A stretch of 64,000 nucleotides of DNA. It comes from Eubacteriales bacterium (lineage in GTDB: Bacteria; Bacillota; Clostridia; Oscillospirales; CAG-272). The stretch covers positions 11,501-75,500 of the forward strand of contig JAZNAM010000087.1 of NCBI GenBank assembly GCA_045586515.1. Reading direction: 5' to 3'. The position numbers and the translations under genes were made by a program. The notes under the pieces were generated by a model. It did no database searches and had not been told where the DNA came from. It saw only the letters and a list, made by a program, of their open reading frames with translations. Of the stretch, positions 1 to 64,000 are shown piece by piece; position 1 is the first letter of the stretch, and every line of letters begins with the position of its first letter.

Positions 1-687
1 TTTGAGCAAGTGCGCAACACCGTGGGCTATCCGCACCTCAACGTGAAGATCGGCGCAACGCATGCCGGCATTACCGTAGGCGAGGATGGTGCTACGCACC
101 AGTGCAACGAGGATATCGCGTTAATGCGTACGATTCCCGGCATGACGATCATCAATCCTGCGGATGCAGTGGAGGCAAAGGCTGCTGTTAAGGCGGCGTT
201 GTTGCACGACGGTCCCGTTTATATGCGCTTTGGACGTTACGCTGTTCCCGTGATCAACGATGCGGATACGTACGAGTTTGAAATGGGCAAGGGAGTCCTG
301 GTCAATGAGGGTAGCGACGTGACCTTGGTTGCAACGGGCATTATGGTCGATATGGCACTTACTGCTGCCGCTAAACTTAAGGAGGAGGGCATTTCGGCGC
401 GTGTGATCAACATTCACACCATCAAGCCCCTTGACCGCGAGATCGTGATCGCCGCCGCACGTGAAACGGGCGCGATCGTAACCGCAGAGGAGCACAACAT
501 TATCGGCGGTCTTGGCTCTGCTGTGGCAGAGGTTGTTGGCGAAGCCTATCCCGTGCCGGTGCTTCGCGTTGGAGTAGAGGATCAGTACGGTAGATCCGGC
601 ACCGTTCCCGCGCTTCTCGAGAAGTACGGTCTCACGCCTCAAAACCTTGTGGAGAAGGCGAAGGCGGCAATTGCGCTCAAAAAGTAA
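1..687 (+). CDS. Transketolase, C-terminal subunit (split-type); 5' end lies upstream of the window
   Basis: Frame 1 is open from base 1 (FEQVRNTVGY...). The product has GATHQCNEDIALMR, EEHNIIGGLGSAV and VEDQYGRSG segments typical of the pyrimidine-binding/C-terminal half of transketolase. Stop at 685-687. Confidence 0.85.
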   Translation, partial: FEQVRNTVGYPHLNVKIGATHAGITVGEDGATHQCNEDIALMRTIPGMTIINPADAVEAKAAVKAALLHDGPVYMRFGRYAVPVINDADTYEFEMGKGVLVNEGSDVTLVATGIMVDMALTAAAKLKEEGISARVINIHTIKPLDREIVIAAARETGAIVTAEEHNIIGGLGSAVAEVVGEAYPVPVLRVGVEDQYGRSGTVPALLEKYGLTPQNLVEKAKAAIALKK

Positions 688-696
688 GCGCACGGA

Positions 697-1026
697 ATGG
701 AAGTAAAGCGATTTATTAAAAACGACGACGGGTTCGTTTGCGCGCACTGCGGAAAAGAGGTGCAGCCTTTGGGTTATACCTCTCGCAATCATTGCCCGTT
801 CTGCCTCTGGAGCTTACATGTGGACGTCAATCCGGGGGATAGGGCGAGTGAGTGTGGCGGTGAATTGGAGCCCGTCAGCGTGTTGCCCGATGCGAAGCGC
901 GGATATATCATCATCCATCGCTGTCGCCGTTGCGGCGCGTTGCGCCGCAACAAGGCGGCACACGAGGCGAAGGTGCAACCCGATAACAAACGATTGTTGA
1001 TCGAACTGACGGCAAAACAACCGTAA
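697..1026 (+). CDS. RNHCP domain-containing zinc-ribbon protein
   Basis: 109-aa ORF with the literal motif SRNHCPFCLWSLHVD plus CAHC and CRRC Cys pairs. Starts 10 nt after the tkt stop. Confidence 0.75.
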   Translation: MEVKRFIKNDDGFVCAHCGKEVQPLGYTSRNHCPFCLWSLHVDVNPGDRASECGGELEPVSVLPDAKRGYIIIHRCRRCGALRRNKAAHEAKVQPDNKRLLIELTAKQP

Positions 1027-1048
1027 AAACGAAAAAGGGGGTGACGGT

Positions 1049-2092
1049 ATGAGAATAGTGAAAATCGTGGCGCTGCTTTTGGCGTTGCTTTTTCTGCTTT
1101 GTGCTTGTGGTGTCAAGCAAGAAGGCATTTCTTATGCCGATGACACCCATACCCACGTGTACGGATACTGGTATGACGCAACGCTGCCGAGCTGTCAGCA
1201 ACGGGGGGTTCGCGTGCGCTATTGCAAGATCTGCCACGCAGAACAAGGTGTAACTCTTCAGATTCCCGATGATGTGACCAAGCAGGTCCATACATATGCG
1301 GATCACAGAGTAGAACCGACCGAAAAGGACGAGGGTTCTTTTTTGCGAAAGTGTCAACTGTGCGGCTATGAGGTCGAAAGTTATACGATTCCCGCGCTGT
1401 ATGCGTTGTTCACCGATGAGAACACGATAACGACGGCACCAAGCGGCGTGAATGCACTGTTGCTTTCGGACACCGAAACCCATGTTATTTCTGCGCTTGT
1501 TGGCAAGGATGCTTCTATTGACGCAACGCTTGCGCGTCGCCTTGCCGTAGCGCTTCCCGTTGTGGAAGCTATGGGTGATTTTGATAGGATTGAAAGTACG
1601 ATCGTCGTTCGCGCCGAGATGCTTGGCGGCGTTGTTCCTACCACGCCCGGTGTATATGTCGGCGCCACGTTGAGCGTCAAACAGATTCTCGGCCTTTGGC
1701 TTATGGAAGGCGGCGACGATACGATGTTGTTGCTTTCTTCGCTGATGGGCGAAAGCGAAGCGGCGTTTCTTCACACCGTAAATGCACGCATGGACAAGCT
1801 CGGTGTAACGTTTATCGCAAGTTCGCTCAGACAGGGCAGTGCGTTTGTGGGTGTTACCGTTTATAATACCGCGGTGTTGCTTGCAAGGGCGCTTGACGAG
1901 CCGTTGATCTGCGAGTTGCTTGCGCTTAATACAAACCCTTACGTTATGGTGTGCGGTGAACGCCCCACTTTGTATTTTAGAATGGGAGATGCACGCGTTT
2001 CCGCAATTGCGCGCGAGGAAGGATATGCCTTTTTGATTTTGCAAGGCGGGGCGCTTCCCGGCGGAGTGGAGGATGTGTTGTACGCATCCTGA
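1049..2092 (+). CDS. Probable lipoprotein: N-terminal 4-Cys module plus a degenerate D-Ala-D-Ala carboxypeptidase (peptidase S11/PBP5)-like domain
   Basis: RBS AAAGGGGGTGA lies upstream. The signal peptide MRIVKIVALLLALLFLLCACG has a lipobox-like LCAC. The body aligns by eye to S11 carboxypeptidases, but SxxK reads ATLAR and SGN reads GGD. Confidence 0.5.
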   Translation: MRIVKIVALLLALLFLLCACGVKQEGISYADDTHTHVYGYWYDATLPSCQQRGVRVRYCKICHAEQGVTLQIPDDVTKQVHTYADHRVEPTEKDEGSFLRKCQLCGYEVESYTIPALYALFTDENTITTAPSGVNALLLSDTETHVISALVGKDASIDATLARRLAVALPVVEAMGDFDRIESTIVVRAEMLGGVVPTTPGVYVGATLSVKQILGLWLMEGGDDTMLLLSSLMGESEAAFLHTVNARMDKLGVTFIASSLRQGSAFVGVTVYNTAVLLARALDEPLICELLALNTNPYVMVCGERPTLYFRMGDARVSAIAREEGYAFLILQGGALPGGVEDVLYAS

Positions 2093-2096
2093 CAAA

Positions 2097-2131
2097 AGAG
2101 AGCCGCATCGCATGATGCGGCTCTCTTTTTG
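2097..2131 (+). terminator. Intrinsic terminator after the lipoprotein gene
   Basis: 13-bp perfect stem AGAGAGCCGCATC/GATGCGGCTCTCT (2097-2109/2114-2126), 4-nt loop, then a T-run. Confidence 0.85.
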
Positions 2132-2427
2132 TCAACCGTGGTGTTGCCCAAGACCAAGGGGATTTTTGCTTTTGGTTCTCATTGGTCTGTTCAACGGCGA
2201 TGAAGTCGACGGCCGGTTTTGGCTAAGTATGATGTTTCCAAAAGCCGTTGGTATTTACTACTCCGCGAGCTGTCAAAATTTCAAGCAGATATACGCGCGT
2301 GCGTTCAAAAAATAAGAGAGAACCCCTTTTGTTTGCGGACCAGGGAGCTTTTTTATGAAAAATCTCCTGAAAGTTGCCATCCATATAAGGGTCAATGAGA
2401 AAAAATCACCTAAAATAAAAAAAACTC

Positions 2428-2457
2428 TTGACAAGCAAGATTTGTTTCGTATATAAT
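2428..2457 (+). promoter_or_regulatory. Sigma-A type promoter of rpmH
   Basis: TTGACA at 2428-2433 and TATAAT at 2452-2457 (18-nt spacer), about 80 nt upstream of the rpmH ATG. Confidence 0.7.
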
Positions 2458-2537
2458 ATATGTTGTCACTGTAAAAAGCGTGCATTGTGTCTTGTGGCCC
2501 GATACGCTTCCGATTTCGATTTTAAGGAGGTGCCATT

Positions 2538-2672
2538 ATGCTCAGAACTTACCAACCCAAAAAGCGTCAGAGAAAGAAAGAGCACGGTTTCAGAAAGAGA
2601 ATGAAAACTGCAGACGGCAGAAACGTTCTGAAGAGAAGACGTGCGAAAGGCAGAAAGAGACTCACTTACTGA
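2538..2672 (+). CDS. rpmH: 50S ribosomal protein L34
   Basis: Hand-translated; too short for the ORF track. Product is [44 protein letters not shown] (44 aa). RBS AAGGAGG at 2524-2530. Followed by rnpA as in most bacteria. Confidence 0.95.
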
Positions 2673-2702
2673 TCTCGCTGTCCACATAGTTGATGATGAT
2701 TG

Positions 2703-2739
2703 ATGACCGATGACGCGTATTGCCCATCGGTCATTTTTC
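2703..2739 (+). terminator. Intrinsic terminator/attenuator between rpmH and rnpA
   Basis: 10-bp stem ATGACCGATG/CATCGGTCAT (2703-2712/2725-2734), 12-nt loop, TTTTT at 2735-2739. Confidence 0.75.
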
Positions 2740-2813
2740 ACGAATAACGATTTCACGCAAAGCAGAATTTTCCCCAGCAACATTCACAAACACGGAAGCA
2801 GGTTACAGGCAAC

Positions 2814-3194
2814 ATGAAGGAATACGCAATCAAGGAACATCACCTTTATAACAAGGCCTTTCACAAAGGACAGCGAGCTGTCGGGCGGCTCGTGGCGGTC
2901 TACGTCCTTCGGGACTACGCCGCGAAGCGGTTGATGCTGGCTAACCCGAAGAAGGAATACTTCAACAGGGTAGGACTGTCGGTCGGTAAAAAGATCGGCG
3001 GCGCCGTGGCGCGTAATCGTGCCAAGCGTCTTTTGCGAGAGGGTTATCGCGCCGTAAAAGCGCGCGGCCTCAAAACGGGCTATCTTGTGGTATTGGTGGC
3101 AAGAGAGGAGATCCGCGGCAAAAGGATGCAGGATGTCGAGCGAGAACTCGCTTGCGCATTTGAACGCCTGGGGCTTCTTGATCGTGCCAAATGA
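2814..3194 (+). CDS. rnpA: Ribonuclease P protein component
   Basis: 126-aa basic protein with [23 protein letters not shown] (RNR-type motif). Sits between rpmH and yidD. Confidence 0.9.
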
Positions 3195-3568
3195 AAAAAC
3201 TTTGCATTGCGCTAGTGCGCTTTTACAAAAAACACATTTCTCCACGCAAGGGCGGACCGTGCTGTCGGTTTGTGCCAAGCTGTTCGACTTATGCCATCGA
3301 GGCGTTTGAAAAGCGTGGATTTTTTATGGGAATGATCCTCACGGTCTGGCGAATCCTTCGTTGCAATCCTTGTAGCGTCGGCGGCTATGACCCCGTGCCC
3401 GAAAAGGGTTTTCGATATAAGGGTTCGAGGAAGATCCCAGCCGTATGTGACGATGATTGCTGCGAGAGTGGCGATCCTTGCCGGGGAGACGACGGCAAAG
3501 GCGGTGCGCAAGAGGCGCACGGCGACAGTACAGCGTCTCGCAAGGAGGGCGAGGAGCATTGCTCCTGA
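3191..3568 (+). CDS. yidD: Membrane protein insertion efficiency factor YidD with a ~50-aa Cys/Asp/Gly-rich C-terminal extension
   Basis: ATGA overlap with the rnpA stop. The core [32 protein letters not shown]...[14 protein letters not shown] is canonical YidD. The ORF then continues to 125 aa (...[20 protein letters not shown]...). Confidence 0.85.
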
Positions 3569-3602
3569 ACGGTCCCCCATCCATGGAAAGGATGAAAATC
3601 AA

Positions 3603-5246
3603 ATGAAGATGAAAACCATGAAAAGAGTGCTCCTTATCGCACTCGCACTTACGATGCTTGTATGCGTATGCAGCGCATGCGGCAGAAAGAGTGCTTCCGC
3701 AGACTATACGTGGGAGAACTACGTAACCGCCGAGAAGTACTTTAGCGAGAAGATCCCTCAGGATGCGTCTGTACGTGAGGCGTTCGTTTCCGCTTATCGC
3801 GGACACGACGTGAGCGCCGAAGGTTTCGACAAGAACTCGGATGCTGCGGCGGTGAAGGGCGAGGTCAACGTGGAGGCAGCCAAGAAGGCGCTTGAGCCTA
3901 TTGCGGACGAGCTTCGTGCCGCAGAGGATACGGTGTCGCTTGATCGATTTGCCGAGGCACGTGATGCGCTTACTGCCGAACAGGTAGAGACGATCGTTAC
4001 TGAGATGAAGACCGAGGTCAATCTTGATAGCACCGGATTTCCGGGTATTATCCTCGTGTGGGTCGGTAAGCTTTTGCAGCTTATTACGCACTACGTTGCC
4101 TTTGATAACTACGTTGTGGCATTGTTCTTCTTTGCCATTATCGTGGAGATCGTGCTGATCTATTTCAGTATTCTTCAGCAGAAGAACTCCATCAAGCAAG
4201 CAAGACTTTCCCCCAAGGAACGCGCAATCCGCAAGAAGTATGCAGGCAGAACCGATCAGGCGACGCAGCAGAAGCTTCAGCAGGAGATCCAGAAGCTCTA
4301 TCAGGACGAGGGCTTCAACCCCATGAGCGGCTGCTTGCCCATGCTCGTACAGATGCCTGTGGTGATTGCACTGTATAACATTGTGATTAACCCCTTGCAG
4401 TACGTGTTCGGCAGATCCGCAGAGCTTTCTAACGCACTGATGACCTTTGTAGGCACCTCTCGTGCTGCAGGTGGTCTCGGCATGAATCTTTCCAACAGCC
4501 GCGGCGGCACCATTGAGCTGCTTTCCCGTTTGAACGGCTTTGAGGGCTGGAGAGAGAAGTTTGCCGACTTTGCGTACTACTCCAACGCTGCTGAATGTGC
4601 GGCAGACCTTCCCGAAGGTATCACCTCGCTTAACTTTATGATCGGAAACGTGAACACGGGTCTTGTTCCCAGTTTCAAGGAGTTCTCTTGGCTGTTGCTC
4701 GTTCCCGTTCTGACCTTCGTTGCATACTTCTTTAGCATGAAGGTTGCTCGCAAACTTTCTTATCAGCCCGCAGCACAGGATCCTCAGGCAGGTTGCTCCA
4801 ATGCTATGATGGACATTACCATGCCTTTGATGAGTGTATTTATTACTTTCATTACACCCGCAGCTATTGGTATCTACTGGATCTTCAAGTGTCTTGTTGG
4901 TATGTTGGAAAAGGTGATCTTAAACAAGATTATGCCTTTGCCCAAGTTTACCGAGGAGGACTACAAGAAGGCGGAGCGTGAGATGAAGGGCAAGATGCGT
5001 CCTGAGGATAGAGCACCTATCGAAGTGCCCGTAAAGCAGAAGAAGTCCTTGCACTATATTGATGAAGAGGATGATCTTCCTCCTCGTGAACGTGCAGTTC
5101 GTTACGATGACGAAGAAGAGGAAGATACCCCCTCCGAGCGCCGGTTGAAAGAAGCGGCAAGAGCCGAAGAGCAAAGAAGAGCGCAGAAGGCTAATTTGGA
5201 TGCGGCTCCCTTGAAGAATGACCGCAAGAATGACAAAAAGAAGTGA
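3603..5246 (+). CDS. yidC: YidC/Oxa1-family membrane insertase, lipoprotein type, with a charged C-terminal tail
   Basis: Start moved to the ATG at 3603 (MKMKTMKRVLLIALALTMLVCVCSACG signal/lipobox, RBS GGAAAGGA). The product has LYQDEGFNPMSGCLPMLVQMPVVIALY and AAIGIYWIF core motifs and a Lys/Glu/Asp-rich tail. The 3387 start in the ORF track would overlap yidD. Confidence 0.9.
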   Translation: MKMKTMKRVLLIALALTMLVCVCSACGRKSASADYTWENYVTAEKYFSEKIPQDASVREAFVSAYRGHDVSAEGFDKNSDAAAVKGEVNVEAAKKALEPIADELRAAEDTVSLDRFAEARDALTAEQVETIVTEMKTEVNLDSTGFPGIILVWVGKLLQLITHYVAFDNYVVALFFFAIIVEIVLIYFSILQQKNSIKQARLSPKERAIRKKYAGRTDQATQQKLQQEIQKLYQDEGFNPMSGCLPMLVQMPVVIALYNIVINPLQYVFGRSAELSNALMTFVGTSRAAGGLGMNLSNSRGGTIELLSRLNGFEGWREKFADFAYYSNAAECAADLPEGITSLNFMIGNVNTGLVPSFKEFSWLLLVPVLTFVAYFFSMKVARKLSYQPAAQDPQAGCSNAMMDITMPLMSVFITFITPAAIGIYWIFKCLVGMLEKVILNKIMPLPKFTEEDYKKAEREMKGKMRPEDRAPIEVPVKQKKSLHYIDEEDDLPPRERAVRYDDEEEEDTPSERRLKEAARAEEQRRAQKANLDAAPLKNDRKNDKKK

Positions 5247-5256
5247 GGAAACGACA

Positions 5257-5937
5257 GTGAAGAAGGAAACCATCGTTGTCGCAAAAAGCGTTGAGGAAGC
5301 AGTTGCCCGCGCCGTAGAGGAGCTGGGCGCACCGAACGCCGACGCGATCGAATATACCGTTTTGGAGGAAGCTAAGAAGGGCTTCCTTGGCATTGGCGCG
5401 GCACCTGCCAAGATCAGTGCCAGCTACACGCTTTCGGGGGCAGAGCTTGCTCTGGATTTCGTCCGTTCCCTCGTTGAAAGCATGGGCCTTGAGGCAAGTG
5501 TTACTATGAGCGAGGACGGCGAGAACAAGCTCATTCGTGTGATGGGAGAGAGCGCAGGCGTTCTCATTGGCCATCATGGCGACACGCTCGACTCTCTCCA
5601 GTATCTTGCGAATCTTGCTGCTAACAAGAAGGTGGCAGGAGAAAAGCGCGAGTTCTGCCGCATAACCGTGGATATTGAGAACTACCGCGGCAAGCGCGAG
5701 GAGACACTTCGCGCTCTCGCACGCAACAAGGCAGAAAAGGTCTTGCGTTACAAGAAGAGCCAAACTTTGGAGCCTATGAACCCTTACGAGCGCCGCATTA
5801 TCCACTCTGAGGTGCAGAAGATCGAGGGTGTTTCCACCAACTCTATCGGCAGTGAGAATAACCGCCGCGTGGTATTGTATCTTGAGGATACCGTTGCCGC
5901 GCCCGCACATCACGACGAGGACTACGGCGAATTCTAA
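5257..5937 (+). CDS. jag: Jag/KhpB RNA-binding protein (Jag_N, KH, R3H)
   Basis: The product has a KH-like GESAGVLIGHHGDTLDSLQYL segment and an R3H-like LEPMNPYERRIIHSEV segment. GTG at 5257 follows RBS GAGGAA. In-frame ATGs at 5218/5230 are alternative starts that overlap the yidC end. Confidence 0.85.
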   Translation: MKKETIVVAKSVEEAVARAVEELGAPNADAIEYTVLEEAKKGFLGIGAAPAKISASYTLSGAELALDFVRSLVESMGLEASVTMSEDGENKLIRVMGESAGVLIGHHGDTLDSLQYLANLAANKKVAGEKREFCRITVDIENYRGKREETLRALARNKAEKVLRYKKSQTLEPMNPYERRIIHSEVQKIEGVSTNSIGSENNRRVVLYLEDTVAAPAHHDEDYGEF

Positions 5938-5957
5938 TAGCATGCGCCGAAGACGAA

Positions 5958-5987
5958 GGGGCAAGCGCGTGTCGCTTGCCCCTTTTT
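5958..5987 (+). terminator. Intrinsic terminator between jag and mnmE
   Basis: 10-bp stem GGGGCAAGCG/CGCTTGCCCC (5958-5967/5973-5982) followed by TTTTT. Confidence 0.8.
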
Positions 5988-6002
5988 GTAAAGGAGAGTA
6001 CT

Positions 6003-7370
6003 ATGATTTTTGATACCGTTGCCGCCGTTTCTACACCGCGCGGAAAAGGCGGAATAGCCGTAATCCGCATATCGGGGGAACAAACGCGCAAGATTCTTGA
6101 TGCGGTGTTTGTGGCACGCGGCGCTTCTCCCGTAGAGCGCCCGCGTTGCGCTGTGTATGGTGAGATTCGCGACGCAGACGGCGTGGTGATTGACGAGGGT
6201 CTGGCGACCTATTTTAACGCCCCGTATTCTTTTACGGGGGAGGACGTGGCGGAGATTTCCTGTCATGGCGGCGTATTGCTCACCGAGCAGGTGCTCTCGA
6301 CGGTGTTCGCGGCAGGTGCGCGAGAGGCGCTTCCGGGTGAATTTACGCGTCGTGCTGTGATGAACGGCAAGATGAAGCTATCCTCGGCAGAGGCGCTCGG
6401 CGCACTGCTCGAAGCCAAGACAACGGGACAGGTGGCGCTCGCGCGCGGTGGCATGAGGGGGACGCTTGCACGTGCATTGGAGGAAAGCTTTTCCTCGCTT
6501 TCGCTTCTGATGGCAGATGCATATGCAAAAATTGATTTTCCCGACGAGGATTTGAACAGCATGAGCCGCGGAGAAATGATCGCGGCGTTGACAAGTAGAC
6601 GCGACGCGCTTGTTGCACTTGCGAAGAGCTATCGCACAGGTCACGCCGTTGCAGAGGGTGTTCGCACCGTTATTTGCGGCCCCGTTAATGCAGGAAAGTC
6701 TACGTTGTATAACGCGCTTGTGGGCAGAGAGGCGGCGATTGTTACCGATATTGTGGGTACGACACGCGACGTACTGTGCGAAACGGTGGCACTCGGGCGC
6801 GTGACGCTTCGCCTTTGCGATACGGCGGGTTTGCGCGAAACAGGTGATGCCGTGGAAGGCATTGGAGTGACGCGCGCGAGAGAGGAAATGGCGCGTGCAG
6901 AGCTAATCTTTTGCGTGCTTGATGCCTCGAGTGCGGCAAATGTAGAGGTGCGTGCATTGCTTGCCGAACTTTCGACAAGCGAGACGCCCGTGGTGATCGT
7001 ACTCAATCAATGTGATCGCGGCGACGTATTTGATACGACGTTGCTTGCGGATTTTTCGCGCGTAGTGCGCGTGAGCGCCGCCAACGGTGAGATTGCACCG
7101 CTTATTCAAGCCGTTGAGGGGCTGTACCTCGTTGACGGTATTGATTTGCGCGAGGATCCCATTGTGGCAAATGCCAGACAGCACGCCGCACTTTGCAATG
7201 CAGTGGAATCACTTTCTTGCGCGGCAGAGGCGCTTCGCGCCGACGTGCCGATGGATGCCGCTCTTATCGACGTCGAGCTTGCGATGCGCGCGCTTGGCGA
7301 GGTGGACGGCAGAGCCGTGGATGAGGCGATTCTTGCCGATATTTTTGCCAATTTCTGCGTAGGAAAATAA
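6003..7370 (+). CDS. mnmE: tRNA modification GTPase MnmE (TrmE)
   Basis: Starts at MIFDTVAAVSTPRGKGGIAVIRISG after RBS AAGGAGAG. G1 motif GPVNAGKSTLYNAL. C-terminal FCVGK tetrapeptide. Confidence 0.92.
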   Translation: MIFDTVAAVSTPRGKGGIAVIRISGEQTRKILDAVFVARGASPVERPRCAVYGEIRDADGVVIDEGLATYFNAPYSFTGEDVAEISCHGGVLLTEQVLSTVFAAGAREALPGEFTRRAVMNGKMKLSSAEALGALLEAKTTGQVALARGGMRGTLARALEESFSSLSLLMADAYAKIDFPDEDLNSMSRGEMIAALTSRRDALVALAKSYRTGHAVAEGVRTVICGPVNAGKSTLYNALVGREAAIVTDIVGTTRDVLCETVALGRVTLRLCDTAGLRETGDAVEGIGVTRAREEMARAELIFCVLDASSAANVEVRALLAELSTSETPVVIVLNQCDRGDVFDTTLLADFSRVVRVSAANGEIAPLIQAVEGLYLVDGIDLREDPIVANARQHAALCNAVESLSCAAEALRADVPMDAALIDVELAMRALGEVDGRAVDEAILADIFANFCVGK

Positions 7371-7373
7371 GGG

Positions 7374-7402
7374 AAAGCACCGGGGATGACTCGGTGCTTT
7401 TT
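7374..7402 (+). terminator. Intrinsic terminator after mnmE
   Basis: Stem AAAGCACCG/CGGTGCTTT (7374-7382/7392-7400) followed by T residues. Confidence 0.75.
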
Positions 7403-7405
7403 GTA

Positions 7406-7434
7406 TTGACAAACTGGGGAAAGCGTGCTATACT
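7406..7434 (+). promoter_or_regulatory. Sigma-A type promoter of the arsR/sdpR-sdpI-ABC operon
   Basis: TTGACA 7406-7411, 17-nt spacer, TATACT 7429-7434. Confidence 0.65.
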
Positions 7435-7473
7435 ATATTTAACGAGTTGGTTAAATGAAGAAAGGAGAACGTG

Positions 7474-7755
7474 ATGGGCATACAGCAAACGTTGCGCGCA
7501 TTGTCTGATCCTGTGCGGCGTAATATTCTAAAGCTGCTCAAATCGGGGCGTCTCTCCGCGGGCGAGATTGTGGAGCACTTTGATATTACGGGTGCCGCCA
7601 TTTCTCGGCATTTGTCGGTGTTGAAGGACGCTGATTTAATACGCGACACGCGCGAGGGGAAATATATTTACTATGAATTGAATGCGTCCGTGCTTGAGGA
7701 AATCATGCTTTTCGTGACGGACCTGAAAGGGGAGAGAAATGATGAAGAAGTGTAA
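7474..7755 (+). CDS. ArsR/SdpR-family winged-helix transcriptional repressor
   Basis: LRALSDPVRRNILKLLKSGRLSAGEIVEHFDITGAAISRHLSVLKDADLI is a classic ArsR HTH. RBS AAAGGAGA. GTG at 7471 is an alternative start. Confidence 0.85.
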   Translation: MGIQQTLRALSDPVRRNILKLLKSGRLSAGEIVEHFDITGAAISRHLSVLKDADLIRDTREGKYIYYELNASVLEEIMLFVTDLKGERNDEEV

Positions 7756-8827
7756 CGTGTGGAAGATGCTCGTAAGCTCGCTGCTCATTGTAGTGCCAAT
7801 CGTATTCGGCATCGTTGTATGGAACAAAATACCCGAGCAGGTTGCAATCCATTGGGGCGTAGACGGTGTAGCTGATGGCTTTGGCAGCCGCTTTGTAGCG
7901 GTCGTATTACTACCCGTTATCCTGCTTGTGATTCATTGGCTTTGTATTTTTGCCACATTGTGGGATAACAAGAAAACGAGGCAGAGTAAGAAGGTGTTGG
8001 GAATGATGTATTGGATCGTTCCCGGTATTTCGTTGTACGTGTCGACGCTCATGTACGCTGCCATATTCGGTATGAACTTTGATATGGTTGCATTTACTGT
8101 CGTAATTGTTGGTGTGCTCCTTGCGGTGGTCGGTAATTATATGCCAAAGTGCACGCGCAATCGCACGTTGGGCATCAAATTGAAATGGACGCTTGCCAGC
8201 GATGAAAACTGGAATTATACGCACCGTCTGGCAGGTAAAACGTGGATGATCTGCGGCATTGCTATGACACCCCTTGTTTTCTTGCCGATGGAATTTTCGA
8301 TTGCGGGTATGTTTATCCTGTTGCTTGTGGCGATGACTATTCCTGTTGTTGCCTCATACGTTTATTACAGAAAGCAGTTGCGCGAGGGGATGCTCAAAGA
8401 GAATGTATATGTCGTAGAGAAGAAAAAAAGCAGCACGATCGCAAGTGCGATTCTTTTGCCGCTCGTTGCCGTGGTGGTTTGTGTGATGCTGTTTACGGGC
8501 AACGTTACGACGCATTATGGTGAGGATTCTTTGGAAATCAAAGCAACCTATCATGGTGATGCCACGATTGCATATAGCGATATTGAAGATATTGAGTATC
8601 GAGAGGAATTTTCCAAAGGCAGTCGCATGATGGGGTATGGCTCTCCCAAACTCTCCTTGGGCGCATTTAACAATAGTGAGTTTGACAATTACACACTTTA
8701 TTCCTATACCAAATGCGATGCGGTGGTTGTGCTGACGGTTCGTGGCAAAAAGATCGTCGTGAATGGTAAAAGCGCCGAGGAAACAAAAGCCATCTATGAA
8801 GCGCTTACAGAAAGGATTGGTGGATAA
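7739..8827 (+). CDS. SdpI/YhfL-family membrane protein (DUF1648 + SdpI) with a C-terminal bacterial PH-like domain
   Basis: 17-nt overlap with the repressor gene. N-terminal WNKIPEQVAIHWGVDGVADGFGSRF (DUF1648-like). Multiple TM segments with NWNYTHRLAGKTW (SdpI-like). The soluble ~110-aa tail is assigned to the PH fold by inference only. Confidence 0.7.
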   Translation: MMKKCNVWKMLVSSLLIVVPIVFGIVVWNKIPEQVAIHWGVDGVADGFGSRFVAVVLLPVILLVIHWLCIFATLWDNKKTRQSKKVLGMMYWIVPGISLYVSTLMYAAIFGMNFDMVAFTVVIVGVLLAVVGNYMPKCTRNRTLGIKLKWTLASDENWNYTHRLAGKTWMICGIAMTPLVFLPMEFSIAGMFILLLVAMTIPVVASYVYYRKQLREGMLKENVYVVEKKKSSTIASAILLPLVAVVVCVMLFTGNVTTHYGEDSLEIKATYHGDATIAYSDIEDIEYREEFSKGSRMMGYGSPKLSLGAFNNSEFDNYTLYSYTKCDAVVVLTVRGKKIVVNGKSAEETKAIYEALTERIGG

Positions 8828-8828
8828 C

Positions 8829-9710
8829 GTGAATGCGATCGAAACGGTAAAGCTTACGAAGTTTTACGGCAAGGCGCGCGGCATCGAAGAGGTCGATCTC
8901 AGCGTAGCCGAGGGAGACTTTTTTGGGTTTATAGGCCCCAACGGTGCGGGAAAATCAACCACTATTCGCACGTTATTAGGTTTGATCTCGCCTACGTCCG
9001 GCGAGGCGCGTGTGCTTGGATTCGATACGGTAAGCGCACGTTGCGAGATTCTTGCGCGCGTGGGATATCTTCCCTCCGAGGTCAATTTCTACCACGGCAT
9101 GCGCGTTGGCGATGTGCTTTCCCTCTCGGCGGGACTGCGTGGTGTAAAATGCGAGGCAGAGCAAAAACGACTTTGTGAGCGCTTGGAACTGGATGTCACA
9201 CGTCGCGTGGAGGAACTTTCGTTTGGTAATCGCAAGAAGGTGGGCATCGTTTGCGCATTGCAGCACAACCCTTCGCTTTGTATTCTTGACGAGCCCACGA
9301 GTGGACTGGACCCCTTGATGCAACGTGAGTTTTACGCGATTTTGCAGGAGAGAAATGAGCAAGGTACCACCATCTTTTTATCCTCGCACGTGCTTTCTGA
9401 GGTGGAGAGATACTGTCGCCATGCCGCTATTATTCGAGAGGGGCGTGTACTGGTGAGCGACCGTGTCGAAAAGCTCGCATATACGGGCATCAAGCGTGTG
9501 ACGTTGCGCGGCGTAGAAGCCCTGCCAGACACACTTGCCGCGCGCGACCTGCGCGTGGAAAACGAAGCGCTTCATTTTCTTTACGACGGTGCGCCGGATG
9601 CACTTTTGACGACACTTGCGACACTCTCACCTCGCGATGTTACGATCACAGACCCCGAGTTTGACGAGGTGCTCTTGCACTACTATGAAAAGGAGGATGC
9701 GACAAAATGA
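8829..9710 (+). CDS. ABC transporter ATP-binding protein
   Basis: Walker A GPNGAGKST, signature LSFGNRKKV, Walker B LCILDEPT. GTG at 8829 after GGTGGA is preferred. An in-frame ATG at 8796 is an alternative start. Confidence 0.88.
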   Translation: MNAIETVKLTKFYGKARGIEEVDLSVAEGDFFGFIGPNGAGKSTTIRTLLGLISPTSGEARVLGFDTVSARCEILARVGYLPSEVNFYHGMRVGDVLSLSAGLRGVKCEAEQKRLCERLELDVTRRVEELSFGNRKKVGIVCALQHNPSLCILDEPTSGLDPLMQREFYAILQERNEQGTTIFLSSHVLSEVERYCRHAAIIREGRVLVSDRVEKLAYTGIKRVTLRGVEALPDTLAARDLRVENEALHFLYDGAPDALLTTLATLSPRDVTITDPEFDEVLLHYYEKEDATK

Positions 9711-10492
9711 CACTCTTTTTCCATGAGTTAAAGCGCGGACGCACGGCGTTGATCGTGTGGTCGGCGGTGGTTGCTTTTTTGCTTTGCGTTTCCATTGTGA
9801 TCTATCCCGAGATGACCTCGCAAATGGGGGATATCGGCGATATGTTTTCAAGCATGGGCGCCTTTACGGATGCGTTTGGCATGAACAATGTAAACTTTGG
9901 CGAGTTTAGCGGCTATTTTGCCATTGAATTCGGCAATACGATGGGGCTTGCAGGCGGTATGTTCGCGGCACTCCTCGGCATGGCGGCGCTTGCCGATGAG
10001 GAGAGAAATCGCACGGCGGAGTTTCTGCTCACGCACCCTGTTTCTCGCGTGCAGATCGTTTTGCAAAAGTTGCTCTCCATCGTTGCGCGGTTGCTTGCGT
10101 TCAATGTAGCGGTGTTTTTGTTGGCGCTTCTTGCAACGCTGGCAATCGGCGAGCGCGCCAAGCTCGGTGACATTGCGCTGATCTTCCTTGCGTATTTTAT
10201 CTTGCAGATTGAGATCGCCGCGATCTCGTTTGGCGTTTCCGCTTTTCTTCGACGCGGTAGCGTGGCGATCGCCATCGGTGCGTCGCTTGCGCTGTATTTT
10301 TGCAACATTCTTGCGAATCTCACGGAGGATTTGAAAGTGCTCAAATACCTCACGCCCTATGGTTATGCAGATGCGACGGTGATCGTGTCGGAGAGCGCAA
10401 TCACTATGAAATATTTGATTCCCGGACTATTGCTCACGGCGCTTGGTATTGCGGCGGCGTTTTGGCAGTATAGCAGGAAAGATGTTGCGTAA
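9707..10492 (+). CDS. ABC-2 type transporter permease
   Basis: ATGA overlap with the ATPase gene. 261-aa polytopic membrane protein with six hydrophobic segments. Confidence 0.75.
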   Translation: MTLFFHELKRGRTALIVWSAVVAFLLCVSIVIYPEMTSQMGDIGDMFSSMGAFTDAFGMNNVNFGEFSGYFAIEFGNTMGLAGGMFAALLGMAALADEERNRTAEFLLTHPVSRVQIVLQKLLSIVARLLAFNVAVFLLALLATLAIGERAKLGDIALIFLAYFILQIEIAAISFGVSAFLRRGSVAIAIGASLALYFCNILANLTEDLKVLKYLTPYGYADATVIVSESAITMKYLIPGLLLTALGIAAAFWQYSRKDVA

Positions 10493-10570
10493 CGTATTTT
10501 CGGTCATATTCATGGCGTGACGATCAACGTTGCGGGCGGTAAAACGCGCGATTGATTCGTGCGATATATC

Positions 10571-10604
10571 AAAAGCCGTTGAGCATTTTGCTCAACGGCT
10601 TTTT
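10571..10604 (+). terminator. Intrinsic terminator after the ABC permease gene
   Basis: 10-bp stem GCCGTTGAGC/GCTCAACGGC (10575-10584/10590-10599) flanked by AAAA and TTTTT. Confidence 0.85.
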
Positions 10605-10610
10605 GAACAC

Positions 10611-10639
10611 TTGACATGCCTTTTTGAATATGCTATGAT
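10611..10639 (+). promoter_or_regulatory. Sigma-A type promoter
   Basis: TTGACA 10611-10616, 17-nt spacer, TATGAT 10634-10639, upstream of the 10669 gene. Confidence 0.65.
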
Positions 10640-10668
10640 ATGGGTGACATATAGAAAAGGAGAACACG

Positions 10669-11748
10669 ATGGCAGACCTGTTTGATTATCTCGAGTGGCG
10701 CGGCGACCTTAAGTTCAGTGCGGCGCCCCTTAATGTTGTGGATACGCTTGCTTTTTCGGTGATCTCCTATATCCGTTTGGAGGAGTACATTCCAAGCGCT
10801 CCAGATGCTGATCCGGTTCGTCTTGTGAACGTGGCGGCACGCTATCTCAAAAGTCCTGTGCAAAAATCGCGTTATGCCAAATTTTTAAAGCGCATGGCGA
10901 CCTCACAGCGTTTTAGCGCCATTCGATTGCTTGCGGCGCAAAACGAGTTGGATAGAAAAAGCGGCATCCAGTTCGCTGCCTACACGGCATTACTTCCCGG
11001 GCAGACGATGCTTGTGGTGTTTGAGGGAACGGATGACACGCTTATCGGCTGGGAAGAGGATTTCCGTATGAGCTACGAATGTCCTGTGCCCGGTCAGTTG
11101 CGCGCAGTAAAGTATTTACGAGAGGTGGCAAACGCGCATCCACTTCATCATATTGTGGTTTGTGGTCACTCCAAGGGCGGTAATCTTGCCATGTATGCTG
11201 CGGTTAAAGTTGATGCGGCGATCCGTAACCGAATCAAAGAAATTCACAATTTCGACGGTCCCGGTTTTTGCGATAACACCGTATATACGCAGGAATACGC
11301 GGAAATGCGTGACCGTATCCATTCGTTTTTGCCTGAGTCCTCCATCGTGGCGGCGTTGTTAGAGCATGGCGACGACCATATGATCGTGAAAAGTTCCGCC
11401 AAAGGGCTTTTGCAACACGAGCCCATGACTTGGAATATTAAGGGCGCAGATTTTGTCTATACGGATCAGCGCACGGCGTTTGGACATGAAACCGAGGCGA
11501 TCTTAAATCATTTTAACAACAGTTTGTCGCCTGAGCGCAAAAAGCTGTTTGGAAAGGCGCTGTTTAGTGTGCTTGCCTCGACCGAACAAAACACTTTTTC
11601 GGGCATTGCTACCAATAAGGTGCAAAGTGCACGCAATGCGTTGCGAGGCTTTACCTCAATGGATCCCGAGGTGCGAGAGTTGCTTATTACCACGCTGCTT
11701 GGTATGGCGGAAAGCAGGCGCGCCGTGAAAAAAACAGGCAAAAAATAG
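10669..11748 (+). CDS. DUF2974 (Mbeg1-like) alpha/beta-hydrolase, lipase-like
   Basis: RBS AAAGGAGAA. N-terminal LFDYLEWRGDL is typical of the family. Nucleophile-elbow motif VCGHSKGGNLA. Confidence 0.7.
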   Translation: MADLFDYLEWRGDLKFSAAPLNVVDTLAFSVISYIRLEEYIPSAPDADPVRLVNVAARYLKSPVQKSRYAKFLKRMATSQRFSAIRLLAAQNELDRKSGIQFAAYTALLPGQTMLVVFEGTDDTLIGWEEDFRMSYECPVPGQLRAVKYLREVANAHPLHHIVVCGHSKGGNLAMYAAVKVDAAIRNRIKEIHNFDGPGFCDNTVYTQEYAEMRDRIHSFLPESSIVAALLEHGDDHMIVKSSAKGLLQHEPMTWNIKGADFVYTDQRTAFGHETEAILNHFNNSLSPERKKLFGKALFSVLASTEQNTFSGIATNKVQSARNALRGFTSMDPEVRELLITTLLGMAESRRAVKKTGKK

Positions 11749-11775
11749 GGAAAGCCCCATATGGGGCTTTCCCTA
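11746..11775. terminator. Bidirectional terminator shared by convergent genes
   Basis: 14-bp palindrome TAGGGAAAGCCCCA/TGGGGCTTTCCCTA that overlaps both stop codons. Confidence 0.8.
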
Positions 11776-13174
11776 TTTCCAGTAATCGAGTTCCTCGGTG
11801 ATGCCGATATCCGTGGCGTGGAAGGTGGGTTGTTTTCCTGCCTTTCTTTGTTTTTTATAATCTTGAAGGGCGCGGAAGGCGTAGCGCGCGAGATATAGGA
11901 TCACGGGCATATTGATAAGTGCCATTAATCCCATCATCAGGTCAGCTATATCCCACAAGAGACCGGCGGAAAGTCCTGCACCAAGGAAAATGACTCCCGA
12001 TGCAATCACGTAATAGATGTAATTGAAACGCTTACCGGGCGTATGACCGAGAATGTGGCTAAATGCCTGATTGACATAATAAAGATTGCCAAGTAGCGTT
12101 GTGAAGGCAAACAGGATCATTGCGATAGTGATAAAAACAGGGCCAAAGCCACCAAGTGTGGCGGAAAGCGATGTTTGCACGTAGGCTGCGCCTGAAAGTG
12201 TCGCAGAGGGCTCTATGCCCGAACACATACACATGAACGCGGTGGCGGAACAGATAAGCACGGTGTCAATGAGCACCGAGAGCATTTGTACAAGCCCTTG
12301 CTTTGCAGGGTGGCTGATCTCTGCGCTTGCCGACGCGTTGGGCGCAGAACCGACGCCTGCTTCGTTTGAAAACAGGCCACGCTTGATGCCGTACATAAGA
12401 CAAGAACCGCTAAAACCGCCGAGGATCGCACGAAAATCAAAGGCCTCGGTAAAAATACGGATAAAAACGGCGGGGAGCGTTTTGATATTGAGGAGCATGA
12501 TAAGTAGAGAAATCAAAATGTAGGCAATGCCCATTATGGGGACGGTTACGCCCGTGATAGAGAGGAGTCGTTTACCACCACCAAACAGGCAGTATGCGAT
12601 TAAGATTGCAAGGATGCCACCGATGATCCAGAGTGTGATTTGAGCATTGTAGAAACTATATGTCGAAAAGGTGGATTGCAGATTGTAGGAGCAAGCATAT
12701 TGAAGCCAATGCCATAAGTAAGGATGAGTAAAACGGAGAAGACAATAGCAAGCGGACGACATTTGAGGGCGGTTTCAATGTAGTAAGCGGGCCCACCGTA
12801 GCAGCCGTCTTTCCCCCCCGCTTTTTATAGATTTGTGCAAGCGTACTTTCTACAAAGGCGCTGGCGCAGCCAATCAGCGCGATGACCCACATCCAAAAAA
12901 CAGAGCCGAAACCGCCAAGGCAAAGCGCCGTGGATACCCCGATAATATTGCCCGTTCCTACACGTGATGCGGTAGAAACCATAAGTGCATGAAAGGGAGA
13001 AACGCCCTTGCCGTCAACCGGCTTTTCTGTCACAAGACGAAGTTGCTCGCCGATTGTTGTGAACTGTGCGCCCTTGGTTCGTACGCCAAAATAAATGCCG
13101 CCTACAACGAGGAGAATGACCAAGATATAACTGTAAAGCGCATTGTTGAGAGAACCGATGAATTGTGTCAGCAT
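11773..13174 (-). pseudogene. Sodium:alanine/glycine symporter (AGCS family) disrupted by two 1-nt deletions
   Basis: The ORFs at 12656-13174 and 11773-12762 are the N- and C-terminal parts of one AGCS protein. The middle segment (DGCYGGPAYYIETALKCRPLAIVFSVLLILTYGIGFNML) reads in the third frame. The first shift is at a C7 run (12813-12819; G7 on the coding strand, G8 would restore the frame). The second is near 12700. Confidence 0.85.
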
Positions 13175-13331
13175 GTTACGCTCCTTTCATGTTGTCTTCA
13201 TCATTATACTTTGTTTTATGAAACCCGTCAAGAAAGGCGAGGCTTTTTTGACCCAAACAAGGGCGAACGGTTGACTTTTTCTTGCATATGCGGTACAATA
13301 AAACAAAATGATAAGAAAAAGGAGGGCGTGT

Positions 13332-14993
13332 ATGAAACGCTATACTATTGGCATTGATTTTGGCACGCTTTCCGCGCGTGCTTTGCTATTGGATGCAGAT
13401 ACGGGCGAAGAGATTGCCGTACAAACCATGGCGTATCCACACGGTGTGATGAGTGAAACGCTCGCTTCGACGGGGGAACCTCTTCCGCCTGATTATGCTT
13501 TGCAAGATCCTGCCGACTATATCACGGCGCTTTCGCATGTGGTGCCTGGCGTCTTGCAAGAAGGGGGCGTCGATGCCAATGACGTGGTAGGGATTGGCAT
13601 TGATTTCACCACGTGCACGCTGCTTTCCGTTGATACGGATGGCACGCCGCTTTGCCAATTGCCTGCATTTCGCGAAACGCCGCTTGCTTACGCGCTCCTT
13701 TGGAAACATCACGCGGCGCATGGATATGCCGTTCGCATGACCGAGGTTGCAAAGCAACGTGGCGAAGCATTTCTCACCCGTTGCGGTGGCAAGGTGGACG
13801 AGGAGTGGGCGTTCCCCAAGATATATCAGGTGCTCTCCGAAGCCCCTGAGGTTTACCGTGCCGCACAGTTGTTTGTGGAAGCGGGCGATTGGATCGTCTG
13901 GCAACTAACGGGTCAACTTTCGCGCGCGTATCAGTTCGCCGCCTATAAGAGTCATTATGATATCGCGACGGGGTATCCTAGCGAGGAGTACTTTGCCGCC
14001 GTGGATGAGCGTTTGGAATACGTGGTGTCCCAAAAGCTTGGTGGCGCACTGCATGCAATGGGTACACAGGCAGGCACGCTTAACGCGACGTTTGCCGCGC
14101 GACTTTCTCTGCGAGAGGGCATTGCTGTTGCCGTTGCAATGCCGGATGGGCATAGTGTTGCGGCGGGGCTTGGACTCTCAAATGCAGGGGATATGCTGGC
14201 AGTGCTTGGCACTTCGGGATGTTTTATGGCGCTTGGCGCGTGTGACAAGGATGTGCCCGGCATTTGCGGTAGCGTAAAGGACGGCATTTTGCCCGGTTTC
14301 CATGGATTTGAGGCAGGGCTTTGCTGCCTTGGCGAGCATTTTTCCTATGCTGCTGAGCATCTCGTGTCTCCCGCATACGTGGAGGAGGCGAGTGCGCGCG
14401 GCATCAGTGTGCTCGCGTTGTTGATGGAAAAGGCGGCAGCGCGCCGTGCGGGCGAGAGCGGTGTGTTGGCACTTGGTTGGTTCAACGGTAACCGTAGTGC
14501 ACTTGTGGACGCGAAGCTATCGGGTGTGTTCGTGGGTATGACCCTACAGACCGCGCCGGAGGATTTGATGCGCGCGCTTTGCGAGGCAACTGCCTTTGGC
14601 GCGCGGAACATTGTGGAAAATTATGAAGCGCACAGTGTGCCGATTCGCCGCATTGTGGCATCGGGCGGCATTGCGCACAAAAATCCATTCCTCATGCAGT
14701 TGTATGCAGACGTATTGGGACGCGAGATTACGGTGACGGTCACCGCTGAGGCGCCTGCTCGCTCGTCTGCCATAGCCGGTGCATGTGCAGCGGGGCTATA
14801 TAAGGACATTTGTGTGGCAACCAAAGCGCTTCACGCACCTGCCTTATATATTTACCGGCCAAACGGTGCGAATACGGTGATATATGATCGGCTTTACGAA
14901 CTTTATCGCCGTCTGCATGATTATTTGGGCATGGAATCGCGCGATATCATGCACGCATTGCGCGATATTGCGTCAGAGCAAAAAGGAGTTTGA
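13332..14993 (+). CDS. araB: L-ribulokinase (FGGY family, AraB-type)
   Basis: Starts at MKRYTIGIDFGTLSARALLLD after RBS AAAAGGAGGG. Resembles AraB along its length, including the GIDFTTCT and FGARNIVE regions. No araA or araD in the window. Confidence 0.85.
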   Translation: MKRYTIGIDFGTLSARALLLDADTGEEIAVQTMAYPHGVMSETLASTGEPLPPDYALQDPADYITALSHVVPGVLQEGGVDANDVVGIGIDFTTCTLLSVDTDGTPLCQLPAFRETPLAYALLWKHHAAHGYAVRMTEVAKQRGEAFLTRCGGKVDEEWAFPKIYQVLSEAPEVYRAAQLFVEAGDWIVWQLTGQLSRAYQFAAYKSHYDIATGYPSEEYFAAVDERLEYVVSQKLGGALHAMGTQAGTLNATFAARLSLREGIAVAVAMPDGHSVAAGLGLSNAGDMLAVLGTSGCFMALGACDKDVPGICGSVKDGILPGFHGFEAGLCCLGEHFSYAAEHLVSPAYVEEASARGISVLALLMEKAAARRAGESGVLALGWFNGNRSALVDAKLSGVFVGMTLQTAPEDLMRALCEATAFGARNIVENYEAHSVPIRRIVASGGIAHKNPFLMQLYADVLGREITVTVTAEAPARSSAIAGACAAGLYKDICVATKALHAPALYIYRPNGANTVIYDRLYELYRRLHDYLGMESRDIMHALRDIASEQKGV

Positions 14994-14994
14994 A

Positions 14995-15684
14995 ATGGGA
15001 AGACCAAAGTCATATTTTTTGTGGATACTGGGGCACGTGTTGCGGGCATTATTTGTGCTGCTTATTGCCTTTATCTGCTTGTTCCTTAGCTGGCGCGTGT
15101 TCTTTTCGAAGCGTCCGCCAAGGGATATGCGAGAGATTTCCGCAAACGAAATACTGTCTGCCGCTTATGCGGAGAACGGCGGTATTACCGTTATGGAGCA
15201 GAGCGATCATGTGCGCTATACCGAGGGGGAGGACAACTACGCCGATTATCACGTAGCGCGCTGTGTTTTTTTGGAGGAAGCAAACCAAGTACAGCTTTTG
15301 TTTTTCTACAACAACAGCACTTTGCGCGATGTGAGTGAAACGCTTGGAATTGATCCCGAACTGCCGCGCGGCGAAAAAGTTTTTGGCGTGGAACTTTTAC
15401 TGCTTGTTGATGTTTCACCAGAGGGACACGTGGGAGATCCTATGATTGAGGAGCGCGTTGTGCGCGCTACCAGTGCCGAGATTGGCACGAACACCCTGTA
15501 CACGTTTGTGCGTTACACCTTTGACGGGGTGGATATTAGCGGCGATGTAACGGTGGTATATTTCGACATTTATTATGAGGGTGCACAGCGTACAGAACTT
15601 GGCACGATTCGCCTCTACCATAAGGAAAGCGAGGCAGAATACCGCACGCTTACCAAAAAAGAGCAGGCAGTGATGGAGGGATAA
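14995..15684 (+). CDS. Hypothetical single-pass membrane protein
   Basis: ATG lies 1 nt after the araB stop, preceded by RBS AAAGGAG. One N-terminal TM segment (FLWILGHVLRALFVLLIAFICLFLSW) and a ~180-aa extracytoplasmic domain. No recognisable motif. Confidence 0.6.
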   Translation: MGRPKSYFLWILGHVLRALFVLLIAFICLFLSWRVFFSKRPPRDMREISANEILSAAYAENGGITVMEQSDHVRYTEGEDNYADYHVARCVFLEEANQVQLLFFYNNSTLRDVSETLGIDPELPRGEKVFGVELLLLVDVSPEGHVGDPMIEERVVRATSAEIGTNTLYTFVRYTFDGVDISGDVTVVYFDIYYEGAQRTELGTIRLYHKESEAEYRTLTKKEQAVMEG

Positions 15685-15687
15685 AGA

Positions 15688-16191
15688 ATGGATTACGAAT
15701 GCAAACCGAAGCGGCGCAATCATAAGGCGCACGGTGTGGTGCTGACGCTGATTCTTGTTGCGGTTGGATGCTTGATCGGTGCAGGATTTGTGCCTGTTTA
15801 TGCTGTGCTTGTACAAACGCTTGCCATTCTTTTGTTTGTTCCTGCAATCTATCTGGCCGGTAAATACCTGATCATGCAGTATCTTTATCGTGTACGCATG
15901 CTGGAGGATGGCAGCGTTGATCTTGATATTTATTCTTACCGTGGCGGCACGAAAATGCAACTGGTTGGGCGTATCGGACTAGTAGAGATCACGGGTGTTA
16001 CCTTGCTTGCAAAGGAGAACCGTCGTCCCGTAGGTGGACTGAAACGCTATTCCTATTGCATGGATATGGCGCCCGACAAGGCAATCATTCTTTCTGTTTC
16101 TAATGAGGATGGAGAGTGCGAGGTGCTTGTGTCCTACGATGAAACGCTTTTTTCGCTTCTTCGCTCACAAGTCGCAACGCCAAATGCTTGA
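15688..16191 (+). CDS. Hypothetical two-TM membrane protein
   Basis: Starts 3 nt after the previous stop, RBS GGAGGG. Two hydrophobic helices followed by a ~100-aa soluble domain. No recognisable motif. Confidence 0.6.
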   Translation: MDYECKPKRRNHKAHGVVLTLILVAVGCLIGAGFVPVYAVLVQTLAILLFVPAIYLAGKYLIMQYLYRVRMLEDGSVDLDIYSYRGGTKMQLVGRIGLVEITGVTLLAKENRRPVGGLKRYSYCMDMAPDKAIILSVSNEDGECEVLVSYDETLFSLLRSQVATPNA

Positions 16192-16265
16192 CAATTGCTT
16201 GGCCTCACGATATAATAAAATCACATTTAATTGTTATTACAAACAAAAAGAAAGAAGGACAAAAA

Positions 16266-16760
16266 ATGAGAACGGCTATGAAAAGAATTTTGGTGACAGT
16301 ACTTGCGATTATTTGCGTGGCAACGCTCGCATCTTGTGCAGTAAAACCTCAACTCAATCTTGAGGATGCCGAGAAGAACCTTAAGAAGGAGGGCTACACG
16401 GTATTTCTTACCGAAAGCGATATGGCGCACGTCGAGGATGTGCTCACCGCTACCGATGGCAAAGAGAATACGGTGACGATTACCGAGTTTGAAGAGGAGA
16501 CCACCGCAAAACTTTACTGTAACACGCAGGAAACCAAGCGCGACAACGAGATCGCCGAGATCAAAGCAGAGATCAAGTATTATAAGCACTTGCTCAAGGA
16601 GTACAAGGACGAACTTGGCGAAGTTACGACTAAGGCATACAAGGAAAAGGTGAAATCCTTGGAGGAAGAGATCAAGAACATTAAGGATGAGCGGGTAGTA
16701 GGCCGCAACGGTGCATACGTCTGGGTAGGCACTAAGAAAGCGATCCGCGCCACCAAATAA
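16266..16760 (+). CDS. Hypothetical lipoprotein with a Lys/Glu-rich coiled-coil half
   Basis: Signal peptide with canonical lipobox LASC (MRTAMKRILVTVLAIICVATLASCA). RBS GAAGGA. The 16188 start in the ORF track lacks an RBS. Confidence 0.65.
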   Translation: MRTAMKRILVTVLAIICVATLASCAVKPQLNLEDAEKNLKKEGYTVFLTESDMAHVEDVLTATDGKENTVTITEFEEETTAKLYCNTQETKRDNEIAEIKAEIKYYKHLLKEYKDELGEVTTKAYKEKVKSLEEEIKNIKDERVVGRNGAYVWVGTKKAIRATK

Positions 16761-16769
16761 TTGAATAAG

Positions 16770-16798
16770 AAAAGCCCGACGCCAAGCGTCGGGCTTTT
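16770..16798. terminator. Bidirectional intrinsic terminator
   Basis: Stem GCCCGACGC/GCGTCGGGC (16774-16782/16786-16794) flanked by AAAA and TTTT. Lies between convergent genes. Confidence 0.85.
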
Positions 16799-16835
16799 CT
16801 TGTCGCATTTATAAAACCACCGGCGTGGTAGGTGG

Positions 16836-18149
16836 TTACGGCTGATCCGCGCGCTCTGCGCGAATGCGTGCTCGCGCTTCCTGGCGAGCGGTTTTGATCA
16901 TTTTATAGAGCTCTTCTGTGGCAAGTCGTGCTTTTGTAACGCTGCAATTCGAGGTTTTGGGGAAGCAATAGTAGAGCATATTGTTTGTACCAAGGCCGAT
17001 CACATCGCCAATCTCGTACCAGTTGAAATCTGCGTTCAAGCTGTATGAGAAGAACGCGTCTTGCGCGTAGTCGAGTGTGCCATCGCAGCCCGTGAGGCGA
17101 AATCCTTCGCGTGAATGTTTGAGGCGTCCTTCGCCCACGTGGTAGAGGTATTTGGTGTCAGCCAATACGTAAATATCTACAGGGGCATCCATGCGGTAGA
17201 CGTTTTCCTCGATCTCGCGTCTCACATCCGCGCGTTCCCATGCGTACCAGTCCGGGATATGGGGGAATTCGGTTACGCCCGTTTTGGCGTGTAGTGTGCC
17301 GTATTCGTCCAGTTCATAACATTTGTTGCATGCATGACAGGTGATCGTCACGCCTTCGCCCACCATTTTGCCTTCCGTGTGGCAGGACGGGCATTTGTAG
17401 AGCAGGCGATCCAGATGGTCGGCGCGAAAGGGCTCGCTGATGCGCACGCGATTTTCCTGTTGCCAACGGAAGTTGTCGAAGGAGAATTGCTTGGCGATGA
17501 GTGCGTTGATCTCGTCAGCGGGCATTTCACGGATCTCCTGTGCCGAGAGTAAGTACTCGATCTGTGCGTGCACTTTAACGTGGCGAAGTTGCAAATCGTT
17601 ATAGAGCGGATCTCGTGCAAACGCGCCATAGGTACGGATCATCACAAGTGGGATGCCGAGGAGTTTGACGCATTTGCCAAGGCTATCGGGGAGCAATGTG
17701 GTCGTGCCGTCAAAGGTATAACCGGCCTCGGGAAACATCAAAACCGAGCTTTTGAGTTTGCGCGTGGCGTACACCATATCGCGCACCAGCGCGAGGTCCG
17801 AAACGAATTTGTTGGTGGGAATGCAGCCAAGATTGCGCATCAGGCCGCTTTTTCCTACGAAACCGTCTGTGGTACAAACAATATTAAACGCGCGCGGATA
17901 AAGAACATTTGAGGCAATTTTGAGATCAATAAAGCTGGAATGATTCATCAAAAAGAAGGCGGGCTCTTTCCGCGAAAGTCGCTCCATGCCGATCTTCTCG
18001 CTTGTAAAATGCGTGGCAATAAGATCGGGGGTGGATGCGGTACGCATCAACGTGCGCCAGAACAAATTTGGCTTTTTGGGCTTCAAATGGCGGCGTGGCG
18101 GCAGTGCGAGCACCTCTGTATAGCTTTTTTCTTTGATCTTAATTTTCAT
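16836..18149 (-). CDS. Lysophospholipid (PlsC-like) acyltransferase with a C-terminal zinc-ribbon-containing extension
   Basis: H(X)4D acyltransferase motif NHSSFID. CPSCHTEG...CHACNKC ribbon. RBS AAGAGGT. Confidence 0.7.
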   Translation of the reverse strand: MKIKIKEKSYTEVLALPPRRHLKPKKPNLFWRTLMRTASTPDLIATHFTSEKIGMERLSRKEPAFFLMNHSSFIDLKIASNVLYPRAFNIVCTTDGFVGKSGLMRNLGCIPTNKFVSDLALVRDMVYATRKLKSSVLMFPEAGYTFDGTTTLLPDSLGKCVKLLGIPLVMIRTYGAFARDPLYNDLQLRHVKVHAQIEYLLSAQEIREMPADEINALIAKQFSFDNFRWQQENRVRISEPFRADHLDRLLYKCPSCHTEGKMVGEGVTITCHACNKCYELDEYGTLHAKTGVTEFPHIPDWYAWERADVRREIEENVYRMDAPVDIYVLADTKYLYHVGEGRLKHSREGFRLTGCDGTLDYAQDAFFSYSLNADFNWYEIGDVIGLGTNNMLYYCFPKTSNCSVTKARLATEELYKMIKTARQEARARIRAERADQP

Positions 18150-18214
18150 GCGGCGTACCTCTTCTTAAAGAATGGGGGCGTCTTATTTTATTATAGCATA
18201 GGTTGGAGTGTATT

Positions 18215-19387
18215 TCAAGCGCGGTCTATGGTGATCACGGCGAAATAGTTGGGTGCCTCTTCGGCAATGCGTTCCGCCATGGTGGCTTTTAATACGGCGT
18301 CGCTTTGTGAAACCTCAAAGGGAACCGCCATATCAAAAATAAGATTAGTATGTGTCGTGCCGGGCACCATACGGAAATCATGTACGCGGATGCGCGCATC
18401 GATCATCGTGGCAAGCGCAGCAACGCGCGCGTGCCATTCGTCTGTGAGTGCATCCCCCACCACGATGGGGTCGAGGTGAATACTACACTCAATGCCGTGT
18501 TCCTCGCGCAAGCGGCGCTCAATCAGATCAATGGTGTCGTGTGACGCAAAAATATCGTGGTGACCGTCTACTTCTACGTGTAGAGAGGCGAGCGTGCGGC
18601 CGGCGCCGTAATTGTGCACCACAAGATCGTGAATGCCAATCGCATCAGGATACTCAGCTACTACGCGCTCAATGGTTTCTACCGTCTCGGCGCTAGGGGC
18701 TTCGCCAAGAATGGAATTTTTTGTTTCGTTGAGTATTCTGATGCCTGCAACAAAAATAAGAACGGAAACAATAAGACCCATGATGGGGTCGATATAAGGA
18801 GAAAAACCAGCGGGCAGAATGGGTGCCACAAGTGTGGCGATGAGAACGGCGGAAGTGGCAATCGCATCCGAGAGGGAATCGGCGGCAGTTGCACGCAAGA
18901 CGTTGGAATCAATCGTTTTGCCGAGCCTTGCGTTAAAAAGAGCCATCCAAAGTTTGACGATAATTGAGACGGCCAGTATAACTACCGTGACAATGCGAAA
19001 AACGGGGGCTTCGGGGGCAATCAACTTGCCGATGGAACTTTTTACCAGATCAACGCCAACATGCAGAATAAGGAAGGAAACGATCATAGATGCGACGTAT
19101 TCGATGCGTGCGTGCCCAAAGGGATGATCGCGATCCGCCGGTTTTGCCGAAAGCTTGAAGCTCACGAGCGATACCAACGAGGAACCCGCGTCCGAGAGAT
19201 TGTTGACGGCATCGGCGCGAATGGCGACAGAACCTACAAGCGAACCTGCAAGAAATTTGAAGGCGGAGAGCAATACGTTAAGAACGATGCCCGTGACCGA
19301 AGAAAGGGTGCCGTAAGCGCGACGCACGTTTGAGTCTTTGACATTCTCGCTGTTTTTCACGAATAGTCTGGTTAAAAGTTTGATCAT
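18215..19387 (-). CDS. Cation diffusion facilitator (CDF) family metal efflux transporter
   Basis: 390 aa, six TM segments plus a cytoplasmic C-terminal domain. The product has AVNNLSDAGSS, HPFGHARIEY and ADSLSD motifs typical of the CDF family. RBS GAGGTGA. Confidence 0.85.
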   Translation of the reverse strand: MIKLLTRLFVKNSENVKDSNVRRAYGTLSSVTGIVLNVLLSAFKFLAGSLVGSVAIRADAVNNLSDAGSSLVSLVSFKLSAKPADRDHPFGHARIEYVASMIVSFLILHVGVDLVKSSIGKLIAPEAPVFRIVTVVILAVSIIVKLWMALFNARLGKTIDSNVLRATAADSLSDAIATSAVLIATLVAPILPAGFSPYIDPIMGLIVSVLIFVAGIRILNETKNSILGEAPSAETVETIERVVAEYPDAIGIHDLVVHNYGAGRTLASLHVEVDGHHDIFASHDTIDLIERRLREEHGIECSIHLDPIVVGDALTDEWHARVAALATMIDARIRVHDFRMVPGTTHTNLIFDMAVPFEVSQSDAVLKATMAERIAEEAPNYFAVITIDRA

Positions 19388-19403
19388 AGGTTCACCTCAA
19401 GAG

Positions 19404-20798
19404 TTAGAATCTAAAATAGAGAAAAGGATTATATCCCGCATCGGCAAGTGCCGCAATGGACAGCAGAAGGGAGAAAAGGGGAAGCGCGACGTGTAAAACG
19501 GCGCCGTAACGCCGTAAGGAGTGGCGTCTGTACAAGCGGCGTGGCAGAGGAGTCGCTCCGAACGCGCAAAGTGCGAGAATGGGTAAAGCACGTAGTGCAT
19601 CGTACCATTCGGATCGGGCAAGCAGCCCCCCCTCTCCAAATCCTATGAGCGTGAGAAGAAAATGGGGTAGTGCAGAAAGCGAAAGGGCGGGCGTGCTGCC
19701 ATCAAAAGCAAACAGCGTCCAGCCGCCCAGTGTGAGCGCAAAGGTGAGTGGAACGGTGATGCTGTGCGATGTGCGTTCAAGTGTATCGGCAAATACGAAC
19801 TTTTCGAGAATCAAGAGCAGAAAATAATACAGTCCCCAGAGCACAAAGTTCCAATTTGCGCCGTGCCAAAGCCCTGTTAATGTCCAAACGGCAAGCAAAT
19901 TAAGCATTGTTCTTAATAAGCCGCGACGATTGCCTCCGAGCGGGATATAGACATATTCGCGAAAAAAAGAGGAGAGCGTGATGTGCCAACGTCGCCAGAA
20001 GTCAGTGACGCTATGTGCGATATAGGGGTAGTTGAAGTTTTCGGGAAAGCGGAAACCAAAGATGCGGCCAAGACCGATCGCCATATCGGTGTAGCCTGAA
20101 AAATCGAAGTAGATCTGAAAAGAAAATCCGAGAAGCCCAATAAGTGCTCCGAGCGCGGAATATGCACCATCCGCGGCGAAGACCTTGAAGATTTCACCTG
20201 CTGCATTGGCAAGCACTACCTTTTTAGCAAGGCCAACAGCGAAACGCGAGATCCCTGCTGACACGTGGGATGCGTTTGACGTGCGTTGTGTGAGCGCTGC
20301 ATCAACGTCGGTATAACGTACGATGGGTCCGGCAATAAGCTGCGGGAAAAGCGCCACGTAAAGGCATACCGTCAAGGGGTTTTTAGCCGGATTTGCACGT
20401 TTTTGATAGACGTCTGCAACGTAAGAGATCGCTTGAAAGGTGTAAAACGAGATGCCCAGGGGCAAATGAGGAGAAGGCAAACCTAAAAGGGGGGGATATT
20501 TGAAAAGGACGAGTAGGGAAATATCCGATACCACCGCAAAAATGAGCGGTATGCGGGGATGGCGTGCCCGAGGAATCTGCCACGCAAGCAATGCGTTTGA
20601 TAGTGCTATACCGAGAAGCAAAAGCACATAGATGGGTTCACCAAAGGCATAGAAAAACAGGCTCGTGACGAGTAAGACTGCATTTTGCCATGCCAACCGT
20701 TTTTGGGTGTTGCGCACGCGCAAAAGCAGGGGCAAAAAATATAATGCGAGAGTGAGGGGTAAAAACCAAAACAAAAAGAGAAATGAGGAAAACAGCAT
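19404..20798 (-). CDS. MBOAT-family membrane O-acyltransferase (AlgI/DltB-like)
   Basis: Start moved to MLFSSFLFLFWFLP (ATG at comp 20796-20798, RBS GGAGG). The product has the FWRRWHITLSSFFREYVYIPLGGNRRG MBOAT signature including the conserved His. Confidence 0.85.
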   Translation of the reverse strand: MLFSSFLFLFWFLPLTLALYFLPLLLRVRNTQKRLAWQNAVLLVTSLFFYAFGEPIYVLLLLGIALSNALLAWQIPRARHPRIPLIFAVVSDISLLVLFKYPPLLGLPSPHLPLGISFYTFQAISYVADVYQKRANPAKNPLTVCLYVALFPQLIAGPIVRYTDVDAALTQRTSNASHVSAGISRFAVGLAKKVVLANAAGEIFKVFAADGAYSALGALIGLLGFSFQIYFDFSGYTDMAIGLGRIFGFRFPENFNYPYIAHSVTDFWRRWHITLSSFFREYVYIPLGGNRRGLLRTMLNLLAVWTLTGLWHGANWNFVLWGLYYFLLLILEKFVFADTLERTSHSITVPLTFALTLGGWTLFAFDGSTPALSLSALPHFLLTLIGFGEGGLLARSEWYDALRALPILALCAFGATPLPRRLYRRHSLRRYGAVLHVALPLFSLLLSIAALADAGYNPFLYFRF

Positions 20799-20891
20799 AG
20801 TGACGCCTCCGATTGCATACTTGCCGTTATTTTTCTCTCTTCTGTGCCAAAGGATACCTCTCGCATGACTGTTCTGTAATCCTAACAATAC

Positions 20892-20922
20892 AAAAAGGCC
20901 CTACCACAAAGGGTAAGGGCCT
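20892..20922 (-). terminator. Intrinsic terminator after tRNA-Thr
   Basis: On the minus strand: AGGCCCT(T)ACC-CTTTGT-GGTAGGGCCT followed by TTTTTG. Confidence 0.8.
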
Positions 20923-20929
20923 CTTTGTT

Positions 20930-21004
20930 TGGAGCTGGTGGAGAGATTCGAACTCTCGACCTGCTGATTACGAATCAGCTGCACTACCCCTGTGCTACAC
21001 CAGC
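20930..21004 (-). tRNA. tRNA-Thr (anticodon CGT)
   Basis: Hand-folded 75-nt cloverleaf. Acceptor GCTGGTG/CACCAGC, D stem GCAC/GTGC, anticodon loop TTCGTAA, T arm GAGAG-TTCGAAT-CTCTC, encoded CCA. Confidence 0.92.
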
Positions 21005-21015
21005 ATAACGGTGAC

Positions 21016-21044
21016 ATTATAGCATATCTTTTTTTATTTTGCAA
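21016..21044 (-). promoter_or_regulatory. Sigma-A type promoter of tRNA-Thr
   Basis: On the minus strand: TTGCAA (21044-21039), 17-nt spacer, TATAAT (21021-16). The -10 lies about 12 nt upstream of the tRNA 5' end. Confidence 0.7.
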
Positions 21045-21122
21045 GCCCTTTTTTAAAAAAATAGGCAGACAACCGAAAGAAAATGTGATACAATATGTAG
21101 GAAAGAGGGGAGGGATATCCAC

Positions 21123-21572
21123 GTGAATGAGCAAACCGAGCTTTTCTGTATGCAGTATATGATGCGCCGCGAGGAGGTTTGTCGCGTGGCGGATATCTTT
21201 GCCAAGGCGTTGGATGAAGATCATCGCGTGAATGCAGACATGTTTGATGTTAAGAGAACAACCTTTTCGGACAACCCTCATGCCAATGCAACGATGCGCG
21301 CGCTTGAGGAGGAACTCGCCGCGCGCGATCTGTCATTTTTGTGCTTGCTTGCGGCATTGCTTCGTGCGGGTGCAGATTTCGTACTGGATCTGGCAGATTT
21401 TGAAACACCGATGGCGTTTGCAGATGCTGCCGCTCACGAATTTGCTATTGCCGAGGCAAGATATACGGATGCAGGATATCTTGCAAGTGAGCTTACCGCG
21501 CCTAAAGCGGAGCATCAGGTAAAGCGACTCCGCGCCGCTATTGCGCAGATGCGCGCTCTTTTGGCGAACTGA
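21123..21572 (+). CDS. Hypothetical protein (149 aa, Ala-rich, soluble)
   Basis: GTG start 8 nt after RBS GGGGAGGG and followed by a strong terminator. No recognisable motif. Confidence 0.5.
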   Translation: MNEQTELFCMQYMMRREEVCRVADIFAKALDEDHRVNADMFDVKRTTFSDNPHANATMRALEEELAARDLSFLCLLAALLRAGADFVLDLADFETPMAFADAAAHEFAIAEARYTDAGYLASELTAPKAEHQVKRLRAAIAQMRALLAN

Positions 21573-21577
21573 ATATG

Positions 21578-21611
21578 CACCCCGTTGCCATGGCAACGGG
21601 GTGTTCTTTTT
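21578..21611 (+). terminator. Intrinsic terminator
   Basis: 13-bp palindrome CACCCCGTTGCCA/TGGCAACGGGGTG followed by TTCTTTTT. Confidence 0.85.
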
Positions 21612-21642
21612 ATGCTTTAGCCTTCATAAGATGGGATAACTG

Positions 21643-24306
21643 ATGGAAAGAGAGGCATGCGGCATGGCGCAAACGAAGCAAAAAAAGAGAGAGGGGTTAA
21701 GCGAGGATGAAGTGATTGCCTCGCGCGCGCGATATGGGAGCAACCAGATCGCGGCGCTTTCCCGTCGTGGATTTTGGCGCATGTTTCTTGCCAATCTGGG
21801 TGATCCCGTTATCAAGGTTTTGCTTTTTGCACTGGTTTTGCACATCGTTTTGCTTTTTCGCGATCCCGATTGGTTGGAAACATCGGGGATCGCGGTTTCC
21901 GTGTTGCTTGCCACGCTGATTTCTACACTTTCGGAATATAAGGGCGAGCGCGCGTTTTCTCGTTTGCAGGAAAGCTGTGGGGCATCGCGTTGCCGCGTAC
22001 GCCGTCATCGCATATGCGAGGTTGATGCTACGGAGCTTGTGGTGGGTGATATTGTTTTGCTTGGCGCAGGCGAGAAGATTCCTGCGGACGGTATTGTACT
22101 GCATGGCGAGGTTACGGTGGATCAATCGGCGCTCACGGGGGAGAGCCGCGAGGTAACAAAGCGCCCCTGGAGAGAGGGGGAGGCGTGTGACCCCGAAAGC
22201 GCAGGGGCGTTGCTTTCAGGTTGCGCCGTGCTTTCGGGCGAGGCGGAGATGCAGATCATGCGCGTGGGTGATAAAACCTTTCTCGGCGGCATTTCGGGTG
22301 AGTTGCAGACCGAAACCCGCGAAAGCCCACTCAAATTACGTCTGGCGCGTCTTGCGGGGCAAATCAGCCGAATTGGTTATGTAGCGGCTGCCATTTGCGC
22401 GCTCGCTTATTTATTCAACGTGTTTTGCGTGGATGCGGGGTTTGACCGCGTGGTTATGTTATCGCGTATGCGGGATCTGCCTTTTCTTGCAGAATCATTG
22501 CTGCATGCGTTTACGCTCGCGCTGACTGTGGTGGTGGTGGCGGTGCCAGAGGGGTTGCCAATGATGATCGCGGTGGTACTCTCCTCAAACATTCGCCGAA
22601 TGGTGCGAGATCACGTGTTAGTGCGCAAACCTGCTGGTCTGGAGGCGGCAGGGAGCATGAACATTCTTTTTACCGACAAAACGGGTACACTTACGTGTGG
22701 AAAATTGAGCGTGCAAACTTTTGTTGCTTGCGAGGGTGAGTATGCAAGTGCGCGTGTAATCGAAAAACGTGCACCTGCATTATTTGCACGGCTCACTCTC
22801 GCCGCGCACGCGAATTCCGGGGCGTTACGTGGCGAGCGTGACGGTGCCGCGGTGGCGCTTGGCGGGAACAGCACAGATAGGGCACTACTCACGTCCTTCC
22901 TTTACAAGGAGCCCCCTATTTACGAGGCTTTGCGCCGTGTGCCGTTTGACAGCGTTCGCAAATATGCTACCGTAACACTTGCGGATGGTAGCGTTTTTGT
23001 AACGGGAGCTCCCGAACGTCTTTTGTCGCGCGTACGCTGGGGAATGACCGCTGACGGCGCGTGGGGAGGATTTCACAAGGCGGCATTTTGCGAATGTTTG
23101 GACGCTCACGCCAAACGGGGTGAGCGCGTTGTACTTATTTGCGAGGCGGATCCTGTTTTGGGGAATGAAGACAATGCCCCTCTTTGTGTGCTTGCCGCCG
23201 TTGCTTTTTGTGACCCGCTTCGCCCCGATGCGAGGGATGCCGTGCGCACATTGCGCGGCGCAGGCGTGCAGGTGGTGATGGTGACGGGTGATAGTCGCGA
23301 CACCGCCGCTTCGCTTGCCACTGCGTGCGGAATTGCGGGGAGTGACTCTATAGTTGTGACAGGTGAGGAGCTTGCGGCCCTTTCAGATGAGGAGGTGACG
23401 GCGATTTTGCCGCGACTTGCCGTGGTGGCGCGTGCTTTGCCGCGCGATAAGAGCCGTTTGGTACGACTGGCTGGTGGCGTCGGGTTGGTTGTTGGCATGA
23501 CGGGGGATGGGATCAACGATGCCCCCGCGCTCAAGGCGGCAGACGTGGGCTTTGCTATGGGCAGTGGTACGCAGGTGGCAAAGGAAGCGGGGGACGTGGT
23601 GATCCTTGACGATAACCTTGCGTCGATTTGTCGAGCAGTGCTATATGGGCGAACCATTTTTAAGAGCATCCGTAAGTTTATCACGTTACAGTTGGTAATG
23701 AATTTTTGCGCAGTCGGCATCTCCGTCATTGGGCCGTTCCTTGGTGTAGATGCTCCTGTCACGGTAGTGCAAATGCTTTGGATCAATCTCATCATGGATA
23801 CGCTTGGTGGACTCGCTTTTGCCGGAGAGCCGCCCATGGCGTACTATATGAAGGAAAAGCCCAAACGGCGTGAGGAACCGATTCTCACGCGTGCGCTTTC
23901 GTGTCGGATTGCGGTGATGAGCACCATCACGGTCGCGCTTTCTGTATTCTTCCTTTGTGCGCCTTTTGTACGCGCGCAGTATAGAGAAAGCGAAGGAGAT
24001 ATCGTGTTTTTGACCGCATTCTTCGCACTCTTTATTTTTGCTTCGCTTTTCAATTGCTTTGCTGCGCGCACTGATCGCGTGCGCATGCTGTTAGGACTTA
24101 CCGCCAACCGCGCTTTTTGTGTGATCATTGCGGCAGTTGGCACCGTACAGATCCTGTTTATTTATCTGGGCGGTGCAGTGTTGCGCACGGTGCCGCTTAC
24201 CCCGCGAGAACTGCTTGTCACGCTGGCGTTCTCTCTTTGCGTGTTACCTGTTTCCTGGTTGCATCTTGCGCATAGACGCTTATCCGGAAAAGCATCGCTA
24301 TATTGA
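21643..24306 (+). CDS. P-type ATPase, Ca2+-transporting (type II) family
   Basis: Phosphorylation motif DKTGTLT, hinge GDGINDAPALKAADVGFAMG, MVTGDSRDTA. About 10 TM segments. The ATG at 21664 (RBS GAGAGG) is an alternative start. Confidence 0.88.
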   Translation: MEREACGMAQTKQKKREGLSEDEVIASRARYGSNQIAALSRRGFWRMFLANLGDPVIKVLLFALVLHIVLLFRDPDWLETSGIAVSVLLATLISTLSEYKGERAFSRLQESCGASRCRVRRHRICEVDATELVVGDIVLLGAGEKIPADGIVLHGEVTVDQSALTGESREVTKRPWREGEACDPESAGALLSGCAVLSGEAEMQIMRVGDKTFLGGISGELQTETRESPLKLRLARLAGQISRIGYVAAAICALAYLFNVFCVDAGFDRVVMLSRMRDLPFLAESLLHAFTLALTVVVVAVPEGLPMMIAVVLSSNIRRMVRDHVLVRKPAGLEAAGSMNILFTDKTGTLTCGKLSVQTFVACEGEYASARVIEKRAPALFARLTLAAHANSGALRGERDGAAVALGGNSTDRALLTSFLYKEPPIYEALRRVPFDSVRKYATVTLADGSVFVTGAPERLLSRVRWGMTADGAWGGFHKAAFCECLDAHAKRGERVVLICEADPVLGNEDNAPLCVLAAVAFCDPLRPDARDAVRTLRGAGVQVVMVTGDSRDTAASLATACGIAGSDSIVVTGEELAALSDEEVTAILPRLAVVARALPRDKSRLVRLAGGVGLVVGMTGDGINDAPALKAADVGFAMGSGTQVAKEAGDVVILDDNLASICRAVLYGRTIFKSIRKFITLQLVMNFCAVGISVIGPFLGVDAPVTVVQMLWINLIMDTLGGLAFAGEPPMAYYMKEKPKRREEPILTRALSCRIAVMSTITVALSVFFLCAPFVRAQYRESEGDIVFLTAFFALFIFASLFNCFAARTDRVRMLLGLTANRAFCVIIAAVGTVQILFIYLGGAVLRTVPLTPRELLVTLAFSLCVLPVSWLHLAHRRLSGKASLY

Positions 24307-24308
24307 AA

Positions 24309-24338
24309 GAAAAGAGGGCGCGGGCCCTCTTTTCTCGT
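24309..24338 (+). terminator. Intrinsic terminator after the P-type ATPase gene
   Basis: 11-bp stem GAAAAGAGGGC/GCCCTCTTTTC (24309-19/24324-34). Confidence 0.8.
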
Positions 24339-24412
24339 ATTGCATTTTTTCCGTTGCTGTGTTATAATGAGACGGTGGAAAACGAATAATAAGAAAAAAT
24401 GAAAGAGGATGT

Positions 24413-25336
24413 ATGCAGGGCGTTTGTTTGTTGCAATTTAAGCCGCTCGGACGTGCCGATCTTGCGATGCTTACCCCGTATTTCAGGGGGAAGGGCGCGG
24501 TCGTAGCGGATTATTCCGTATTATATTTTTATATGTGGAATGGCTTTTTGCGCACAGAATATGCGTTTGAGGACGATACACTGTATCTGCGTCGCAACAC
24601 GCGCCACGGCGTTTTTTACTATCCGCCACTTCGGCGCAATTGTGACGATCTGCTCGCAAACATTTCGTGTCTTTCACGCGTGACCGACGAGAAAACGGTA
24701 TCGCTGTGTGCCATCCCCGAGCATGAGGTGGAGCGCGTGGAACGCTCCTTTGCGGTGTTGGAAAAGGACACGTCGCGCCGATGGGCGGACTATATTTATG
24801 CCGCCGAGGATCTCGCCACCTTGCGTGGTCATCGTTACAACAAGAAGCGAAATTTGGTCAATCAGTTCAAAAAGCTTTACGGGGGACGTAGTTACGAGCC
24901 GCTTACAAGCGAAAACGTGGACGATGCCGTTGACCTACTCCGCCGCATCATGGATGTAAGCGATATGAGCGAGGATGAGCGCTTTGAAAACGAGCGTGTG
25001 CTTGAGGTGCTCGCAGACTACGGCAAGTTGCCGCTTTGCGGTGGCCTTGTGCGCGTAGACGGTGTTACGGTTGCATTCTGCGTTGCGGAACGCATTGACG
25101 ACGTGCTTGTGGTGCACATTGAAAAAGCAGATCGCGCTTATAAGGGCGCATATCAGTATATCAATTATCGCTTTGCAAGGGAGCAATATGCCGACGGTTC
25201 TCTTGCTTTTATCAATCGTGAGGATGATACGGGTGACGAGGGGTTGCGTCACGCCAAGCTTTCCTATTTCCCCGTGAACATTCTCCACAAGTATCGTATG
25301 GTGCTGAAAAACGACTTTGGAGGTGGAGCAGAATGA
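24413..25336 (+). CDS. DUF2156 domain protein (stand-alone homologue of the C-terminal domain of aminoacyl-phosphatidylglycerol synthase; GNAT-like fold)
   Basis: 307 aa. The pattern WADYIYAAEDLATLRGHRYNKKRNLVNQFKKLY is characteristic of DUF2156/LPG_synthase_C as I remember it. Promoter TTGCAT-N17-TATAAT lies upstream. Confidence 0.6.
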   Translation: MQGVCLLQFKPLGRADLAMLTPYFRGKGAVVADYSVLYFYMWNGFLRTEYAFEDDTLYLRRNTRHGVFYYPPLRRNCDDLLANISCLSRVTDEKTVSLCAIPEHEVERVERSFAVLEKDTSRRWADYIYAAEDLATLRGHRYNKKRNLVNQFKKLYGGRSYEPLTSENVDDAVDLLRRIMDVSDMSEDERFENERVLEVLADYGKLPLCGGLVRVDGVTVAFCVAERIDDVLVVHIEKADRAYKGAYQYINYRFAREQYADGSLAFINREDDTGDEGLRHAKLSYFPVNILHKYRMVLKNDFGGGAE

Positions 25337-26280
25337 AAATCGTGATGTTGGATGCGGGCACCCTTGGTGCCGATCTTGACCTATCTCCCGTGACCTCGCT
25401 CGGCGAGGTTGACGTATACGTTTCCACGACGGAAAGTGAGGTTGTGGCGCGTCTTGCAGATGCCGACGTGGCGGTGCTCAACAAGATCAAAATGACGCGC
25501 ACAGTGTTGGAGTCGCTTCCTGCGCTGAAACTTATTTGCGTGACGGCTACGGGTTACGACAATATTGATCTTGATTGCTGTCGCGAGCGTGGTATTACGC
25601 TTTGTAACGTTCCTGCTTATTCCACCGACAGCGTGGCACAGGTCACGGTTGCCATGGCGCTTTCACTTGCTACACATCTGTCTGCCTATCGCACACACGT
25701 GCACGAAGGGCGTTATGCGGCATCGGGCGTTGCCAATCACCTCACCCCCGTGTATCACGAACTGTCTTCCATGACCTGGGGCGTTGTAGGTGGTGGCAAT
25801 ATTGGCGCCAAGGTTGCTGGGGTTGCCGCGGCACTTGGGTGCCGTGTGCTCGTTACACGTCGTCAAATGGATCCCGTATATCCTACGGTGGATATTGATA
25901 CGCTTTTGCGAGAATCAGACGTTGTATCACTGCATTTGCCTCTTACCGAGAGCACGCGCGGTATGATTGATGCTACGCGCATCGCCTCAATGAAAAAGGG
26001 GGCGATTTTTATTAACGTGGCGCGCGGTGCTGTGACGGACGAGGAAGCGCTTGCGCATGCCATTGAAACGGGACATCTCGGAGGCTTGGGCGTGGATGTA
26101 TTTACCACGGAACCTTTTTTGGCGGATCATCCGTTTTCGCGTATTCTTGGGCGAGACAACGTGGTACTTACGCCACATATGGCATGGGGCTCGTTCGAAG
26201 CAAGAACGCGTTGCCTTGCCACTGTTTCCGAAAACATTACGGGATTTTTCGCAGACAATCCGAAAAATAAAATTGTTTAA
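25333..26280 (+). CDS. D-isomer-specific 2-hydroxyacid dehydrogenase (glycerate dehydrogenase/hydroxypyruvate reductase-like)
   Basis: ATGA overlap with the DUF2156 gene. NAD-binding GVVGGGNIGAKVA. Catalytic-region motifs NVARG...D and TPHMAWGS. Confidence 0.85.
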   Translation: MKIVMLDAGTLGADLDLSPVTSLGEVDVYVSTTESEVVARLADADVAVLNKIKMTRTVLESLPALKLICVTATGYDNIDLDCCRERGITLCNVPAYSTDSVAQVTVAMALSLATHLSAYRTHVHEGRYAASGVANHLTPVYHELSSMTWGVVGGGNIGAKVAGVAAALGCRVLVTRRQMDPVYPTVDIDTLLRESDVVSLHLPLTESTRGMIDATRIASMKKGAIFINVARGAVTDEEALAHAIETGHLGGLGVDVFTTEPFLADHPFSRILGRDNVVLTPHMAWGSFEARTRCLATVSENITGFFADNPKNKIV

Positions 26281-26289
26281 TAAAACCAC

Positions 26290-26318
26290 TTGACTTTGCT
26301 ATGGCTGTGCGCTATAAT
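26290..26318 (+). promoter_or_regulatory. Sigma-A type promoter of the glpP operon
   Basis: TTGACT 26290-26295, 17-nt spacer, TATAAT 26313-26318. Confidence 0.7.
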
Positions 26319-26337
26319 AAGAGTACTGTGGAGTTAT

Positions 26338-26388
26338 GGAGATACAGGAACATACCAAGGGATGGGTGTGTCTTGTGTCTCCTTTTTT
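26338..26388 (+). terminator. Leader terminator upstream of glpP (candidate GlpP antitermination target)
   Basis: 11-bp stem GGAGATACAGG/CTTGTGTCTCC (two G-U pairs) followed by TTTTTT. Lies between the promoter and the glpP RBS. Confidence 0.65.
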
Positions 26389-26409
26389 ATTTGAGTCGAG
26401 GTGAAGGAT

Positions 26410-26970
26410 ATGAACAAACAACAATTGCTGGATCGTCTTGCTGACTGCCCCGTGATTGCAGCCGTGGGCGAAGACGGATTTGAGGCGGCACTCGCCTCGC
26501 CTGTCGAAGTCATTTTCTGTTTGCGTGCCAACATTTTAACCATGCCGCATTACATCGAAAAGGCACATGCAGCGGGAAAGGCTATTTTTGTGCATGTTGA
26601 TCTCGCGGACGGTATTGGGCGCGATCGCGCAGGGCTCTCGTATCTCGCCTCGCTCGGCGCGGACGGCGTAATCAGCACACGCACGCAACTGGTGCGCGCG
26701 GCGAGAGAGGAAGGGCTGCTTACGGTGCAACGCTTCTTTGCACTGGATTCACAGGGACTTGTCAGCATGGAAGAAACGCTGGGCGGAGCCGCTTCGGATT
26801 TGGTGGAGATCATGCCGGGTGTCATAGGCAAGGTCGTCGTGCGTGTGGCAAGAGGAAATGCCCCTGTAATTGCGGGGGGGTTAATCGAAACGAAAGACGA
26901 GCTTCTTGGCGCGTTGTCGCACGGTGCGCTTGCTGTGTCAACGGGCAAAAAAGAGCTTTGGTATATGTGA
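26410..26970 (+). CDS. glpP: Glycerol-3-phosphate-responsive antiterminator GlpP
   Basis: MNKQQLLDRLADCPVIAAV...IFVHVDLADGIGRD...GADGVISTR...IAGGLI matches the GlpP/G3P_antiterm family by eye. RBS GAGGTGAAGGA. Confidence 0.8.
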   Translation: MNKQQLLDRLADCPVIAAVGEDGFEAALASPVEVIFCLRANILTMPHYIEKAHAAGKAIFVHVDLADGIGRDRAGLSYLASLGADGVISTRTQLVRAAREEGLLTVQRFFALDSQGLVSMEETLGGAASDLVEIMPGVIGKVVVRVARGNAPVIAGGLIETKDELLGALSHGALAVSTGKKELWYM

Positions 26971-26979
26971 GGTATAGTA

Positions 26980-28413
26980 ATGTATGACGTAATTATCATT
27001 GGTGCGGGTGTGATTGGCGGAATGTTGGCGCGACAGCTTTCTCGCTACCGTTTGCGTGTTTGCGTGCTCGAAAAAGAAAATGATGTTGCCGAGGGTGCAA
27101 GCAAGGCAAACAGCGGTATCTTGCACGGCGGTTACGACCCCGAACCCGGTACGCTGAAAGCAAAACTCAATGCCGAGGGTGTGGAAAAACTGTACACGGC
27201 GGCGCGCGAATTAAACGTGCCTTGCAAAAATAACGGTTCTTTCGTTTGTGCGTTTGGCACCGAGGAAGAGGAAGCTGTGGTGCGCGAACTCTACGCACGC
27301 GGCTTGCAAAATGGCATCACAAACCTTTCTATTCTGACAGGTGACGAGGCACGCGAGCGGGAGCCGATGCTTTCCGAGCAAGTGTCCTTGGTGCTTGACG
27401 TGCCCCGAGCAGGCATTATTTGCCCTTATGAGCTCACCCTCGCCGCAATCGGCAACGCCATGGACAACGGTGCTACGCTCAAGCTCAATTTTGCCGTTGC
27501 GCGTATTGAAAAAAAGGAGGGTGTGTTCTGTGTAACGAACGCAGACGGAGATGCTGTTATGGGCAAGTACGTGGTGAACTGTGCGGGAGCGTACTCGGAC
27601 AAGATTGCCGCGATGGTTGGTGATGAGAGTTTTTGCATCATTCCTCGCGCGGGCGAGTATATGCTGCTCGATAAAAACGAGGGCGCGCGCGTATCACGCA
27701 CCATCTTCCAGGTGCCGAGCAAAGAGGGCAAAGGTATCCTTGTATCCCCCACAGTGGACGGCAATTTGCTCACCGGACCAACAGCGGTTCAAGTGGCAGA
27801 TCCTGCGTGTACCGAAACGAGTGCGAATGGACTTGCGACGGTACAGCGCCTTGCCGCGAAAAGCGTGCCGAGCGTTAATTTCCGTCAGGTGATTACGTCT
27901 TTCACAGGCGTGCGGTCCTCTGAAAAAAGCGGAGATTTCATCATTCGCCCCGCAAACGGTGTGGAAAAAATGCTCAACGTCGCAGCAATTGACTCCCCCG
28001 GTCTTTCGGCTTCGGTTGCCATTGCGGATTATGCAATTGAGCAGTTGCAAGGTATGGGCCTTCCCGATGAGGCCAGCGAGAACTTCAACCCATATCGTGC
28101 CGACCCTCATGCGTTTCGTCATATGAGCGACGAGGAGAAGGATGCTTTTATCAAGGAAAATCCTGCCTACGGCAAGATTGTGTGCCGCTGTGAAACGGTG
28201 AGCGAGGGCGAGATATTAAACGCCATTCGCCAAAACCCCGGCGCCCGCGATATTGATGGTGTGAAGCGCCGCACGCGCTCGGGCATGGGACGTTGTCAGG
28301 GTGGCTTCTGTATGCCCTACGTGATGAAGCTGCTTGCGCGCGAGCAAGGTGTGGCGATGGAAACGATCACCAAAAAAGGCAAGGGCTCCGAGCAACTGAT
28401 TGGAAAAATGTGA
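26980..28413 (+). CDS. FAD-dependent glycerol-3-phosphate dehydrogenase/oxidase-like protein with a BFD-like [2Fe-2S] domain
   Basis: N-terminal dinucleotide fold YDVIIIGAGVIGG. C-terminal CRCETVSEGEI...GRCQGGFC. Follows glpP. Confidence 0.8.
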   Translation: MYDVIIIGAGVIGGMLARQLSRYRLRVCVLEKENDVAEGASKANSGILHGGYDPEPGTLKAKLNAEGVEKLYTAARELNVPCKNNGSFVCAFGTEEEEAVVRELYARGLQNGITNLSILTGDEAREREPMLSEQVSLVLDVPRAGIICPYELTLAAIGNAMDNGATLKLNFAVARIEKKEGVFCVTNADGDAVMGKYVVNCAGAYSDKIAAMVGDESFCIIPRAGEYMLLDKNEGARVSRTIFQVPSKEGKGILVSPTVDGNLLTGPTAVQVADPACTETSANGLATVQRLAAKSVPSVNFRQVITSFTGVRSSEKSGDFIIRPANGVEKMLNVAAIDSPGLSASVAIADYAIEQLQGMGLPDEASENFNPYRADPHAFRHMSDEEKDAFIKENPAYGKIVCRCETVSEGEILNAIRQNPGARDIDGVKRRTRSGMGRCQGGFCMPYVMKLLAREQGVAMETITKKGKGSEQLIGKM

Positions 28414-28422
28414 GGAAACGGT

Positions 28423-29670
28423 ATGAGAACACATGATATTGTTGTCATCGGCGGTGGGCCTGCCGGTATGGCTGCGGCGGTTGCCGCATACGATGCCGGT
28501 GTGCACGACGTTGTGATATTGGATAGAGAGGAAGGGCTTGGCGGCATTTTGCGCCAATGTATCCATAACGGGTTTGGATTGCATAAACTTGGCCGCGAGT
28601 TAACGGGACCCGAATATGCCGACGTATATCGAGCCGAGGTGGAAAAGCGCGGTATTACCACGCTTCTTGAAACCACCGTTACGGGGCTTGCGTCTGACCG
28701 TGTGATCACGGCAAGAAATCGCGAGGGCGTTTTGAAAATCAGGGCGGGCGCCGTGCTGCTTGCCATGGGCTGTCGCGAGCGTTCACGCGGCGCGCTGAAC
28801 ATTGGCGGCACACGACCGGCTGGCGTTTACAGCGCGGGTACGGCGCAAAAGCTGATGAACTGTGAGGGATATCGCGTGGGCAAACGCGTGGTGATCCTCG
28901 GTTCGGGCGATATTGGCCTTATTATGGCGCGCCGTATGTCGCTGGAGGGCGCTAAGGTTGAGGCAGTTTGCGAGATCATGCCTTATTCGGGTGGACTTGC
29001 GCGAAACATCGTGCAGTGCTTGGAGGACTTCGGTATTCCGCTTTATCTGTCTACCACCGTTGCAGAGATTCATGGCAAGGAGAGAGTGGAGGGCGTAACA
29101 ATCGCAAAGGTTGATGAAAATCGTTGCGTGATTGAGGAAACGAAGCGTTACATTCCTTGCGACACGTTGCTGCTTTCTTGCGGACTGATCCCCGAGAACG
29201 AGCTAACGCGCGGCGCGGATATTGACATTAATCCCATAACAGGTGGTGCATCCGTGAGTGAGGATCGTGAAACGGCGGTGCCCGGCATCTTTGCTTGCGG
29301 CAACGTGTTGCAGGTGCATGACCTGGTGGATTACGTGTCCGAGGAGGCGGAGATCGCAGGTCGAGGCGCCGCCACATTCGTGCAAAGCGGTAAGGAGCGT
29401 GGCGCGTGTGTTCCTACGGTTGGCACGCACGGCGTGCGTTACGTTCTGCCGCAGCGCGTGCACACGGAGGGAGATGCAGACGTGGCGCTGTATTGGCGCG
29501 TGGCTGCCCCTTGTGGGAAGGTGCGCTTTACTGCGAAATCGGGCGATAAGGTGATTGCAAGCGTCGTGCGTCTTAAGGCCGCCCCTGGCGAGATGGAGAA
29601 GCTTGTTTTGAAACGTGAAAAGCTTGTGGGCGTGACCGAGCCGATCACGGTTTCGATGGAGGTGCTGTGA
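28423..29670 (+). CDS. NAD(P)/FAD-dependent pyridine-nucleotide-disulfide-type oxidoreductase (second subunit of the clostridial glp oxidoreductase set)
   Basis: Two Rossmann motifs, VVIGGGPAGMAAA and VVILGSGDIGLIMA, plus GIFACGNV. Confidence 0.75.
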   Translation: MRTHDIVVIGGGPAGMAAAVAAYDAGVHDVVILDREEGLGGILRQCIHNGFGLHKLGRELTGPEYADVYRAEVEKRGITTLLETTVTGLASDRVITARNREGVLKIRAGAVLLAMGCRERSRGALNIGGTRPAGVYSAGTAQKLMNCEGYRVGKRVVILGSGDIGLIMARRMSLEGAKVEAVCEIMPYSGGLARNIVQCLEDFGIPLYLSTTVAEIHGKERVEGVTIAKVDENRCVIEETKRYIPCDTLLLSCGLIPENELTRGADIDINPITGGASVSEDRETAVPGIFACGNVLQVHDLVDYVSEEAEIAGRGAATFVQSGKERGACVPTVGTHGVRYVLPQRVHTEGDADVALYWRVAAPCGKVRFTAKSGDKVIASVVRLKAAPGEMEKLVLKREKLVGVTEPITVSMEVL

Positions 29671-30014
29671 TGGAAAGAACGTTGACTTGTATCATTTGTC
29701 CCCGTGGTTGCACGTTGAATGTGACGGGCGAGCGCGATGCGCTCCAAGTCGAGGGCAATGCTTGCCCCAAGGGTGCACAGTATGCGATTGACGAGTGCAC
29801 GCATCCCGTGCGAACCGTGACCTCGGTTGTTCGTGTTGCAAACAGAGAGGATACGATGGTGAGCGTCAAGACCGCTACGCCTGTACCCAAGGAGTGTATT
29901 TTTGAGGTGATGGAGGCGATCCGCGCGGCAAGCGTAGATGCGCCCGTTGCCTCAGGCACGGTGCTGCTCACCGCATGCGGTGCGGACATCGTTGCCACTA
30001 AGAGCATTGTATAA
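29670..30014 (+). CDS. DUF1667 domain protein (Cys-rich small subunit)
   Basis: TGATG overlap with the previous gene. CIICPRGCTL...GNACPKG motifs. The usual third member of this operon type. Confidence 0.75.
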   Translation: MERTLTCIICPRGCTLNVTGERDALQVEGNACPKGAQYAIDECTHPVRTVTSVVRVANREDTMVSVKTATPVPKECIFEVMEAIRAASVDAPVASGTVLLTACGADIVATKSIV

Positions 30015-30016
30015 TG

Positions 30017-30044
30017 AAAAAAGCCCCCGTTTGGGGGCTTTTTT
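30017..30044. terminator. Bidirectional intrinsic terminator
   Basis: AAAAAAGCCCCC-GTTT-GGGGGCTTTTTT between convergent operons. Confidence 0.9.
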
Positions 30045-30047
30045 GTT

Positions 30048-30992
30048 TTAATAAAAGGTGACAACCGTGTTTTTCGGCTCGGAGGAGCGTGCCACGTCGG
30101 TGGCATAGAGCACGGGGCCCTCGCTGCCGTAGAGTTTGTGGCGCTGGATGCGGATTTTGGCAGTTACAACGAGCCACTCGCCCGTTTGGTAGGAAACGGC
30201 GTGATCAAAGTTGCACACAAGACCGCCAAAGGCAATATCGTCCTCGCAGCAAGTCATGATATGTCTGCCAATGACGAGCGCCTTGTCACCGAGCTCGCGG
30301 TTGCGTGCGATCAGTCCCTTGAATTTGACGGTTTTTTCGTCCCAATCGGGAATACTGTCGCTAAGATCGCGGTAGAAGAAGGCGTAATCCTTATCTTCGA
30401 TTGTTACGATGGGCGCGTCCACGTCGAAGGGCAAGGGGTCGACCGTTTCGTCATATTCGAGTTCATCATCCACTTCGTAGGCAATCTGCGACATGCGGCT
30501 GATGCCACGCACCAATTTGTGCAACGCTTCGCGGTCGACGTTCTCAGCGCGGTTGAAGATGACGGTGTCGGCATTTTGGAGTTTGTCCACCATGAGCTGA
30601 CGCATATTCGCATTGTAGAGCAGCGCGGTTCTTGCATCGACGAACATCAGCTGTTGATAGATCATCCAGTTGTGGGGGAGTGCCGCGTAGAGTGTTTCAA
30701 GCGGCCACATGCCGTTGTACTCGACCATAACGCGGTCAATGCGATGATTGCGGTTGTAGTCCGCGAGTAGATCAAGCGTGAGGTCGCTTTCCTTGTCGAT
30801 GGTCATGCGGTGCACGTTTTGTCCGAAGAATAGGGAAGGATCATACTCCTCAACGCCCTCCTCGCACACGAGCAAAAGAATGCGGCAACCGTCGTTAAAT
30901 TCCGGGTTTTCCAGCGCTTCCTGGATCATTTGGGTTTTGCCCGCTTCCAGAAAGCCCGTGAACAGATAGACGGGAATTTGTTTGTTTTCCAT
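30048..30992 (-). CDS. G3E/CobW-like P-loop NTPase lacking the CXCC motif, fused to a DUF1980-C-like double-Cys C-terminal domain
   Basis: Start moved to MENKQIPVYLFTGFLEAGKT (ATG comp 30990-92, RBS AAGGGG, 10 nt after the upstream stop). Walker A GFLEAGKT. C-terminal KTVKFKGLIARN...VIGRHIMTCCEDDIAFGGLVC...WLVVTAKI resembles the YcgQ/TIGR03943 C-terminal domain (assigned from memory). Confidence 0.6.
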   Translation of the reverse strand: MENKQIPVYLFTGFLEAGKTQMIQEALENPEFNDGCRILLLVCEEGVEEYDPSLFFGQNVHRMTIDKESDLTLDLLADYNRNHRIDRVMVEYNGMWPLETLYAALPHNWMIYQQLMFVDARTALLYNANMRQLMVDKLQNADTVIFNRAENVDREALHKLVRGISRMSQIAYEVDDELEYDETVDPLPFDVDAPIVTIEDKDYAFFYRDLSDSIPDWDEKTVKFKGLIARNRELGDKALVIGRHIMTCCEDDIAFGGLVCNFDHAVSYQTGEWLVVTAKIRIQRHKLYGSEGPVLYATDVARSSEPKNTVVTFY

Positions 30993-31002
30993 GCTGTGCC
31001 CC

Positions 31003-32169
31003 TTATTTAAGTTCCACGCCGAACAGGGTGGAGAGTGCGTCGCGGTCAAGATCCGCACCGATCACGCAAAGGCGGCCGATAATGCCAGCCGAACCTTCGC
31101 GGACGTCGGGCTCACCGGGAACGTAGTCAAAATGAATCCAACCGCCCTCACCTGCAACGATGCCCTTGGCACGCAGAACAGTGCCGTAGGCGTAGTTGGA
31201 GAGTGCGCCGAGAGCATGTTCAATTTCTGCCTTGTTGAAAATTTTGGTGCTCTCTGCGCCAAGGCTCATGAACACTTCGTCGGCGTGATGATGGTGATGA
31301 TCATGGCCGCAGGAGCAATGTTCACCGTGCTCATGGTGATGCTCGTGGTGGTGTTCGTGGCAATCGCAATGCTCATCATGATGATGGTGCTCATGCTCGT
31401 GATGATGCTCGTGACACTCGCAATGCTCATCATGATGATGTTCGTGTTCATGATGATGCTCATGGCAGTCACAATGCTCATCATGATGATGGTGCTCGTG
31501 CTCGTGATGGTGATGATGACCGCAAACGGGGCATGTGCCCTCGTTTTTGAGGTGCTCTATTGCTGCGGCAAGCGTGTCGCGGCGCTCAATGGCGGCAAGC
31601 AGTTGGTCGCCTGAAAGCTCACTCCAATCGGTAGTTACGATCACGGCGTCTTTGTTTTGCTCGCGGCAAAGGGTAACCGCCGCCATCACCTTTTCGGGGG
31701 AGAGTCCCTTGGTGTGGCTGAGCACAATCGTGCCTGCGTGTGCAACCTGATCGCCGAAGAACTCACCGAAATTCTTGAGATACATACGGCACTTACCTGC
31801 GTCCACGACGGTCACAAAGGAGGAGAGCACGAAGTGCTCGTCTGCCACGCCCTCAACGGCGCGGATGACATCGGAGAGTTTACCAACGCCCGATGGCTCG
31901 ATGAGGATGCGGTCGGGGTGAAACTCATCGCGCACTTTGACAAGCGCACGCGCAAAATCGCCCACCAGGGAGCAGCAGATGCATCCCGAGTTCATCTCGG
32001 TAATGTTCACACCGGCATCTGCGAGAAAGCCGCCGTCAATACCGATCTCGCCAAACTCGTTTTCAATCAGGACGAGCTTCTCGCCCGCATACGCTTCTGC
32101 GATCAATTTCTTGATCAGCGTGGTCTTTCCTGCGCCGAGGAAGCCCGAAAAAATATCAATTTTGGTCAT
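31003..32169 (-). CDS. CobW/COG0523-family metallochaperone GTPase with a His/Cys-rich repeat linker
   Basis: Walker A GFLGAGKTT, metal motif GCICCS, CobW_C-like C-terminus (GTVLRAKGIV...GRLCVIGADLD), ~84-aa His-rich insert. RBS AAGGAGA, 12 nt after the thiI stop. Confidence 0.88.
   Translation of the reverse strand: MTKIDIFSGFLGAGKTTLIKKLIAEAYAGEKLVLIENEFGEIGIDGGFLADAGVNITEMNSGCICCSLVGDFARALVKVRDEFHPDRILIEPSGVGKLSDVIRAVEGVADEHFVLSSFVTVVDAGKCRMYLKNFGEFFGDQVAHAGTIVLSHTKGLSPEKVMAAVTLCREQNKDAVIVTTDWSELSGDQLLAAIERRDTLAAAIEHLKNEGTCPVCGHHHHHEHEHHHHDEHCDCHEHHHEHEHHHDEHCECHEHHHEHEHHHHDEHCDCHEHHHEHHHEHGEHCSCGHDHHHHHADEVFMSLGAESTKIFNKAEIEHALGALSNYAYGTVLRAKGIVAGEGGWIHFDYVPGEPDVREGSAGIIGRLCVIGADLDRDALSTLFGVELK
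31285..31533 (-). repeat. In-frame tandem coding repeat: four ~17-18-codon His/Glu/Asp units, each ending in C-x-C
   Basis: CobW residues ~213-295: CPVCG-HHHHHEHEHHHHDEHCDC-HEHHHEHEHHHDEHCEC-HEHHHEHEHHHHDEHCDC-HEHHHEHHHEHGEHCSC-GHDHHHHH. The catgatgatg/ctcgtg periodicity is visible on the plus strand. Confidence 0.9.
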
Positions 32170-32181
32170 GGGGAATTCTCC

Positions 32182-33360
32182 TTAAAACTTTGCTTTGATA
32201 TGGAAGGTTTGTAACGTTTCCATTGCCGCGTCACAGAGCTCGGCGAAGGGGAGCTTTTGCTCCTGTTCCTCCACACGTGCAAGGACGGGGCGCGTTTTGG
32301 GATGCTTGGGGGTAAACACAGTGCAGCAGTCCTCATAGGGAAGAATCGAAGTGTCGAAGGTGTCGATGCGACGTGCGATCTGCACGATCTCCTCCTTATC
32401 CATACCGATAAGGGGGCGGAACACGGGGTAACGCGCTATGGCGTTGGTTACGCCCAGCGCTTGCATGGTCTGCGACGCGACCTGACCCAGACTTTCGCCG
32501 GTGATGAGGGCTTCACAGCTTGTTTTCTCTGCCACGCGATTGGAAAGCTCCATCATGTAGCGGCGGAGTAGCAACGTGAAGTATTCCTCGTCGCACGCTT
32601 TCACAAGCTTTTCCTGAATGTCTGTGAGCGAGATGACGTGTAGCTGCATGCTGCCGCTCCAACGGGCAACGAGGTGGGCAAGATCGATGACCTTTTGTCT
32701 TGCTTGCTCGCTGGTGTAGGGCATGGATTCAAAATAAAGTGCTTCCAGACGCACGCCGCGTTTTGCCATCATCCAACCTGCCACGGGGGAGTCGATGCCG
32801 CCCGACAAGAGCAGAAGTCCCTTGCCGTTGGTGCCGACGGGAAGACCGCCCGCGCCCTGGAACTGTCCTGCGTGGATATAAGCGGCACGGTCGCGCACCT
32901 CGACGCGCACGGTGATTTCGGGTTCATGCACGTTGACGCGCAAACGTGGACACACCGAAAGGATCTCGCCGCCAATGGTGGCGGAAATTTCGGGGGAGGA
33001 GAGAGGGAAGAGCTTGTCCGAGCGCTTTGCCTCAACTTTAAAGGTTTTTTTGCCTGCAAGGAACGTGGGCAGATACGCCTTGGCAACCTCCTTGATGCTA
33101 TCCATATTCTTTTCCGCGACGGCGGCGCGTACTACGGCTGCAATGCCGAACACACGGCAGGCAGCTTCAAATGCGCCATCCAGGTCTGCAAAATCATCGA
33201 GCGGTTCGATGGTAATGGTGCTTTGCACATTGCGCACCTCAAATTTGCCGAAGTTGTAAAGACGGTATTTGAGGTCCTTAACAAGCGCCTCTTCGAAATG
33301 GCGGCGATTGGCACCCTTGAGCACGATTTCGCCGAATTTACAAAGAATGATCTCTTTCAT
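32182..33360 (-). CDS. thiI: tRNA 4-thiouridine(8) synthase ThiI (no rhodanese domain)
   Basis: THUMP-type N-terminus (ILCKFGEIVLKGANRRHFE). PP-loop LLLSGGIDSPVAGWMM. The ATG at comp 33358-60 lies 7 nt after AAAGGAG. GTG at 33366 is an alternative start. Confidence 0.9.
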   Translation of the reverse strand: MKEIILCKFGEIVLKGANRRHFEEALVKDLKYRLYNFGKFEVRNVQSTITIEPLDDFADLDGAFEAACRVFGIAAVVRAAVAEKNMDSIKEVAKAYLPTFLAGKKTFKVEAKRSDKLFPLSSPEISATIGGEILSVCPRLRVNVHEPEITVRVEVRDRAAYIHAGQFQGAGGLPVGTNGKGLLLLSGGIDSPVAGWMMAKRGVRLEALYFESMPYTSEQARQKVIDLAHLVARWSGSMQLHVISLTDIQEKLVKACDEEYFTLLLRRYMMELSNRVAEKTSCEALITGESLGQVASQTMQALGVTNAIARYPVFRPLIGMDKEEIVQIARRIDTFDTSILPYEDCCTVFTPKHPKTRPVLARVEEQEQKLPFAELCDAAMETLQTFHIKAKF

Positions 33361-33573
33361 ATACACACTCCTTTGTGTGGTTGTTTTCTAACTATTTATT
33401 ATAGCACAAGGCGGCGAAAAACACAAGAGCGCGTGGCAAAGAAGGATACTTTTTTTACCGCGGGCTCGACCTTTTTCGCGTGTGTGACATAGAATGGTAA
33501 AAACACCCTGTGATTAAGTACTTGCAAATTGGCGGACAATAGTACTGAAAACATACCAGTGGAGGGAAATGCC

Positions 33574-34014
33574 ATGATCAGCGTAAAACGCGGCGATATA
33601 TACTATGCGGATCTGAGCCCGGTGGTGGGCTCCGAACAGGGCGGACTTCGTCCCGTGCTTATTATACAGAACGATGTGGGGAATCGGTACAGCCCTACCG
33701 TGATTGCTGCGGCAATCACCTCGCGCCTTGGCAAAACCAAACTGCCTACTCATATTGATGTGCACGCGGAACGTGCGGGGCTTTCGCGCGATTCTGTTGT
33801 TTTGCTTGAACAGCTTCGCACGCTTGACAAGCGCCGATTAAAGGAGCGCATGGGGCGTTTGGATGATGATATGATGCGCGAGATTGATGCCGCGATTGCA
33901 GTGAGCCTTGGACTCGTGCCGCGTGAGGGACATGTCATAACGGGAACATTACGTACGCAAGAGAGCGCGGCAGTTGCCGTTGCCGACGATGCGGTAGGGC
34001 ATTCGATGGGATAA
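33574..34014 (+). CDS. mazF: MazF/PemK (EndoA/NdoA-type) endoribonuclease toxin with a ~30-aa C-terminal extension
   Basis: Starts at [37 protein letters not shown] after RBS GGAGGG. The core matches B. subtilis NdoA closely by eye. 146 aa, against ~116 aa typical. Confidence 0.85.
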
Positions 34015-34150
34015 GAAATATTGCTGCAAATGTACACTTTTGCACACAAATGGCGAGCACTGTGAAATTTTTGACGAAAGTATTGATTTTTGCGCGATCT
34101 TCCTGTATAATAAAGGTTGGTAAATTTATTTATAACAAAGGAGATCAAAC

Positions 34151-35116
34151 ATGGCTCTTGTAACAACCAAGGAGATGTTTAAGAAGGCATACGAGGGTGG
34201 CTACGCTATCGGCGCTTTCAACATCAACAACATGGAAATCATCCAGGCAATCACCGAAGCAGCTGCAGAGGAGCAGTCCCCTGTTATTTTGCAGGTGTCC
34301 GCAGGCGCACGCAAGTACGCAAAGCTCGCATACCTGATGGGTCTTGCTCGTGCGGCAATTGAGGATAGTGGTGTTGACCTTGCGCTTCACCTTGACCACG
34401 GCGCAGATTTTGAGATTTGCAAGTCTTGCATCGACGGCGGTTTCACCTCCGTGATGATCGACGGCTCTCACCATTCCTTCGAGGACAACATTGCACTTAC
34501 GCGCAAGGTTGTTGAGTACGCACACGCACACGGCGTTGTTGTCGAGGGCGAGCTTGGTGTTCTGGCAGGCGTTGAGGATGACGTCGTGGCAGAGCACTCG
34601 TCCTACACCCGTCCCGAGGAGGTTGAGGAGTTCGTTTCCCGTACCGGTGTTGACTCTCTTGCCATCTCTATCGGCACTTCTCACGGTGCATACAAGTTCA
34701 CTCCCGCACAGTGCACTCGCAATGCAGACGGTATTCTCGTTCCGCCCCCTCTTCGTTTTGACATTCTTGAGGAGATCGGCAAGAGATTGCCCGGTTTCCC
34801 GATCGTTCTGCACGGCGCATCCTCCGTTTCTCAGGAGCACGTAAAGGAGATCAATGCGCTCGGCGGTAAGCTTCCGGATGCTGTTGGTATTCCCGAGGAG
34901 CAGCTTCGTCGCGCCGCCTCCCTTGCTGTTTGTAAGATCAATATCGACTCCGATATCCGTCTTGCGATGACTGCCGGTATTCGCCGCGTATTCAGCGACA
35001 AGCCCGGTGCATTTGACCCTCGCGAGTACCTCTCTGTTGCTCGTAACGAGGTCAAGGCAATGGTTCAGCACAAGATTAAGAACGTGCTTGGTTCTTCGGG
35101 CACGCTCGGCAAGTAA
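34151..35116 (+). CDS. fba: Class II fructose-1,6-bisphosphate aldolase
   Basis: The product has YAIGAFNINNME, LHLDHG and SIGTSHGAYKF motifs. RBS AAAGGAGA. Promoter TTGATT-N17-TATAAT upstream. Confidence 0.92.
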   Translation: MALVTTKEMFKKAYEGGYAIGAFNINNMEIIQAITEAAAEEQSPVILQVSAGARKYAKLAYLMGLARAAIEDSGVDLALHLDHGADFEICKSCIDGGFTSVMIDGSHHSFEDNIALTRKVVEYAHAHGVVVEGELGVLAGVEDDVVAEHSSYTRPEEVEEFVSRTGVDSLAISIGTSHGAYKFTPAQCTRNADGILVPPPLRFDILEEIGKRLPGFPIVLHGASSVSQEHVKEINALGGKLPDAVGIPEEQLRRAASLAVCKINIDSDIRLAMTAGIRRVFSDKPGAFDPREYLSVARNEVKAMVQHKIKNVLGSSGTLGK

Positions 35117-35125
35117 GAAAAAAGT

Positions 35126-35156
35126 GGCAAGCGGGAGTGATCCCGCTTGCCTTTTT
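35126..35156 (+). terminator. Intrinsic terminator after fba
   Basis: 11-bp stem GGCAAGCGGGA/TCCCGCTTGCC, GTGA loop, TTTTT. Confidence 0.88.
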
Positions 35157-35166
35157 ACAAGGATAT

Positions 35167-35889
35167 ATGATTTACACGGAAGAATTTGAGGTGCGTTGGC
35201 ACGACACCGATGCCAAAAGAGAAATGAGACCGTCCGAGGCACTTGCCTATATGCAGGAAACGGCGAATCATCAATTTCGCACACATGCGCGCACACTTGA
35301 CGAGATGCGCGATCATGATGGCGTGGGGTTTATTTTATCGCGTATTGCGGTGGATTTTCTTGCTCCCATACATGCTTATGATCTCATCACGGTGAATACC
35401 GCCACTTGCGCAGGGCACGGACTTTGTTTTCCTCGTCGTTTTGAGATTAGGAGAGGGAATGAGGTTGTGGCACGCGCCATGTCCCAATGGGCAATGGTGC
35501 GTGTGGCGGATCGCACACTGGTACGCGCCGCCGAAGCGCCGCTGTTTTTTGGGGATGAGCCCCAAATCGCAGTGGATATGCCTTTGCGTTACCGCGTGCC
35601 GCGCGAGCTTCGCTTTGAACCGGTGGGGGAGCGCCGCATCGTGTATTCCGATCTTGATTACAATATGCATATGAATAACACCAAGTATCCCAATATGCTC
35701 TATGATTTTTTGCCCGATGCCAATACATTGCGTATTACGGGCATGTCACTTTCCTATCACAGAGAAGCGGCATTTGGCGACGTGCTTGCGATTGAGCGCG
35801 CGACGGACGGCGCGGGTACGTGGTATTTTCGCACCCGTAAAGAGGGTGATGTGTGTCTGGAAGCAATGCTACGGACCCAAAACCGATAA
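35167..35889 (+). CDS. Acyl-ACP thioesterase (FatA/B-like, double hotdog)
   Basis: Starts at MIYTEEFEVRWHDTDAKREMRPSEALAYMQE, typical of the Acyl-ACP_TE family. Second hotdog half with YSDLDYNMHMNN. Confidence 0.8.
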   Translation: MIYTEEFEVRWHDTDAKREMRPSEALAYMQETANHQFRTHARTLDEMRDHDGVGFILSRIAVDFLAPIHAYDLITVNTATCAGHGLCFPRRFEIRRGNEVVARAMSQWAMVRVADRTLVRAAEAPLFFGDEPQIAVDMPLRYRVPRELRFEPVGERRIVYSDLDYNMHMNNTKYPNMLYDFLPDANTLRITGMSLSYHREAAFGDVLAIERATDGAGTWYFRTRKEGDVCLEAMLRTQNR

Positions 35890-35904
35890 AGGAGTTACAT
35901 CAAT

Positions 35905-36393
35905 ATGTCAATCGAACAGGTAAGAGCGTATTTCCGCACGCTCGGTATCGAGGATAGAATCAAAGAATTCACAGTGTCCAGTGCAACCGTAGAGCTTGCC
36001 GCCGCGGCACTTGGCTGTGAGGGCTGCCGTATTGCCAAAACGCTGTCCTTCTCGCTTGGCGGCGCCCCTATTCTGATCGTCGCAGCGGGCGATGCAAAGG
36101 TGGATAATGCACGTTACAAGGCGCGTTTTGCAACCAAAGCAAAGATGCTTACGCCCGACGAGGCGGTGGATTTGATCGGTCATGCCGTCGGTGGCGTGTG
36201 CCCATTTGCTGTAAAAGAGGGCGTCACCGTGTATCTTGATGAGTCGCTCAAACGTTTTGAAACTGTGTTTCCCGCATGTGGTAGCAGTAATAGCGCCATT
36301 GAACTGACAATTCCTGAGTTGGAGCGTTATTCGAACAGTTCCGAATGGGTGGATGTGTGTAAGGCGTGGCGCCCTGAGGAAGTGGCGCAATAA
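35905..36393 (+). CDS. YbaK/EbsC/ProX-type aminoacyl-tRNA editing (deacylase) domain protein
   Basis: IAKTLSF...ILIVAAGDAKVDNARYK...GHAVGGVCPF pattern of YbaK-like trans-editing proteins. RBS AAAGGAG. Confidence 0.75.
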   Translation: MSIEQVRAYFRTLGIEDRIKEFTVSSATVELAAAALGCEGCRIAKTLSFSLGGAPILIVAAGDAKVDNARYKARFATKAKMLTPDEAVDLIGHAVGGVCPFAVKEGVTVYLDESLKRFETVFPACGSSNSAIELTIPELERYSNSSEWVDVCKAWRPEEVAQ

Positions 36394-36423
36394 CAAAGAG
36401 GGCAACTAAGGTTGCCCTCTTTG
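36394..36423. terminator. Bidirectional intrinsic terminator
   Basis: 13-bp stem CAAAGAGGGCAAC/GTTGCCCTCTTTG with a TAAG loop, between convergent genes. Confidence 0.88.
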
Positions 36424-36424
36424 T

Positions 36425-37228
36425 TTATTTTTGTTTACGGTATTGCAGCGGAGAGATACCATTTCGTTTCTTGAACAGACGGCAGAAATAGCCGTAGTTG
36501 GAGATGCCAACATGCGTACAGATCTCACTTATGGGTAGATCCGTGCGAAGCAAGAGCCCTCTTGCCGTTTCCATGCGGCGTGCGGTGATATATTGATTGA
36601 CACCGCATCCCATATGCTCGGCAAACAGGCGGTAAAGTCCTGTCTTGGACATATGAATGTCATGGCAGATTCGCTCTACAGACAAGTCCTCGGTGAGATT
36701 TTGATCAATGAAGGCAACGAGGCGCTCGACCTCTTCGCTTTTTTTGGCGAGAATTAGATCCTCCGAGAGAATATACGTGGTCAGCACGGTGGCAAGATTG
36801 GCAACCGCGCGTGCGCGTTCTTGCGTGTAAAGTGGATGGCGGCGGTAGAGAGCCTGACAATGGACTTTGTCCGCCACAGCAATGTCGTCGGGTAGATTTT
36901 CAAACTCGCGCATGCGTCCCATGATAAGGTAGCCAAGCAGCACACCGTCTTTTTGCACGGGGATGCAAATATCTACAAGACCGGCATGGCAATGGTGCAC
37001 CTGCATGTCGCGCGTTTGTTGACATAGGGAAAAGAGACGTTCATGGGCGACACGGCAGGCGTGCGCACCGCCGCACCTTTTCCAACATTCGCAAAAATCG
37101 TCAACAGAATCGGTCACGGTCGCAACATAACGGAATTGCAAATCGGATAGGGAAATATGTACGCCCGTTGCAACGTAGAAATCGTTGAGAACCGCTTGCA
37201 ACTTGGCAACGTTGTAATTGATAATCAC
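36425..37228 (-). CDS. AraC-family transcriptional regulator with an N-terminal PocR-like sensory domain
   Basis: C-terminal AraC HTH (ISEICTHVGISNYGYFCRLFKKRNGISPLQYR). N-terminal Cys/His-rich PocR-like region (CWKRCGGAHACR...HHCHAGLVDICIPV). GTG start at comp 37226-28, 8 nt after GGAGGTG. Confidence 0.75.
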   Translation of the reverse strand: MIINYNVAKLQAVLNDFYVATGVHISLSDLQFRYVATVTDSVDDFCECWKRCGGAHACRVAHERLFSLCQQTRDMQVHHCHAGLVDICIPVQKDGVLLGYLIMGRMREFENLPDDIAVADKVHCQALYRRHPLYTQERARAVANLATVLTTYILSEDLILAKKSEEVERLVAFIDQNLTEDLSVERICHDIHMSKTGLYRLFAEHMGCGVNQYITARRMETARGLLLRTDLPISEICTHVGISNYGYFCRLFKKRNGISPLQYRKQK

Positions 37229-37424
37229 GTAGCGGCACCTCCGTTTACAAAATTCGCCACCATCATACCATAAAGCGTCTTGTTTGTAAAGGGGGGGCAC
37301 AAATCGCTTGGAAAGATAGTGTCATTTTTTAACGCGTTCGTCACTTGGTTTTCCTCTTGGTTAGAGCAAATTGTCGACGAAAAAAATATTTTTCAAAAAA
37401 GTGAAGAAAAATGTAAAAATGCAC

Positions 37425-37453
37425 TTGACAACTGACAAGCGGTGTGTTAAAAT
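37425..37453 (+). promoter_or_regulatory. Sigma-A type promoter of the glycine-riboswitch leader
   Basis: TTGACA 37425-37430, 17-nt spacer, TAAAAT 37448-37453. Confidence 0.65.
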
Positions 37454-37462
37454 AACGAGGTA

Positions 37463-37544
37463 TTCCGCAGAATCCTTAGGGAGCCGCAGGGCAACCGAAG
37501 GTGGAGGAAGCTCTGGAGAATCTCTCTAGGCAAAACCAACGGAA
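37463..37544 (+). promoter_or_regulatory. Glycine riboswitch aptamer (first of two)
   Basis: P1 candidate TTCCG/CGGAA. Conserved cores AACCGAAGGTGGAGG and GAATCTCTCTAGGCAAAAC match the glycine consensus (..CCGAAGGnGCAA.. and ..AAUCUCUCAGGCAAAAGGAC..). Confidence 0.7.
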
Positions 37545-37691
37545 CTGAATCCGATTTTGGATGGCAAATTAATGGTCTGGCTGTGTCAGCGCTCTTGGCA
37601 ATATCCGCATATTGCCTGCGTGTGCTTCCTTGCCATAACAAAAATTTGCTCCCCCAAAACTCACAAGACTTGTCGGGTGTGTGATTTCAGA

Positions 37692-37770
37692 TTTGTCGGT
37701 TTTGACTACAAGGAGTGCCGAAGGTGCAAGGCGAGCGTGCTTGCCGAATCTCTCAGGCAAAAGGACAGGG
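37692..37770 (+). promoter_or_regulatory. Glycine riboswitch aptamer (second of two)
   Basis: GGAGTGCCGAAGGTGCAAGGCGAGCGTGCTTGCCGAATCTCTCAGGCAAAAGGACAGGG. The 3' core is near identical to the consensus. P1 candidate TTGTC/GACAG(G). Confidence 0.8.
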
Positions 37771-37808
37771 CGAAAAGAATAATCTTTTCGTACCCTACTT
37801 ATTCTTTG

Positions 37809-37846
37809 GAGTTGCCGCCGTCTGCGGGCAACTCTATTTTTATTTT
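37809..37846 (+). terminator. Riboswitch expression-platform terminator
   Basis: Stem GAGTTGCC/GGCAACTC (37809-16/37827-34) followed by TATTTTTATTTT, 20 nt before the symporter RBS. Confidence 0.75.
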
Positions 37847-37865
37847 CCAAAGGAGAAAAAACAAC

Positions 37866-39479
37866 ATGTGGGCAAACATTCAAGCTGCACTCGACAGCGT
37901 GCAGGCAACGCTTCTCACAGGTGTTGACACCGTTAACAACTACCTGTCCAACTGGATCCTTTTGATTCTTTTGGTTGGTATCGGTCTGTTCTACACCATT
38001 CGCACCAGATTCGTTCAGGTTCGTTGCTTCGGCGAGGGCATGAAAAACGTATTTGGCAATTTTAAGATGAAGGGCGAGAACAATGGTAAGATCTCCTCCT
38101 TCCAGGCAGTCGCTACTGCGATTGCGGCGCAGGTCGGTACGGGTAACATTGTGGGTGCTTGCGGCGCAATTCTTGTTGGTGGTCCCGGCGCCATCTTCTG
38201 GATGTGGATCATCGCCTTCTTCGGCATGGCAACCATCTATGCCGAGGCAGTTCTTGCGCAGAAGACGCGCGTGGTGGACGAGGACGGCACCGTTCGCGGC
38301 GGTCCCGTTTACTACATCCGTCACGCATTCAAGGGTTGGTTCGGCAAGTTCCTTGCGGGCTTCTTCGCCGTTGCTGCCATCATCGCACTTGGCTTTGTTG
38401 GTGCTATGGTGCAGTCTAACTCGATTGCGGGCAACGTGGCAGGTGCTTTCTCTGCTTGTGGTATGACGGGTGATAACGCGCTGTTTGTCGTTAAAATCGT
38501 TACCGGTATCATTGTAGCAGCGCTTGCGGGTGTCGTGCTGTTTGGCGGCACCAAGCGTCTTGCTTCCGTTACCGAGAAGATGGTTCCCATCATGGCGCTT
38601 CTCTATCTCATTGGTGGCGCGTGCGTTCTCGTTCTTCGTATGGAGCATATTCCCGAGGCGATCGGTATGATCTTCAAGTACGCTTTCAAGCCCCAGGCAG
38701 TTGCAGGCGGTACGCTTGGCGCAGCCATTATGCTTGCCGTAACGCAGGGTGCAAAGCGCGGTCTGTTCTCCAACGAGGCAGGTATGGGTTCTACCCCCCA
38801 CGCACACGCACTTGCTGACGTGAAAGATCCTCACACGCAGGGTACTACCGCTATGATCGGTGTGTTCATTGATACCTTTGTTGTGCTTACGATGACCGCA
38901 ATGATCGTGATTACCACGTTGTATGCTTCCGATGGCATTATTGGTCAGCTGATTCAGCTGAACGGTTATACCGGCAACGCATACTCCATCAAAGAGCTTC
39001 TTGCCATGGTTGGTTCCGGTCTTGATGGCAGCAACATGGCGCAGCAGGGTGTGGCAATGGCGTTCGGCGCATCGGGCGCAGACGTTAGATTTGGCAGCAT
39101 TCTCATTGCTATTTGCCTGTTCTTCTTTGCATTCTCCACGATTCTCAGCTGGAACTACTTCGGCAAGGTCAACTTTGAGCATCTCTTCGGCAAGAAGTCC
39201 GCAACTGTATACGGAATTATCGCCGTTGCGTTTGTGTTCCTTGGCTCTATTTTCTCCAACGATCTCGTTTGGGCGTTGACTGATATGTTCAACAACCTCA
39301 TGGTTATCCCCAACGTTATGGCAATTGCTGTTCTTTCCGGCATAGTTGTCAATTCCGCTTGGAAGAAAAAGAAGGCTTGCTGCTGTTGCTGTGAGTGCGC
39401 CGATGCTGAGACAGTTGCCGCTGAGGTGGCGGCTGATGAGGCAGAGGTTGAGGAAACCGTTGAAGCGGTAGAGGAATAA
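37866..39479 (+). CDS. Sodium:alanine/glycine symporter (AGCS family), intact, with a poly-Cys acidic C-terminal tail
   Basis: Starts at MWANIQAALDS after RBS AAAGGAGAA. The product has the AGCS motifs SSFQAVATAIAAQVGTGNIVG, GGPGAIFWMW, GGPVYYI and FSNEAGMGS. The ORF-track start at 37557 would run through the riboswitch. Confidence 0.9.
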   Translation: MWANIQAALDSVQATLLTGVDTVNNYLSNWILLILLVGIGLFYTIRTRFVQVRCFGEGMKNVFGNFKMKGENNGKISSFQAVATAIAAQVGTGNIVGACGAILVGGPGAIFWMWIIAFFGMATIYAEAVLAQKTRVVDEDGTVRGGPVYYIRHAFKGWFGKFLAGFFAVAAIIALGFVGAMVQSNSIAGNVAGAFSACGMTGDNALFVVKIVTGIIVAALAGVVLFGGTKRLASVTEKMVPIMALLYLIGGACVLVLRMEHIPEAIGMIFKYAFKPQAVAGGTLGAAIMLAVTQGAKRGLFSNEAGMGSTPHAHALADVKDPHTQGTTAMIGVFIDTFVVLTMTAMIVITTLYASDGIIGQLIQLNGYTGNAYSIKELLAMVGSGLDGSNMAQQGVAMAFGASGADVRFGSILIAICLFFFAFSTILSWNYFGKVNFEHLFGKKSATVYGIIAVAFVFLGSIFSNDLVWALTDMFNNLMVIPNVMAIAVLSGIVVNSAWKKKKACCCCCECADAETVAAEVAADEAEVEETVEAVEE

Positions 39480-39492
39480 TCTCAGTTCAAAT

Positions 39493-39523
39493 AAAAAGGC
39501 AGAGCGGTCCGCTCTGCCTTTTT
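39493..39523 (+). terminator. Intrinsic terminator after the symporter gene
   Basis: AAAAAGGCAGAGC-GGTCC-GCTCTGCCTTTTT. Confidence 0.88.
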
Positions 39524-39573
39524 GCATATGGTGCGATTTGTGCGCATATGCTCCGTTTGAGAGGGGGGAGGGC

Positions 39574-39966
39574 ATGACTCTTTTTGAAAGCATAGAGAAA
39601 AGGGGGCAGCTCTACCGTCACGGCGGGAGAGAGGTGCTCCGCGTTGCCGCTACACACGTAACGGGTAAGAGCGCGGCGGCACAGCATACCGAGGCGCTTG
39701 TCTTGGCGCTTATCACGTACGCGGAGCAGACACTTTTGCCGTGTGCTTGCCAAGCGCTGGATCTTGCCTTGGCAAATGGTTCGGGATATGCGTTTCATTC
39801 GCATCAATATCATATTAACGTGGTGGAAAAACGCGTGGCGCATGGGGTGATGATTACGCTCGCCGCGGCACTTCAAACGAGCGACGCATATGAGGAGCGC
39901 ACGCTCATAATGTACTGGACACAGGACGGCACATGGCAAAAAAGAAGGCATCACCGAGAGCGGTGA
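39574..39966 (+). CDS. Hypothetical protein (130 aa)
   Basis: ATG after RBS GGGGGGAGGG. No recognisable motif. The terminator overlaps its 3' end. Confidence 0.45.
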   Translation: MTLFESIEKRGQLYRHGGREVLRVAATHVTGKSAAAQHTEALVLALITYAEQTLLPCACQALDLALANGSGYAFHSHQYHINVVEKRVAHGVMITLAAALQTSDAYEERTLIMYWTQDGTWQKRRHHRER

Positions 39967-39980
39967 CGCCTTCTTTTTTT
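39942..39980. terminator. Bidirectional terminator
   Basis: 15-bp stem AAGAAGGCATCACCG/CGGTGACGCCTTCTT (one mismatch), AGAG loop, T-run. Lies between convergent genes. Confidence 0.75.
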
Positions 39981-40818
39981 ATTCGGTGATGCGCTTGATG
40001 AAATAGCGACCCATTTGTTCCATGTGGGTGAGCGCGAGGGGAACCAGCTCGTGGGGATAGCGCTTGAAGAAATTGCTTGCTTCATAGGTAAAATGTTCTT
40101 CGTAGCCAATCTCGCGCAATGCCGCGATCACGCTTTCCCAGTCGATTTTACCTTGATAAGGGAGTGTATGTTTGTCACTGATTAAATCGTTATCATGCAC
40201 GTGAAGACAGCCGATGCGGGATTTGCCAAGGCCGCGGATCATAGCGGCGGCACCAGGCGCACCCGGCATTTCTGCGTGGCCGATATCCAGACAGCCCGTG
40301 AGGTAGTGGGAACTCGCAATATCAATATGTGCACAGAAATCTTTTACCGTGCCGCACGCGGCGGGATAGGTGCGTTTTGTGATCGGCTTGCGGTTCCACA
40401 TGTTTTCCGTAGCAAGGCGCACGCCCAGCTGTTCTGCTTGGGGAAGCAGTTTTTCATAGAGGTTTGTAAAGTTTTTGGTGGCGTTGTAATTGTTGCCAGG
40501 ATGTACGACGAGCATTCCGCATTCCAACTCGTGGCAGATCTCGATTGCACGGCGGTGGAGCGTAACGTAGAATGCGTAATCGTCGGAGGTTTTGATTTTA
40601 CCAAAGGCAGAGTGCGCCTGTAAGCAAGGCAGAGAAAGTTCATCGGCCACCTTTTTGACGTTCTTCGCGCGTTTTATGTAGTCATCGTCCCGCAAGAAGT
40701 GGGTTTTGCTATCCATTGAGAAGTCATAGGCGTCAAAACCTGCTTCGGCGATCATGCGGATGGCTTGGAGGTCGTTGCATCGTTTGGCAATACTTCCGGT
40801 GTTCATTACAAGCTTCAT
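39979..40818 (-). CDS. Sugar phosphate isomerase/epimerase (xylose isomerase-like TIM barrel)
   Basis: Start moved to MKLVMNTGSI (RBS GAAGGAA). Motifs typical of the AP_endonuc_2/IolE-like family: HPG, ENM..., CLDIGHA and HVHDN. Promoter TTGACA-N17-TATAAT upstream. Confidence 0.8.
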   Translation of the reverse strand: MKLVMNTGSIAKRCNDLQAIRMIAEAGFDAYDFSMDSKTHFLRDDDYIKRAKNVKKVADELSLPCLQAHSAFGKIKTSDDYAFYVTLHRRAIEICHELECGMLVVHPGNNYNATKNFTNLYEKLLPQAEQLGVRLATENMWNRKPITKRTYPAACGTVKDFCAHIDIASSHYLTGCLDIGHAEMPGAPGAAAMIRGLGKSRIGCLHVHDNDLISDKHTLPYQGKIDWESVIAALREIGYEEHFTYEASNFFKRYPHELVPLALTHMEQMGRYFIKRITE

Positions 40819-40882
40819 ATGATACGTTCCTTCTGGGTGATTTATTGCTCTCATTATAGCACGCGTTTCGCGCACTGTCAAT

Positions 40883-40918
40883 AAAAAAGCGGTATGCCAA
40901 ATGGCATACCGCTTTTTT
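40883..40918 (-). terminator. Intrinsic terminator after the fused ABC gene
   Basis: Stem GCGGTATGCC/GGCATACCGC flanked by A6 and T6. Confidence 0.88.
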
Positions 40919-40920
40919 AT

Positions 40921-43900
40921 TTATTCGCTGCGAAGCGCCTCTACGGGGTCCTTTTTCGAGGCGATGCGAGAGGGGATAATGCCCGCAATCAGCGTGAGTG
41001 CCATGCTAATGAGAATGAGCAATACAGCACCGCCGAAGGGGAGCACTGCCGTAATAATCGAAATACCCGTTACGGCACGTAGGATAAGCGTGATGGGAAT
41101 GCAAGCGAGCACAGTGAAGAGAATACCGATCACACCCGCAGAGAGACCGATGATGAGCGTTTCAGCATTGAATACGCGAGAAATATCGCGTTTCGAAGCA
41201 CCGATAGCACGCAGTACGCCGATCTCCTTGGTGCGCTCCAGTACGGAGATATAGGTGATAATGCCGATCATGATAGAGGAGACGATAAGCGAGATTGAAA
41301 CGAATGCGATCAGTACGTAGGAGATCGCGTCCACAATGATCGTAACCGAGGACATCAAATCGCCCACAATGTCGGTGTACTTGAGTTGTTTTTCTTCAGG
41401 AAGCGTGTCATTGTAATCGGCAATAAATGCCTCGATCTTTTCCTTGGAGTCGAAATCCACCGCGTAGAAGTTGATGGCAGAGGGATCTGCCTTTTCTGCG
41501 TCGCCAAGCTTTCTCAGCATCGAGTCGTAGGTGGCGTCCTTGTCGGGAACGAGATCGTAGAGCGTTTTCTCAAACGTGGCGAACATTTCGTCGTCCAGAA
41601 GCGGCTTGCCGTCCTCGGTCGTGCTGTTCAACATCAAAGAAATAAACTTTTCGTTGACTTGCCATTCGCCGTTTGCAAGCTTTGCTTGGATATCGCTAAA
41701 GAGTGCATCGGTTTTTTCGGCAGAGCAGATATCCTGTAGGCCCTTGATCTCAGGGATCGCAGGCGTCGTATCGGTTGCAGGGGTTGCCGGTATACCGTTC
41801 ACGAGGAGCATGATCTGCGTGTCGGACATGGAGGGAAGAAGATCGATCAGATTGTCCTTGGTGAAATCAACGCTGTTAAGTCCACCGGGAACCGATTTGA
41901 TTGCAGAGAACAACATATCGAGCGCCGTGATGTCCGTGGGTACGTAAGGCGGCATTGCAGGCTGCACGACATAGTTGTTTGCCACGGCATTTGCCAACAG
42001 GTCGGCAATGCAAGCAGTCATCTCCTTGTCGCTCAGGGTGTTGACGTACATAGTAATGGCAAGCTTTTTTTCGTTCCAGATCCCTTGGAACTGGGGATCG
42101 TTTCGCAGCATTGTCGTTACGATAGTGTAAAAGCGCTCCATGCTCGTGGAGCCAACGCGGTCAATGAGATCCATAACGTTGTCTCTGGTGTAGGGAATGC
42201 GCTCAAACGATGCGCCGGTGAGCACGTTGTGCTCGGGCGTTGCCTTCTGCTGCGCGATGATCTCGCTCTCGGTGTTCTTTTGCAGAATGTAGTTCGTGAG
42301 TTCCTTGGTATAGCCGAGTGCACCCGATATAGAGGTGGCGGTCGAGCCCTTCTTGGGACGAACGATACCCGAGATCACAAGGTCGGTGCCATTTTCGGTA
42401 ACGAAGCCTTCCTGATCAAAGCCCGCTTCACGCACGTCGTACCACTTGGGATATTCCACGCCGTCTACGGTGTAGAACGTACCCGTTTTCTCATAAAAAT
42501 CCGACGTGTTGAGTAGCTTGAAGGTCATGCCGATGAAATCGCTGAATTCGTACGGCTCCATAGGGGTCGTGTCGTAGGTGCCGTCCGTCATGAGCGCGGT
42601 GAGGATACCCTCGATCTCTTCCTGAGGCAGAAGGCCCAACATATACAGGGTCATCTTGCTGATTTGGTTGTTGGAGCTGATTACGAGCACGACCTCGTTT
42701 GCCTGAGTCGGCCAATGGCTACCTTCGCCAACGAGCTCGTACTGCTGGTCGAGGAGCTCCTGATTGTCGATCATTTCGGACATGATACTCATGCTGCCCA
42801 TGCCCGAGGATTCCATCAGCGAGCCAAGACTTGCAAAGTCACTGCCCATGCTTTGGAAGATGGTGGTGGGATTGACCTGCGTCTTGCCGTCGGCGGTAAA
42901 GATTTGCAGATCGAAATCGTAGGAGTAGCGGATATCGTTGACGTAGGGCGCGAGCTCGTCCTCGTGCTCCTCAATGTATTTCTTGAATGCGACCAGATCG
43001 TTTTGCACGGTGGAGCTCATTGCCGCCATCATCGTGCCGAGCGAGTCGTCTACGTAGATCTTGCCCGAATCCGAGTAATCCTCAGTGGTGTTCACGCTCG
43101 TCATTGCGCTGAGCAATGCGCTGGTGTCCTGCGTTTCACGCTGAATGGTGAGCGGATACGAGGAAAGCGTATTTTCCTGTACGCTGGCAATGAAGAGGTT
43201 GACGCCGTTGGAAAGTGCAAGGATCAGTGCAATGCCGATAATGCCGATACTGCCCGCCACCGAAACCAGGAGCGTGCGCGCCTTCTTGGTGAGCAAGTTG
43301 TTAAACGAAAGGGAGAGCGCGGTGAAGAAGGACATGGAGCGCTTGCCTTTTCCGCTTTTTGCCTTCTTTTTCTTCTTGGAGGAAACCATCTCGATGTTGG
43401 GCGTTTCCTCTGCAACAACGGGCGCAACCTCGGGAACAGAGGCAACTTCTGCCGTTGCGTCAAAAGGATTGGAGTCGCTTTGCACTTCGCCGTCAAGCAG
43501 ACGGATGATGCGCGTGCTGTACTCTTCGGCAAGGTCGGGGTTGTGCGTAACCATCACGACCAACTTGCGCTCGGAAACCTTTTTGAGGATCTCCATGATT
43601 TGTACGCTGGTACCGGTGTCAAGTGCACCGGTGGGCTCATCGGCAAGAAGAATATCAGGGTCGTTTACGAGCGCTCTGGCGATTGCCACGCGTTGCATCT
43701 GACCGCCGGACATTTGGTTGGGCTTTTTGTGGATCTGATCGCCAAGACCAACTTGTTCCAACGCGTTAATTGCGCGCAGGCGGCGCTCTTCGCGGGAAAC
43801 GCCCGAGAGAGTGAGCGCGAGTTCTACGTTAGAGAGCACCGTTTGGTGCATAATGAGGTTATAACTTTGGAAAACGAAGCCAACAGAGTGGTTGCGATAA

Positions 43901-44136
43901 GTATCCCAATCGGCATCGCGGTACTCCTTGGTGGAGCGTCCGTTGATGACGAGGTCGCCGCTGTCGTAGCGGTCAAGACCGCCGATCACGTTGAGTAGGG
44001 TCGTTTTGCCGCAGCCAGAAGGGCCGAGGATCGATACGAACTCGCTCTCGCGGAAGTCGACGGAGACGCCGCGCAATGCCGTGACTGAGGTGTCTCCCGT
44101 AGTATAGGTTTTTACGATTTCACGAAGTGAAAGCAT
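40921..44136 (-). CDS. Fused ABC transporter: MacB/LolD-type ATPase + FtsX-type permease with a very large extracytoplasmic domain
   Basis: N-terminal Walker A GPSGCGKTT, signature MSGGQMQRV, Walker B ILLADEPT. A Lys-rich linker, TM1 (~aa 285-305), ~650 aa of soluble sequence, then three C-terminal TM segments with the FtsX motif (ERTKEIGVLRAIGASKRDI). RBS GAAGGAGA. Confidence 0.85.
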   Translation of the reverse strand: MLSLREIVKTYTTGDTSVTALRGVSVDFRESEFVSILGPSGCGKTTLLNVIGGLDRYDSGDLVINGRSTKEYRDADWDTYRNHSVGFVFQSYNLIMHQTVLSNVELALTLSGVSREERRLRAINALEQVGLGDQIHKKPNQMSGGQMQRVAIARALVNDPDILLADEPTGALDTGTSVQIMEILKKVSERKLVVMVTHNPDLAEEYSTRIIRLLDGEVQSDSNPFDATAEVASVPEVAPVVAEETPNIEMVSSKKKKKAKSGKGKRSMSFFTALSLSFNNLLTKKARTLLVSVAGSIGIIGIALILALSNGVNLFIASVQENTLSSYPLTIQRETQDTSALLSAMTSVNTTEDYSDSGKIYVDDSLGTMMAAMSSTVQNDLVAFKKYIEEHEDELAPYVNDIRYSYDFDLQIFTADGKTQVNPTTIFQSMGSDFASLGSLMESSGMGSMSIMSEMIDNQELLDQQYELVGEGSHWPTQANEVVLVISSNNQISKMTLYMLGLLPQEEIEGILTALMTDGTYDTTPMEPYEFSDFIGMTFKLLNTSDFYEKTGTFYTVDGVEYPKWYDVREAGFDQEGFVTENGTDLVISGIVRPKKGSTATSISGALGYTKELTNYILQKNTESEIIAQQKATPEHNVLTGASFERIPYTRDNVMDLIDRVGSTSMERFYTIVTTMLRNDPQFQGIWNEKKLAITMYVNTLSDKEMTACIADLLANAVANNYVVQPAMPPYVPTDITALDMLFSAIKSVPGGLNSVDFTKDNLIDLLPSMSDTQIMLLVNGIPATPATDTTPAIPEIKGLQDICSAEKTDALFSDIQAKLANGEWQVNEKFISLMLNSTTEDGKPLLDDEMFATFEKTLYDLVPDKDATYDSMLRKLGDAEKADPSAINFYAVDFDSKEKIEAFIADYNDTLPEEKQLKYTDIVGDLMSSVTIIVDAISYVLIAFVSISLIVSSIMIGIITYISVLERTKEIGVLRAIGASKRDISRVFNAETLIIGLSAGVIGILFTVLACIPITLILRAVTGISIITAVLPFGGAVLLILISMALTLIAGIIPSRIASKKDPVEALRSE

Positions 44137-44221
44137 ACTGCGATTTCTCCTTCAAAATAATTGTTCAACACTTATTGTAGCAACAATTTGTGATAAGACG
44201 GTGAACGGTGGGCACAAAAGT

Positions 44222-45562
44222 TTATTTTTTTGCGGCTTGCTCGGCAAGGAATTTGTCGCGGTTGAAGCCCTCTGTGGTCTTTTCGCGGATATCGCCCGAA
44301 CGAGTGAGCGCCCATTTGGTCAGCATCGGGCCGACGAGTTCCAGTACCAGCACGGAGAACAGCACAATGTTGCGCACGAGATTGCCGTTTGCTACGGAAA
44401 GTGCACCGGAGCGCTGGACGATGGTGGACATGCCAAGTGCCACGCCGGCTTGGGGAAGAAGGGTGATGCCCAGGTAGTTGCAGATGTTTTTGTCGCAGCC
44501 TACGAGCTTTGCGGAGCCCATTGAGCCGAAATATTTACCCAAGGCACGGGTGAGGATGTAAACTGCACCGATGAGAAGAACCAACGGATCCTTCAGAATA
44601 TCGAGGTTCAGCTCTGCGCCGCTGAGAACGAAAAACAGCACGAAAAGAGGTGCCGTCCACTTATCGGCGCGATCCATAATATCTGCCGAGAAATCGCACA
44701 TGTTGCAAAATACCGTGCCCAGCATCATGCAAACGAGCAGAGAGGAGAAACCGATCTGCACTTCGCCCACCTCAAAGTGGAGCATAGAGAGTGCAACAGT
44801 GAGCAGTACGAAGGTGATGGAGATGGACATGCGTTTTGAGCCCGAATGGAAGAAGCGCTCGCAAAGGGTGAACAGCAGACCCATGATAAAGCCGAGACCG
44901 AGCGATAGCACGACCTCAAGCAAGGGATTGACCACCATAGAGATGATGCTGACCTCGCCGATCTCAATCGCCTTGGCAATGCCGAAAGATACCGAGAACA
45001 CGACAAGACCTACCGCGTCGTCAAGTGCCACGATGGGGAGCAGGAGAGAGGTGAGCTTGCCCTTGGCCTTGTACTGGCGCACGACCATCAGCGTGGCGGC
45101 GGGAGCTGTTGCGGTGGCGATCGCACCGAGAATGAGTGCCACGGGAATGGAGATGATGCCCGTGAAGGAGAGCGCGACGAGTGCTGCGTCAACGAGCACG
45201 GCGGCAGCGAGCGCCTGCACAATGCCAATGACGGTTGCCTGCTTGCCGATGTGCTTTAACTCCGAGAGACGGAATTCGTTGCCGATTGCAAAGGCAATGA
45301 AGCCAAGCGCGACCTTGGAGATCATTTCAAAGGCGGGGTTGATCTCACCACCGTCAAGCGCAAAATCAAGACGGCTAAAGCCAAGCGTGCTCACGCCCGG
45401 GAGTCCGAGGGCGGAGATGTCAATCGCGCCCAGTAGGAAAGGGCCGACCACAAGACCTGCCACGAGATAGGCGGTGACGGCCGGGAGTTTTAATAGCTTG
45501 GCGAGGCGCGACATAAGAAGTCCTGCTAACATGGCGACGGAAACGGTGATTAAAAATTGCAT
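44222..45562 (-). CDS. Cation:proton antiporter (CPA1/CPA2, Na+/H+ exchanger family)
   Basis: 446-aa polytopic protein. N-terminal LKLPAVTAYLVAGLVVGP and internal motifs typical of the Na_H_Exchanger family. RBS GAGGAA. Confidence 0.8.
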   Translation of the reverse strand: MQFLITVSVAMLAGLLMSRLAKLLKLPAVTAYLVAGLVVGPFLLGAIDISALGLPGVSTLGFSRLDFALDGGEINPAFEMISKVALGFIAFAIGNEFRLSELKHIGKQATVIGIVQALAAAVLVDAALVALSFTGIISIPVALILGAIATATAPAATLMVVRQYKAKGKLTSLLLPIVALDDAVGLVVFSVSFGIAKAIEIGEVSIISMVVNPLLEVVLSLGLGFIMGLLFTLCERFFHSGSKRMSISITFVLLTVALSMLHFEVGEVQIGFSSLLVCMMLGTVFCNMCDFSADIMDRADKWTAPLFVLFFVLSGAELNLDILKDPLVLLIGAVYILTRALGKYFGSMGSAKLVGCDKNICNYLGITLLPQAGVALGMSTIVQRSGALSVANGNLVRNIVLFSVLVLELVGPMLTKWALTRSGDIREKTTEGFNRDKFLAEQAAKK

Positions 45563-45654
45563 GATGATTCCTCAACTTGTTCATATTATTATATGCGCGT
45601 TACGGTCATACCGCTCCATTATACCTCTCGCGTGCATGCGTGTCAAGTGCAAAT

Positions 45655-45686
45655 AATAAAAAAAGCCGAGCAAGCTCGGCTTTTTT
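45655..45686 (-). terminator. Intrinsic terminator after the ygjV-like gene
   Basis: GCCGAG-CAAG-CTCGGC flanked by long A and T runs. Confidence 0.8.
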
Positions 45687-45695
45687 GAGGAAAGA

Positions 45696-46220
45696 TTAGG
45701 GTGGGTCTTTTCTTTTTTTGAGGATGTCGTAACGCAAAATGGCGATTCCGATGGAAATGATGGTAAAAACATCACCCGCGGCAGAACCCAACGCCATGGC
45801 GTGTGCGTTATAGGCAAACCAGAAGGGAGAGCCGAGAATGGAGAGCGCGCGGATCTTTTTCTCGTTCGTCAGCCAGAAAGCGGTGGTGTGCAGTAGCACG
45901 CCGATGAAGGGAAGGACGTCCCACGCGCTTTCGTAGAGCAATACGTTGACGGCAAGCATAGCAGCGTTGATAAGAATTAGGACCGGTACGCGCAACTTTC
46001 GTATCAGTGGCGAATCCTTGCGTGTTGCCAATACCGAAGAAATCAGCCCGATCACATCAAGCGCTGCCCCCGAGAAGGCGCCGAGCAGAACGTATTGCAG
46101 AATGTAGAGTGCGCGAGAGATCGCGTTACACACGATGATGCTGCTTCTCCGCTTCATTTGATAACTGGAAACAAAGAGCACCACGGCAACGAGCCCCACG
46201 CCGTTGGCGATGAGCGTCAT
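45696..46220 (-). CDS. YgjV-family inner membrane protein
   Basis: 174 aa, five or six TM segments. N-terminal pattern resembles Imp-YgjV (family assignment from memory). RBS AAGGAAG. Confidence 0.55.
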   Translation of the reverse strand: MTLIANGVGLVAVVLFVSSYQMKRRSSIIVCNAISRALYILQYVLLGAFSGAALDVIGLISSVLATRKDSPLIRKLRVPVLILINAAMLAVNVLLYESAWDVLPFIGVLLHTTAFWLTNEKKIRALSILGSPFWFAYNAHAMALGSAAGDVFTIISIGIAILRYDILKKRKDPP

Positions 46221-46282
46221 AGTATCTTCCTTTTGCTTGTGATATCAAGAGTGTGTTGCGCCTTGCTCTAAAAATAGGCGCG

Positions 46283-46323
46283 CACAAAAATTCCCGTTTG
46301 CGCGCATTTAGCGCGCAAACGGG
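46283..46323 (-). terminator. Intrinsic terminator after the degV gene
   Basis: 13-bp stem CCCGTTTGCGCGC/GCGCGCAAACGGG followed on the minus strand by AATTTTTG. Confidence 0.85.
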
Positions 46324-46330
46324 TAGAGTT

Positions 46331-47230
46331 TTATTCGAGAGGTTCGTCCTCGCGTCGGATGAAGAGCAGCCCGTAGCCCGCCGTCCAGGGGCCGTTGTGA
46401 GCGCCTGCAACGGGAGAGAAGATCACGGGCTCGTGATTGGTTTGGATATCGAATCTCTTTTCAATTTCCTTGAGCTCCTCAAGAAGCGAGGGGCCCGTAT
46501 ACACGTGGAAAAGAATGTAGTCAGCGGGATCGCGATCACCGATGACCTCCTTGAGGATCTCACAGGTGCGTATTAACGCTTTCTTGGGCGTGCGTACGCT
46601 TTGCAGCGCACACAACTCACCCTCCTTGTTGAAATGTACGATAGGGCAGATGTTGAGCATCTTGCCCATAAGAGCCTTGCCACCCTTGAGGCGGCCATTA
46701 TAGATTAGGTAATCCAGCTTGGCGTCCACACCAAACAGCTCTTGGTGGTTGATGCTCCAGGCAAGTTCCTTTAAAATGCAGTCACTATCTGCGCCTTTGG
46801 CGGCAAGTTCCGCCGCCTGAACGGCGAGCAGACCCTCGCCAAAGCTTGTGATTTTGGCGTCTACCACATGAATCTTGATCTTGTCCTGATAGTCTGCGGC
46901 GACCAGTCGGATAAAGTTATACGTGCCGCCCAGATAAGAGCTGAGCGCGATAACGATCATCTCGTCATAGCCGTTCGCAATAGCGCGCTCAATACAAGCG
47001 ACGACGTCCTCTCGGTAAGGAATCGCAGTGCGCGGCAGGTTGTTCTTAGGGTCCTCTAGTGCTTCAAGCTCCTTGTAGAATTTTACAGGGTCGAGGTCGA
47101 GACCGTCCTTGTACTCCTTCCCCTTAAAATGCACGAGAATGTGAATGAAGTCAATGTCGTATTTTTTGTACCGTTCGGGGGCGTATTCGATACAACCCGT
47201 CGAAGTGCAGACCACCTTGATCTTTGCCAT
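46331..47230 (-). CDS. DegV-family fatty-acid-binding protein (FakB-like)
   Basis: 299-aa DegV-like layout (VVCTSTGCIEY..., LSSYLGGTYN, HVVDAKITSFGEGLL). Immediately downstream of the DAK2 gene. Confidence 0.8.
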   Translation of the reverse strand: MAKIKVVCTSTGCIEYAPERYKKYDIDFIHILVHFKGKEYKDGLDLDPVKFYKELEALEDPKNNLPRTAIPYREDVVACIERAIANGYDEMIVIALSSYLGGTYNFIRLVAADYQDKIKIHVVDAKITSFGEGLLAVQAAELAAKGADSDCILKELAWSINHQELFGVDAKLDYLIYNGRLKGGKALMGKMLNICPIVHFNKEGELCALQSVRTPKKALIRTCEILKEVIGDRDPADYILFHVYTGPSLLEELKEIEKRFDIQTNHEPVIFSPVAGAHNGPWTAGYGLLFIRREDEPLE

Positions 47231-47246
47231 AATATTCTCCTTTTTG

Positions 47247-48905
47247 TTACTCTACTGCAATAAGGTAGCGGTAAACGCGCTGGCCGCCGATTACGGTTTC
47301 CACCGTGAGCCAGTCGAATCGTTCCTCGATCATTTCTGCGATTGTAGCGGATTCTTCCTCGTCGGCATCTTTTCCGACGAACAAGGTTAAGATCTCGCGA
47401 TCCTCTGCGTCTTCAATCTTTTCAATCATTTCGCACAACGCTTCGGGCACCGAGGGGCAAGCGCAGACAAGCGTGCCGTCAAGAATGCCGATGGACTCGC
47501 CTTCTTTGACCTGTACGCCGCCAATGGATGCGTCGCGAATGGCTACGGTAACTTCTCCTGATACCACGGCGCTTTTGGCATCGATCATATCAGAGAGCTG
47601 TTCCTCGGGGTCCGTGACGGAAGCATTAAATACGGAAAGTGCGGCGTATCCCTGAGGTAACGTTTTGGTGGGGACAACGGTGACGTTCTCCTTTTCCCAA
47701 AGTTCTGCCGCTTGACCGGCGGTGAGCAGGATGTTGCCGTTGTTGGGCAGAACGAAGATATGATCCACGTCAAGTGCCGCAAACGCGTTGATGAAATCCT
47801 CGGTAGAGGGATTGTCCGTTTGACCGCCGTCGATCACGACATCGGCACCAAGCCCTGCGAACAGAGCAGACATGCCCTCGCCGTTGGCAACCGCCACCAC
47901 GCCGTAGTGTTTGTGGGGCATTTTTTTCGGTTTTTGCTCTGCCACTGCCTTTTCCGAGTGTTGAAGCGACATGTTTTCGATTTTAATGTTAAGGAACTCG
48001 CCATGTTGTTGGCAAAGCGTAAGGATCACACTGGGAGTAACGGTGTGCGCGTGCACTTTTAACACGTCACCATCCCGCAATGCAACGATGGAGTTGCAAT
48101 CAGCAGTCTCTAGCGCGGCAGTAAAAGCGGCGAGATCGAACGCTTCGGGATCTCCTTTCGCACGCATCAGGCGCACCAGGCACTCTGTACAATAGCCGAA
48201 GTCAAGTGCGCTGTCCGTGGTAAACAAATCATAATTTACCTCGGGGGCGGGCTTTTCATTCGAGGATATCTTCTCGTAAGCACGCGCTTTACCGATCAGC
48301 GCCTCATACATGCCTGTTGCGATGCAAAGGTAGCCTGCGCCGCCGCTATCGACCACATCGGCTTCAGCAAGCACGGGCAGAATTTCCTTGGTGCGCTCCA
48401 GCGAGCGCTTTGCTTCCTTGATGTTGAGGCGAAGCACGTCTTCCACAGTGCTGTTTTCGTCCAGCTTGCGTTTCACGTATTCTGCACTTTCGCGGAACAC
48501 TGTGAGGATCGTCCCTTCTACGGGTTTGGAAACGGCAGCATATGCACGCTTTACACCGTCCAGATAAGCGTCGGCAAACTCTTGCGCAGTGACTGTTTCC
48601 TTATCGGAGAGCGCTTCACCTACGCCTGCGAGAAATTGGGAAAGAATAACGCCCGAGTTGCCGCGAGCGCCGAGCAACGTGCCCTTTGCAAAGGCGGTAG
48701 CAACTTCGCCGACCGATGCGTCGTGTGTGTCGGGGATCTTAGCGATGCCGCTTTCCATCGTTTTCATCATATTGGTGCCGGTATCACCGTCAGGTACAGG
48801 GAAAACGTTGAGTTCGTTGATCTCCTCGACCTGCGCGTGAATTTCCTCGGCGCCGCCTTCAAGCATTCGCTTAAATGTGTCGCCGTCCAGTATTTTTGTT
48901 TCCAT
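47247..48905 (-). CDS. DAK2 domain fusion protein YloV (FakA-like fatty acid kinase subunit)
   Basis: N-terminal DAK2 motif NVFPVPDGDTGTNM with GARGNSGVILSQ. C-terminal DhaL/YloV-type domain. Promoter TTGACA-N17-TATAAT upstream. Confidence 0.85.
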   Translation of the reverse strand: METKILDGDTFKRMLEGGAEEIHAQVEEINELNVFPVPDGDTGTNMMKTMESGIAKIPDTHDASVGEVATAFAKGTLLGARGNSGVILSQFLAGVGEALSDKETVTAQEFADAYLDGVKRAYAAVSKPVEGTILTVFRESAEYVKRKLDENSTVEDVLRLNIKEAKRSLERTKEILPVLAEADVVDSGGAGYLCIATGMYEALIGKARAYEKISSNEKPAPEVNYDLFTTDSALDFGYCTECLVRLMRAKGDPEAFDLAAFTAALETADCNSIVALRDGDVLKVHAHTVTPSVILTLCQQHGEFLNIKIENMSLQHSEKAVAEQKPKKMPHKHYGVVAVANGEGMSALFAGLGADVVIDGGQTDNPSTEDFINAFAALDVDHIFVLPNNGNILLTAGQAAELWEKENVTVVPTKTLPQGYAALSVFNASVTDPEEQLSDMIDAKSAVVSGEVTVAIRDASIGGVQVKEGESIGILDGTLVCACPSVPEALCEMIEKIEDAEDREILTLFVGKDADEEESATIAEMIEERFDWLTVETVIGGQRVYRYLIAVE

Positions 48906-49076
48906 GTATAGTCCGTCCTTTTAGTGTTAGGATGAGTATCGGTTTATAAAGCGAGTCTTTGACCGCGCTTATACAATTCTACATTATAATCGAAAGCGGT
49001 CGATTTGTCAATGCAAGGGAGTGGCGAGTGCGACACTTTGCCTGTTTTGACCAATACGCGCGCACGCGCACGAGGA

Positions 49077-49105
49077 TAAAAAAAGGGGCGCTCAGGCCCC
49101 TTTTT
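49077..49105 (-). terminator. Intrinsic terminator after the GH20 gene
   Basis: GGGGC...GCCCC stem flanked by A8 and T5. The stem is short, so confidence is moderate. Confidence 0.6.
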
Positions 49106-49111
49106 GAGAGA

Positions 49112-51019
49112 TTATATGCCGATTTTGGCAATTGTATGATAGTTCATCCATAGGAAGCGCTGATCAATCTTGGGGGCGTCCTCGGTATCTCCGTCGTAGC
49201 GTAAACGCACCTCTTCCAACTCTTCTATGCGGTCGATCTCTCCGTTGAGGTAGGCATCAAGACGGAGCTTGACGGTGTCAAAACGCGCCGCGAGACCGCC
49301 GTAACGCAAATCATGTGATTCCCAACCGAAGGGGTTGTTGTAGGTAAACCAGGAGTTGCGATGCGCCTCGCGCAGATCAGCAAGACGTGCAAGGATTACA
49401 TCACACTCAGCAAGCATTGCCGCAAGAGTTTCTTTGTCGCCGTTCTTGTACGCGGCGGTAAGACGAACGCCAAAATCTGCCTTGTGATACAGCAGGGCGC
49501 TGATGGCACGTACAATTTCAAAGGCGGGGGCAAACAATCCTTTATCGCTTTTTGCGTGTTCAAGCTCTGCTGTGACTGTTGCGAAATGACGCTGTGTATC
49601 AAGCCCTTCCAAGTGCTTGTCAATAATGCCCACCAGAGGATCATTGTAAAGCATCGCGCGTGTCACACTGACGGGCTTTTCATTGATGACCACCAGGGTT
49701 TCGGGACGCTCGCACAGCTTGATCTCGTCGTAATTGGCACCACAGCCAAACGCGAAACATTCCTTAGCGCTCTCTTCATCGAAGCGCCCCTTGTAGTCGT
49801 AGTCGGCGTACCATGCAAGCCCCAGCATGCCGAGGATCAGCGTACCCTCGGAACCGTTGTTCCACATGGTGGCAAAAATTTCTTGGACGCGTTTTTGGCG
49901 ACAAGCGTCAAGTGCCGGCACGGTATTCTTAATGGAACGGGTGTAAAGGGGGCAATGGCCGCTCCACGTCCATACGCCGCCTGCAAACAGCACGTCGTCG
50001 CCGAACAGCATTTCGTGTTTTTCCAGGTTGACGGCGTAGAATTCCTCGTTGGAGCGATAGTAGTCCCAAAAGACTTGTTGAATGCCCTTGGAACTATTTT
50101 GAATCTTTTCGATCAGCTCATTATCAAATTCAACATCAAGGGAGTAATCGGAGTATTTGGGCAGTTTTCTGCCTGCGAGGCGGAAAAACATGTCGCTCCA
50201 CATCATGGGCTTCAGCCCATGTGCTTCGCACATTTTGATGACTTTTGCGAGATGTTCCAGATAGATGTCCACGCCATCTTTGTAGCCGTATTTTTTTAAA
50301 TAAGCCCCCGTGCCTATGTCGTGCGTTTCATCCATGCCCACATGAATGCGTCGAGTGGTAAAGCACTCACTTACAGTGCTGAGAATATCTTCAATGAGTT
50401 CATAGGTCGCGTCCGCACCCACTAACATAACGCTAGCCGTATCGCGGTAAGAACCCGCTGCCGCCCAGCGTAGATGTGTAGCGAGATGGCCAAGTGTTTG
50501 TACGCAGGGAATGAGCTCGATGCCGAGTTTGATGCCGTATGCGTCCAATTCTTTTAGTTCCGCTTTTGTGTAACGGCCACGCATATAACCAAAATATGGG
50601 TGATTGTTGAGTTCGTAGGTATCTTCGGTATAGAGCATGTAAGTGTTCAAACCCATGAGCGCCATTTTGCGCAGCATGGTTTTGACAGTGGCGACGTTCA
50701 TAACAGGGTTGCGCGACATGTCTGCCATCGTGCCGTTTGTTTTGAAAAGAGGACGCTCTACGATTTTTTTGTTTGTTTCACCGTTTCGCACCGCGTATAC
50801 AAGCATAGCGAGGCCACGGAAAAAGCGAGCTTTGCCGTCACCATAGGTGATGCTTGCGGTTGTGCCGTCGAGCACGACTTCGACAATGCGCTCATGAGAT
50901 TCAATAACAGACACAGTGAGCTCGGCGTATGCCTTGGCACAAAGCGTGAGATTCAAATCCTCAGCAACCAGCGCAATGCCCTCGCGCAGAGCGTCAGCGT
51001 TTTCAAAATAGACTTTCAT
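49112..51019 (-). CDS. Glycoside hydrolase family 20 beta-N-acetylhexosaminidase
   Basis: Start moved to MKVYFENADAL (RBS GGGAGGGA). TIM-barrel motifs LNTYMLYTEDTYE, PCVQTLGHL and the catalytic-region IHVGMDE. Confidence 0.8.
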   Translation of the reverse strand: MKVYFENADALREGIALVAEDLNLTLCAKAYAELTVSVIESHERIVEVVLDGTTASITYGDGKARFFRGLAMLVYAVRNGETNKKIVERPLFKTNGTMADMSRNPVMNVATVKTMLRKMALMGLNTYMLYTEDTYELNNHPYFGYMRGRYTKAELKELDAYGIKLGIELIPCVQTLGHLATHLRWAAAGSYRDTASVMLVGADATYELIEDILSTVSECFTTRRIHVGMDETHDIGTGAYLKKYGYKDGVDIYLEHLAKVIKMCEAHGLKPMMWSDMFFRLAGRKLPKYSDYSLDVEFDNELIEKIQNSSKGIQQVFWDYYRSNEEFYAVNLEKHEMLFGDDVLFAGGVWTWSGHCPLYTRSIKNTVPALDACRQKRVQEIFATMWNNGSEGTLILGMLGLAWYADYDYKGRFDEESAKECFAFGCGANYDEIKLCERPETLVVINEKPVSVTRAMLYNDPLVGIIDKHLEGLDTQRHFATVTAELEHAKSDKGLFAPAFEIVRAISALLYHKADFGVRLTAAYKNGDKETLAAMLAECDVILARLADLREAHRNSWFTYNNPFGWESHDLRYGGLAARFDTVKLRLDAYLNGEIDRIEELEEVRLRYDGDTEDAPKIDQRFLWMNYHTIAKIGI

Positions 51020-51177
51020 GAAAAGTCCCTCCCTTACAGAGCGGCGCGCCATGCACCATTTTTTTCATTGTAACATAAACGGCGTCCTTGTTCAATGTCT
51101 TTTTTGGCAAGTGACAGGCAAAATCAGTCATTTTTGGCAAAGGTGTCGCGACCAAACAAAAAAGCCAACCGGTTGGG

Positions 51178-51270
51178 TGGCGCGGCACTAGGGTATTCAC
51201 ACTTTGTGCGAAGATTTTGGCTCGCGGCTCTTGTGAGCAAGCTCCCATCGCCTTACTTGCAAAATGCGAA
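51178..51270 (-). pseudogene. Decayed tRNA-Gln paralogue with its own terminator copy
   Basis: The minus strand ends ...GTGAATACCCTAGTGCCGCGCCA (functional copy: GTTCGAATCCTAGTGCCGCAGCCA). A D-arm-like GCAAGTAAGGCGATGG is present. The acceptor 5' strand no longer pairs. Followed by a GCCACCC-AACC-GGTTGGC-T6 hairpin (51164-51181). Confidence 0.55.
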
Positions 51271-51330
51271 CCTAGCTCCACAACGCTTTGCGTTGCGTAG
51301 CAACGTTTCAAAGCGTTAGTGCCGCAGCCA

Positions 51331-51362
51331 AAAAGAAAAGCCACCCGGTTGGGTGGCTTTTC
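51331..51362 (-). terminator. Intrinsic terminator after tRNA-Gln
   Basis: 12-bp stem GAAAAGCCACCC/GGGTGGCTTTTC, 4-nt loop, T-run on the minus strand. Confidence 0.88.
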
Positions 51363-51366
51363 TTGT

Positions 51367-51442
51367 TGGCTGCGGCACTAGGATTCGAACCTAGGGAATG
51401 ACGGAGTCAGAGTCCGTTGCCTTACCGCTTGGCGATGCCGCA
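51367..51442 (-). tRNA. tRNA-Gln (anticodon CTG)
   Basis: Hand-folded 76-nt cloverleaf. U1-A72 acceptor TGCGGCA/TGCCGCA (typical of bacterial tRNA-Gln), anticodon loop CTCTGAC, T arm CTAGG-TTCGAAT-CCTAG, encoded CCA. Confidence 0.9.
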
Positions 51443-51459
51443 ATATTAGAACAGATGAT

Positions 51460-51488
51460 ATTATAGCAGAAGGGAAATGCCTTGTCAA
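51460..51488 (-). promoter_or_regulatory. Sigma-A type promoter of tRNA-Gln
   Basis: On the minus strand: TTGACA (51488-83), 17-nt spacer, TATAAT (51465-60). Confidence 0.7.
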
Positions 51489-51604
51489 GGGCTTTTTGGA
51501 AAAAACTTGAATTTAAAAAGCTGTGTTTATTCAGTATGCCGCACAAACGTGTTGCTTATACTGTAAGGCAAACGACGGTGTCGAAATATTTTTGTGCAAA
51601 AAAC

Positions 51605-51633
51605 TTGCAAAGCACACACCGCTATGCTATAAT
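51605..51633 (+). promoter_or_regulatory. Sigma-A type promoter of tRNA-Arg(CCG)
   Basis: TTGCAA 51605-10, 17-nt spacer, TATAAT 51628-33. The tRNA starts 11 nt downstream. Confidence 0.7.
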
Positions 51634-51643
51634 ATGGAAGAAT

Positions 51644-51720
51644 CTACCCGTGGCACAGCTGGATAGCGCGGCAGACTCCGACTCTGCAGGTCGAAGGTTC
51701 GAATCCTTTCGGGTAGGCCA
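51644..51720 (+). tRNA. tRNA-Arg (anticodon CCG)
   Basis: Hand-folded 77-nt cloverleaf. Acceptor CTACCCG/CGGGTAG, anticodon stem GCAGA/TCTGC with loop CTCCGAC, T loop TTCGAAT, encoded CCA. One A-C mismatch in the D stem and a C1-G72 first pair. Confidence 0.8.
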
Positions 51721-51756
51721 AAAAAGAGGGACGCAATTTGCGTCCCTCTTTTTTTG
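51721..51756 (+). terminator. Intrinsic terminator after tRNA-Arg(CCG)
   Basis: 10-bp stem AGAGGGACGC/GCGTCCCTCT followed by T7. Confidence 0.9.
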
Positions 51757-51862
51757 GCCTACCCTTTGTGACGATCCTTGCGTTTTAGGGCGCCTCTATT
51801 GCTTTTTCGTGTGCGGCGTGCTATAATGAAGCAAAGCATCCCGCGCAAAGGAGTGTGTTTGT

Positions 51863-52669
51863 ATGGAATACGGCATCAACGCAGATTTTTTTGAACCACG
51901 TATCGGGCTTGAAAACGCCGTGCGCTTTATCGCAAAGGCTGGTTTTACCAAGCTTGATTACACGCCTTCTCAAATGGCGGGGTGGAAGAACAGATTGCCC
52001 GAAGTGGAGCGCCTTTTTAAAGAACATGGACTTACGGTTCACCAGACGCACGCACCTTTCAATCGCTACGGCAAGTACAGCAATGACCATAAGTTCTACC
52101 TTGATCAATGTGCCGAGGCAACGGAGCGTTTGGGGGCGCAATTCATGGTCGTGCACGGTGACGAGTTTGATTTTGAAAACTTGACGTACTGTGCCGAAGC
52201 GGCACTTGCCTATAATCACGCACTATTTTTACCCTACGTAGAGCGCGCGGCAAGAAATGGTTACAAGGTTGCATTCGAAACGGTGTTCGAGGATTGGGAT
52301 CGCCCTCGTTTTTCGGCAAAGGCAGAAGATTTGCTCGCCTTGATTCGCTCCTTTGAGAGCGAGAGCGCAGTGTGTTGCTGGGATTTCGGCCACGCAAACG
52401 TGGCGTTTAAAAAGCAAGCTCCCATGTATGCGAGAACGTTCGGATCGCTCATTCAGTGCACGCATTTCCATGACAATACAGGCAGAGATTCACACCAGAT
52501 CCCGCTTACTGGCACGATTGATTGGAATGCCAACGTAGAGGTGTTCCGAGAGATTGGCTACGATGGGGTCATCAGCGTGGAGTATTCTCATGGGAACATG
52601 CCGTTGCATCTTATGGATGAATTCATCGATTTAACCTATAAGGCAACAAAGCATATTTGGGAAGCGTAA
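51863..52669 (+). CDS. Sugar phosphate isomerase/epimerase (xylose isomerase-like TIM barrel), second paralogue
   Basis: 268 aa with HAPF, VVHGDE, AFETVFE, WDFGHAN and HFHDN motifs. RBS AAAGGAG. Confidence 0.8.
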   Translation: MEYGINADFFEPRIGLENAVRFIAKAGFTKLDYTPSQMAGWKNRLPEVERLFKEHGLTVHQTHAPFNRYGKYSNDHKFYLDQCAEATERLGAQFMVVHGDEFDFENLTYCAEAALAYNHALFLPYVERAARNGYKVAFETVFEDWDRPRFSAKAEDLLALIRSFESESAVCCWDFGHANVAFKKQAPMYARTFGSLIQCTHFHDNTGRDSHQIPLTGTIDWNANVEVFREIGYDGVISVEYSHGNMPLHLMDEFIDLTYKATKHIWEA

Positions 52670-52685
52670 TTTCCTCGCAATAGCA

Positions 52686-52713
52686 GAAAAAGCCACCCGT
52701 TTGGTGGCTTTTT
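52686..52713 (+). terminator. Intrinsic terminator
   Basis: AAAAAGCCACC-CGTTT-GGTGGCTTTTT. Confidence 0.85.
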
Positions 52714-52767
52714 GTATTTACAAAGGAAGCGTAATGTGATATAATGAAGAAAATAGGAGGTGAGCGC

Positions 52768-53415
52768 ATGAGAGTGGTCGATCTGACACATACAGTAAAA
52801 GAAGGGATGATGGTATATCCCGGAACGGAAGAGCCCACATTGCATCCGGCGTGCACATTGGAAAAGGATGGCTTTCGCGAAACACATCTTTCTATATTCA
52901 GTCACGTGGGCACGCACATGGATGCACCTGCGCATTTGTTTGACGCAGGTAGGGAATTGGATGCGTTTGACGCAGAACAGTTCGTGGGAAATGCACTGGT
53001 GATCGATTGTCGCATGCTGCCCGAAAATGCCGCCATTGACATCGCGTTGCTACAAGCATATGGCGAGGATTTGCGCCGCGCGGACTTCTTGCTTTTTTGC
53101 ACGGGATATGATAAAAAGTGGGGAGACGGTGCGTATTTTAGCGGTTTCCCATGCCTTGATGGTGAAGCGCTTGACTTTGTGATACGCGGCAGTTACAAGG
53201 GAATTGGTTCGGACACGATGAGCATGGACCCCATGAGTGGCGAGGCGCTTTGGCGCCATAAGCGCTTCCTTTCTTCGGGGGATGTGATTAACGTGGAAAA
53301 TCTAACCAACTTAGACCGCTGTATTGGCAAAGGGATTTTTCGGTTTGCCTGCTTGCCACTTAAATATGCGAATGCGGATGGTGCACCCGCGAGAGCGATT
53401 GCGATACTGGAATAA
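52768..53415 (+). CDS. Cyclase-family protein (kynurenine formamidase/arylformamidase-like)
   Basis: Starts at MRVVDLTH after RBS GGAGGTG. Metal motif HVGTHMDAPAHLF. Confidence 0.8.
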   Translation: MRVVDLTHTVKEGMMVYPGTEEPTLHPACTLEKDGFRETHLSIFSHVGTHMDAPAHLFDAGRELDAFDAEQFVGNALVIDCRMLPENAAIDIALLQAYGEDLRRADFLLFCTGYDKKWGDGAYFSGFPCLDGEALDFVIRGSYKGIGSDTMSMDPMSGEALWRHKRFLSSGDVINVENLTNLDRCIGKGIFRFACLPLKYANADGAPARAIAILE

Positions 53416-53416
53416 C

Positions 53417-53442
53417 AAAAAGCCCCCATATGGGGGCTTTTT
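53417..53442. terminator. Bidirectional intrinsic terminator
   Basis: AAAAAGCCCCC-ATAT-GGGGGCTTTTT between convergent genes. Confidence 0.88.
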
Positions 53443-53620
53443 ATATTTGCTTATGGACGCTTTTATATTCGTCGTAGTAGCGATAGTAGGGACAAGACTG
53501 ATTGCGCCCTTGCAAAAAGCGATACATTTCGTCTTCGTCCAACCGCATCGTGCACACATTTGCATCCATTTCTTCATCCCAGTCGTAAAATTCACAGCTT
53601 TCGCAGTTCGTTATAGACAC
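53441..53620 (-). CDS. Small Cys-rich protein (59 aa), DUF6472-like
   Basis: Hand-translated; below the ORF-track cutoff. Product is VSITNCESCEFYDWDEEMDANVCTMRLDEDEMYRFLQGRNQSCPYYRYYDEYKSVHKQI. GTG start after RBS GAGGGGGGGG. The CxxC...C...CPYY pattern recalls a conserved clostridial mini-protein family (from memory). Confidence 0.6.
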   Translation of the reverse strand: MSITNCESCEFYDWDEEMDANVCTMRLDEDEMYRFLQGRNQSCPYYRYYDEYKSVHKQI

Positions 53621-53719
53621 AATTATCCCCCCCCTCGCGTTTCGGTAACATTATTCTACCACATTTTCAGTGTGTTGCAAAGAGGGAAAAGAGTTTTTTG
53701 AAAAAATTAAAAAAACCTC

Positions 53720-53748
53720 TTGACAAACAAAATGCCTTGTGCTATTAT
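53720..53748 (+). promoter_or_regulatory. Sigma-A type promoter of tRNA-Arg(ACG)
   Basis: TTGACA 53720-25, 17-nt spacer, TATTAT 53743-48. Confidence 0.7.
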
Positions 53749-53773
53749 ATGTAGGTACGCCGAAAGGCGACAT

Positions 53774-53850
53774 GCGGCTTTAGCTCAGTTGGATAGAGTG
53801 CCTGGCTACGAACCAGTAGGTCGAGGGTTCGAGTCCCCCAAGCCGCGCCA
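53774..53850 (+). tRNA. tRNA-Arg (anticodon ACG)
   Basis: Hand-folded 77-nt cloverleaf. Acceptor GCGGCTT/AAGCCGC, D arm GCTC-AGTTGGATA-GAGT, anticodon loop CTACGAA, encoded CCA. One C-U mismatch at the top of the anticodon stem and one A-C mismatch in the T stem. Confidence 0.8.
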
Positions 53851-53853
53851 TAC

Positions 53854-53883
53854 AAAAAGCCCCACCAAATGGTGGGGCTTTTT
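53854..53883 (+). terminator. Intrinsic terminator after tRNA-Arg(ACG)
   Basis: Stem AGCCCCACC/GGTGGGGCT, AAAT loop, TTTTT. Confidence 0.9.
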
Positions 53884-54031
53884 GCGTTTTTCTCCAAAAA
53901 TTCATTAAAAAATCACATTCAAACCACTTCGCCGCTATAAAAAATATTGATTATTCTACAAATATATGATATAATACTACCATCTATATTTGTGTTTTCA
54001 TCGCAATGAAAACGGGAAAGGACGAATCCAC

Positions 54032-55108
54032 ATGATTAAGATCGAGCATCTGGTCAAAAACTACGGTTCGAACTGTGCGCTGGACGATGTGAGCTTTGAG
54101 ATCGCGCGCGGCGAGGTCGTGGGATTGCTTGGACCTAACGGCGCCGGCAAGAGCACCACGATGAATATTCTCACGGGTTATCTCTCCTGCACGGCGGGTC
54201 GCGTCACCGTAGACGGGCTGAACGTGCTCAACGAGCCGATGGCAGTGAAGAGTCGCATCGGTTATTTGCCTGAGCAGCCCCCTCTGTATTTAGATATGAC
54301 GGTAGAGGAATACCTCGTCTTTGTTTACAACCTAAAGGGCTGTAATTTTAATCGCACCGCGCACATCAACGAGGTGTGTGAGGTGGTCAAGATCGCGGAC
54401 GTAAAACGCCGCGTGATCCGCAATCTCTCCAAGGGCTATCGCCAACGCGTTGGTATCGCGCAGGCGCTCATTGGCAATCCGCCCGTGATTATTTTTGACG
54501 AGCCTACCGTTGGCCTTGACCCTAAGCAGATCATCGAGATCCGTAACCTTATTCGTTCGCTTGGCAAGGACCATACGGTGATTCTTTCGACTCACGTGTT
54601 GCAAGAGGTGCAAGCAGTTTGCGACCGTATCATTATTATGAACAAAGGCAAGATCGTCGCGGATGAGCTGACCGAAAATATCAATCGCGCCGTTGAGGGT
54701 AACCGCCGCTATCGCATCAAGGTGTGCGGCCCGCAACGTGAGGTGTTAAGCACCCTTCGCTCTCGTCCGGATGTGGCATGCGCAGAGTTGCTTGATGCCC
54801 GCGACGGCGATGCATACACCTATATGGTAGAGGGAGCGGGTGGACTGGATATTCGTAAGTCACTGTTCCATGTGTTTGCTGAGCGTGGTTGGACGATGAT
54901 TGGCATGGAAGCACTTGGTATGAGCCTGGAGGATATTTTCGTATCTCTTGTAGATACTGCCGACGCACCTTTGAGAAGTGTTGCCAAGGGTAGCCGTCGT
55001 GGCGCACGCACGGGACGCGATGTGGAAGCGGATATAGCCAAGGCGATCCTTGAATCCACTGCCGAGCAACAAAAAAATATTGCCCCGTACGACGGGAAAG
55101 ATGAATGA
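54032..55108 (+). CDS. ABC transporter ATP-binding protein (GldA-like, ABC-2 subfamily) with a C-terminal extension
   Basis: Starts at MIKIEHLVKNYG. Walker A GPNGAGKST, signature LSKGYRQRV, Walker B VIIFDEPT. Confidence 0.88.
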   Translation: MIKIEHLVKNYGSNCALDDVSFEIARGEVVGLLGPNGAGKSTTMNILTGYLSCTAGRVTVDGLNVLNEPMAVKSRIGYLPEQPPLYLDMTVEEYLVFVYNLKGCNFNRTAHINEVCEVVKIADVKRRVIRNLSKGYRQRVGIAQALIGNPPVIIFDEPTVGLDPKQIIEIRNLIRSLGKDHTVILSTHVLQEVQAVCDRIIIMNKGKIVADELTENINRAVEGNRRYRIKVCGPQREVLSTLRSRPDVACAELLDARDGDAYTYMVEGAGGLDIRKSLFHVFAERGWTMIGMEALGMSLEDIFVSLVDTADAPLRSVAKGSRRGARTGRDVEADIAKAILESTAEQQKNIAPYDGKDE

Positions 55109-55127
55109 CGGAAGGAGATAACACGAG

Positions 55128-55874
55128 ATGTTTGCTGTTTTTAAAAAAGAGCTGTATTCGTACTTTATCAACCCCGTCGGGTACGTGTACACGGGTATTT
55201 TTCTTGCCGTTTCTGCACTGATCTGCTGTATGACGACATTGCAACAGGCGAGCTATGATACGAGCGACTACTTCCAGTATCTGCTTTTCACCTTTATTAT
55301 TCTGATCCCACTTCTTACGATGCGTTCCTTTGCGGAAGAGAGAAAAACGCGCACCGAGCAGCTGCTCATGACCACCCCCATTTCGATCACGGGCATGGTG
55401 CTGGGCAAGTATTTCGCGGCGTTTACACTTTTCGTGTCCACCATCCTGGTGTCCTGCATCAACTTCTTTCCACTGGTGTCGTATGCGATTGAGGAAAAGA
55501 GCCAGACGACTGCCACGGGTTCGCACATCGGCCCCGTTGGTGCGGAGATCGTTGGTTGCCTGATTGGCGTGATCCTGATCGGCGCGGCGTTTATTGCGCT
55601 CGGTCTGTTCGTTTCCTCTCTTACCGAAAGCCAGCTTTCTGCCTCTGTGATTACGGTGGCGGCCATCGCATTCATGCTGCTTGTCGGCGTGTTCAATCAG
55701 TATATCGGTTGGGCTCCCCTTCGTGCAGTACTTGACTGGGTGTCTGTGATTAGTCGTTTTGACCTGTTTGCCTTCGGTATTTTTGATTTCTCCGCATTGC
55801 TGTACTACGTGTCCCTTGCGGGTGTGTTCCTCTTCCTTACGGTGCGCGTTTACGAGAAGCGCCGTTGGGGATGA
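55128..55874 (+). CDS. ABC-2 type permease (GldF-like)
   Basis: 248 aa, six TM segments. N-terminal FKKELYSYFINPVGYV is typical of GldF-like permeases. RBS GGAAGGAG. Confidence 0.8.
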   Translation: MFAVFKKELYSYFINPVGYVYTGIFLAVSALICCMTTLQQASYDTSDYFQYLLFTFIILIPLLTMRSFAEERKTRTEQLLMTTPISITGMVLGKYFAAFTLFVSTILVSCINFFPLVSYAIEEKSQTTATGSHIGPVGAEIVGCLIGVILIGAAFIALGLFVSSLTESQLSASVITVAAIAFMLLVGVFNQYIGWAPLRAVLDWVSVISRFDLFAFGIFDFSALLYYVSLAGVFLFLTVRVYEKRRWG

Positions 55875-55889
55875 TAGGGAGGTGCTGAA

Positions 55890-57455
55890 ATGAAAAATAT
55901 TTTCCAAAGCAAAAAGTTCCGCTATGGCAGCATTTCCGTGGCGCTTGTTGCGGTGATCATTGCCGCGGTGATCCTTGTCAATGCAATCTTTACGGCTCTT
56001 TCTAACAAGTTCCTATGGTTTATTGATATGACGCCCAATCGCATGTTCACGCTCTCCGATTCAGCTGTTGAGCTGTTGGACACCATGGATAAGAGTGCTG
56101 AGGTGACTATCACCTTCTGTGCTGAGGCGGATGTGTTGGATAGCAATGAAACACAGCGCTATCCTTACCGCACGGCGCTTGAAATGAGCAAGAAATTCGA
56201 CAATATCAAGGTCAAGTACGTTGACGTATACACGAATCCTTCTGCTGTAGCAGGCGCACAACAAAGCACTAGCCTTGACATCAATTCGCAGACGATTATC
56301 CTGCAAAGCGGTACGGAGTATCGTGTGTACTCACTTGAATCTATGTATGTAAGCGACGAGTCGGGCAACGTGACCGGCTATCGCGGTGAGCAAACCTTCG
56401 TTTCGGGTATTTTAGCCGTCACCAAAACCGATCAGCCCATTGCGTGCTTTACGGCAAACCATGGCGAGCTTGACAATCCCAACGTGCAGTATATCAAGCA
56501 GGTGATGGAAGAGGCCGGCTGTTTGATTGCAGATATCGATCTTTCGACAGAGGAAATTCCCGAGGGATGCCGCTTTGTCGTGGTTGTTGACCCTCAAAAC
56601 GATTTCTCCGGCAAGGATGATCAGTATACCACCGATGAGATCAAGAAGTTGGAGCAGTTTCTCTCGGATCAGAAGTCCCTTATGGTATTCTTTGACAATG
56701 CCACGCCTTACCAGCGGAATTTTGAAACGTTCCTTGAGAGCTGGGGCATTAGCATTGCACGTGATTCCGCAAATGAAAACTCTGCACTGCTCGTGCGCGA
56801 TAACGCACAGTCCTTTGACGTGAACGGTCTTACCACTGTTGGTGATTATGTAACCGAGGGTGGTCTTGGCGCAAGCATGACCAAGCCCTTGTGGAATACG
56901 AGCAATCCGAAGTCTGTGCTCTTCCCATATGCGGCAGTCATGCGTACAGCGCCTACGTTTACCCCTCAGTATAATGATAACGGTTTCTGGCAGGCCAATA
57001 GCTTCCAAAACGGCAGGACGCGCGTCGTGGTAGACGTGTTCACATCGTCCAATACCGCAACCGCCGAGGTGGGTGGTAGCAAGCTTAGTGATAAGCAGTT
57101 GGAGGAGCTAGGGCTGAACGTGAATGCTGACAAGCCCTTTTCCTATATGAAACTTGCGTATGAGACTCAGACGAACGATGTGTGCTCCTACGTGCTTGCT
57201 TGCTCCTCGACGGATTTCGCGGCTGCAACGCAAAATTCCGGTTACGGCAACTATACGGCGCTTTCTTACGCAACGAGCATGCTTGGGCGTGATACTGTTG
57301 CCGTTTCCATTGATACCAAGTATTTTAACGACACCGAGATCAGTAACGTGACCGCCGTGGAGGCCAACGTTTACACTGTGGTGCTCACGCTTGTTCCCAC
57401 TATTGTGATTCTTGCTGCGGGCACTGTGGTGATTATTAGGAGAAGATTCTCATGA
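55890..57455 (+). CDS. GldG-family ABC-transport auxiliary protein
   Basis: N- and C-terminal TM anchors flank a ~470-aa extracytoplasmic domain. N-terminal SKKFRYGSISVALVAVIIAAVILVN...DMTPNRMFTLSD matches the GldG/ABC_transp_aux pattern. Confidence 0.75.
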   Translation: MKNIFQSKKFRYGSISVALVAVIIAAVILVNAIFTALSNKFLWFIDMTPNRMFTLSDSAVELLDTMDKSAEVTITFCAEADVLDSNETQRYPYRTALEMSKKFDNIKVKYVDVYTNPSAVAGAQQSTSLDINSQTIILQSGTEYRVYSLESMYVSDESGNVTGYRGEQTFVSGILAVTKTDQPIACFTANHGELDNPNVQYIKQVMEEAGCLIADIDLSTEEIPEGCRFVVVVDPQNDFSGKDDQYTTDEIKKLEQFLSDQKSLMVFFDNATPYQRNFETFLESWGISIARDSANENSALLVRDNAQSFDVNGLTTVGDYVTEGGLGASMTKPLWNTSNPKSVLFPYAAVMRTAPTFTPQYNDNGFWQANSFQNGRTRVVVDVFTSSNTATAEVGGSKLSDKQLEELGLNVNADKPFSYMKLAYETQTNDVCSYVLACSSTDFAAATQNSGYGNYTALSYATSMLGRDTVAVSIDTKYFNDTEISNVTAVEANVYTVVLTLVPTIVILAAGTVVIIRRRFS

Positions 57456-59473
57456 CGGGGCCCGTAGCAGTACCAAAGTCCCCGCGTCGCCGTCGCCGTT
57501 CGTCTTTTAAGCGGACAGCAACGGCTGTGATCATCGCACTGTCTGTTGTGGTATTGCTTGCCGTTGCGTTTTCCGTGGTGTATTATTTTACCTCACGTAC
57601 GCTTTTTGCTGATTATGATGGCGGCAAGTATTATATCAAGCAGCGTGACGGCGTGTACGTTCTTCTTGATGAGAATGGCGCGCTTGTGCGCATGAATGAC
57701 GAGGGTGACTACTATATTACCAATTACGGCACGCTGCTCATGGTTGACCCCGAAACAGGCAATCACAGTGTTGTTGCTTCCGTTATTCCCGCAAATGGCG
57801 AGGATTTGGAATTCAAATCGTATACGGGTGCGTTTGACGTACTGATATATCCCTATCTTCAGCGTAGTGAAATCAGCTCCATTCATGTTGTGAACGAGAA
57901 GGGGGATTTCACGCTTTGCTACGACAAGGAAACAAATGATTTCAAGATCCTTGATTACGAGGGATACGATTGTGATGAGGAGATGTTCTCTTCACTTGTC
58001 GTGGCAACCGGCTATACGAACACGTATATGCGTTTGAATATTCAAATGTTTGATCCGAGCGAGGATACGCGTGACGAGAATGGCTACGACAAATATCAAG
58101 GCTTCCGCGAGAATGGCTATGCTGAATATGGACTTCCCGATGATCCAAACGACGCTAAGGTTTATTACGAAATAACCGATAAAAAGGGCAATATCAACAA
58201 AGTCATTATTGGTGACAAGGTGCCCTCCGGCACGGGATACTATGCTCGCCACGCAGATCGCACGGAGGTGTATGTCCTAAAGGAAACCGAGAAAACCACA
58301 TACAGCTATCCGCTTTCTACCGTTCTTTTTGCAGGCGTAGAGGAGTACGTGAAGCCGCTTGTGGTGTTCCCGATGTCCTCTAACACTTACTTCGATGTGA
58401 GCAATTTTTCCATTAACCGCGTGGGCGAAATCTCGGACGAAATGCTGGAGACACTTACGCCCGAGCAAATTACGAAGCAACTGCTTACCAGCGTGATTGG
58501 CTTCACTTACCAGCCCATAGAGCTTCGCATTGGTACGCTGTACAGCTCGCGTCCTTATGTTGGCGTTGGCAAATACGAGGACTATAGCATCAACTCCTTC
58601 AACGTGGACGACTGCCTGCAAAATTTGATGGATATGGAGGGGGAACGCGTCGTGCGCATCTTCAAGGATGAGGAGGCGGATGGAGCGGTCTTTACTTTCC
58701 TACGCAATTATGGCATTTCATTTTGCATCGAATACGTTGCCAATCTTGAGCGTGATGCCTCGACGTATGAGGTGAAGAATTCTGCCTTCCAGCGCATCTG
58801 GATTAGCAATCTGTCCGCAGATGGCACGTATTACGTCTATAACGAAGCGTTCCAGATGATCGTCGAAGTGTCTCGTTCCCACATGGAGTATTTGGAATGG
58901 ACGGATATTGACTGGGTGGAGAAGGATATCTTTAGCGGCGCGGGGATTGCATATCTGCAGAAGATGATTTGCACGGTGCCCGGTTACGCGAGTGTGGCAG
59001 GCTTAGATCGCGCCGAAACGGTATTCCAGTTCAACAACAGCGCGTCTATCGAAGGCTGGACGCCCAATTCCAGTCAGACTATGCCTCCCACAAATCTGAT
59101 GACCGTGCACGCGAATGGTGTGCCGGTAGATACGGATCGCGTGAAGAACTATTACCGTATGTTACTGTATTCTTCTCTTGGCGGCATGGTTTCCGAAGAG
59201 GAATGTAGTGCTGAGCAACAAGAAACATTCCGAAATGGAACGGCAACTCCTGTTTTTGAGGTGCGTTTGGTTTACACCACAAATCCGGACGGCAGCGGGG
59301 AGGTTGTCACCAGAGTCTTCCGTTTCTATGATTACGGCAACGATATGAAATGCTTCGTTACCATGGGTGGCGAGGGTAGTTTCTGGATGTCGTATGACCG
59401 CGTGGAAAAAATGATTCGCGATCTTGGCTACGTTTTCACGGGTGACGAGATTGTCCCCGAGGGCGTGCTTTAA
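57452..59473 (+). CDS. DUF4340-like membrane-anchored protein (usual fourth gene of GldAFG-like clusters)
   Basis: ATGA overlap with the gldG-like gene. Arg-rich N-terminus, one TM segment, and a ~620-aa extracytoplasmic domain. The family was assigned from gene context and general layout. Confidence 0.55.
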   Translation: MTGPVAVPKSPRRRRRSSFKRTATAVIIALSVVVLLAVAFSVVYYFTSRTLFADYDGGKYYIKQRDGVYVLLDENGALVRMNDEGDYYITNYGTLLMVDPETGNHSVVASVIPANGEDLEFKSYTGAFDVLIYPYLQRSEISSIHVVNEKGDFTLCYDKETNDFKILDYEGYDCDEEMFSSLVVATGYTNTYMRLNIQMFDPSEDTRDENGYDKYQGFRENGYAEYGLPDDPNDAKVYYEITDKKGNINKVIIGDKVPSGTGYYARHADRTEVYVLKETEKTTYSYPLSTVLFAGVEEYVKPLVVFPMSSNTYFDVSNFSINRVGEISDEMLETLTPEQITKQLLTSVIGFTYQPIELRIGTLYSSRPYVGVGKYEDYSINSFNVDDCLQNLMDMEGERVVRIFKDEEADGAVFTFLRNYGISFCIEYVANLERDASTYEVKNSAFQRIWISNLSADGTYYVYNEAFQMIVEVSRSHMEYLEWTDIDWVEKDIFSGAGIAYLQKMICTVPGYASVAGLDRAETVFQFNNSASIEGWTPNSSQTMPPTNLMTVHANGVPVDTDRVKNYYRMLLYSSLGGMVSEEECSAEQQETFRNGTATPVFEVRLVYTTNPDGSGEVVTRVFRFYDYGNDMKCFVTMGGEGSFWMSYDRVEKMIRDLGYVFTGDEIVPEGVL

Positions 59474-59481
59474 TTTGAAAC

Positions 59482-59524
59482 AAAACCGCTTATCCCACCC
59501 GACGGTGTGGGATAAGCGGTTTTT
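59482..59524. terminator. Bidirectional intrinsic terminator
   Basis: Stem ACCGCTTATCCCAC/GTGGGATAAGCGGT flanked by AAAA and TTTT, between convergent genes. Confidence 0.9.
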
Positions 59525-59528
59525 ATAA

Positions 59529-61361
59529 TTAATCTGTAAGAATAACGTGATATTCCTCAAACCAATCGTCTAGCTGACACAGCCATGCCAGTAGTTGTGG
59601 GCGCGCCATAAGTTGCCCAAACCAAGTGTTGTTTTCGCCGTGCAGTAGTTCGTCAAGGCGACGACGATCAAGATAATTTGCCAAGAAACCGTCTGTTCGT
59701 TCCAAACGCCGTGTTAGCATAAGGTATACGAGCCGCTCGTAATCGGGGTTGTGCGTTTTGGGATACGGGCTCTTTTTTCGCCAGAGCACGCGATCGGGTA
59801 AATAGTCTCTCATTGCGTGACGCAAGAGCGATTTTTCTACACCGTTTCCATACTTAATGCGCCATGGCACATTGAAAACGTATTCCAAAATACGGTGATC
59901 GGCAAAGGGAACGCGCACCTCTACGGCGCTGTACATGCTCATGCGATCCTTCCGCGCGAGCAGATTCGTCATAAAATAGCGAGTCGAAAGCCAAGTGGCA
60001 ATGCGCGCGGTGCGATCCTCCGCACACTCTCCGTCGAGAACCGGACAGTCATCGCGACTTTCCCGACACACTTCGCGCAGATAGGCGAGCCCCTGGTCAG
60101 CATGCGTTATTTTACTGTCGAAAAGGGAAATGCGCGAGGTTGGATCGTGCAACCATGGGAAGAAATCACGCGTAAGCATTTCTGGACGGTAAAACCATGG
60201 GTAGCCGCCGAAGATCTCGTCGGAACACTCTCCCGACAAAAGAACGGTGTGGCGCTGTTTGATCTGCGAGCAGAACCAGAGCAGGGAAGAATCAATGTCT
60301 GCTTGCCCCGGAAGATCACGTGCGCGTACTGCCAAAGGCAACGCGCTTGCGACCGCTTCGGTGGGCGCGGTGAGCACCGTGTGATCCGTGCCAAGTTCTT
60401 CGGCAAGTTGCGCGGCGTAGGCATCGTCGCCCTGCGGTTGAAAAAGTGTTGCCTTAAAATGCTCACGGTTTCCTTCGTATTCAAAGGAGTAGGTGGAAAG
60501 ACGTTCCCCACGTTCGTCAAGCGCCTTGGCCGCAACAGCGGTGATGGCAGAGGAATCTAATCCGCCGGAGAGTAGTACGGCAAGCGGCACGTCGCTGCCA
60601 AGTTGACGGCGCACCGCATCACAGAAAAGCTCACGTACCGTGGCGGCCGCCGTTTGCTGATCATCCTTGCAAGGGACAGCCTCAAGACGCCAGTAAGGCC
60701 ATGTGAAAAAGCCTTTTGCGGAAAGTCGTGCGGCGTGAGCGGGCAAGAGCTCGTGTATGTGTTTGAATACGCCACTGCCGGGGAGCGTTACGGGAGTCAG
60801 GTATAGGAGTTGCCAAAGCCCTTCTCTTGACACTTCGGGGGCGATCTCGTCGTGCGCAAGTAGTCCCTTTATTTCAGAGGAAAAGTAGAATTTAGTGCCG
60901 ATACGGGCATAGAAAAATGGTTTTACCCCCAACCGATCGCGCGCGAAGAATACGTGCTCTTTTACAGGGTCATGCACGGCGAAGGCAAAGATGCCGTTTA
61001 AATGACGCGGGCAATCTTCGCCGAACAAAATGTAACTCCACAGCACAATTTCGGTATCGCAGGACGTGCGGAAAGTTGCGCCCTTTGCCAGCAATTCATA
61101 GCGCAACTCTGTGCAGTTGTATATTTCGCCGTTGTAGACGATGGTATAGAGCGCACCCTTATATTCCAGTTGCATCGGTTGTGCCCCGCGCGCGGGATCC
61201 ATTACCGCCAACCGGTTGTGGTAAAAACCGACAGACGGAGCAAAGAAAGTGCCGCTTGCGTCCGGACCTCGCTTGGAGAGACTTTGCCCCGCCTTGCAAA
61301 TCGCCTCCTCTGCGGGGAAACGCGGATCATCAAAGTCAATATAGCCGTTGATTGAACACAT
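59529..61361 (-). CDS. asnB: Asparagine synthase (glutamine-hydrolysing)
   Basis: N-terminal Cys2 nucleophile (MCSINGY), HNRLAVMD, PP-loop LLSGGLDSS. 610 aa. RBS GAGGTGA. Confidence 0.9.
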   Translation of the reverse strand: MCSINGYIDFDDPRFPAEEAICKAGQSLSKRGPDASGTFFAPSVGFYHNRLAVMDPARGAQPMQLEYKGALYTIVYNGEIYNCTELRYELLAKGATFRTSCDTEIVLWSYILFGEDCPRHLNGIFAFAVHDPVKEHVFFARDRLGVKPFFYARIGTKFYFSSEIKGLLAHDEIAPEVSREGLWQLLYLTPVTLPGSGVFKHIHELLPAHAARLSAKGFFTWPYWRLEAVPCKDDQQTAAATVRELFCDAVRRQLGSDVPLAVLLSGGLDSSAITAVAAKALDERGERLSTYSFEYEGNREHFKATLFQPQGDDAYAAQLAEELGTDHTVLTAPTEAVASALPLAVRARDLPGQADIDSSLLWFCSQIKQRHTVLLSGECSDEIFGGYPWFYRPEMLTRDFFPWLHDPTSRISLFDSKITHADQGLAYLREVCRESRDDCPVLDGECAEDRTARIATWLSTRYFMTNLLARKDRMSMYSAVEVRVPFADHRILEYVFNVPWRIKYGNGVEKSLLRHAMRDYLPDRVLWRKKSPYPKTHNPDYERLVYLMLTRRLERTDGFLANYLDRRRLDELLHGENNTWFGQLMARPQLLAWLCQLDDWFEEYHVILTD

Positions 61362-61453
61362 AGTATCACCTCGCTATTATGCTATGAGCGCAACAGATGC
61401 GCGGTGCATACAATGAAAACAGGACGCGAGTCCCGCAGGAAGGAGTGTGCTAC

Positions 61454-61537
61454 ATGAAGATCGTGTTAATGAAGCCGCCGGGATTTCTGGCACCGATTTT
61501 GCGCCGCGCGTTCGGTATTCCGAAGCGCAGGATATGA
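61454..61537 (+). CDS. spoVM: SpoVM-like stage V sporulation mini-protein (27 aa)
   Basis: Hand-found. RBS GGAAGGAG lies 7 nt upstream. The product MKIVLMKPPGFLAPILRRAFGIPKRRI resembles B. subtilis SpoVM MKFYTIKLPKFLGGIVRAMLGSFRKD in length and MK..-.K.P.FL..I.R...G pattern. A strong terminator follows. Confidence 0.6.
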   Translation: MKIVLMKPPGFLAPILRRAFGIPKRRI

Positions 61538-61542
61538 AAAAG

Positions 61543-61575
61543 GCGCCTCCGCTTTCGAGCGGAGGCGCAATTTTT
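61543..61575 (+). terminator. Intrinsic terminator after the spoVM-like gene
   Basis: 11-bp stem GCGCCTCCGCT/AGCGGAGGCGC, TTCG loop, AATTTTT. Confidence 0.88.
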
Positions 61576-61628
61576 ACCTAAAAAACAATAAAATGTTACA
61601 ATTTCCACTTGTTTTTTTAAAGTTATAC

Positions 61629-61657
61629 TTGCAATGCGCGCGAATATATGTTACAAT
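61629..61657 (+). promoter_or_regulatory. Sigma-A type promoter of the V-ATPase operon
   Basis: TTGCAA 61629-34, 17-nt spacer, TACAAT 61652-57. Confidence 0.65.
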
Positions 61658-61690
61658 AGACATAGTAATATTTTTAAGGACGGTGAAAAC

Positions 61691-62011
61691 ATGACGCATG
61701 AAGCAATCGGGCAGGTGCTTGCCGCCGAAGAACAAGCTGAAGTGCTTTGCCGCGTATCGTTGGAGCGCGCCGCTGAAATGAAATCCGAGATGGAAAAAAG
61801 CGCCGCTGCTCATCTTTCCGAGGTCGTTGATCAGATCAAGGCCACATACGAAGAAAGATTGAGCGAGATCAAGGTTGGCACTGCCGCGCTTCTGGAAAGA
61901 AAGCGTATTGCCGCAGAAGCTGAAGCCGCTGAGGTTCGTGAAAGAGCCGAGAAAAAAGTAGAGAGAGCCATTAATTTGATGGTCTGGGGGATTGTAGAAA
62001 AATGCCAGTAA
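61691..62011 (+). CDS. V-type ATPase small coiled-coil (peripheral stalk, G/H-like) subunit
   Basis: 106-aa Ala/Glu-rich helical protein immediately upstream of, and overlapping, the subunit I gene. Start at the ATG at 61691 (MTHEAIGQVLAAEEQAE). Confidence 0.55.
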   Translation: MTHEAIGQVLAAEEQAEVLCRVSLERAAEMKSEMEKSAAAHLSEVVDQIKATYEERLSEIKVGTAALLERKRIAAEAEAAEVRERAEKKVERAINLMVWGIVEKCQ

Positions 62012-63957
62012 GCAAGATGGAAAAACTGACGATCATCGTGCAGCATCAGCGTGTTGACGCACTTTTGGAGCGTCTTATGCGCTTGCGCTGTGTCGATCTG
62101 ATCGACATGCCGTGCGAGCCCAACAAGCTTTCCAGCTATGGTGAGCATGCAAATGTTGCTGCAGCTATGGCAGAGGCAGAGCGTATTGATGCTGTTTTGC
62201 CTTCGCTTTACGCACACGCGCCGCACAAGCGCAAATTCTTCCGCGCACTGCCCAAGGTAAAGCACGCCGATTTCCGCATCGACGGCCGTATGGAACGTGC
62301 CAACAATGTGGTAAGCGACGCGGAGCGTATCATTGCCGAAAAGCAGGCGCTGAACGATGAGCGCGACGGCAAGCTTGCAGAGATGAAAACGTATACGCCT
62401 TATCTTGGTTGGGAGAAGCCTCTTGATTACGACGGCGATGCGACGACCTCTCTGATCCTTGGTGTATTTCCTGCCAAGACTTCTCGCACCAACGTAGTAC
62501 AGACGATTACGGATCGCGCTGCGATGGTACGCATCATCAGCGAGGATGTAAAGGGATTGTACGTAGCGATCATGGTGCACCGTGATGAACGAGAAGCAAC
62601 CATGCGTTCTCTTGCGAAGATCGGCTTTATGACCGTAAAACTGCCTCGTGTCAAGGCAACTGCCAAGACGCTGTTTGATCAGGCGGACAAGGAGCGTGCC
62701 GAGCTTGAAGTGAAACTTGCGCGCCTTGAGCGTCGCCTGGCAACGCTTGCAGAGCATGTGCGCGACGTTGAGATCCTCTCGGATATTGCACATACGCAAC
62801 TTCTCGCCGAGAAGCAAAAGCATCACCTCGGCAGTACCGCAAACTGTGCCGTTTTGTCTGCATGGTGCCCTGTAGAGGAGAAGGAGCGAGTGACCGGCGT
62901 GCTGGAGCGTATGGAAGTTGCTTACGAGTTTGAGCAGCCCCTCACCAGCGACAAGCCCCCGATGCACTTGTCTAATCCTCGCGTGATTCAGCCCTTCGAG
63001 CGCGTGCTTGGTACGTACGCATATCCCGTGTACGGCAAATTCGAGCCTACGCTGATTCTCGCCCTTATGTTCTGCCTTGCATTTGGCTTGATGTTCCCTG
63101 ATGCGGGCTATGGTCTTATTATGGCTGTTGGAGCATTCCTTGTGATGCATTTCTGCCGTATCCCGAATTTCCTCAAGCGCTTCTTCTTCGTGATGGGCTG
63201 TTGTGGATTGTTCTCGGTGGTGTTCGGTGTGTTGCTCGGTTCGTATTTTGGCCCAGGCGTGTTCTTTGGCAAAATCGCTCCGCTTACCTTCCTGCCTGAT
63301 AGCATTGTTGCTGTTTTGGAGAAGTTCCAACCTGTCAAGAATCCTGCCGTCCCCGTTGTGCTTACGTTGATCATCGGCACGCTTCATGTGGCGGTTGGTC
63401 AGGTGCTTGCCATTATTTCTCTGCTTCGTCAGAAGATGGTGAAGAAAGCACTGCTTGACGAGCTACCTTACCTCGTGTTCTCGCTTTCCGTGATCACCGT
63501 AATGTTTTACTGGCTTGCAGGTGTAATTGCACTGGGCGCCAGCTTGCTTGCGATTTTGCTCACGCAAGGTTTGCAGGAGAAGGGCTTTAAGGGCAAGATG
63601 CTCGGCGCGGTTTGGGGCCTTGTGGGCATGCTTCGCTACATTGGCATGTTCTTCTCTTACTCGCGCGCCTTTGTGCTGTGCGCAGTAAGCGCACTGTTCG
63701 GCTTGCTTTGCTTCTTCCTGCCTCAGTTTGCAAGCTTCCCCTTTGCGATGCTTCTGGTGATGCTGCTTGCTTTCTTTGGCGGTTATCTGGCGTGCAAGGC
63801 GATTAACGTCCTGTTTGGTGCCGCTCGTTTGAACGGTCTTAAATACGTTGACTTTGCAGGTAAGTTCTACCGCGATGCTAACCCTGAGTTCCGTCCCCTT
63901 GCGCCCGAAGGACGCTTTGCAGAGGATGTTTCTCCCGTAGAGAGCAATTCGTTTTAA
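62002..63957 (+). CDS. ntpI: V-type ATP synthase subunit I
   Basis: MPVSKMEKLTIIV... N-terminus is typical of NtpI. Cytoplasmic coiled-coil half plus a C-terminal multi-TM half. 651 aa. Confidence 0.85.
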   Translation: MPVSKMEKLTIIVQHQRVDALLERLMRLRCVDLIDMPCEPNKLSSYGEHANVAAAMAEAERIDAVLPSLYAHAPHKRKFFRALPKVKHADFRIDGRMERANNVVSDAERIIAEKQALNDERDGKLAEMKTYTPYLGWEKPLDYDGDATTSLILGVFPAKTSRTNVVQTITDRAAMVRIISEDVKGLYVAIMVHRDEREATMRSLAKIGFMTVKLPRVKATAKTLFDQADKERAELEVKLARLERRLATLAEHVRDVEILSDIAHTQLLAEKQKHHLGSTANCAVLSAWCPVEEKERVTGVLERMEVAYEFEQPLTSDKPPMHLSNPRVIQPFERVLGTYAYPVYGKFEPTLILALMFCLAFGLMFPDAGYGLIMAVGAFLVMHFCRIPNFLKRFFFVMGCCGLFSVVFGVLLGSYFGPGVFFGKIAPLTFLPDSIVAVLEKFQPVKNPAVPVVLTLIIGTLHVAVGQVLAIISLLRQKMVKKALLDELPYLVFSLSVITVMFYWLAGVIALGASLLAILLTQGLQEKGFKGKMLGAVWGLVGMLRYIGMFFSYSRAFVLCAVSALFGLLCFFLPQFASFPFAMLLVMLLAFFGGYLACKAINVLFGAARLNGLKYVDFAGKFYRDANPEFRPLAPEGRFAEDVSPVESNSF

Positions 63958-63972
63958 TGAGGTAATAACGAT

Positions 63973-64000
63973 ATGATCGGACTTGATAAAATTACGGAAC
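63973..64000 (+). CDS. Probable start of V-type ATPase proteolipid subunit K (truncated by the window end)
   Basis: ATG after RBS GAGGT, in the position expected for ntpK. Only 9 codons are visible (MIGLDKITE). Confidence 0.35.

Follow-up and report, generated by a model that had tools for sequence, protein, structure and literature searches.

Metallochaperones of the COG0523 group (for example YjiA, YeiR, ZigA, ZagA/YciC, CobW and ZNG1) are G3E P-loop NTPases whose hallmarks include a P-loop, an ENEFGE motif, a GCICC sequence, an ExxG motif, a His-rich linker and a CobW_C domain carrying an RxKG motif. The CXCC motif is the COG0523 metal site, and the His stretches of G3E proteins, which are carried by approximately 40% of COG0523 proteins (PMC2770081), have been linked to metal storage or chaperoning (PMC2770081, PMC11672702). 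The RxKG motif of the C-terminal domain works as an arginine finger (PMC13001444). Characterised members act as single polypeptides; their C-terminal domain is thought to hinder dimerisation of the type observed for HypB and UreG, and the proteins are generally regarded as monomers (PMC11672702), which speaks against joint action with a second NTPase. Relatives that depart from the canonical motifs have a precedent in the COG0523-like proteins of the Rv0106 type, which are devoid of GTPase motifs but retain a CXSC remnant (PMC2770081).

Other systems pair a G3E/SIMIBI NTPase with a separate metal-binding partner. HypB/HypA, UreG/UreE and the dimeric SIMIBI NTPases (SRP54-FtsY and Nbp35-Cfd1) rely on His-rich stretches for metal storage and on dimerisation that is gated by nucleotide. 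A further point of comparison is YcgQ/ScfB/SMU.747 (TIGR03943, DUF1980), a putative subunit of a two-component permease that it forms with YcgR/ScfA, an ArsP-like DUF318 protein. The earlier note had assigned YcgQ proteins to zinc-starvation loci, which found no support in the papers retrieved; there YcgR and YcgQ (ScfAB) are termed proteins of unknown function, and metals do not figure in the phenotypes published for ScfAB/SMU.746-747 (PMC5584981).

We analysed a 64,000-nucleotide stretch of a clostridial contig (the window), in which three minus-strand open reading frames lie in close succession: thiI (32182-33360), cobW (31003-32169) and a cobW-like gene (30048-30992) whose product is hereafter called the partner. 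Exactly 12 nt (ggagaattcccc) lie between the first two and exactly 10 nt (ggggcacagc) between the last two, as the earlier note had stated, and no terminator was seen between the three genes. A strong bidirectional intrinsic terminator with a 12-bp stem (30017-30044) follows, and is shared with a convergent glycerol-3-phosphate operon. Upstream, a putative minus-strand promoter for the three genes was read by eye at 33398-33426 (TTGTGT, 17 nt, then the extended -10 element TGcTATAAT); a consensus scan missed this site because its -35 hexamer matches at only three of six positions. As also reported earlier, none of the ten neighbouring genes scanned in the window encodes a DUF318-type permease.

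Zur-regulated zinc-starvation genes of the COG0523 subfamily 1 type have an operator upstream, and none was found here. No Zur site resembling TCGTAATNATTACGA occurs upstream of thiI at up to four mismatches, and a site with three mismatches was encountered at just one of 70 loci. Likewise, no recurrent palindrome emerged from 125 non-redundant upstream regions, within a search that covered the Bacillus-type Zur consensus and exact 6-mer inverted repeats. These scans agree with the initial impression that no Zur-type palindrome is present. Unlike described COG0523 genes, the pair formed by cobW and the partner gene is not accompanied by a Zur box, a B12 riboswitch or a gene for a client, and neither an operator responsive to metal nor a riboswitch was found from which the metal might be identified. 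Expression of the pair appears to be constitutive rather than Zur-controlled.

The 388-aa CobW protein shows every hallmark listed above and is a canonical COG0523/CobW-type G3E GTPase. It matches PF02492 (1.1e-34; 120.1 bits against a cut-off of 20.7) and carries GFLGAGKT, ENEFGE, IEPSGV as the ExxG motif, and GCICCS at residues 62-67, between G2 and G3 where a GCxCC sequence was sought. Its C-terminus matches CobW_C (PF07683; 1.1e-05; 25.6 bits against 22) and includes RAKG at residues 333-336, which fits the arginine-finger definition of RxKG (PMC13001444). In 56 orthologues GCICC is invariant and R[AST]KG is present in all; among partner-linked orthologues GFLGAGKT, ENEFGE and IEPSGV are invariant as well, and every protein has a His/Cys linker. 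The [NT]KxD motif of G4 is missing; its aligned position is taken by LSHTKG in the window protein and by LS[HR]T[KD] among the orthologues. The protein scores below every NCBIfam equivalog cut-off, including those of CobW (TIGR02475, 79.9/332 bits), ZigA (NF038288, 65/600), the YjiA-like PRK11537 (79.1/361) and CobW_rel_Se (NF041053, 81.8/180); the partner reaches none either.

The linker between the CobW G domain and CobW_C (31285-31533, minus strand; residues 213-295) spans 83 aa, close to the 84 first estimated. It contains 45 His and 10 Cys residues, consists of approximately 3.2 copies of an 18-aa (54-nt) repeat (HEHHHEHEHHHHDEHCDC) and is followed by a conserved HHHHADEVF junction. Its His content exceeds the maximum of 29 given in PMC2770081, and the linkers of the 56 orthologues range from 22 to 142 aa (median 78.5). 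The earlier description of this protein's architecture as non-standard was overstated in that His stretches are common in COG0523 proteins, and the linker is unusual only in its length and Cys content.

The partner is a soluble protein of 314 aa, for which homologues of equal length were found down to 29% identity and an AF2 model was obtained with a mean pLDDT of 95. Residues 7-167 (30492-30974, minus strand) form a degenerate G3E domain that matches PF02492 (1e-08; 35.4 bits against 20.7). This domain retains a Walker A motif (GFLEAGKT), CEEGVEE as the equivalent of ENEFGE, and an ExxG Walker B motif (EYNGMW), whereas FNRA replaces NKxD. In 48 sequences that are 29-53% identical to the window protein, G13, G18, K19, E44, G46, E91 and N93 are invariant, and T20, R243, C248, C249 and D252 are invariant or nearly so, a pattern that points to selection on the CCxxD motif as well as on the NTPase core. 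Foldseek neighbours of the G domain include HypB, UreG, YjiA and SRP GTPases. Nevertheless, the CobW and partner sequences do not place the pair with HypB (TIGR00073, 17 bits against a cut-off of 121), and no hydrogenase or urease genes are linked to it.

The partner has no Cys cluster between G2 and G3 and no match to PF07683 or its RxKG motif, with PF21537 found at the C-terminus instead. Thus, it shares the G3E fold, P-loop and ExxG motif with COG0523 metallochaperones but falls outside their defining criteria because it lacks CXCC, NKxD and CobW_C. The earlier note had placed LLLVCEEGVEEY at the CXCC position, but a profile alignment with YjiA (E=1.3e-09) assigns LLLVCEEGVEEY to the ENEFGE switch-I motif, and it is further downstream that the partner family has a deletion taking in the CXCC loop of YjiA. 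Its broader view of the protein as a CXCC-less G3E paralog with a DUF1980_C end is upheld by Pfam, NCBIfam and hhalign. The partner is an ancient paralog in which the core for binding and hydrolysing nucleotide (P-loop, switch-I Glu and ExxG) has been kept, whereas the CXCC loop and the Asp responsible for guanine specificity have been lost and DUF1980_C stands in place of CobW_C. This is the opposite of the Rv0106 case, as here the NTPase core is kept and the entire CXCC loop is gone. Because the G4 motifs of both proteins are non-canonical, GTP specificity itself is uncertain.

A search of both products against Pfam and NCBIfam places PF02492 in each, CobW_C in CobW and DUF1980_C in the partner. 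The latter domain (residues 193-309; 30066-30416, minus strand) matches PF21537 with 68.3 bits against a cut-off of 25.9 (7e-19) and is modelled as a five-stranded OB-fold barrel (pLDDT 92.4). The resemblance to DUF1980 that had been suspected by eye is therefore real, but the accompanying similarity to TIGR03943 is partial, covering only model positions 95-219 at 68.9 bits, which is below the 88.8 cut-off. The partner has no match to PF09323, the membrane-spanning DUF1980_N half that in YcgQ-type proteins includes a His/Cys loop, and its maximum 19-residue hydropathy of 0.79 indicates that no transmembrane segment is present. It is not a full-length YcgQ protein. The domain is instead fused to a cytosolic NTPase, and no permease gene adjoins the pair.

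A candidate metal-ligand site is formed by MTCCEDD (30237-30257, minus strand), in which C248-C249-x-x-D252 occupies the beta2-beta3 turn after the invariant R243. The CCxxD sequence is present in 211 of 235 proteins of the fused family, whereas the aligned motif is HCxxD in 115/115 TIGR03943 proteins of Bacillaceae (48-95% identity), where the His/Cys-rich loop is also present. We compared the partner C-terminal domain by hhalign with a bona fide TIGR03943 protein (226 bits for TIGR03943), which gave 97.7% probability (E=2e-12) and the partner/TIGR03943 equivalences R/R, C/H, C/C, D/D, W/W and P/P. Both families carry R...[H/C]CxxD, W and GPVL/IPVL as a common signature, and their C-terminal domains are homologous. 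The reference TIGR03943 protein adjoins an ArsP/DUF318-type permease with weak, sub-threshold similarity to the SO_0444 Cu/Zn efflux and SaoE transporters. Any link between DUF1980 and metals would depend on the chemistry of the motif and on this sub-threshold resemblance between its partner permease and metal exporters, which is a weakness of the metal-handling reading given below.

The two NTPase genes form an obligate pair, in agreement with their initial treatment as one unit. At 79/79 testable species-level genome loci cobW lies directly upstream of the partner gene on the same strand, and it has that same position in all five distant lineages sampled (29-33% identity). Starting in reverse from cobW, a partner gene was found downstream at 70 of 72 testable metagenome loci (59 full-length, 10 cut by a contig end and one frameshifted), with two loci lacking it. 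Pairs are also present in the cultured species Vescimonas fastidiosa and Subdoligranulum variabile. No other gene accompanies the pair consistently: no Pfam family occurs in more than 7/107 downstream or 5/131 upstream neighbours, and no permease is among the top 25 neighbour families in a census of 238 flanking genes.

We somewhat favour the view that these two P-loop NTPases of the G3E (COG0523-type) class constitute a free-standing module that handles metal in the cytosol and is probably heteromeric. CobW is a complete metallochaperone-type GTPase, bearing the CXCC metal site, CobW_C and the RxKG arginine finger, and its His/Cys linker probably serves as a metal reservoir. The two proteins would act jointly in the cytosol, in the simplest form as a G-domain heterodimer, as other SIMIBI/G3E NTPases do. 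A divalent metal (Zn, Ni or Co) would move, under the control of nucleotide binding and hydrolysis, between CobW, with its reservoir and CXCC site, and the CCxxD site of the partner OB domain, from which the metal could pass onward to unlinked client proteins. Such an arrangement would differ from HypB/HypA and UreG/UreE in that a second, degenerate NTPase is fused to the putative metal-binding domain.

Alternatively, the partner might be a regulatory or adaptor subunit that binds no metal and, in the manner of a pseudo-GTPase, tunes the CobW GTPase cycle or directs CobW, via the partner's OB domain, to a client or site, with the two cysteines having a structural or redox-sensing role. The loss of the CXCC site, of CobW_C/RxKG and of the NKxD Asp is compatible with this view, as is the faster evolution of the partner (31% identity, compared with 56% for CobW at the same locus, L084), and OB folds often serve in protein-protein or protein-ligand recognition. 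However, the invariant P-loop, switch-I Glu and ExxG indicate an NTPase core under selection rather than a dead pseudoenzyme, and conservation within the OB domain is highest at the classic metal ligands Cys, Cys and Asp, with His-Cys-Asp in YcgQ-type proteins. We regard an adaptor role as unlikely.

A role for the OB domain in binding tRNA, rRNA or single-stranded DNA, which would tether CobW to the machinery of translation or to enzymes that modify tRNA, ThiI among them, seems more doubtful still. The closest structural neighbours of this domain are nucleic-acid-binding OB folds with modest scores, an observation at odds with a metal-binding function; they include Ten1, RPA14, SSB and the anticodon-binding domains of AspRS (AspRS-N) and AsnRS, with a best match of E=4e-04 and TM 0.58. 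In addition, thiI is co-transcribed at the window locus, and ZigA has been proposed to insert metal co-translationally at the ribosome (PMC11672702). The weak structural matches (TM 0.4-0.6, 10-15% identity) reflect the generic OB fold, and DUF1980_C also occurs as the soluble portion of a subunit of a membrane permease. Its signature consists of Cys-Cys-Asp rather than of a basic or aromatic nucleic-acid-binding surface, and the linkage to thiI is limited to one small clade.

The earlier note also suggested that the pair possibly serves ThiI or another client. As a dedicated accessory of ThiI it could, for example, act in metal or Fe-S loading or in a sulfur relay through the vicinal cysteines. 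The thiI product (392 aa) is a tRNA uracil-4 sulfurtransferase with ThiI_fer, THUMP and PP-loop domains (PF02568, 2.7e-71; PF02926 and PF22025 also match) and exceeds the TIGR00342 equivalog cut-off (372.9 bits against 264.5). No rhodanese domain was matched in Pfam, and therefore this is a ThiI of the short type that needs another route for sulfur or a cofactor. That need, together with the tight spacing and the single putative promoter and the terminator, could favour an accessory role. The adjacency recurs in L002-L005, which at 64-69% identity are the four closest relatives, but our survey shows that it is not conserved beyond relatives of at least that similarity, an outcome that the earlier note had itself named as refuting, as thiI is missing near the pair at the other 74 of 80 genome loci and at 80/80 metagenome loci. 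At one further locus (L046) thiI lies 2.4 kb from the pair, separated by two unrelated genes (cinA and a sortase-like gene), and retains its usual cysteine-desulfurase neighbour. Because the pair is conserved far outside the thiI-linked clade, this phylogenetic distribution strongly disfavours a dedicated role with ThiI, to which we attach very little probability. The position of thiI is a local accident, by which it joined as the first operon gene in this lineage only.

It is equally improbable that CobW and the partner, which both have a PF02492 domain, are functionally independent tandem paralogs adjacent only as a duplication relic, since an identity of only about 23-27% between the G domains marks the duplication as ancient, yet in approximately 97% of testable loci the genes keep their order and strand and stay closely spaced (mostly 0-40 nt) while all other neighbours change.

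The earlier description of the pair as undescribed holds in that no paper on the partner family was found in the searchable literature, but the family is common and is carried in databases as 'GTP-binding protein' only; PADLOC gave no match for the pair. Returning to the metal-handling module, CobW and its partner are widespread in gut Clostridia as a so far unstudied pair whose substrate is probably a metal ion.

Three minus-strand open reading frames (ORFs) span positions 30048-33360 of the window: thiI (ATG at 33360, TAA at 32182), cobW (ATG at 32169, TAA at 31003) and a cobW-like gene (ATG at 30992, TAA at 30048), whose product is referred to below as the partner. The intergenic gaps measure 12 nt between thiI and cobW (ggagaattcccc) and 10 nt between cobW and the cobW-like gene (ggggcacagc), and a Shine-Dalgarno-like purine run precedes each of the three starts. 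Reading of the DNA bore out all the coordinates and spacings proposed for these genes in an earlier note made from the sequence alone. A bidirectional terminator with a 12-bp stem (30017-30044) divides the operon from, and is shared with, a convergent plus-strand cluster of the anaerobic glycerol-3-phosphate dehydrogenase type (26401-30014), which encodes a GlpP antiterminator, a GlpA-like FAD oxidoreductase with a BFD [2Fe-2S] domain, a pyridine-nucleotide disulphide oxidoreductase and a DUF1667 protein. Upstream of thiI, a promoter-like site (33398-33426; TTGTGT-17 nt-TGcTATAAT) was spotted by eye, and the consensus scanner gave no call. Divergent from thiI lies an ORF for a PemK/MazF-type toxin (33529-34014, plus strand; 161 aa; PF02452, 3.9e-36) that extends about 35 aa past the C-terminal end of the domain; no antitoxin-sized ORF is present in the 168-nt gap upstream of it, and the same gene adjoins thiI in one related genome locus (L002). 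A glycine riboswitch aptamer (RF00504; 37685-37776, plus strand; 35.8 bits against a gathering threshold of 32) resides about 4 kb from the operon, overlapping two long ORFs on opposite strands (37557-39479, plus; 37569-39593, minus).

The fused architecture of the partner, in which a degenerate G3E domain is joined to DUF1980_C, is widespread. At least 8000 clusters at 90% identity were scored, and among the matches listed 120 of 120 carry PF21537 and most also carry PF02492; 261 clusters at 50% identity were recovered at E<=1e-30. A search for genome loci with 10 closer sequences in a one-genome-per-species collection confirmed at least 592 pattern matches (592 of the 600 listed), almost all of them from Oscillospiraceae, Acutalibacteraceae and other Clostridia. 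Of the 80 genome loci kept, 79 have the cobW orthologue as the next gene upstream, in the same orientation, and the 80th has only 45 nt of upstream sequence. A cobW/CobW_C ORF lies directly upstream in 5/5 lineages at 29-33% identity. In the reciprocal test, which started from cobW at 80 loci in metagenome contigs, a full partner was found downstream at 59 loci, a partner cut by the contig end at 10 and a frameshifted partner at one (L167, 4228-5132); two loci (L132 and L156) lack a partner even though 694 nt or more of sequence follows cobW, and eight have too little downstream sequence. At two of the metagenome loci (L092-L171), the best partner match is not downstream but some 2 kb upstream of where cobW ends, which could reflect reversed order or a second copy. 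The pair is also present in the cultured species Vescimonas fastidiosa (WP_212821807.1 and WP_212821806.1), where RefSeq names the products 'CobW family GTP-binding protein' and 'GTP-binding protein', and Subdoligranulum variabile. The two genes thus constitute an obligate gene pair. The module had been proposed to be undescribed, and this holds for the accessible literature (subscription-only papers lay outside the search), where no paper was found that joins DUF1980 with COG0523 or describes the pair; the fused family itself is already catalogued in databases, though unnamed.

The cobW product is a textbook COG0523 protein (PF02492, 1.1e-34; CobW_C, 1.1e-05) that carries the motifs GFLGAGKT, ENEFGE, GCICCS, IEPSGV and RAKG, the last of which corresponds to the RxKG arginine finger reported in recent work as the one invariant motif of the C-terminal domain (PMC13001444). 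It scores far under every cut-off of the NCBIfam models for CobW, ZigA, PRK11537 and the CobW-related selenoprotein, and has no characterised equivalog among them. Its 83-aa linker (residues 213-295) contains 45 His and 10 Cys and consists of roughly 3.2 repeats of a 54-nt/18-aa unit. The earlier note regarded this GTPase as non-standard; because roughly 40% of COG0523 proteins have His stretches, with a reported maximum of 29 His (PMC2770081), the linker is of a usual type and is extreme in its extent alone. Among 56 orthologues, GFLGAGKT, GCICC and IEPSGV are invariant, ENEFGE is kept in 54/56 and R[AST]KG in 56/56, and the His/Cys linker ranges from 22 to 142 aa and terminates in HHHHADEVF. 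The cobW family is highly uniform, and its rate of evolution is lower than that of the fused partner, with identities at L084 of 56% for cobW versus 31% for the partner. The G4 region of cobW (31705-31722) reads LSHTKG, and that of the orthologues at the genome loci (L001-L080) reads LS[HR]T[KD], not [NT]KxD.

The partner (314 aa) has a weak match to PF02492 (1e-08) and a clear match to PF21537, the DUF1980_C family (7e-19; 68.3 bits against a cut-off of 25.9), whereas TIGR03943 is matched by its C-terminal half only, at 68.9 bits and below the cut-off of 88.8. An exact-sequence look-up of the protein returned no record. Its anatomy was examined by using an alignment of 48 family members, which exhibit 29-53% identity to the window protein, and by comparing the fused-family profile with YjiA (E=1.3e-09). 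Walker A (G13, G18, K19, T20) is invariant or nearly so in the 48 sequences, and EYNGMW (E91, N93, G94) represents the G3E ExxG Walker B. The CEEGxxE motif (E44, G46), first placed at the position of the CXCC metal site, aligns instead with switch-I ENEFGE in the YjiA profile alignment, and the CXCC loop of YjiA falls in a deletion of the fused-family profile. The partner lacks the guanine-specifying Asp, because FNR(C/A) stands in place of [NT]KxD. Given that the G4 motifs are non-canonical in both subunits, their nucleotide specificity may differ from that of textbook COG0523 GTPases. The AF2 model of the partner has a pLDDT of 95, and its N-terminal half resembles HypB, YjiA, UreG and SRP GTPases in Foldseek comparisons. 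Neither GTPase product of the pair contains a hydrophobic segment.

Because the G domain dominated the whole-model Foldseek results, the C-terminal domain was given a model and a search of its own. The resulting model (pLDDT 92.4) shows a helix followed by an OB barrel of five strands, with Ten1, RPA14, AspRS-N and SSB as its nearest folds in the PDB, all generic OB matches with modest scores (best E=4e-04, TM 0.58). A sequence search of solved structures with the partner gave no match to this domain and retrieved only YjiA, through the G domain. In the 48-sequence alignment, the most conserved residues of the domain are R243, C248, C249, D252, W273 and P293, and the MTCCxxD motif (C248, C249, D252) is located in the modelled beta2-beta3 turn.

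A protein search with the C-terminal domain alone returned only fused-family fragments and no YcgQ proteins. A YcgQ example was reached by tblastn against plasmid and secondary-replicon records, at a Bacillus locus that encodes an ArsP/DUF318-type permease, whose similarity to SO_0444 Cu/Zn efflux and SaoE transporters stays below threshold, followed by a bona fide TIGR03943 protein (226 bits). The fused-family domain profile matches this protein over 118 columns (97.7% probability, E=2e-12), with R243, C249, D252, W273 and P293 equivalent to R, C, D, W and P, and C248 equivalent to H. This homology and the PF21537 match uphold the suggestion that the second product ends in a DUF1980-type domain. 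The motif R..IIHC[IV]AD is present in 115/115 TIGR03943 proteins, drawn from Bacillaceae only, which also have a His/Cys-rich loop between transmembrane helices, and CCxxD is present in 211/235 fused-family proteins. Conservation of [His/Cys]-Cys-x-x-Asp in both architectures, as HCxxD in the YcgQ type and CCxxD in the fused type, is what would be expected of a metal site, and the motif is a candidate for one.

In the papers found, YcgR and YcgQ (ScfA/ScfB, SMU.746/747) are described only as proteins of unknown function, with ties to envelope stress, acid tolerance and virulence (PMC5584981). The His/Cys-rich inter-helix loop of the TIGR03943/YcgQ proteins (L091, 1567-3366, Bacillus sp. N5-665; P0390-P0509) is exemplified by CSCDHSHCGHDH, and the permease that partners them has a PGCECG motif. 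The loop, PGCECG and HCxxD together suggest that the whole YcgRQ/ScfAB system handles a thiophilic metal, a role not found stated in the literature searched.

The surroundings of the pair were surveyed for clients and regulators. Sequence clustering of flanking ORFs revealed no conserved client gene, and in a Pfam census of neighbours no family exceeded 7/107 downstream or 5/131 upstream. The earlier note had seen neither a permease nor a Zur-type palindrome, and both observations hold: no permease is conserved around the pair at the loci surveyed, and a scan for the Bacillus-type Zur box was negative. Upstream of thiI, only one weak inverted repeat was found, at the mazF start. A palindrome and k-mer census of 125 non-redundant upstream regions, as crude as the other operator searches, yielded no recurrent palindrome, only the words of sigma-A promoters (-35, -10) and ribosome binding sites. 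The constitutive look of the promoters, together with the lack of paralog-replacement genes in the flanks surveyed, speaks against a starvation response of the classical Zur type. An Rfam gathering scan of the window and six loci found no riboswitch upstream of the pair; in one Oscillospiraceae MAG (L011), a cobalamin riboswitch (RF00174; 8422-8607, plus strand; 52.5 bits) resides about 1.5 kb downstream of the pair and is not placed to control it. An anti-phage defence system was also considered, and was rejected as PADLOC gave no hit. Across L001-L171, genes flanking the pair include those for peptidases M29 (four loci), M3 (three) and M24 (two), M18 and M20 in L084 and L082, Fe-ADH (four) and ZnuA (one). 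Class II FBP aldolase flanks the pair in five genome loci, and in the window its gene (34151-35116) lies 0.8 kb from the operon. These metal-enzyme genes offer a weak hint of Zn- or Co-enzyme clients, with no family dominating and with loci counted regardless of kinship.

The pair is best explained as a two-subunit cytosolic metal-handling module, because pairing is obligate, one subunit is a complete COG0523 protein with a large His/Cys reservoir, the other retains an NTPase core under purifying selection in a paralog that lacks the COG0523 metal site and C-terminal domain, and the OB domain carries Cys-Cys-Asp and has its homologue in the soluble domain of a permease subunit. On the model of HypB, UreG and SRP GTPases, the G domains of the two proteins may pair in a nucleotide-dependent manner, and metal would then be transferred between CobW, through its linker and CXCC, and the partner, at its CCxxD site. 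His/Cys chemistry would suit Zn, Ni and Co alike, and no regulator points to one of them. Alternatively, the partner might lack a metal site and serve as a regulator or adaptor; its deleted CXCC loop is in keeping with such a role, and its conserved CCxxD favours metal handling. The OB domain might instead bind nucleic acid, its nearest solved folds being generic for the barrel and its Cys-Cys-Asp again speaking for the metal module. That the two genes are independent paralogs accords with their shared G3E ancestry, and their obligate pairing argues against it.

The thiI product is a short-type ThiI with ThiI_fer, THUMP and PP-loop domains (372.9 bits against the TIGR00342 cut-off of 264.5), and no rhodanese domain was detected in it by Pfam/NCBIfam scanning. 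Among the 80 genome loci, L002-L005, relatives with 64-69% identity, are the only ones in which thiI stands directly before cobW; L046 has nifS and thiI as a pair 2.4 kb upstream of the cobW and partner genes, with cinA and a sortase-like gene between. No thiI was found within 3 kb at any of the 80 metagenome loci, and tblastn across 160 loci together with inspection of L046 led us to reject thiI as conserved context. A system dedicated to ThiI, as first proposed, is on this distribution the least likely of the alternatives, and the thiI linkage has no general significance.

Among nucleotide-dependent metallochaperones, COG0523 proteins make up the largest class and the one least understood, and they have been treated as single-chain enzymes; to our knowledge, only a few have known clients and mechanisms. 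We tentatively propose, as a possibility less likely than not, that the pair is the first obligately heteromeric COG0523-type chaperone, in which a CobW with a giant His/Cys reservoir acts with a degenerate NTPase subunit whose OB-fold CCxxD domain is the soluble cytosolic counterpart of the YcgQ/ScfB domain. If so, a role in metal hand-off would extend to all DUF1980 proteins, among them ScfAB, with its link to virulence, and SMU.746/747, with its link to acid stress, and COG0523 G domains would be able to pair like those of HypB, UreG and SRP GTPases. The pair overturns nothing; what it offers is a clean and widespread form, open to experiment, of a chaperone class that is poorly understood. 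Such a natural two-component version, with reservoir/donor and acceptor/adaptor on separate polypeptides, should be easier to dissect biochemically, and experiments are feasible because the pair is present in cultured organisms. It also provides the first testable functional hypothesis for DUF1980_C, a domain shared with the YcgQ/ScfB permease subunits that streptococci need for virulence and acid tolerance. Oscillospiraceae and other gut Clostridia, for which competition with the host for metal matters, carry the module in abundance.
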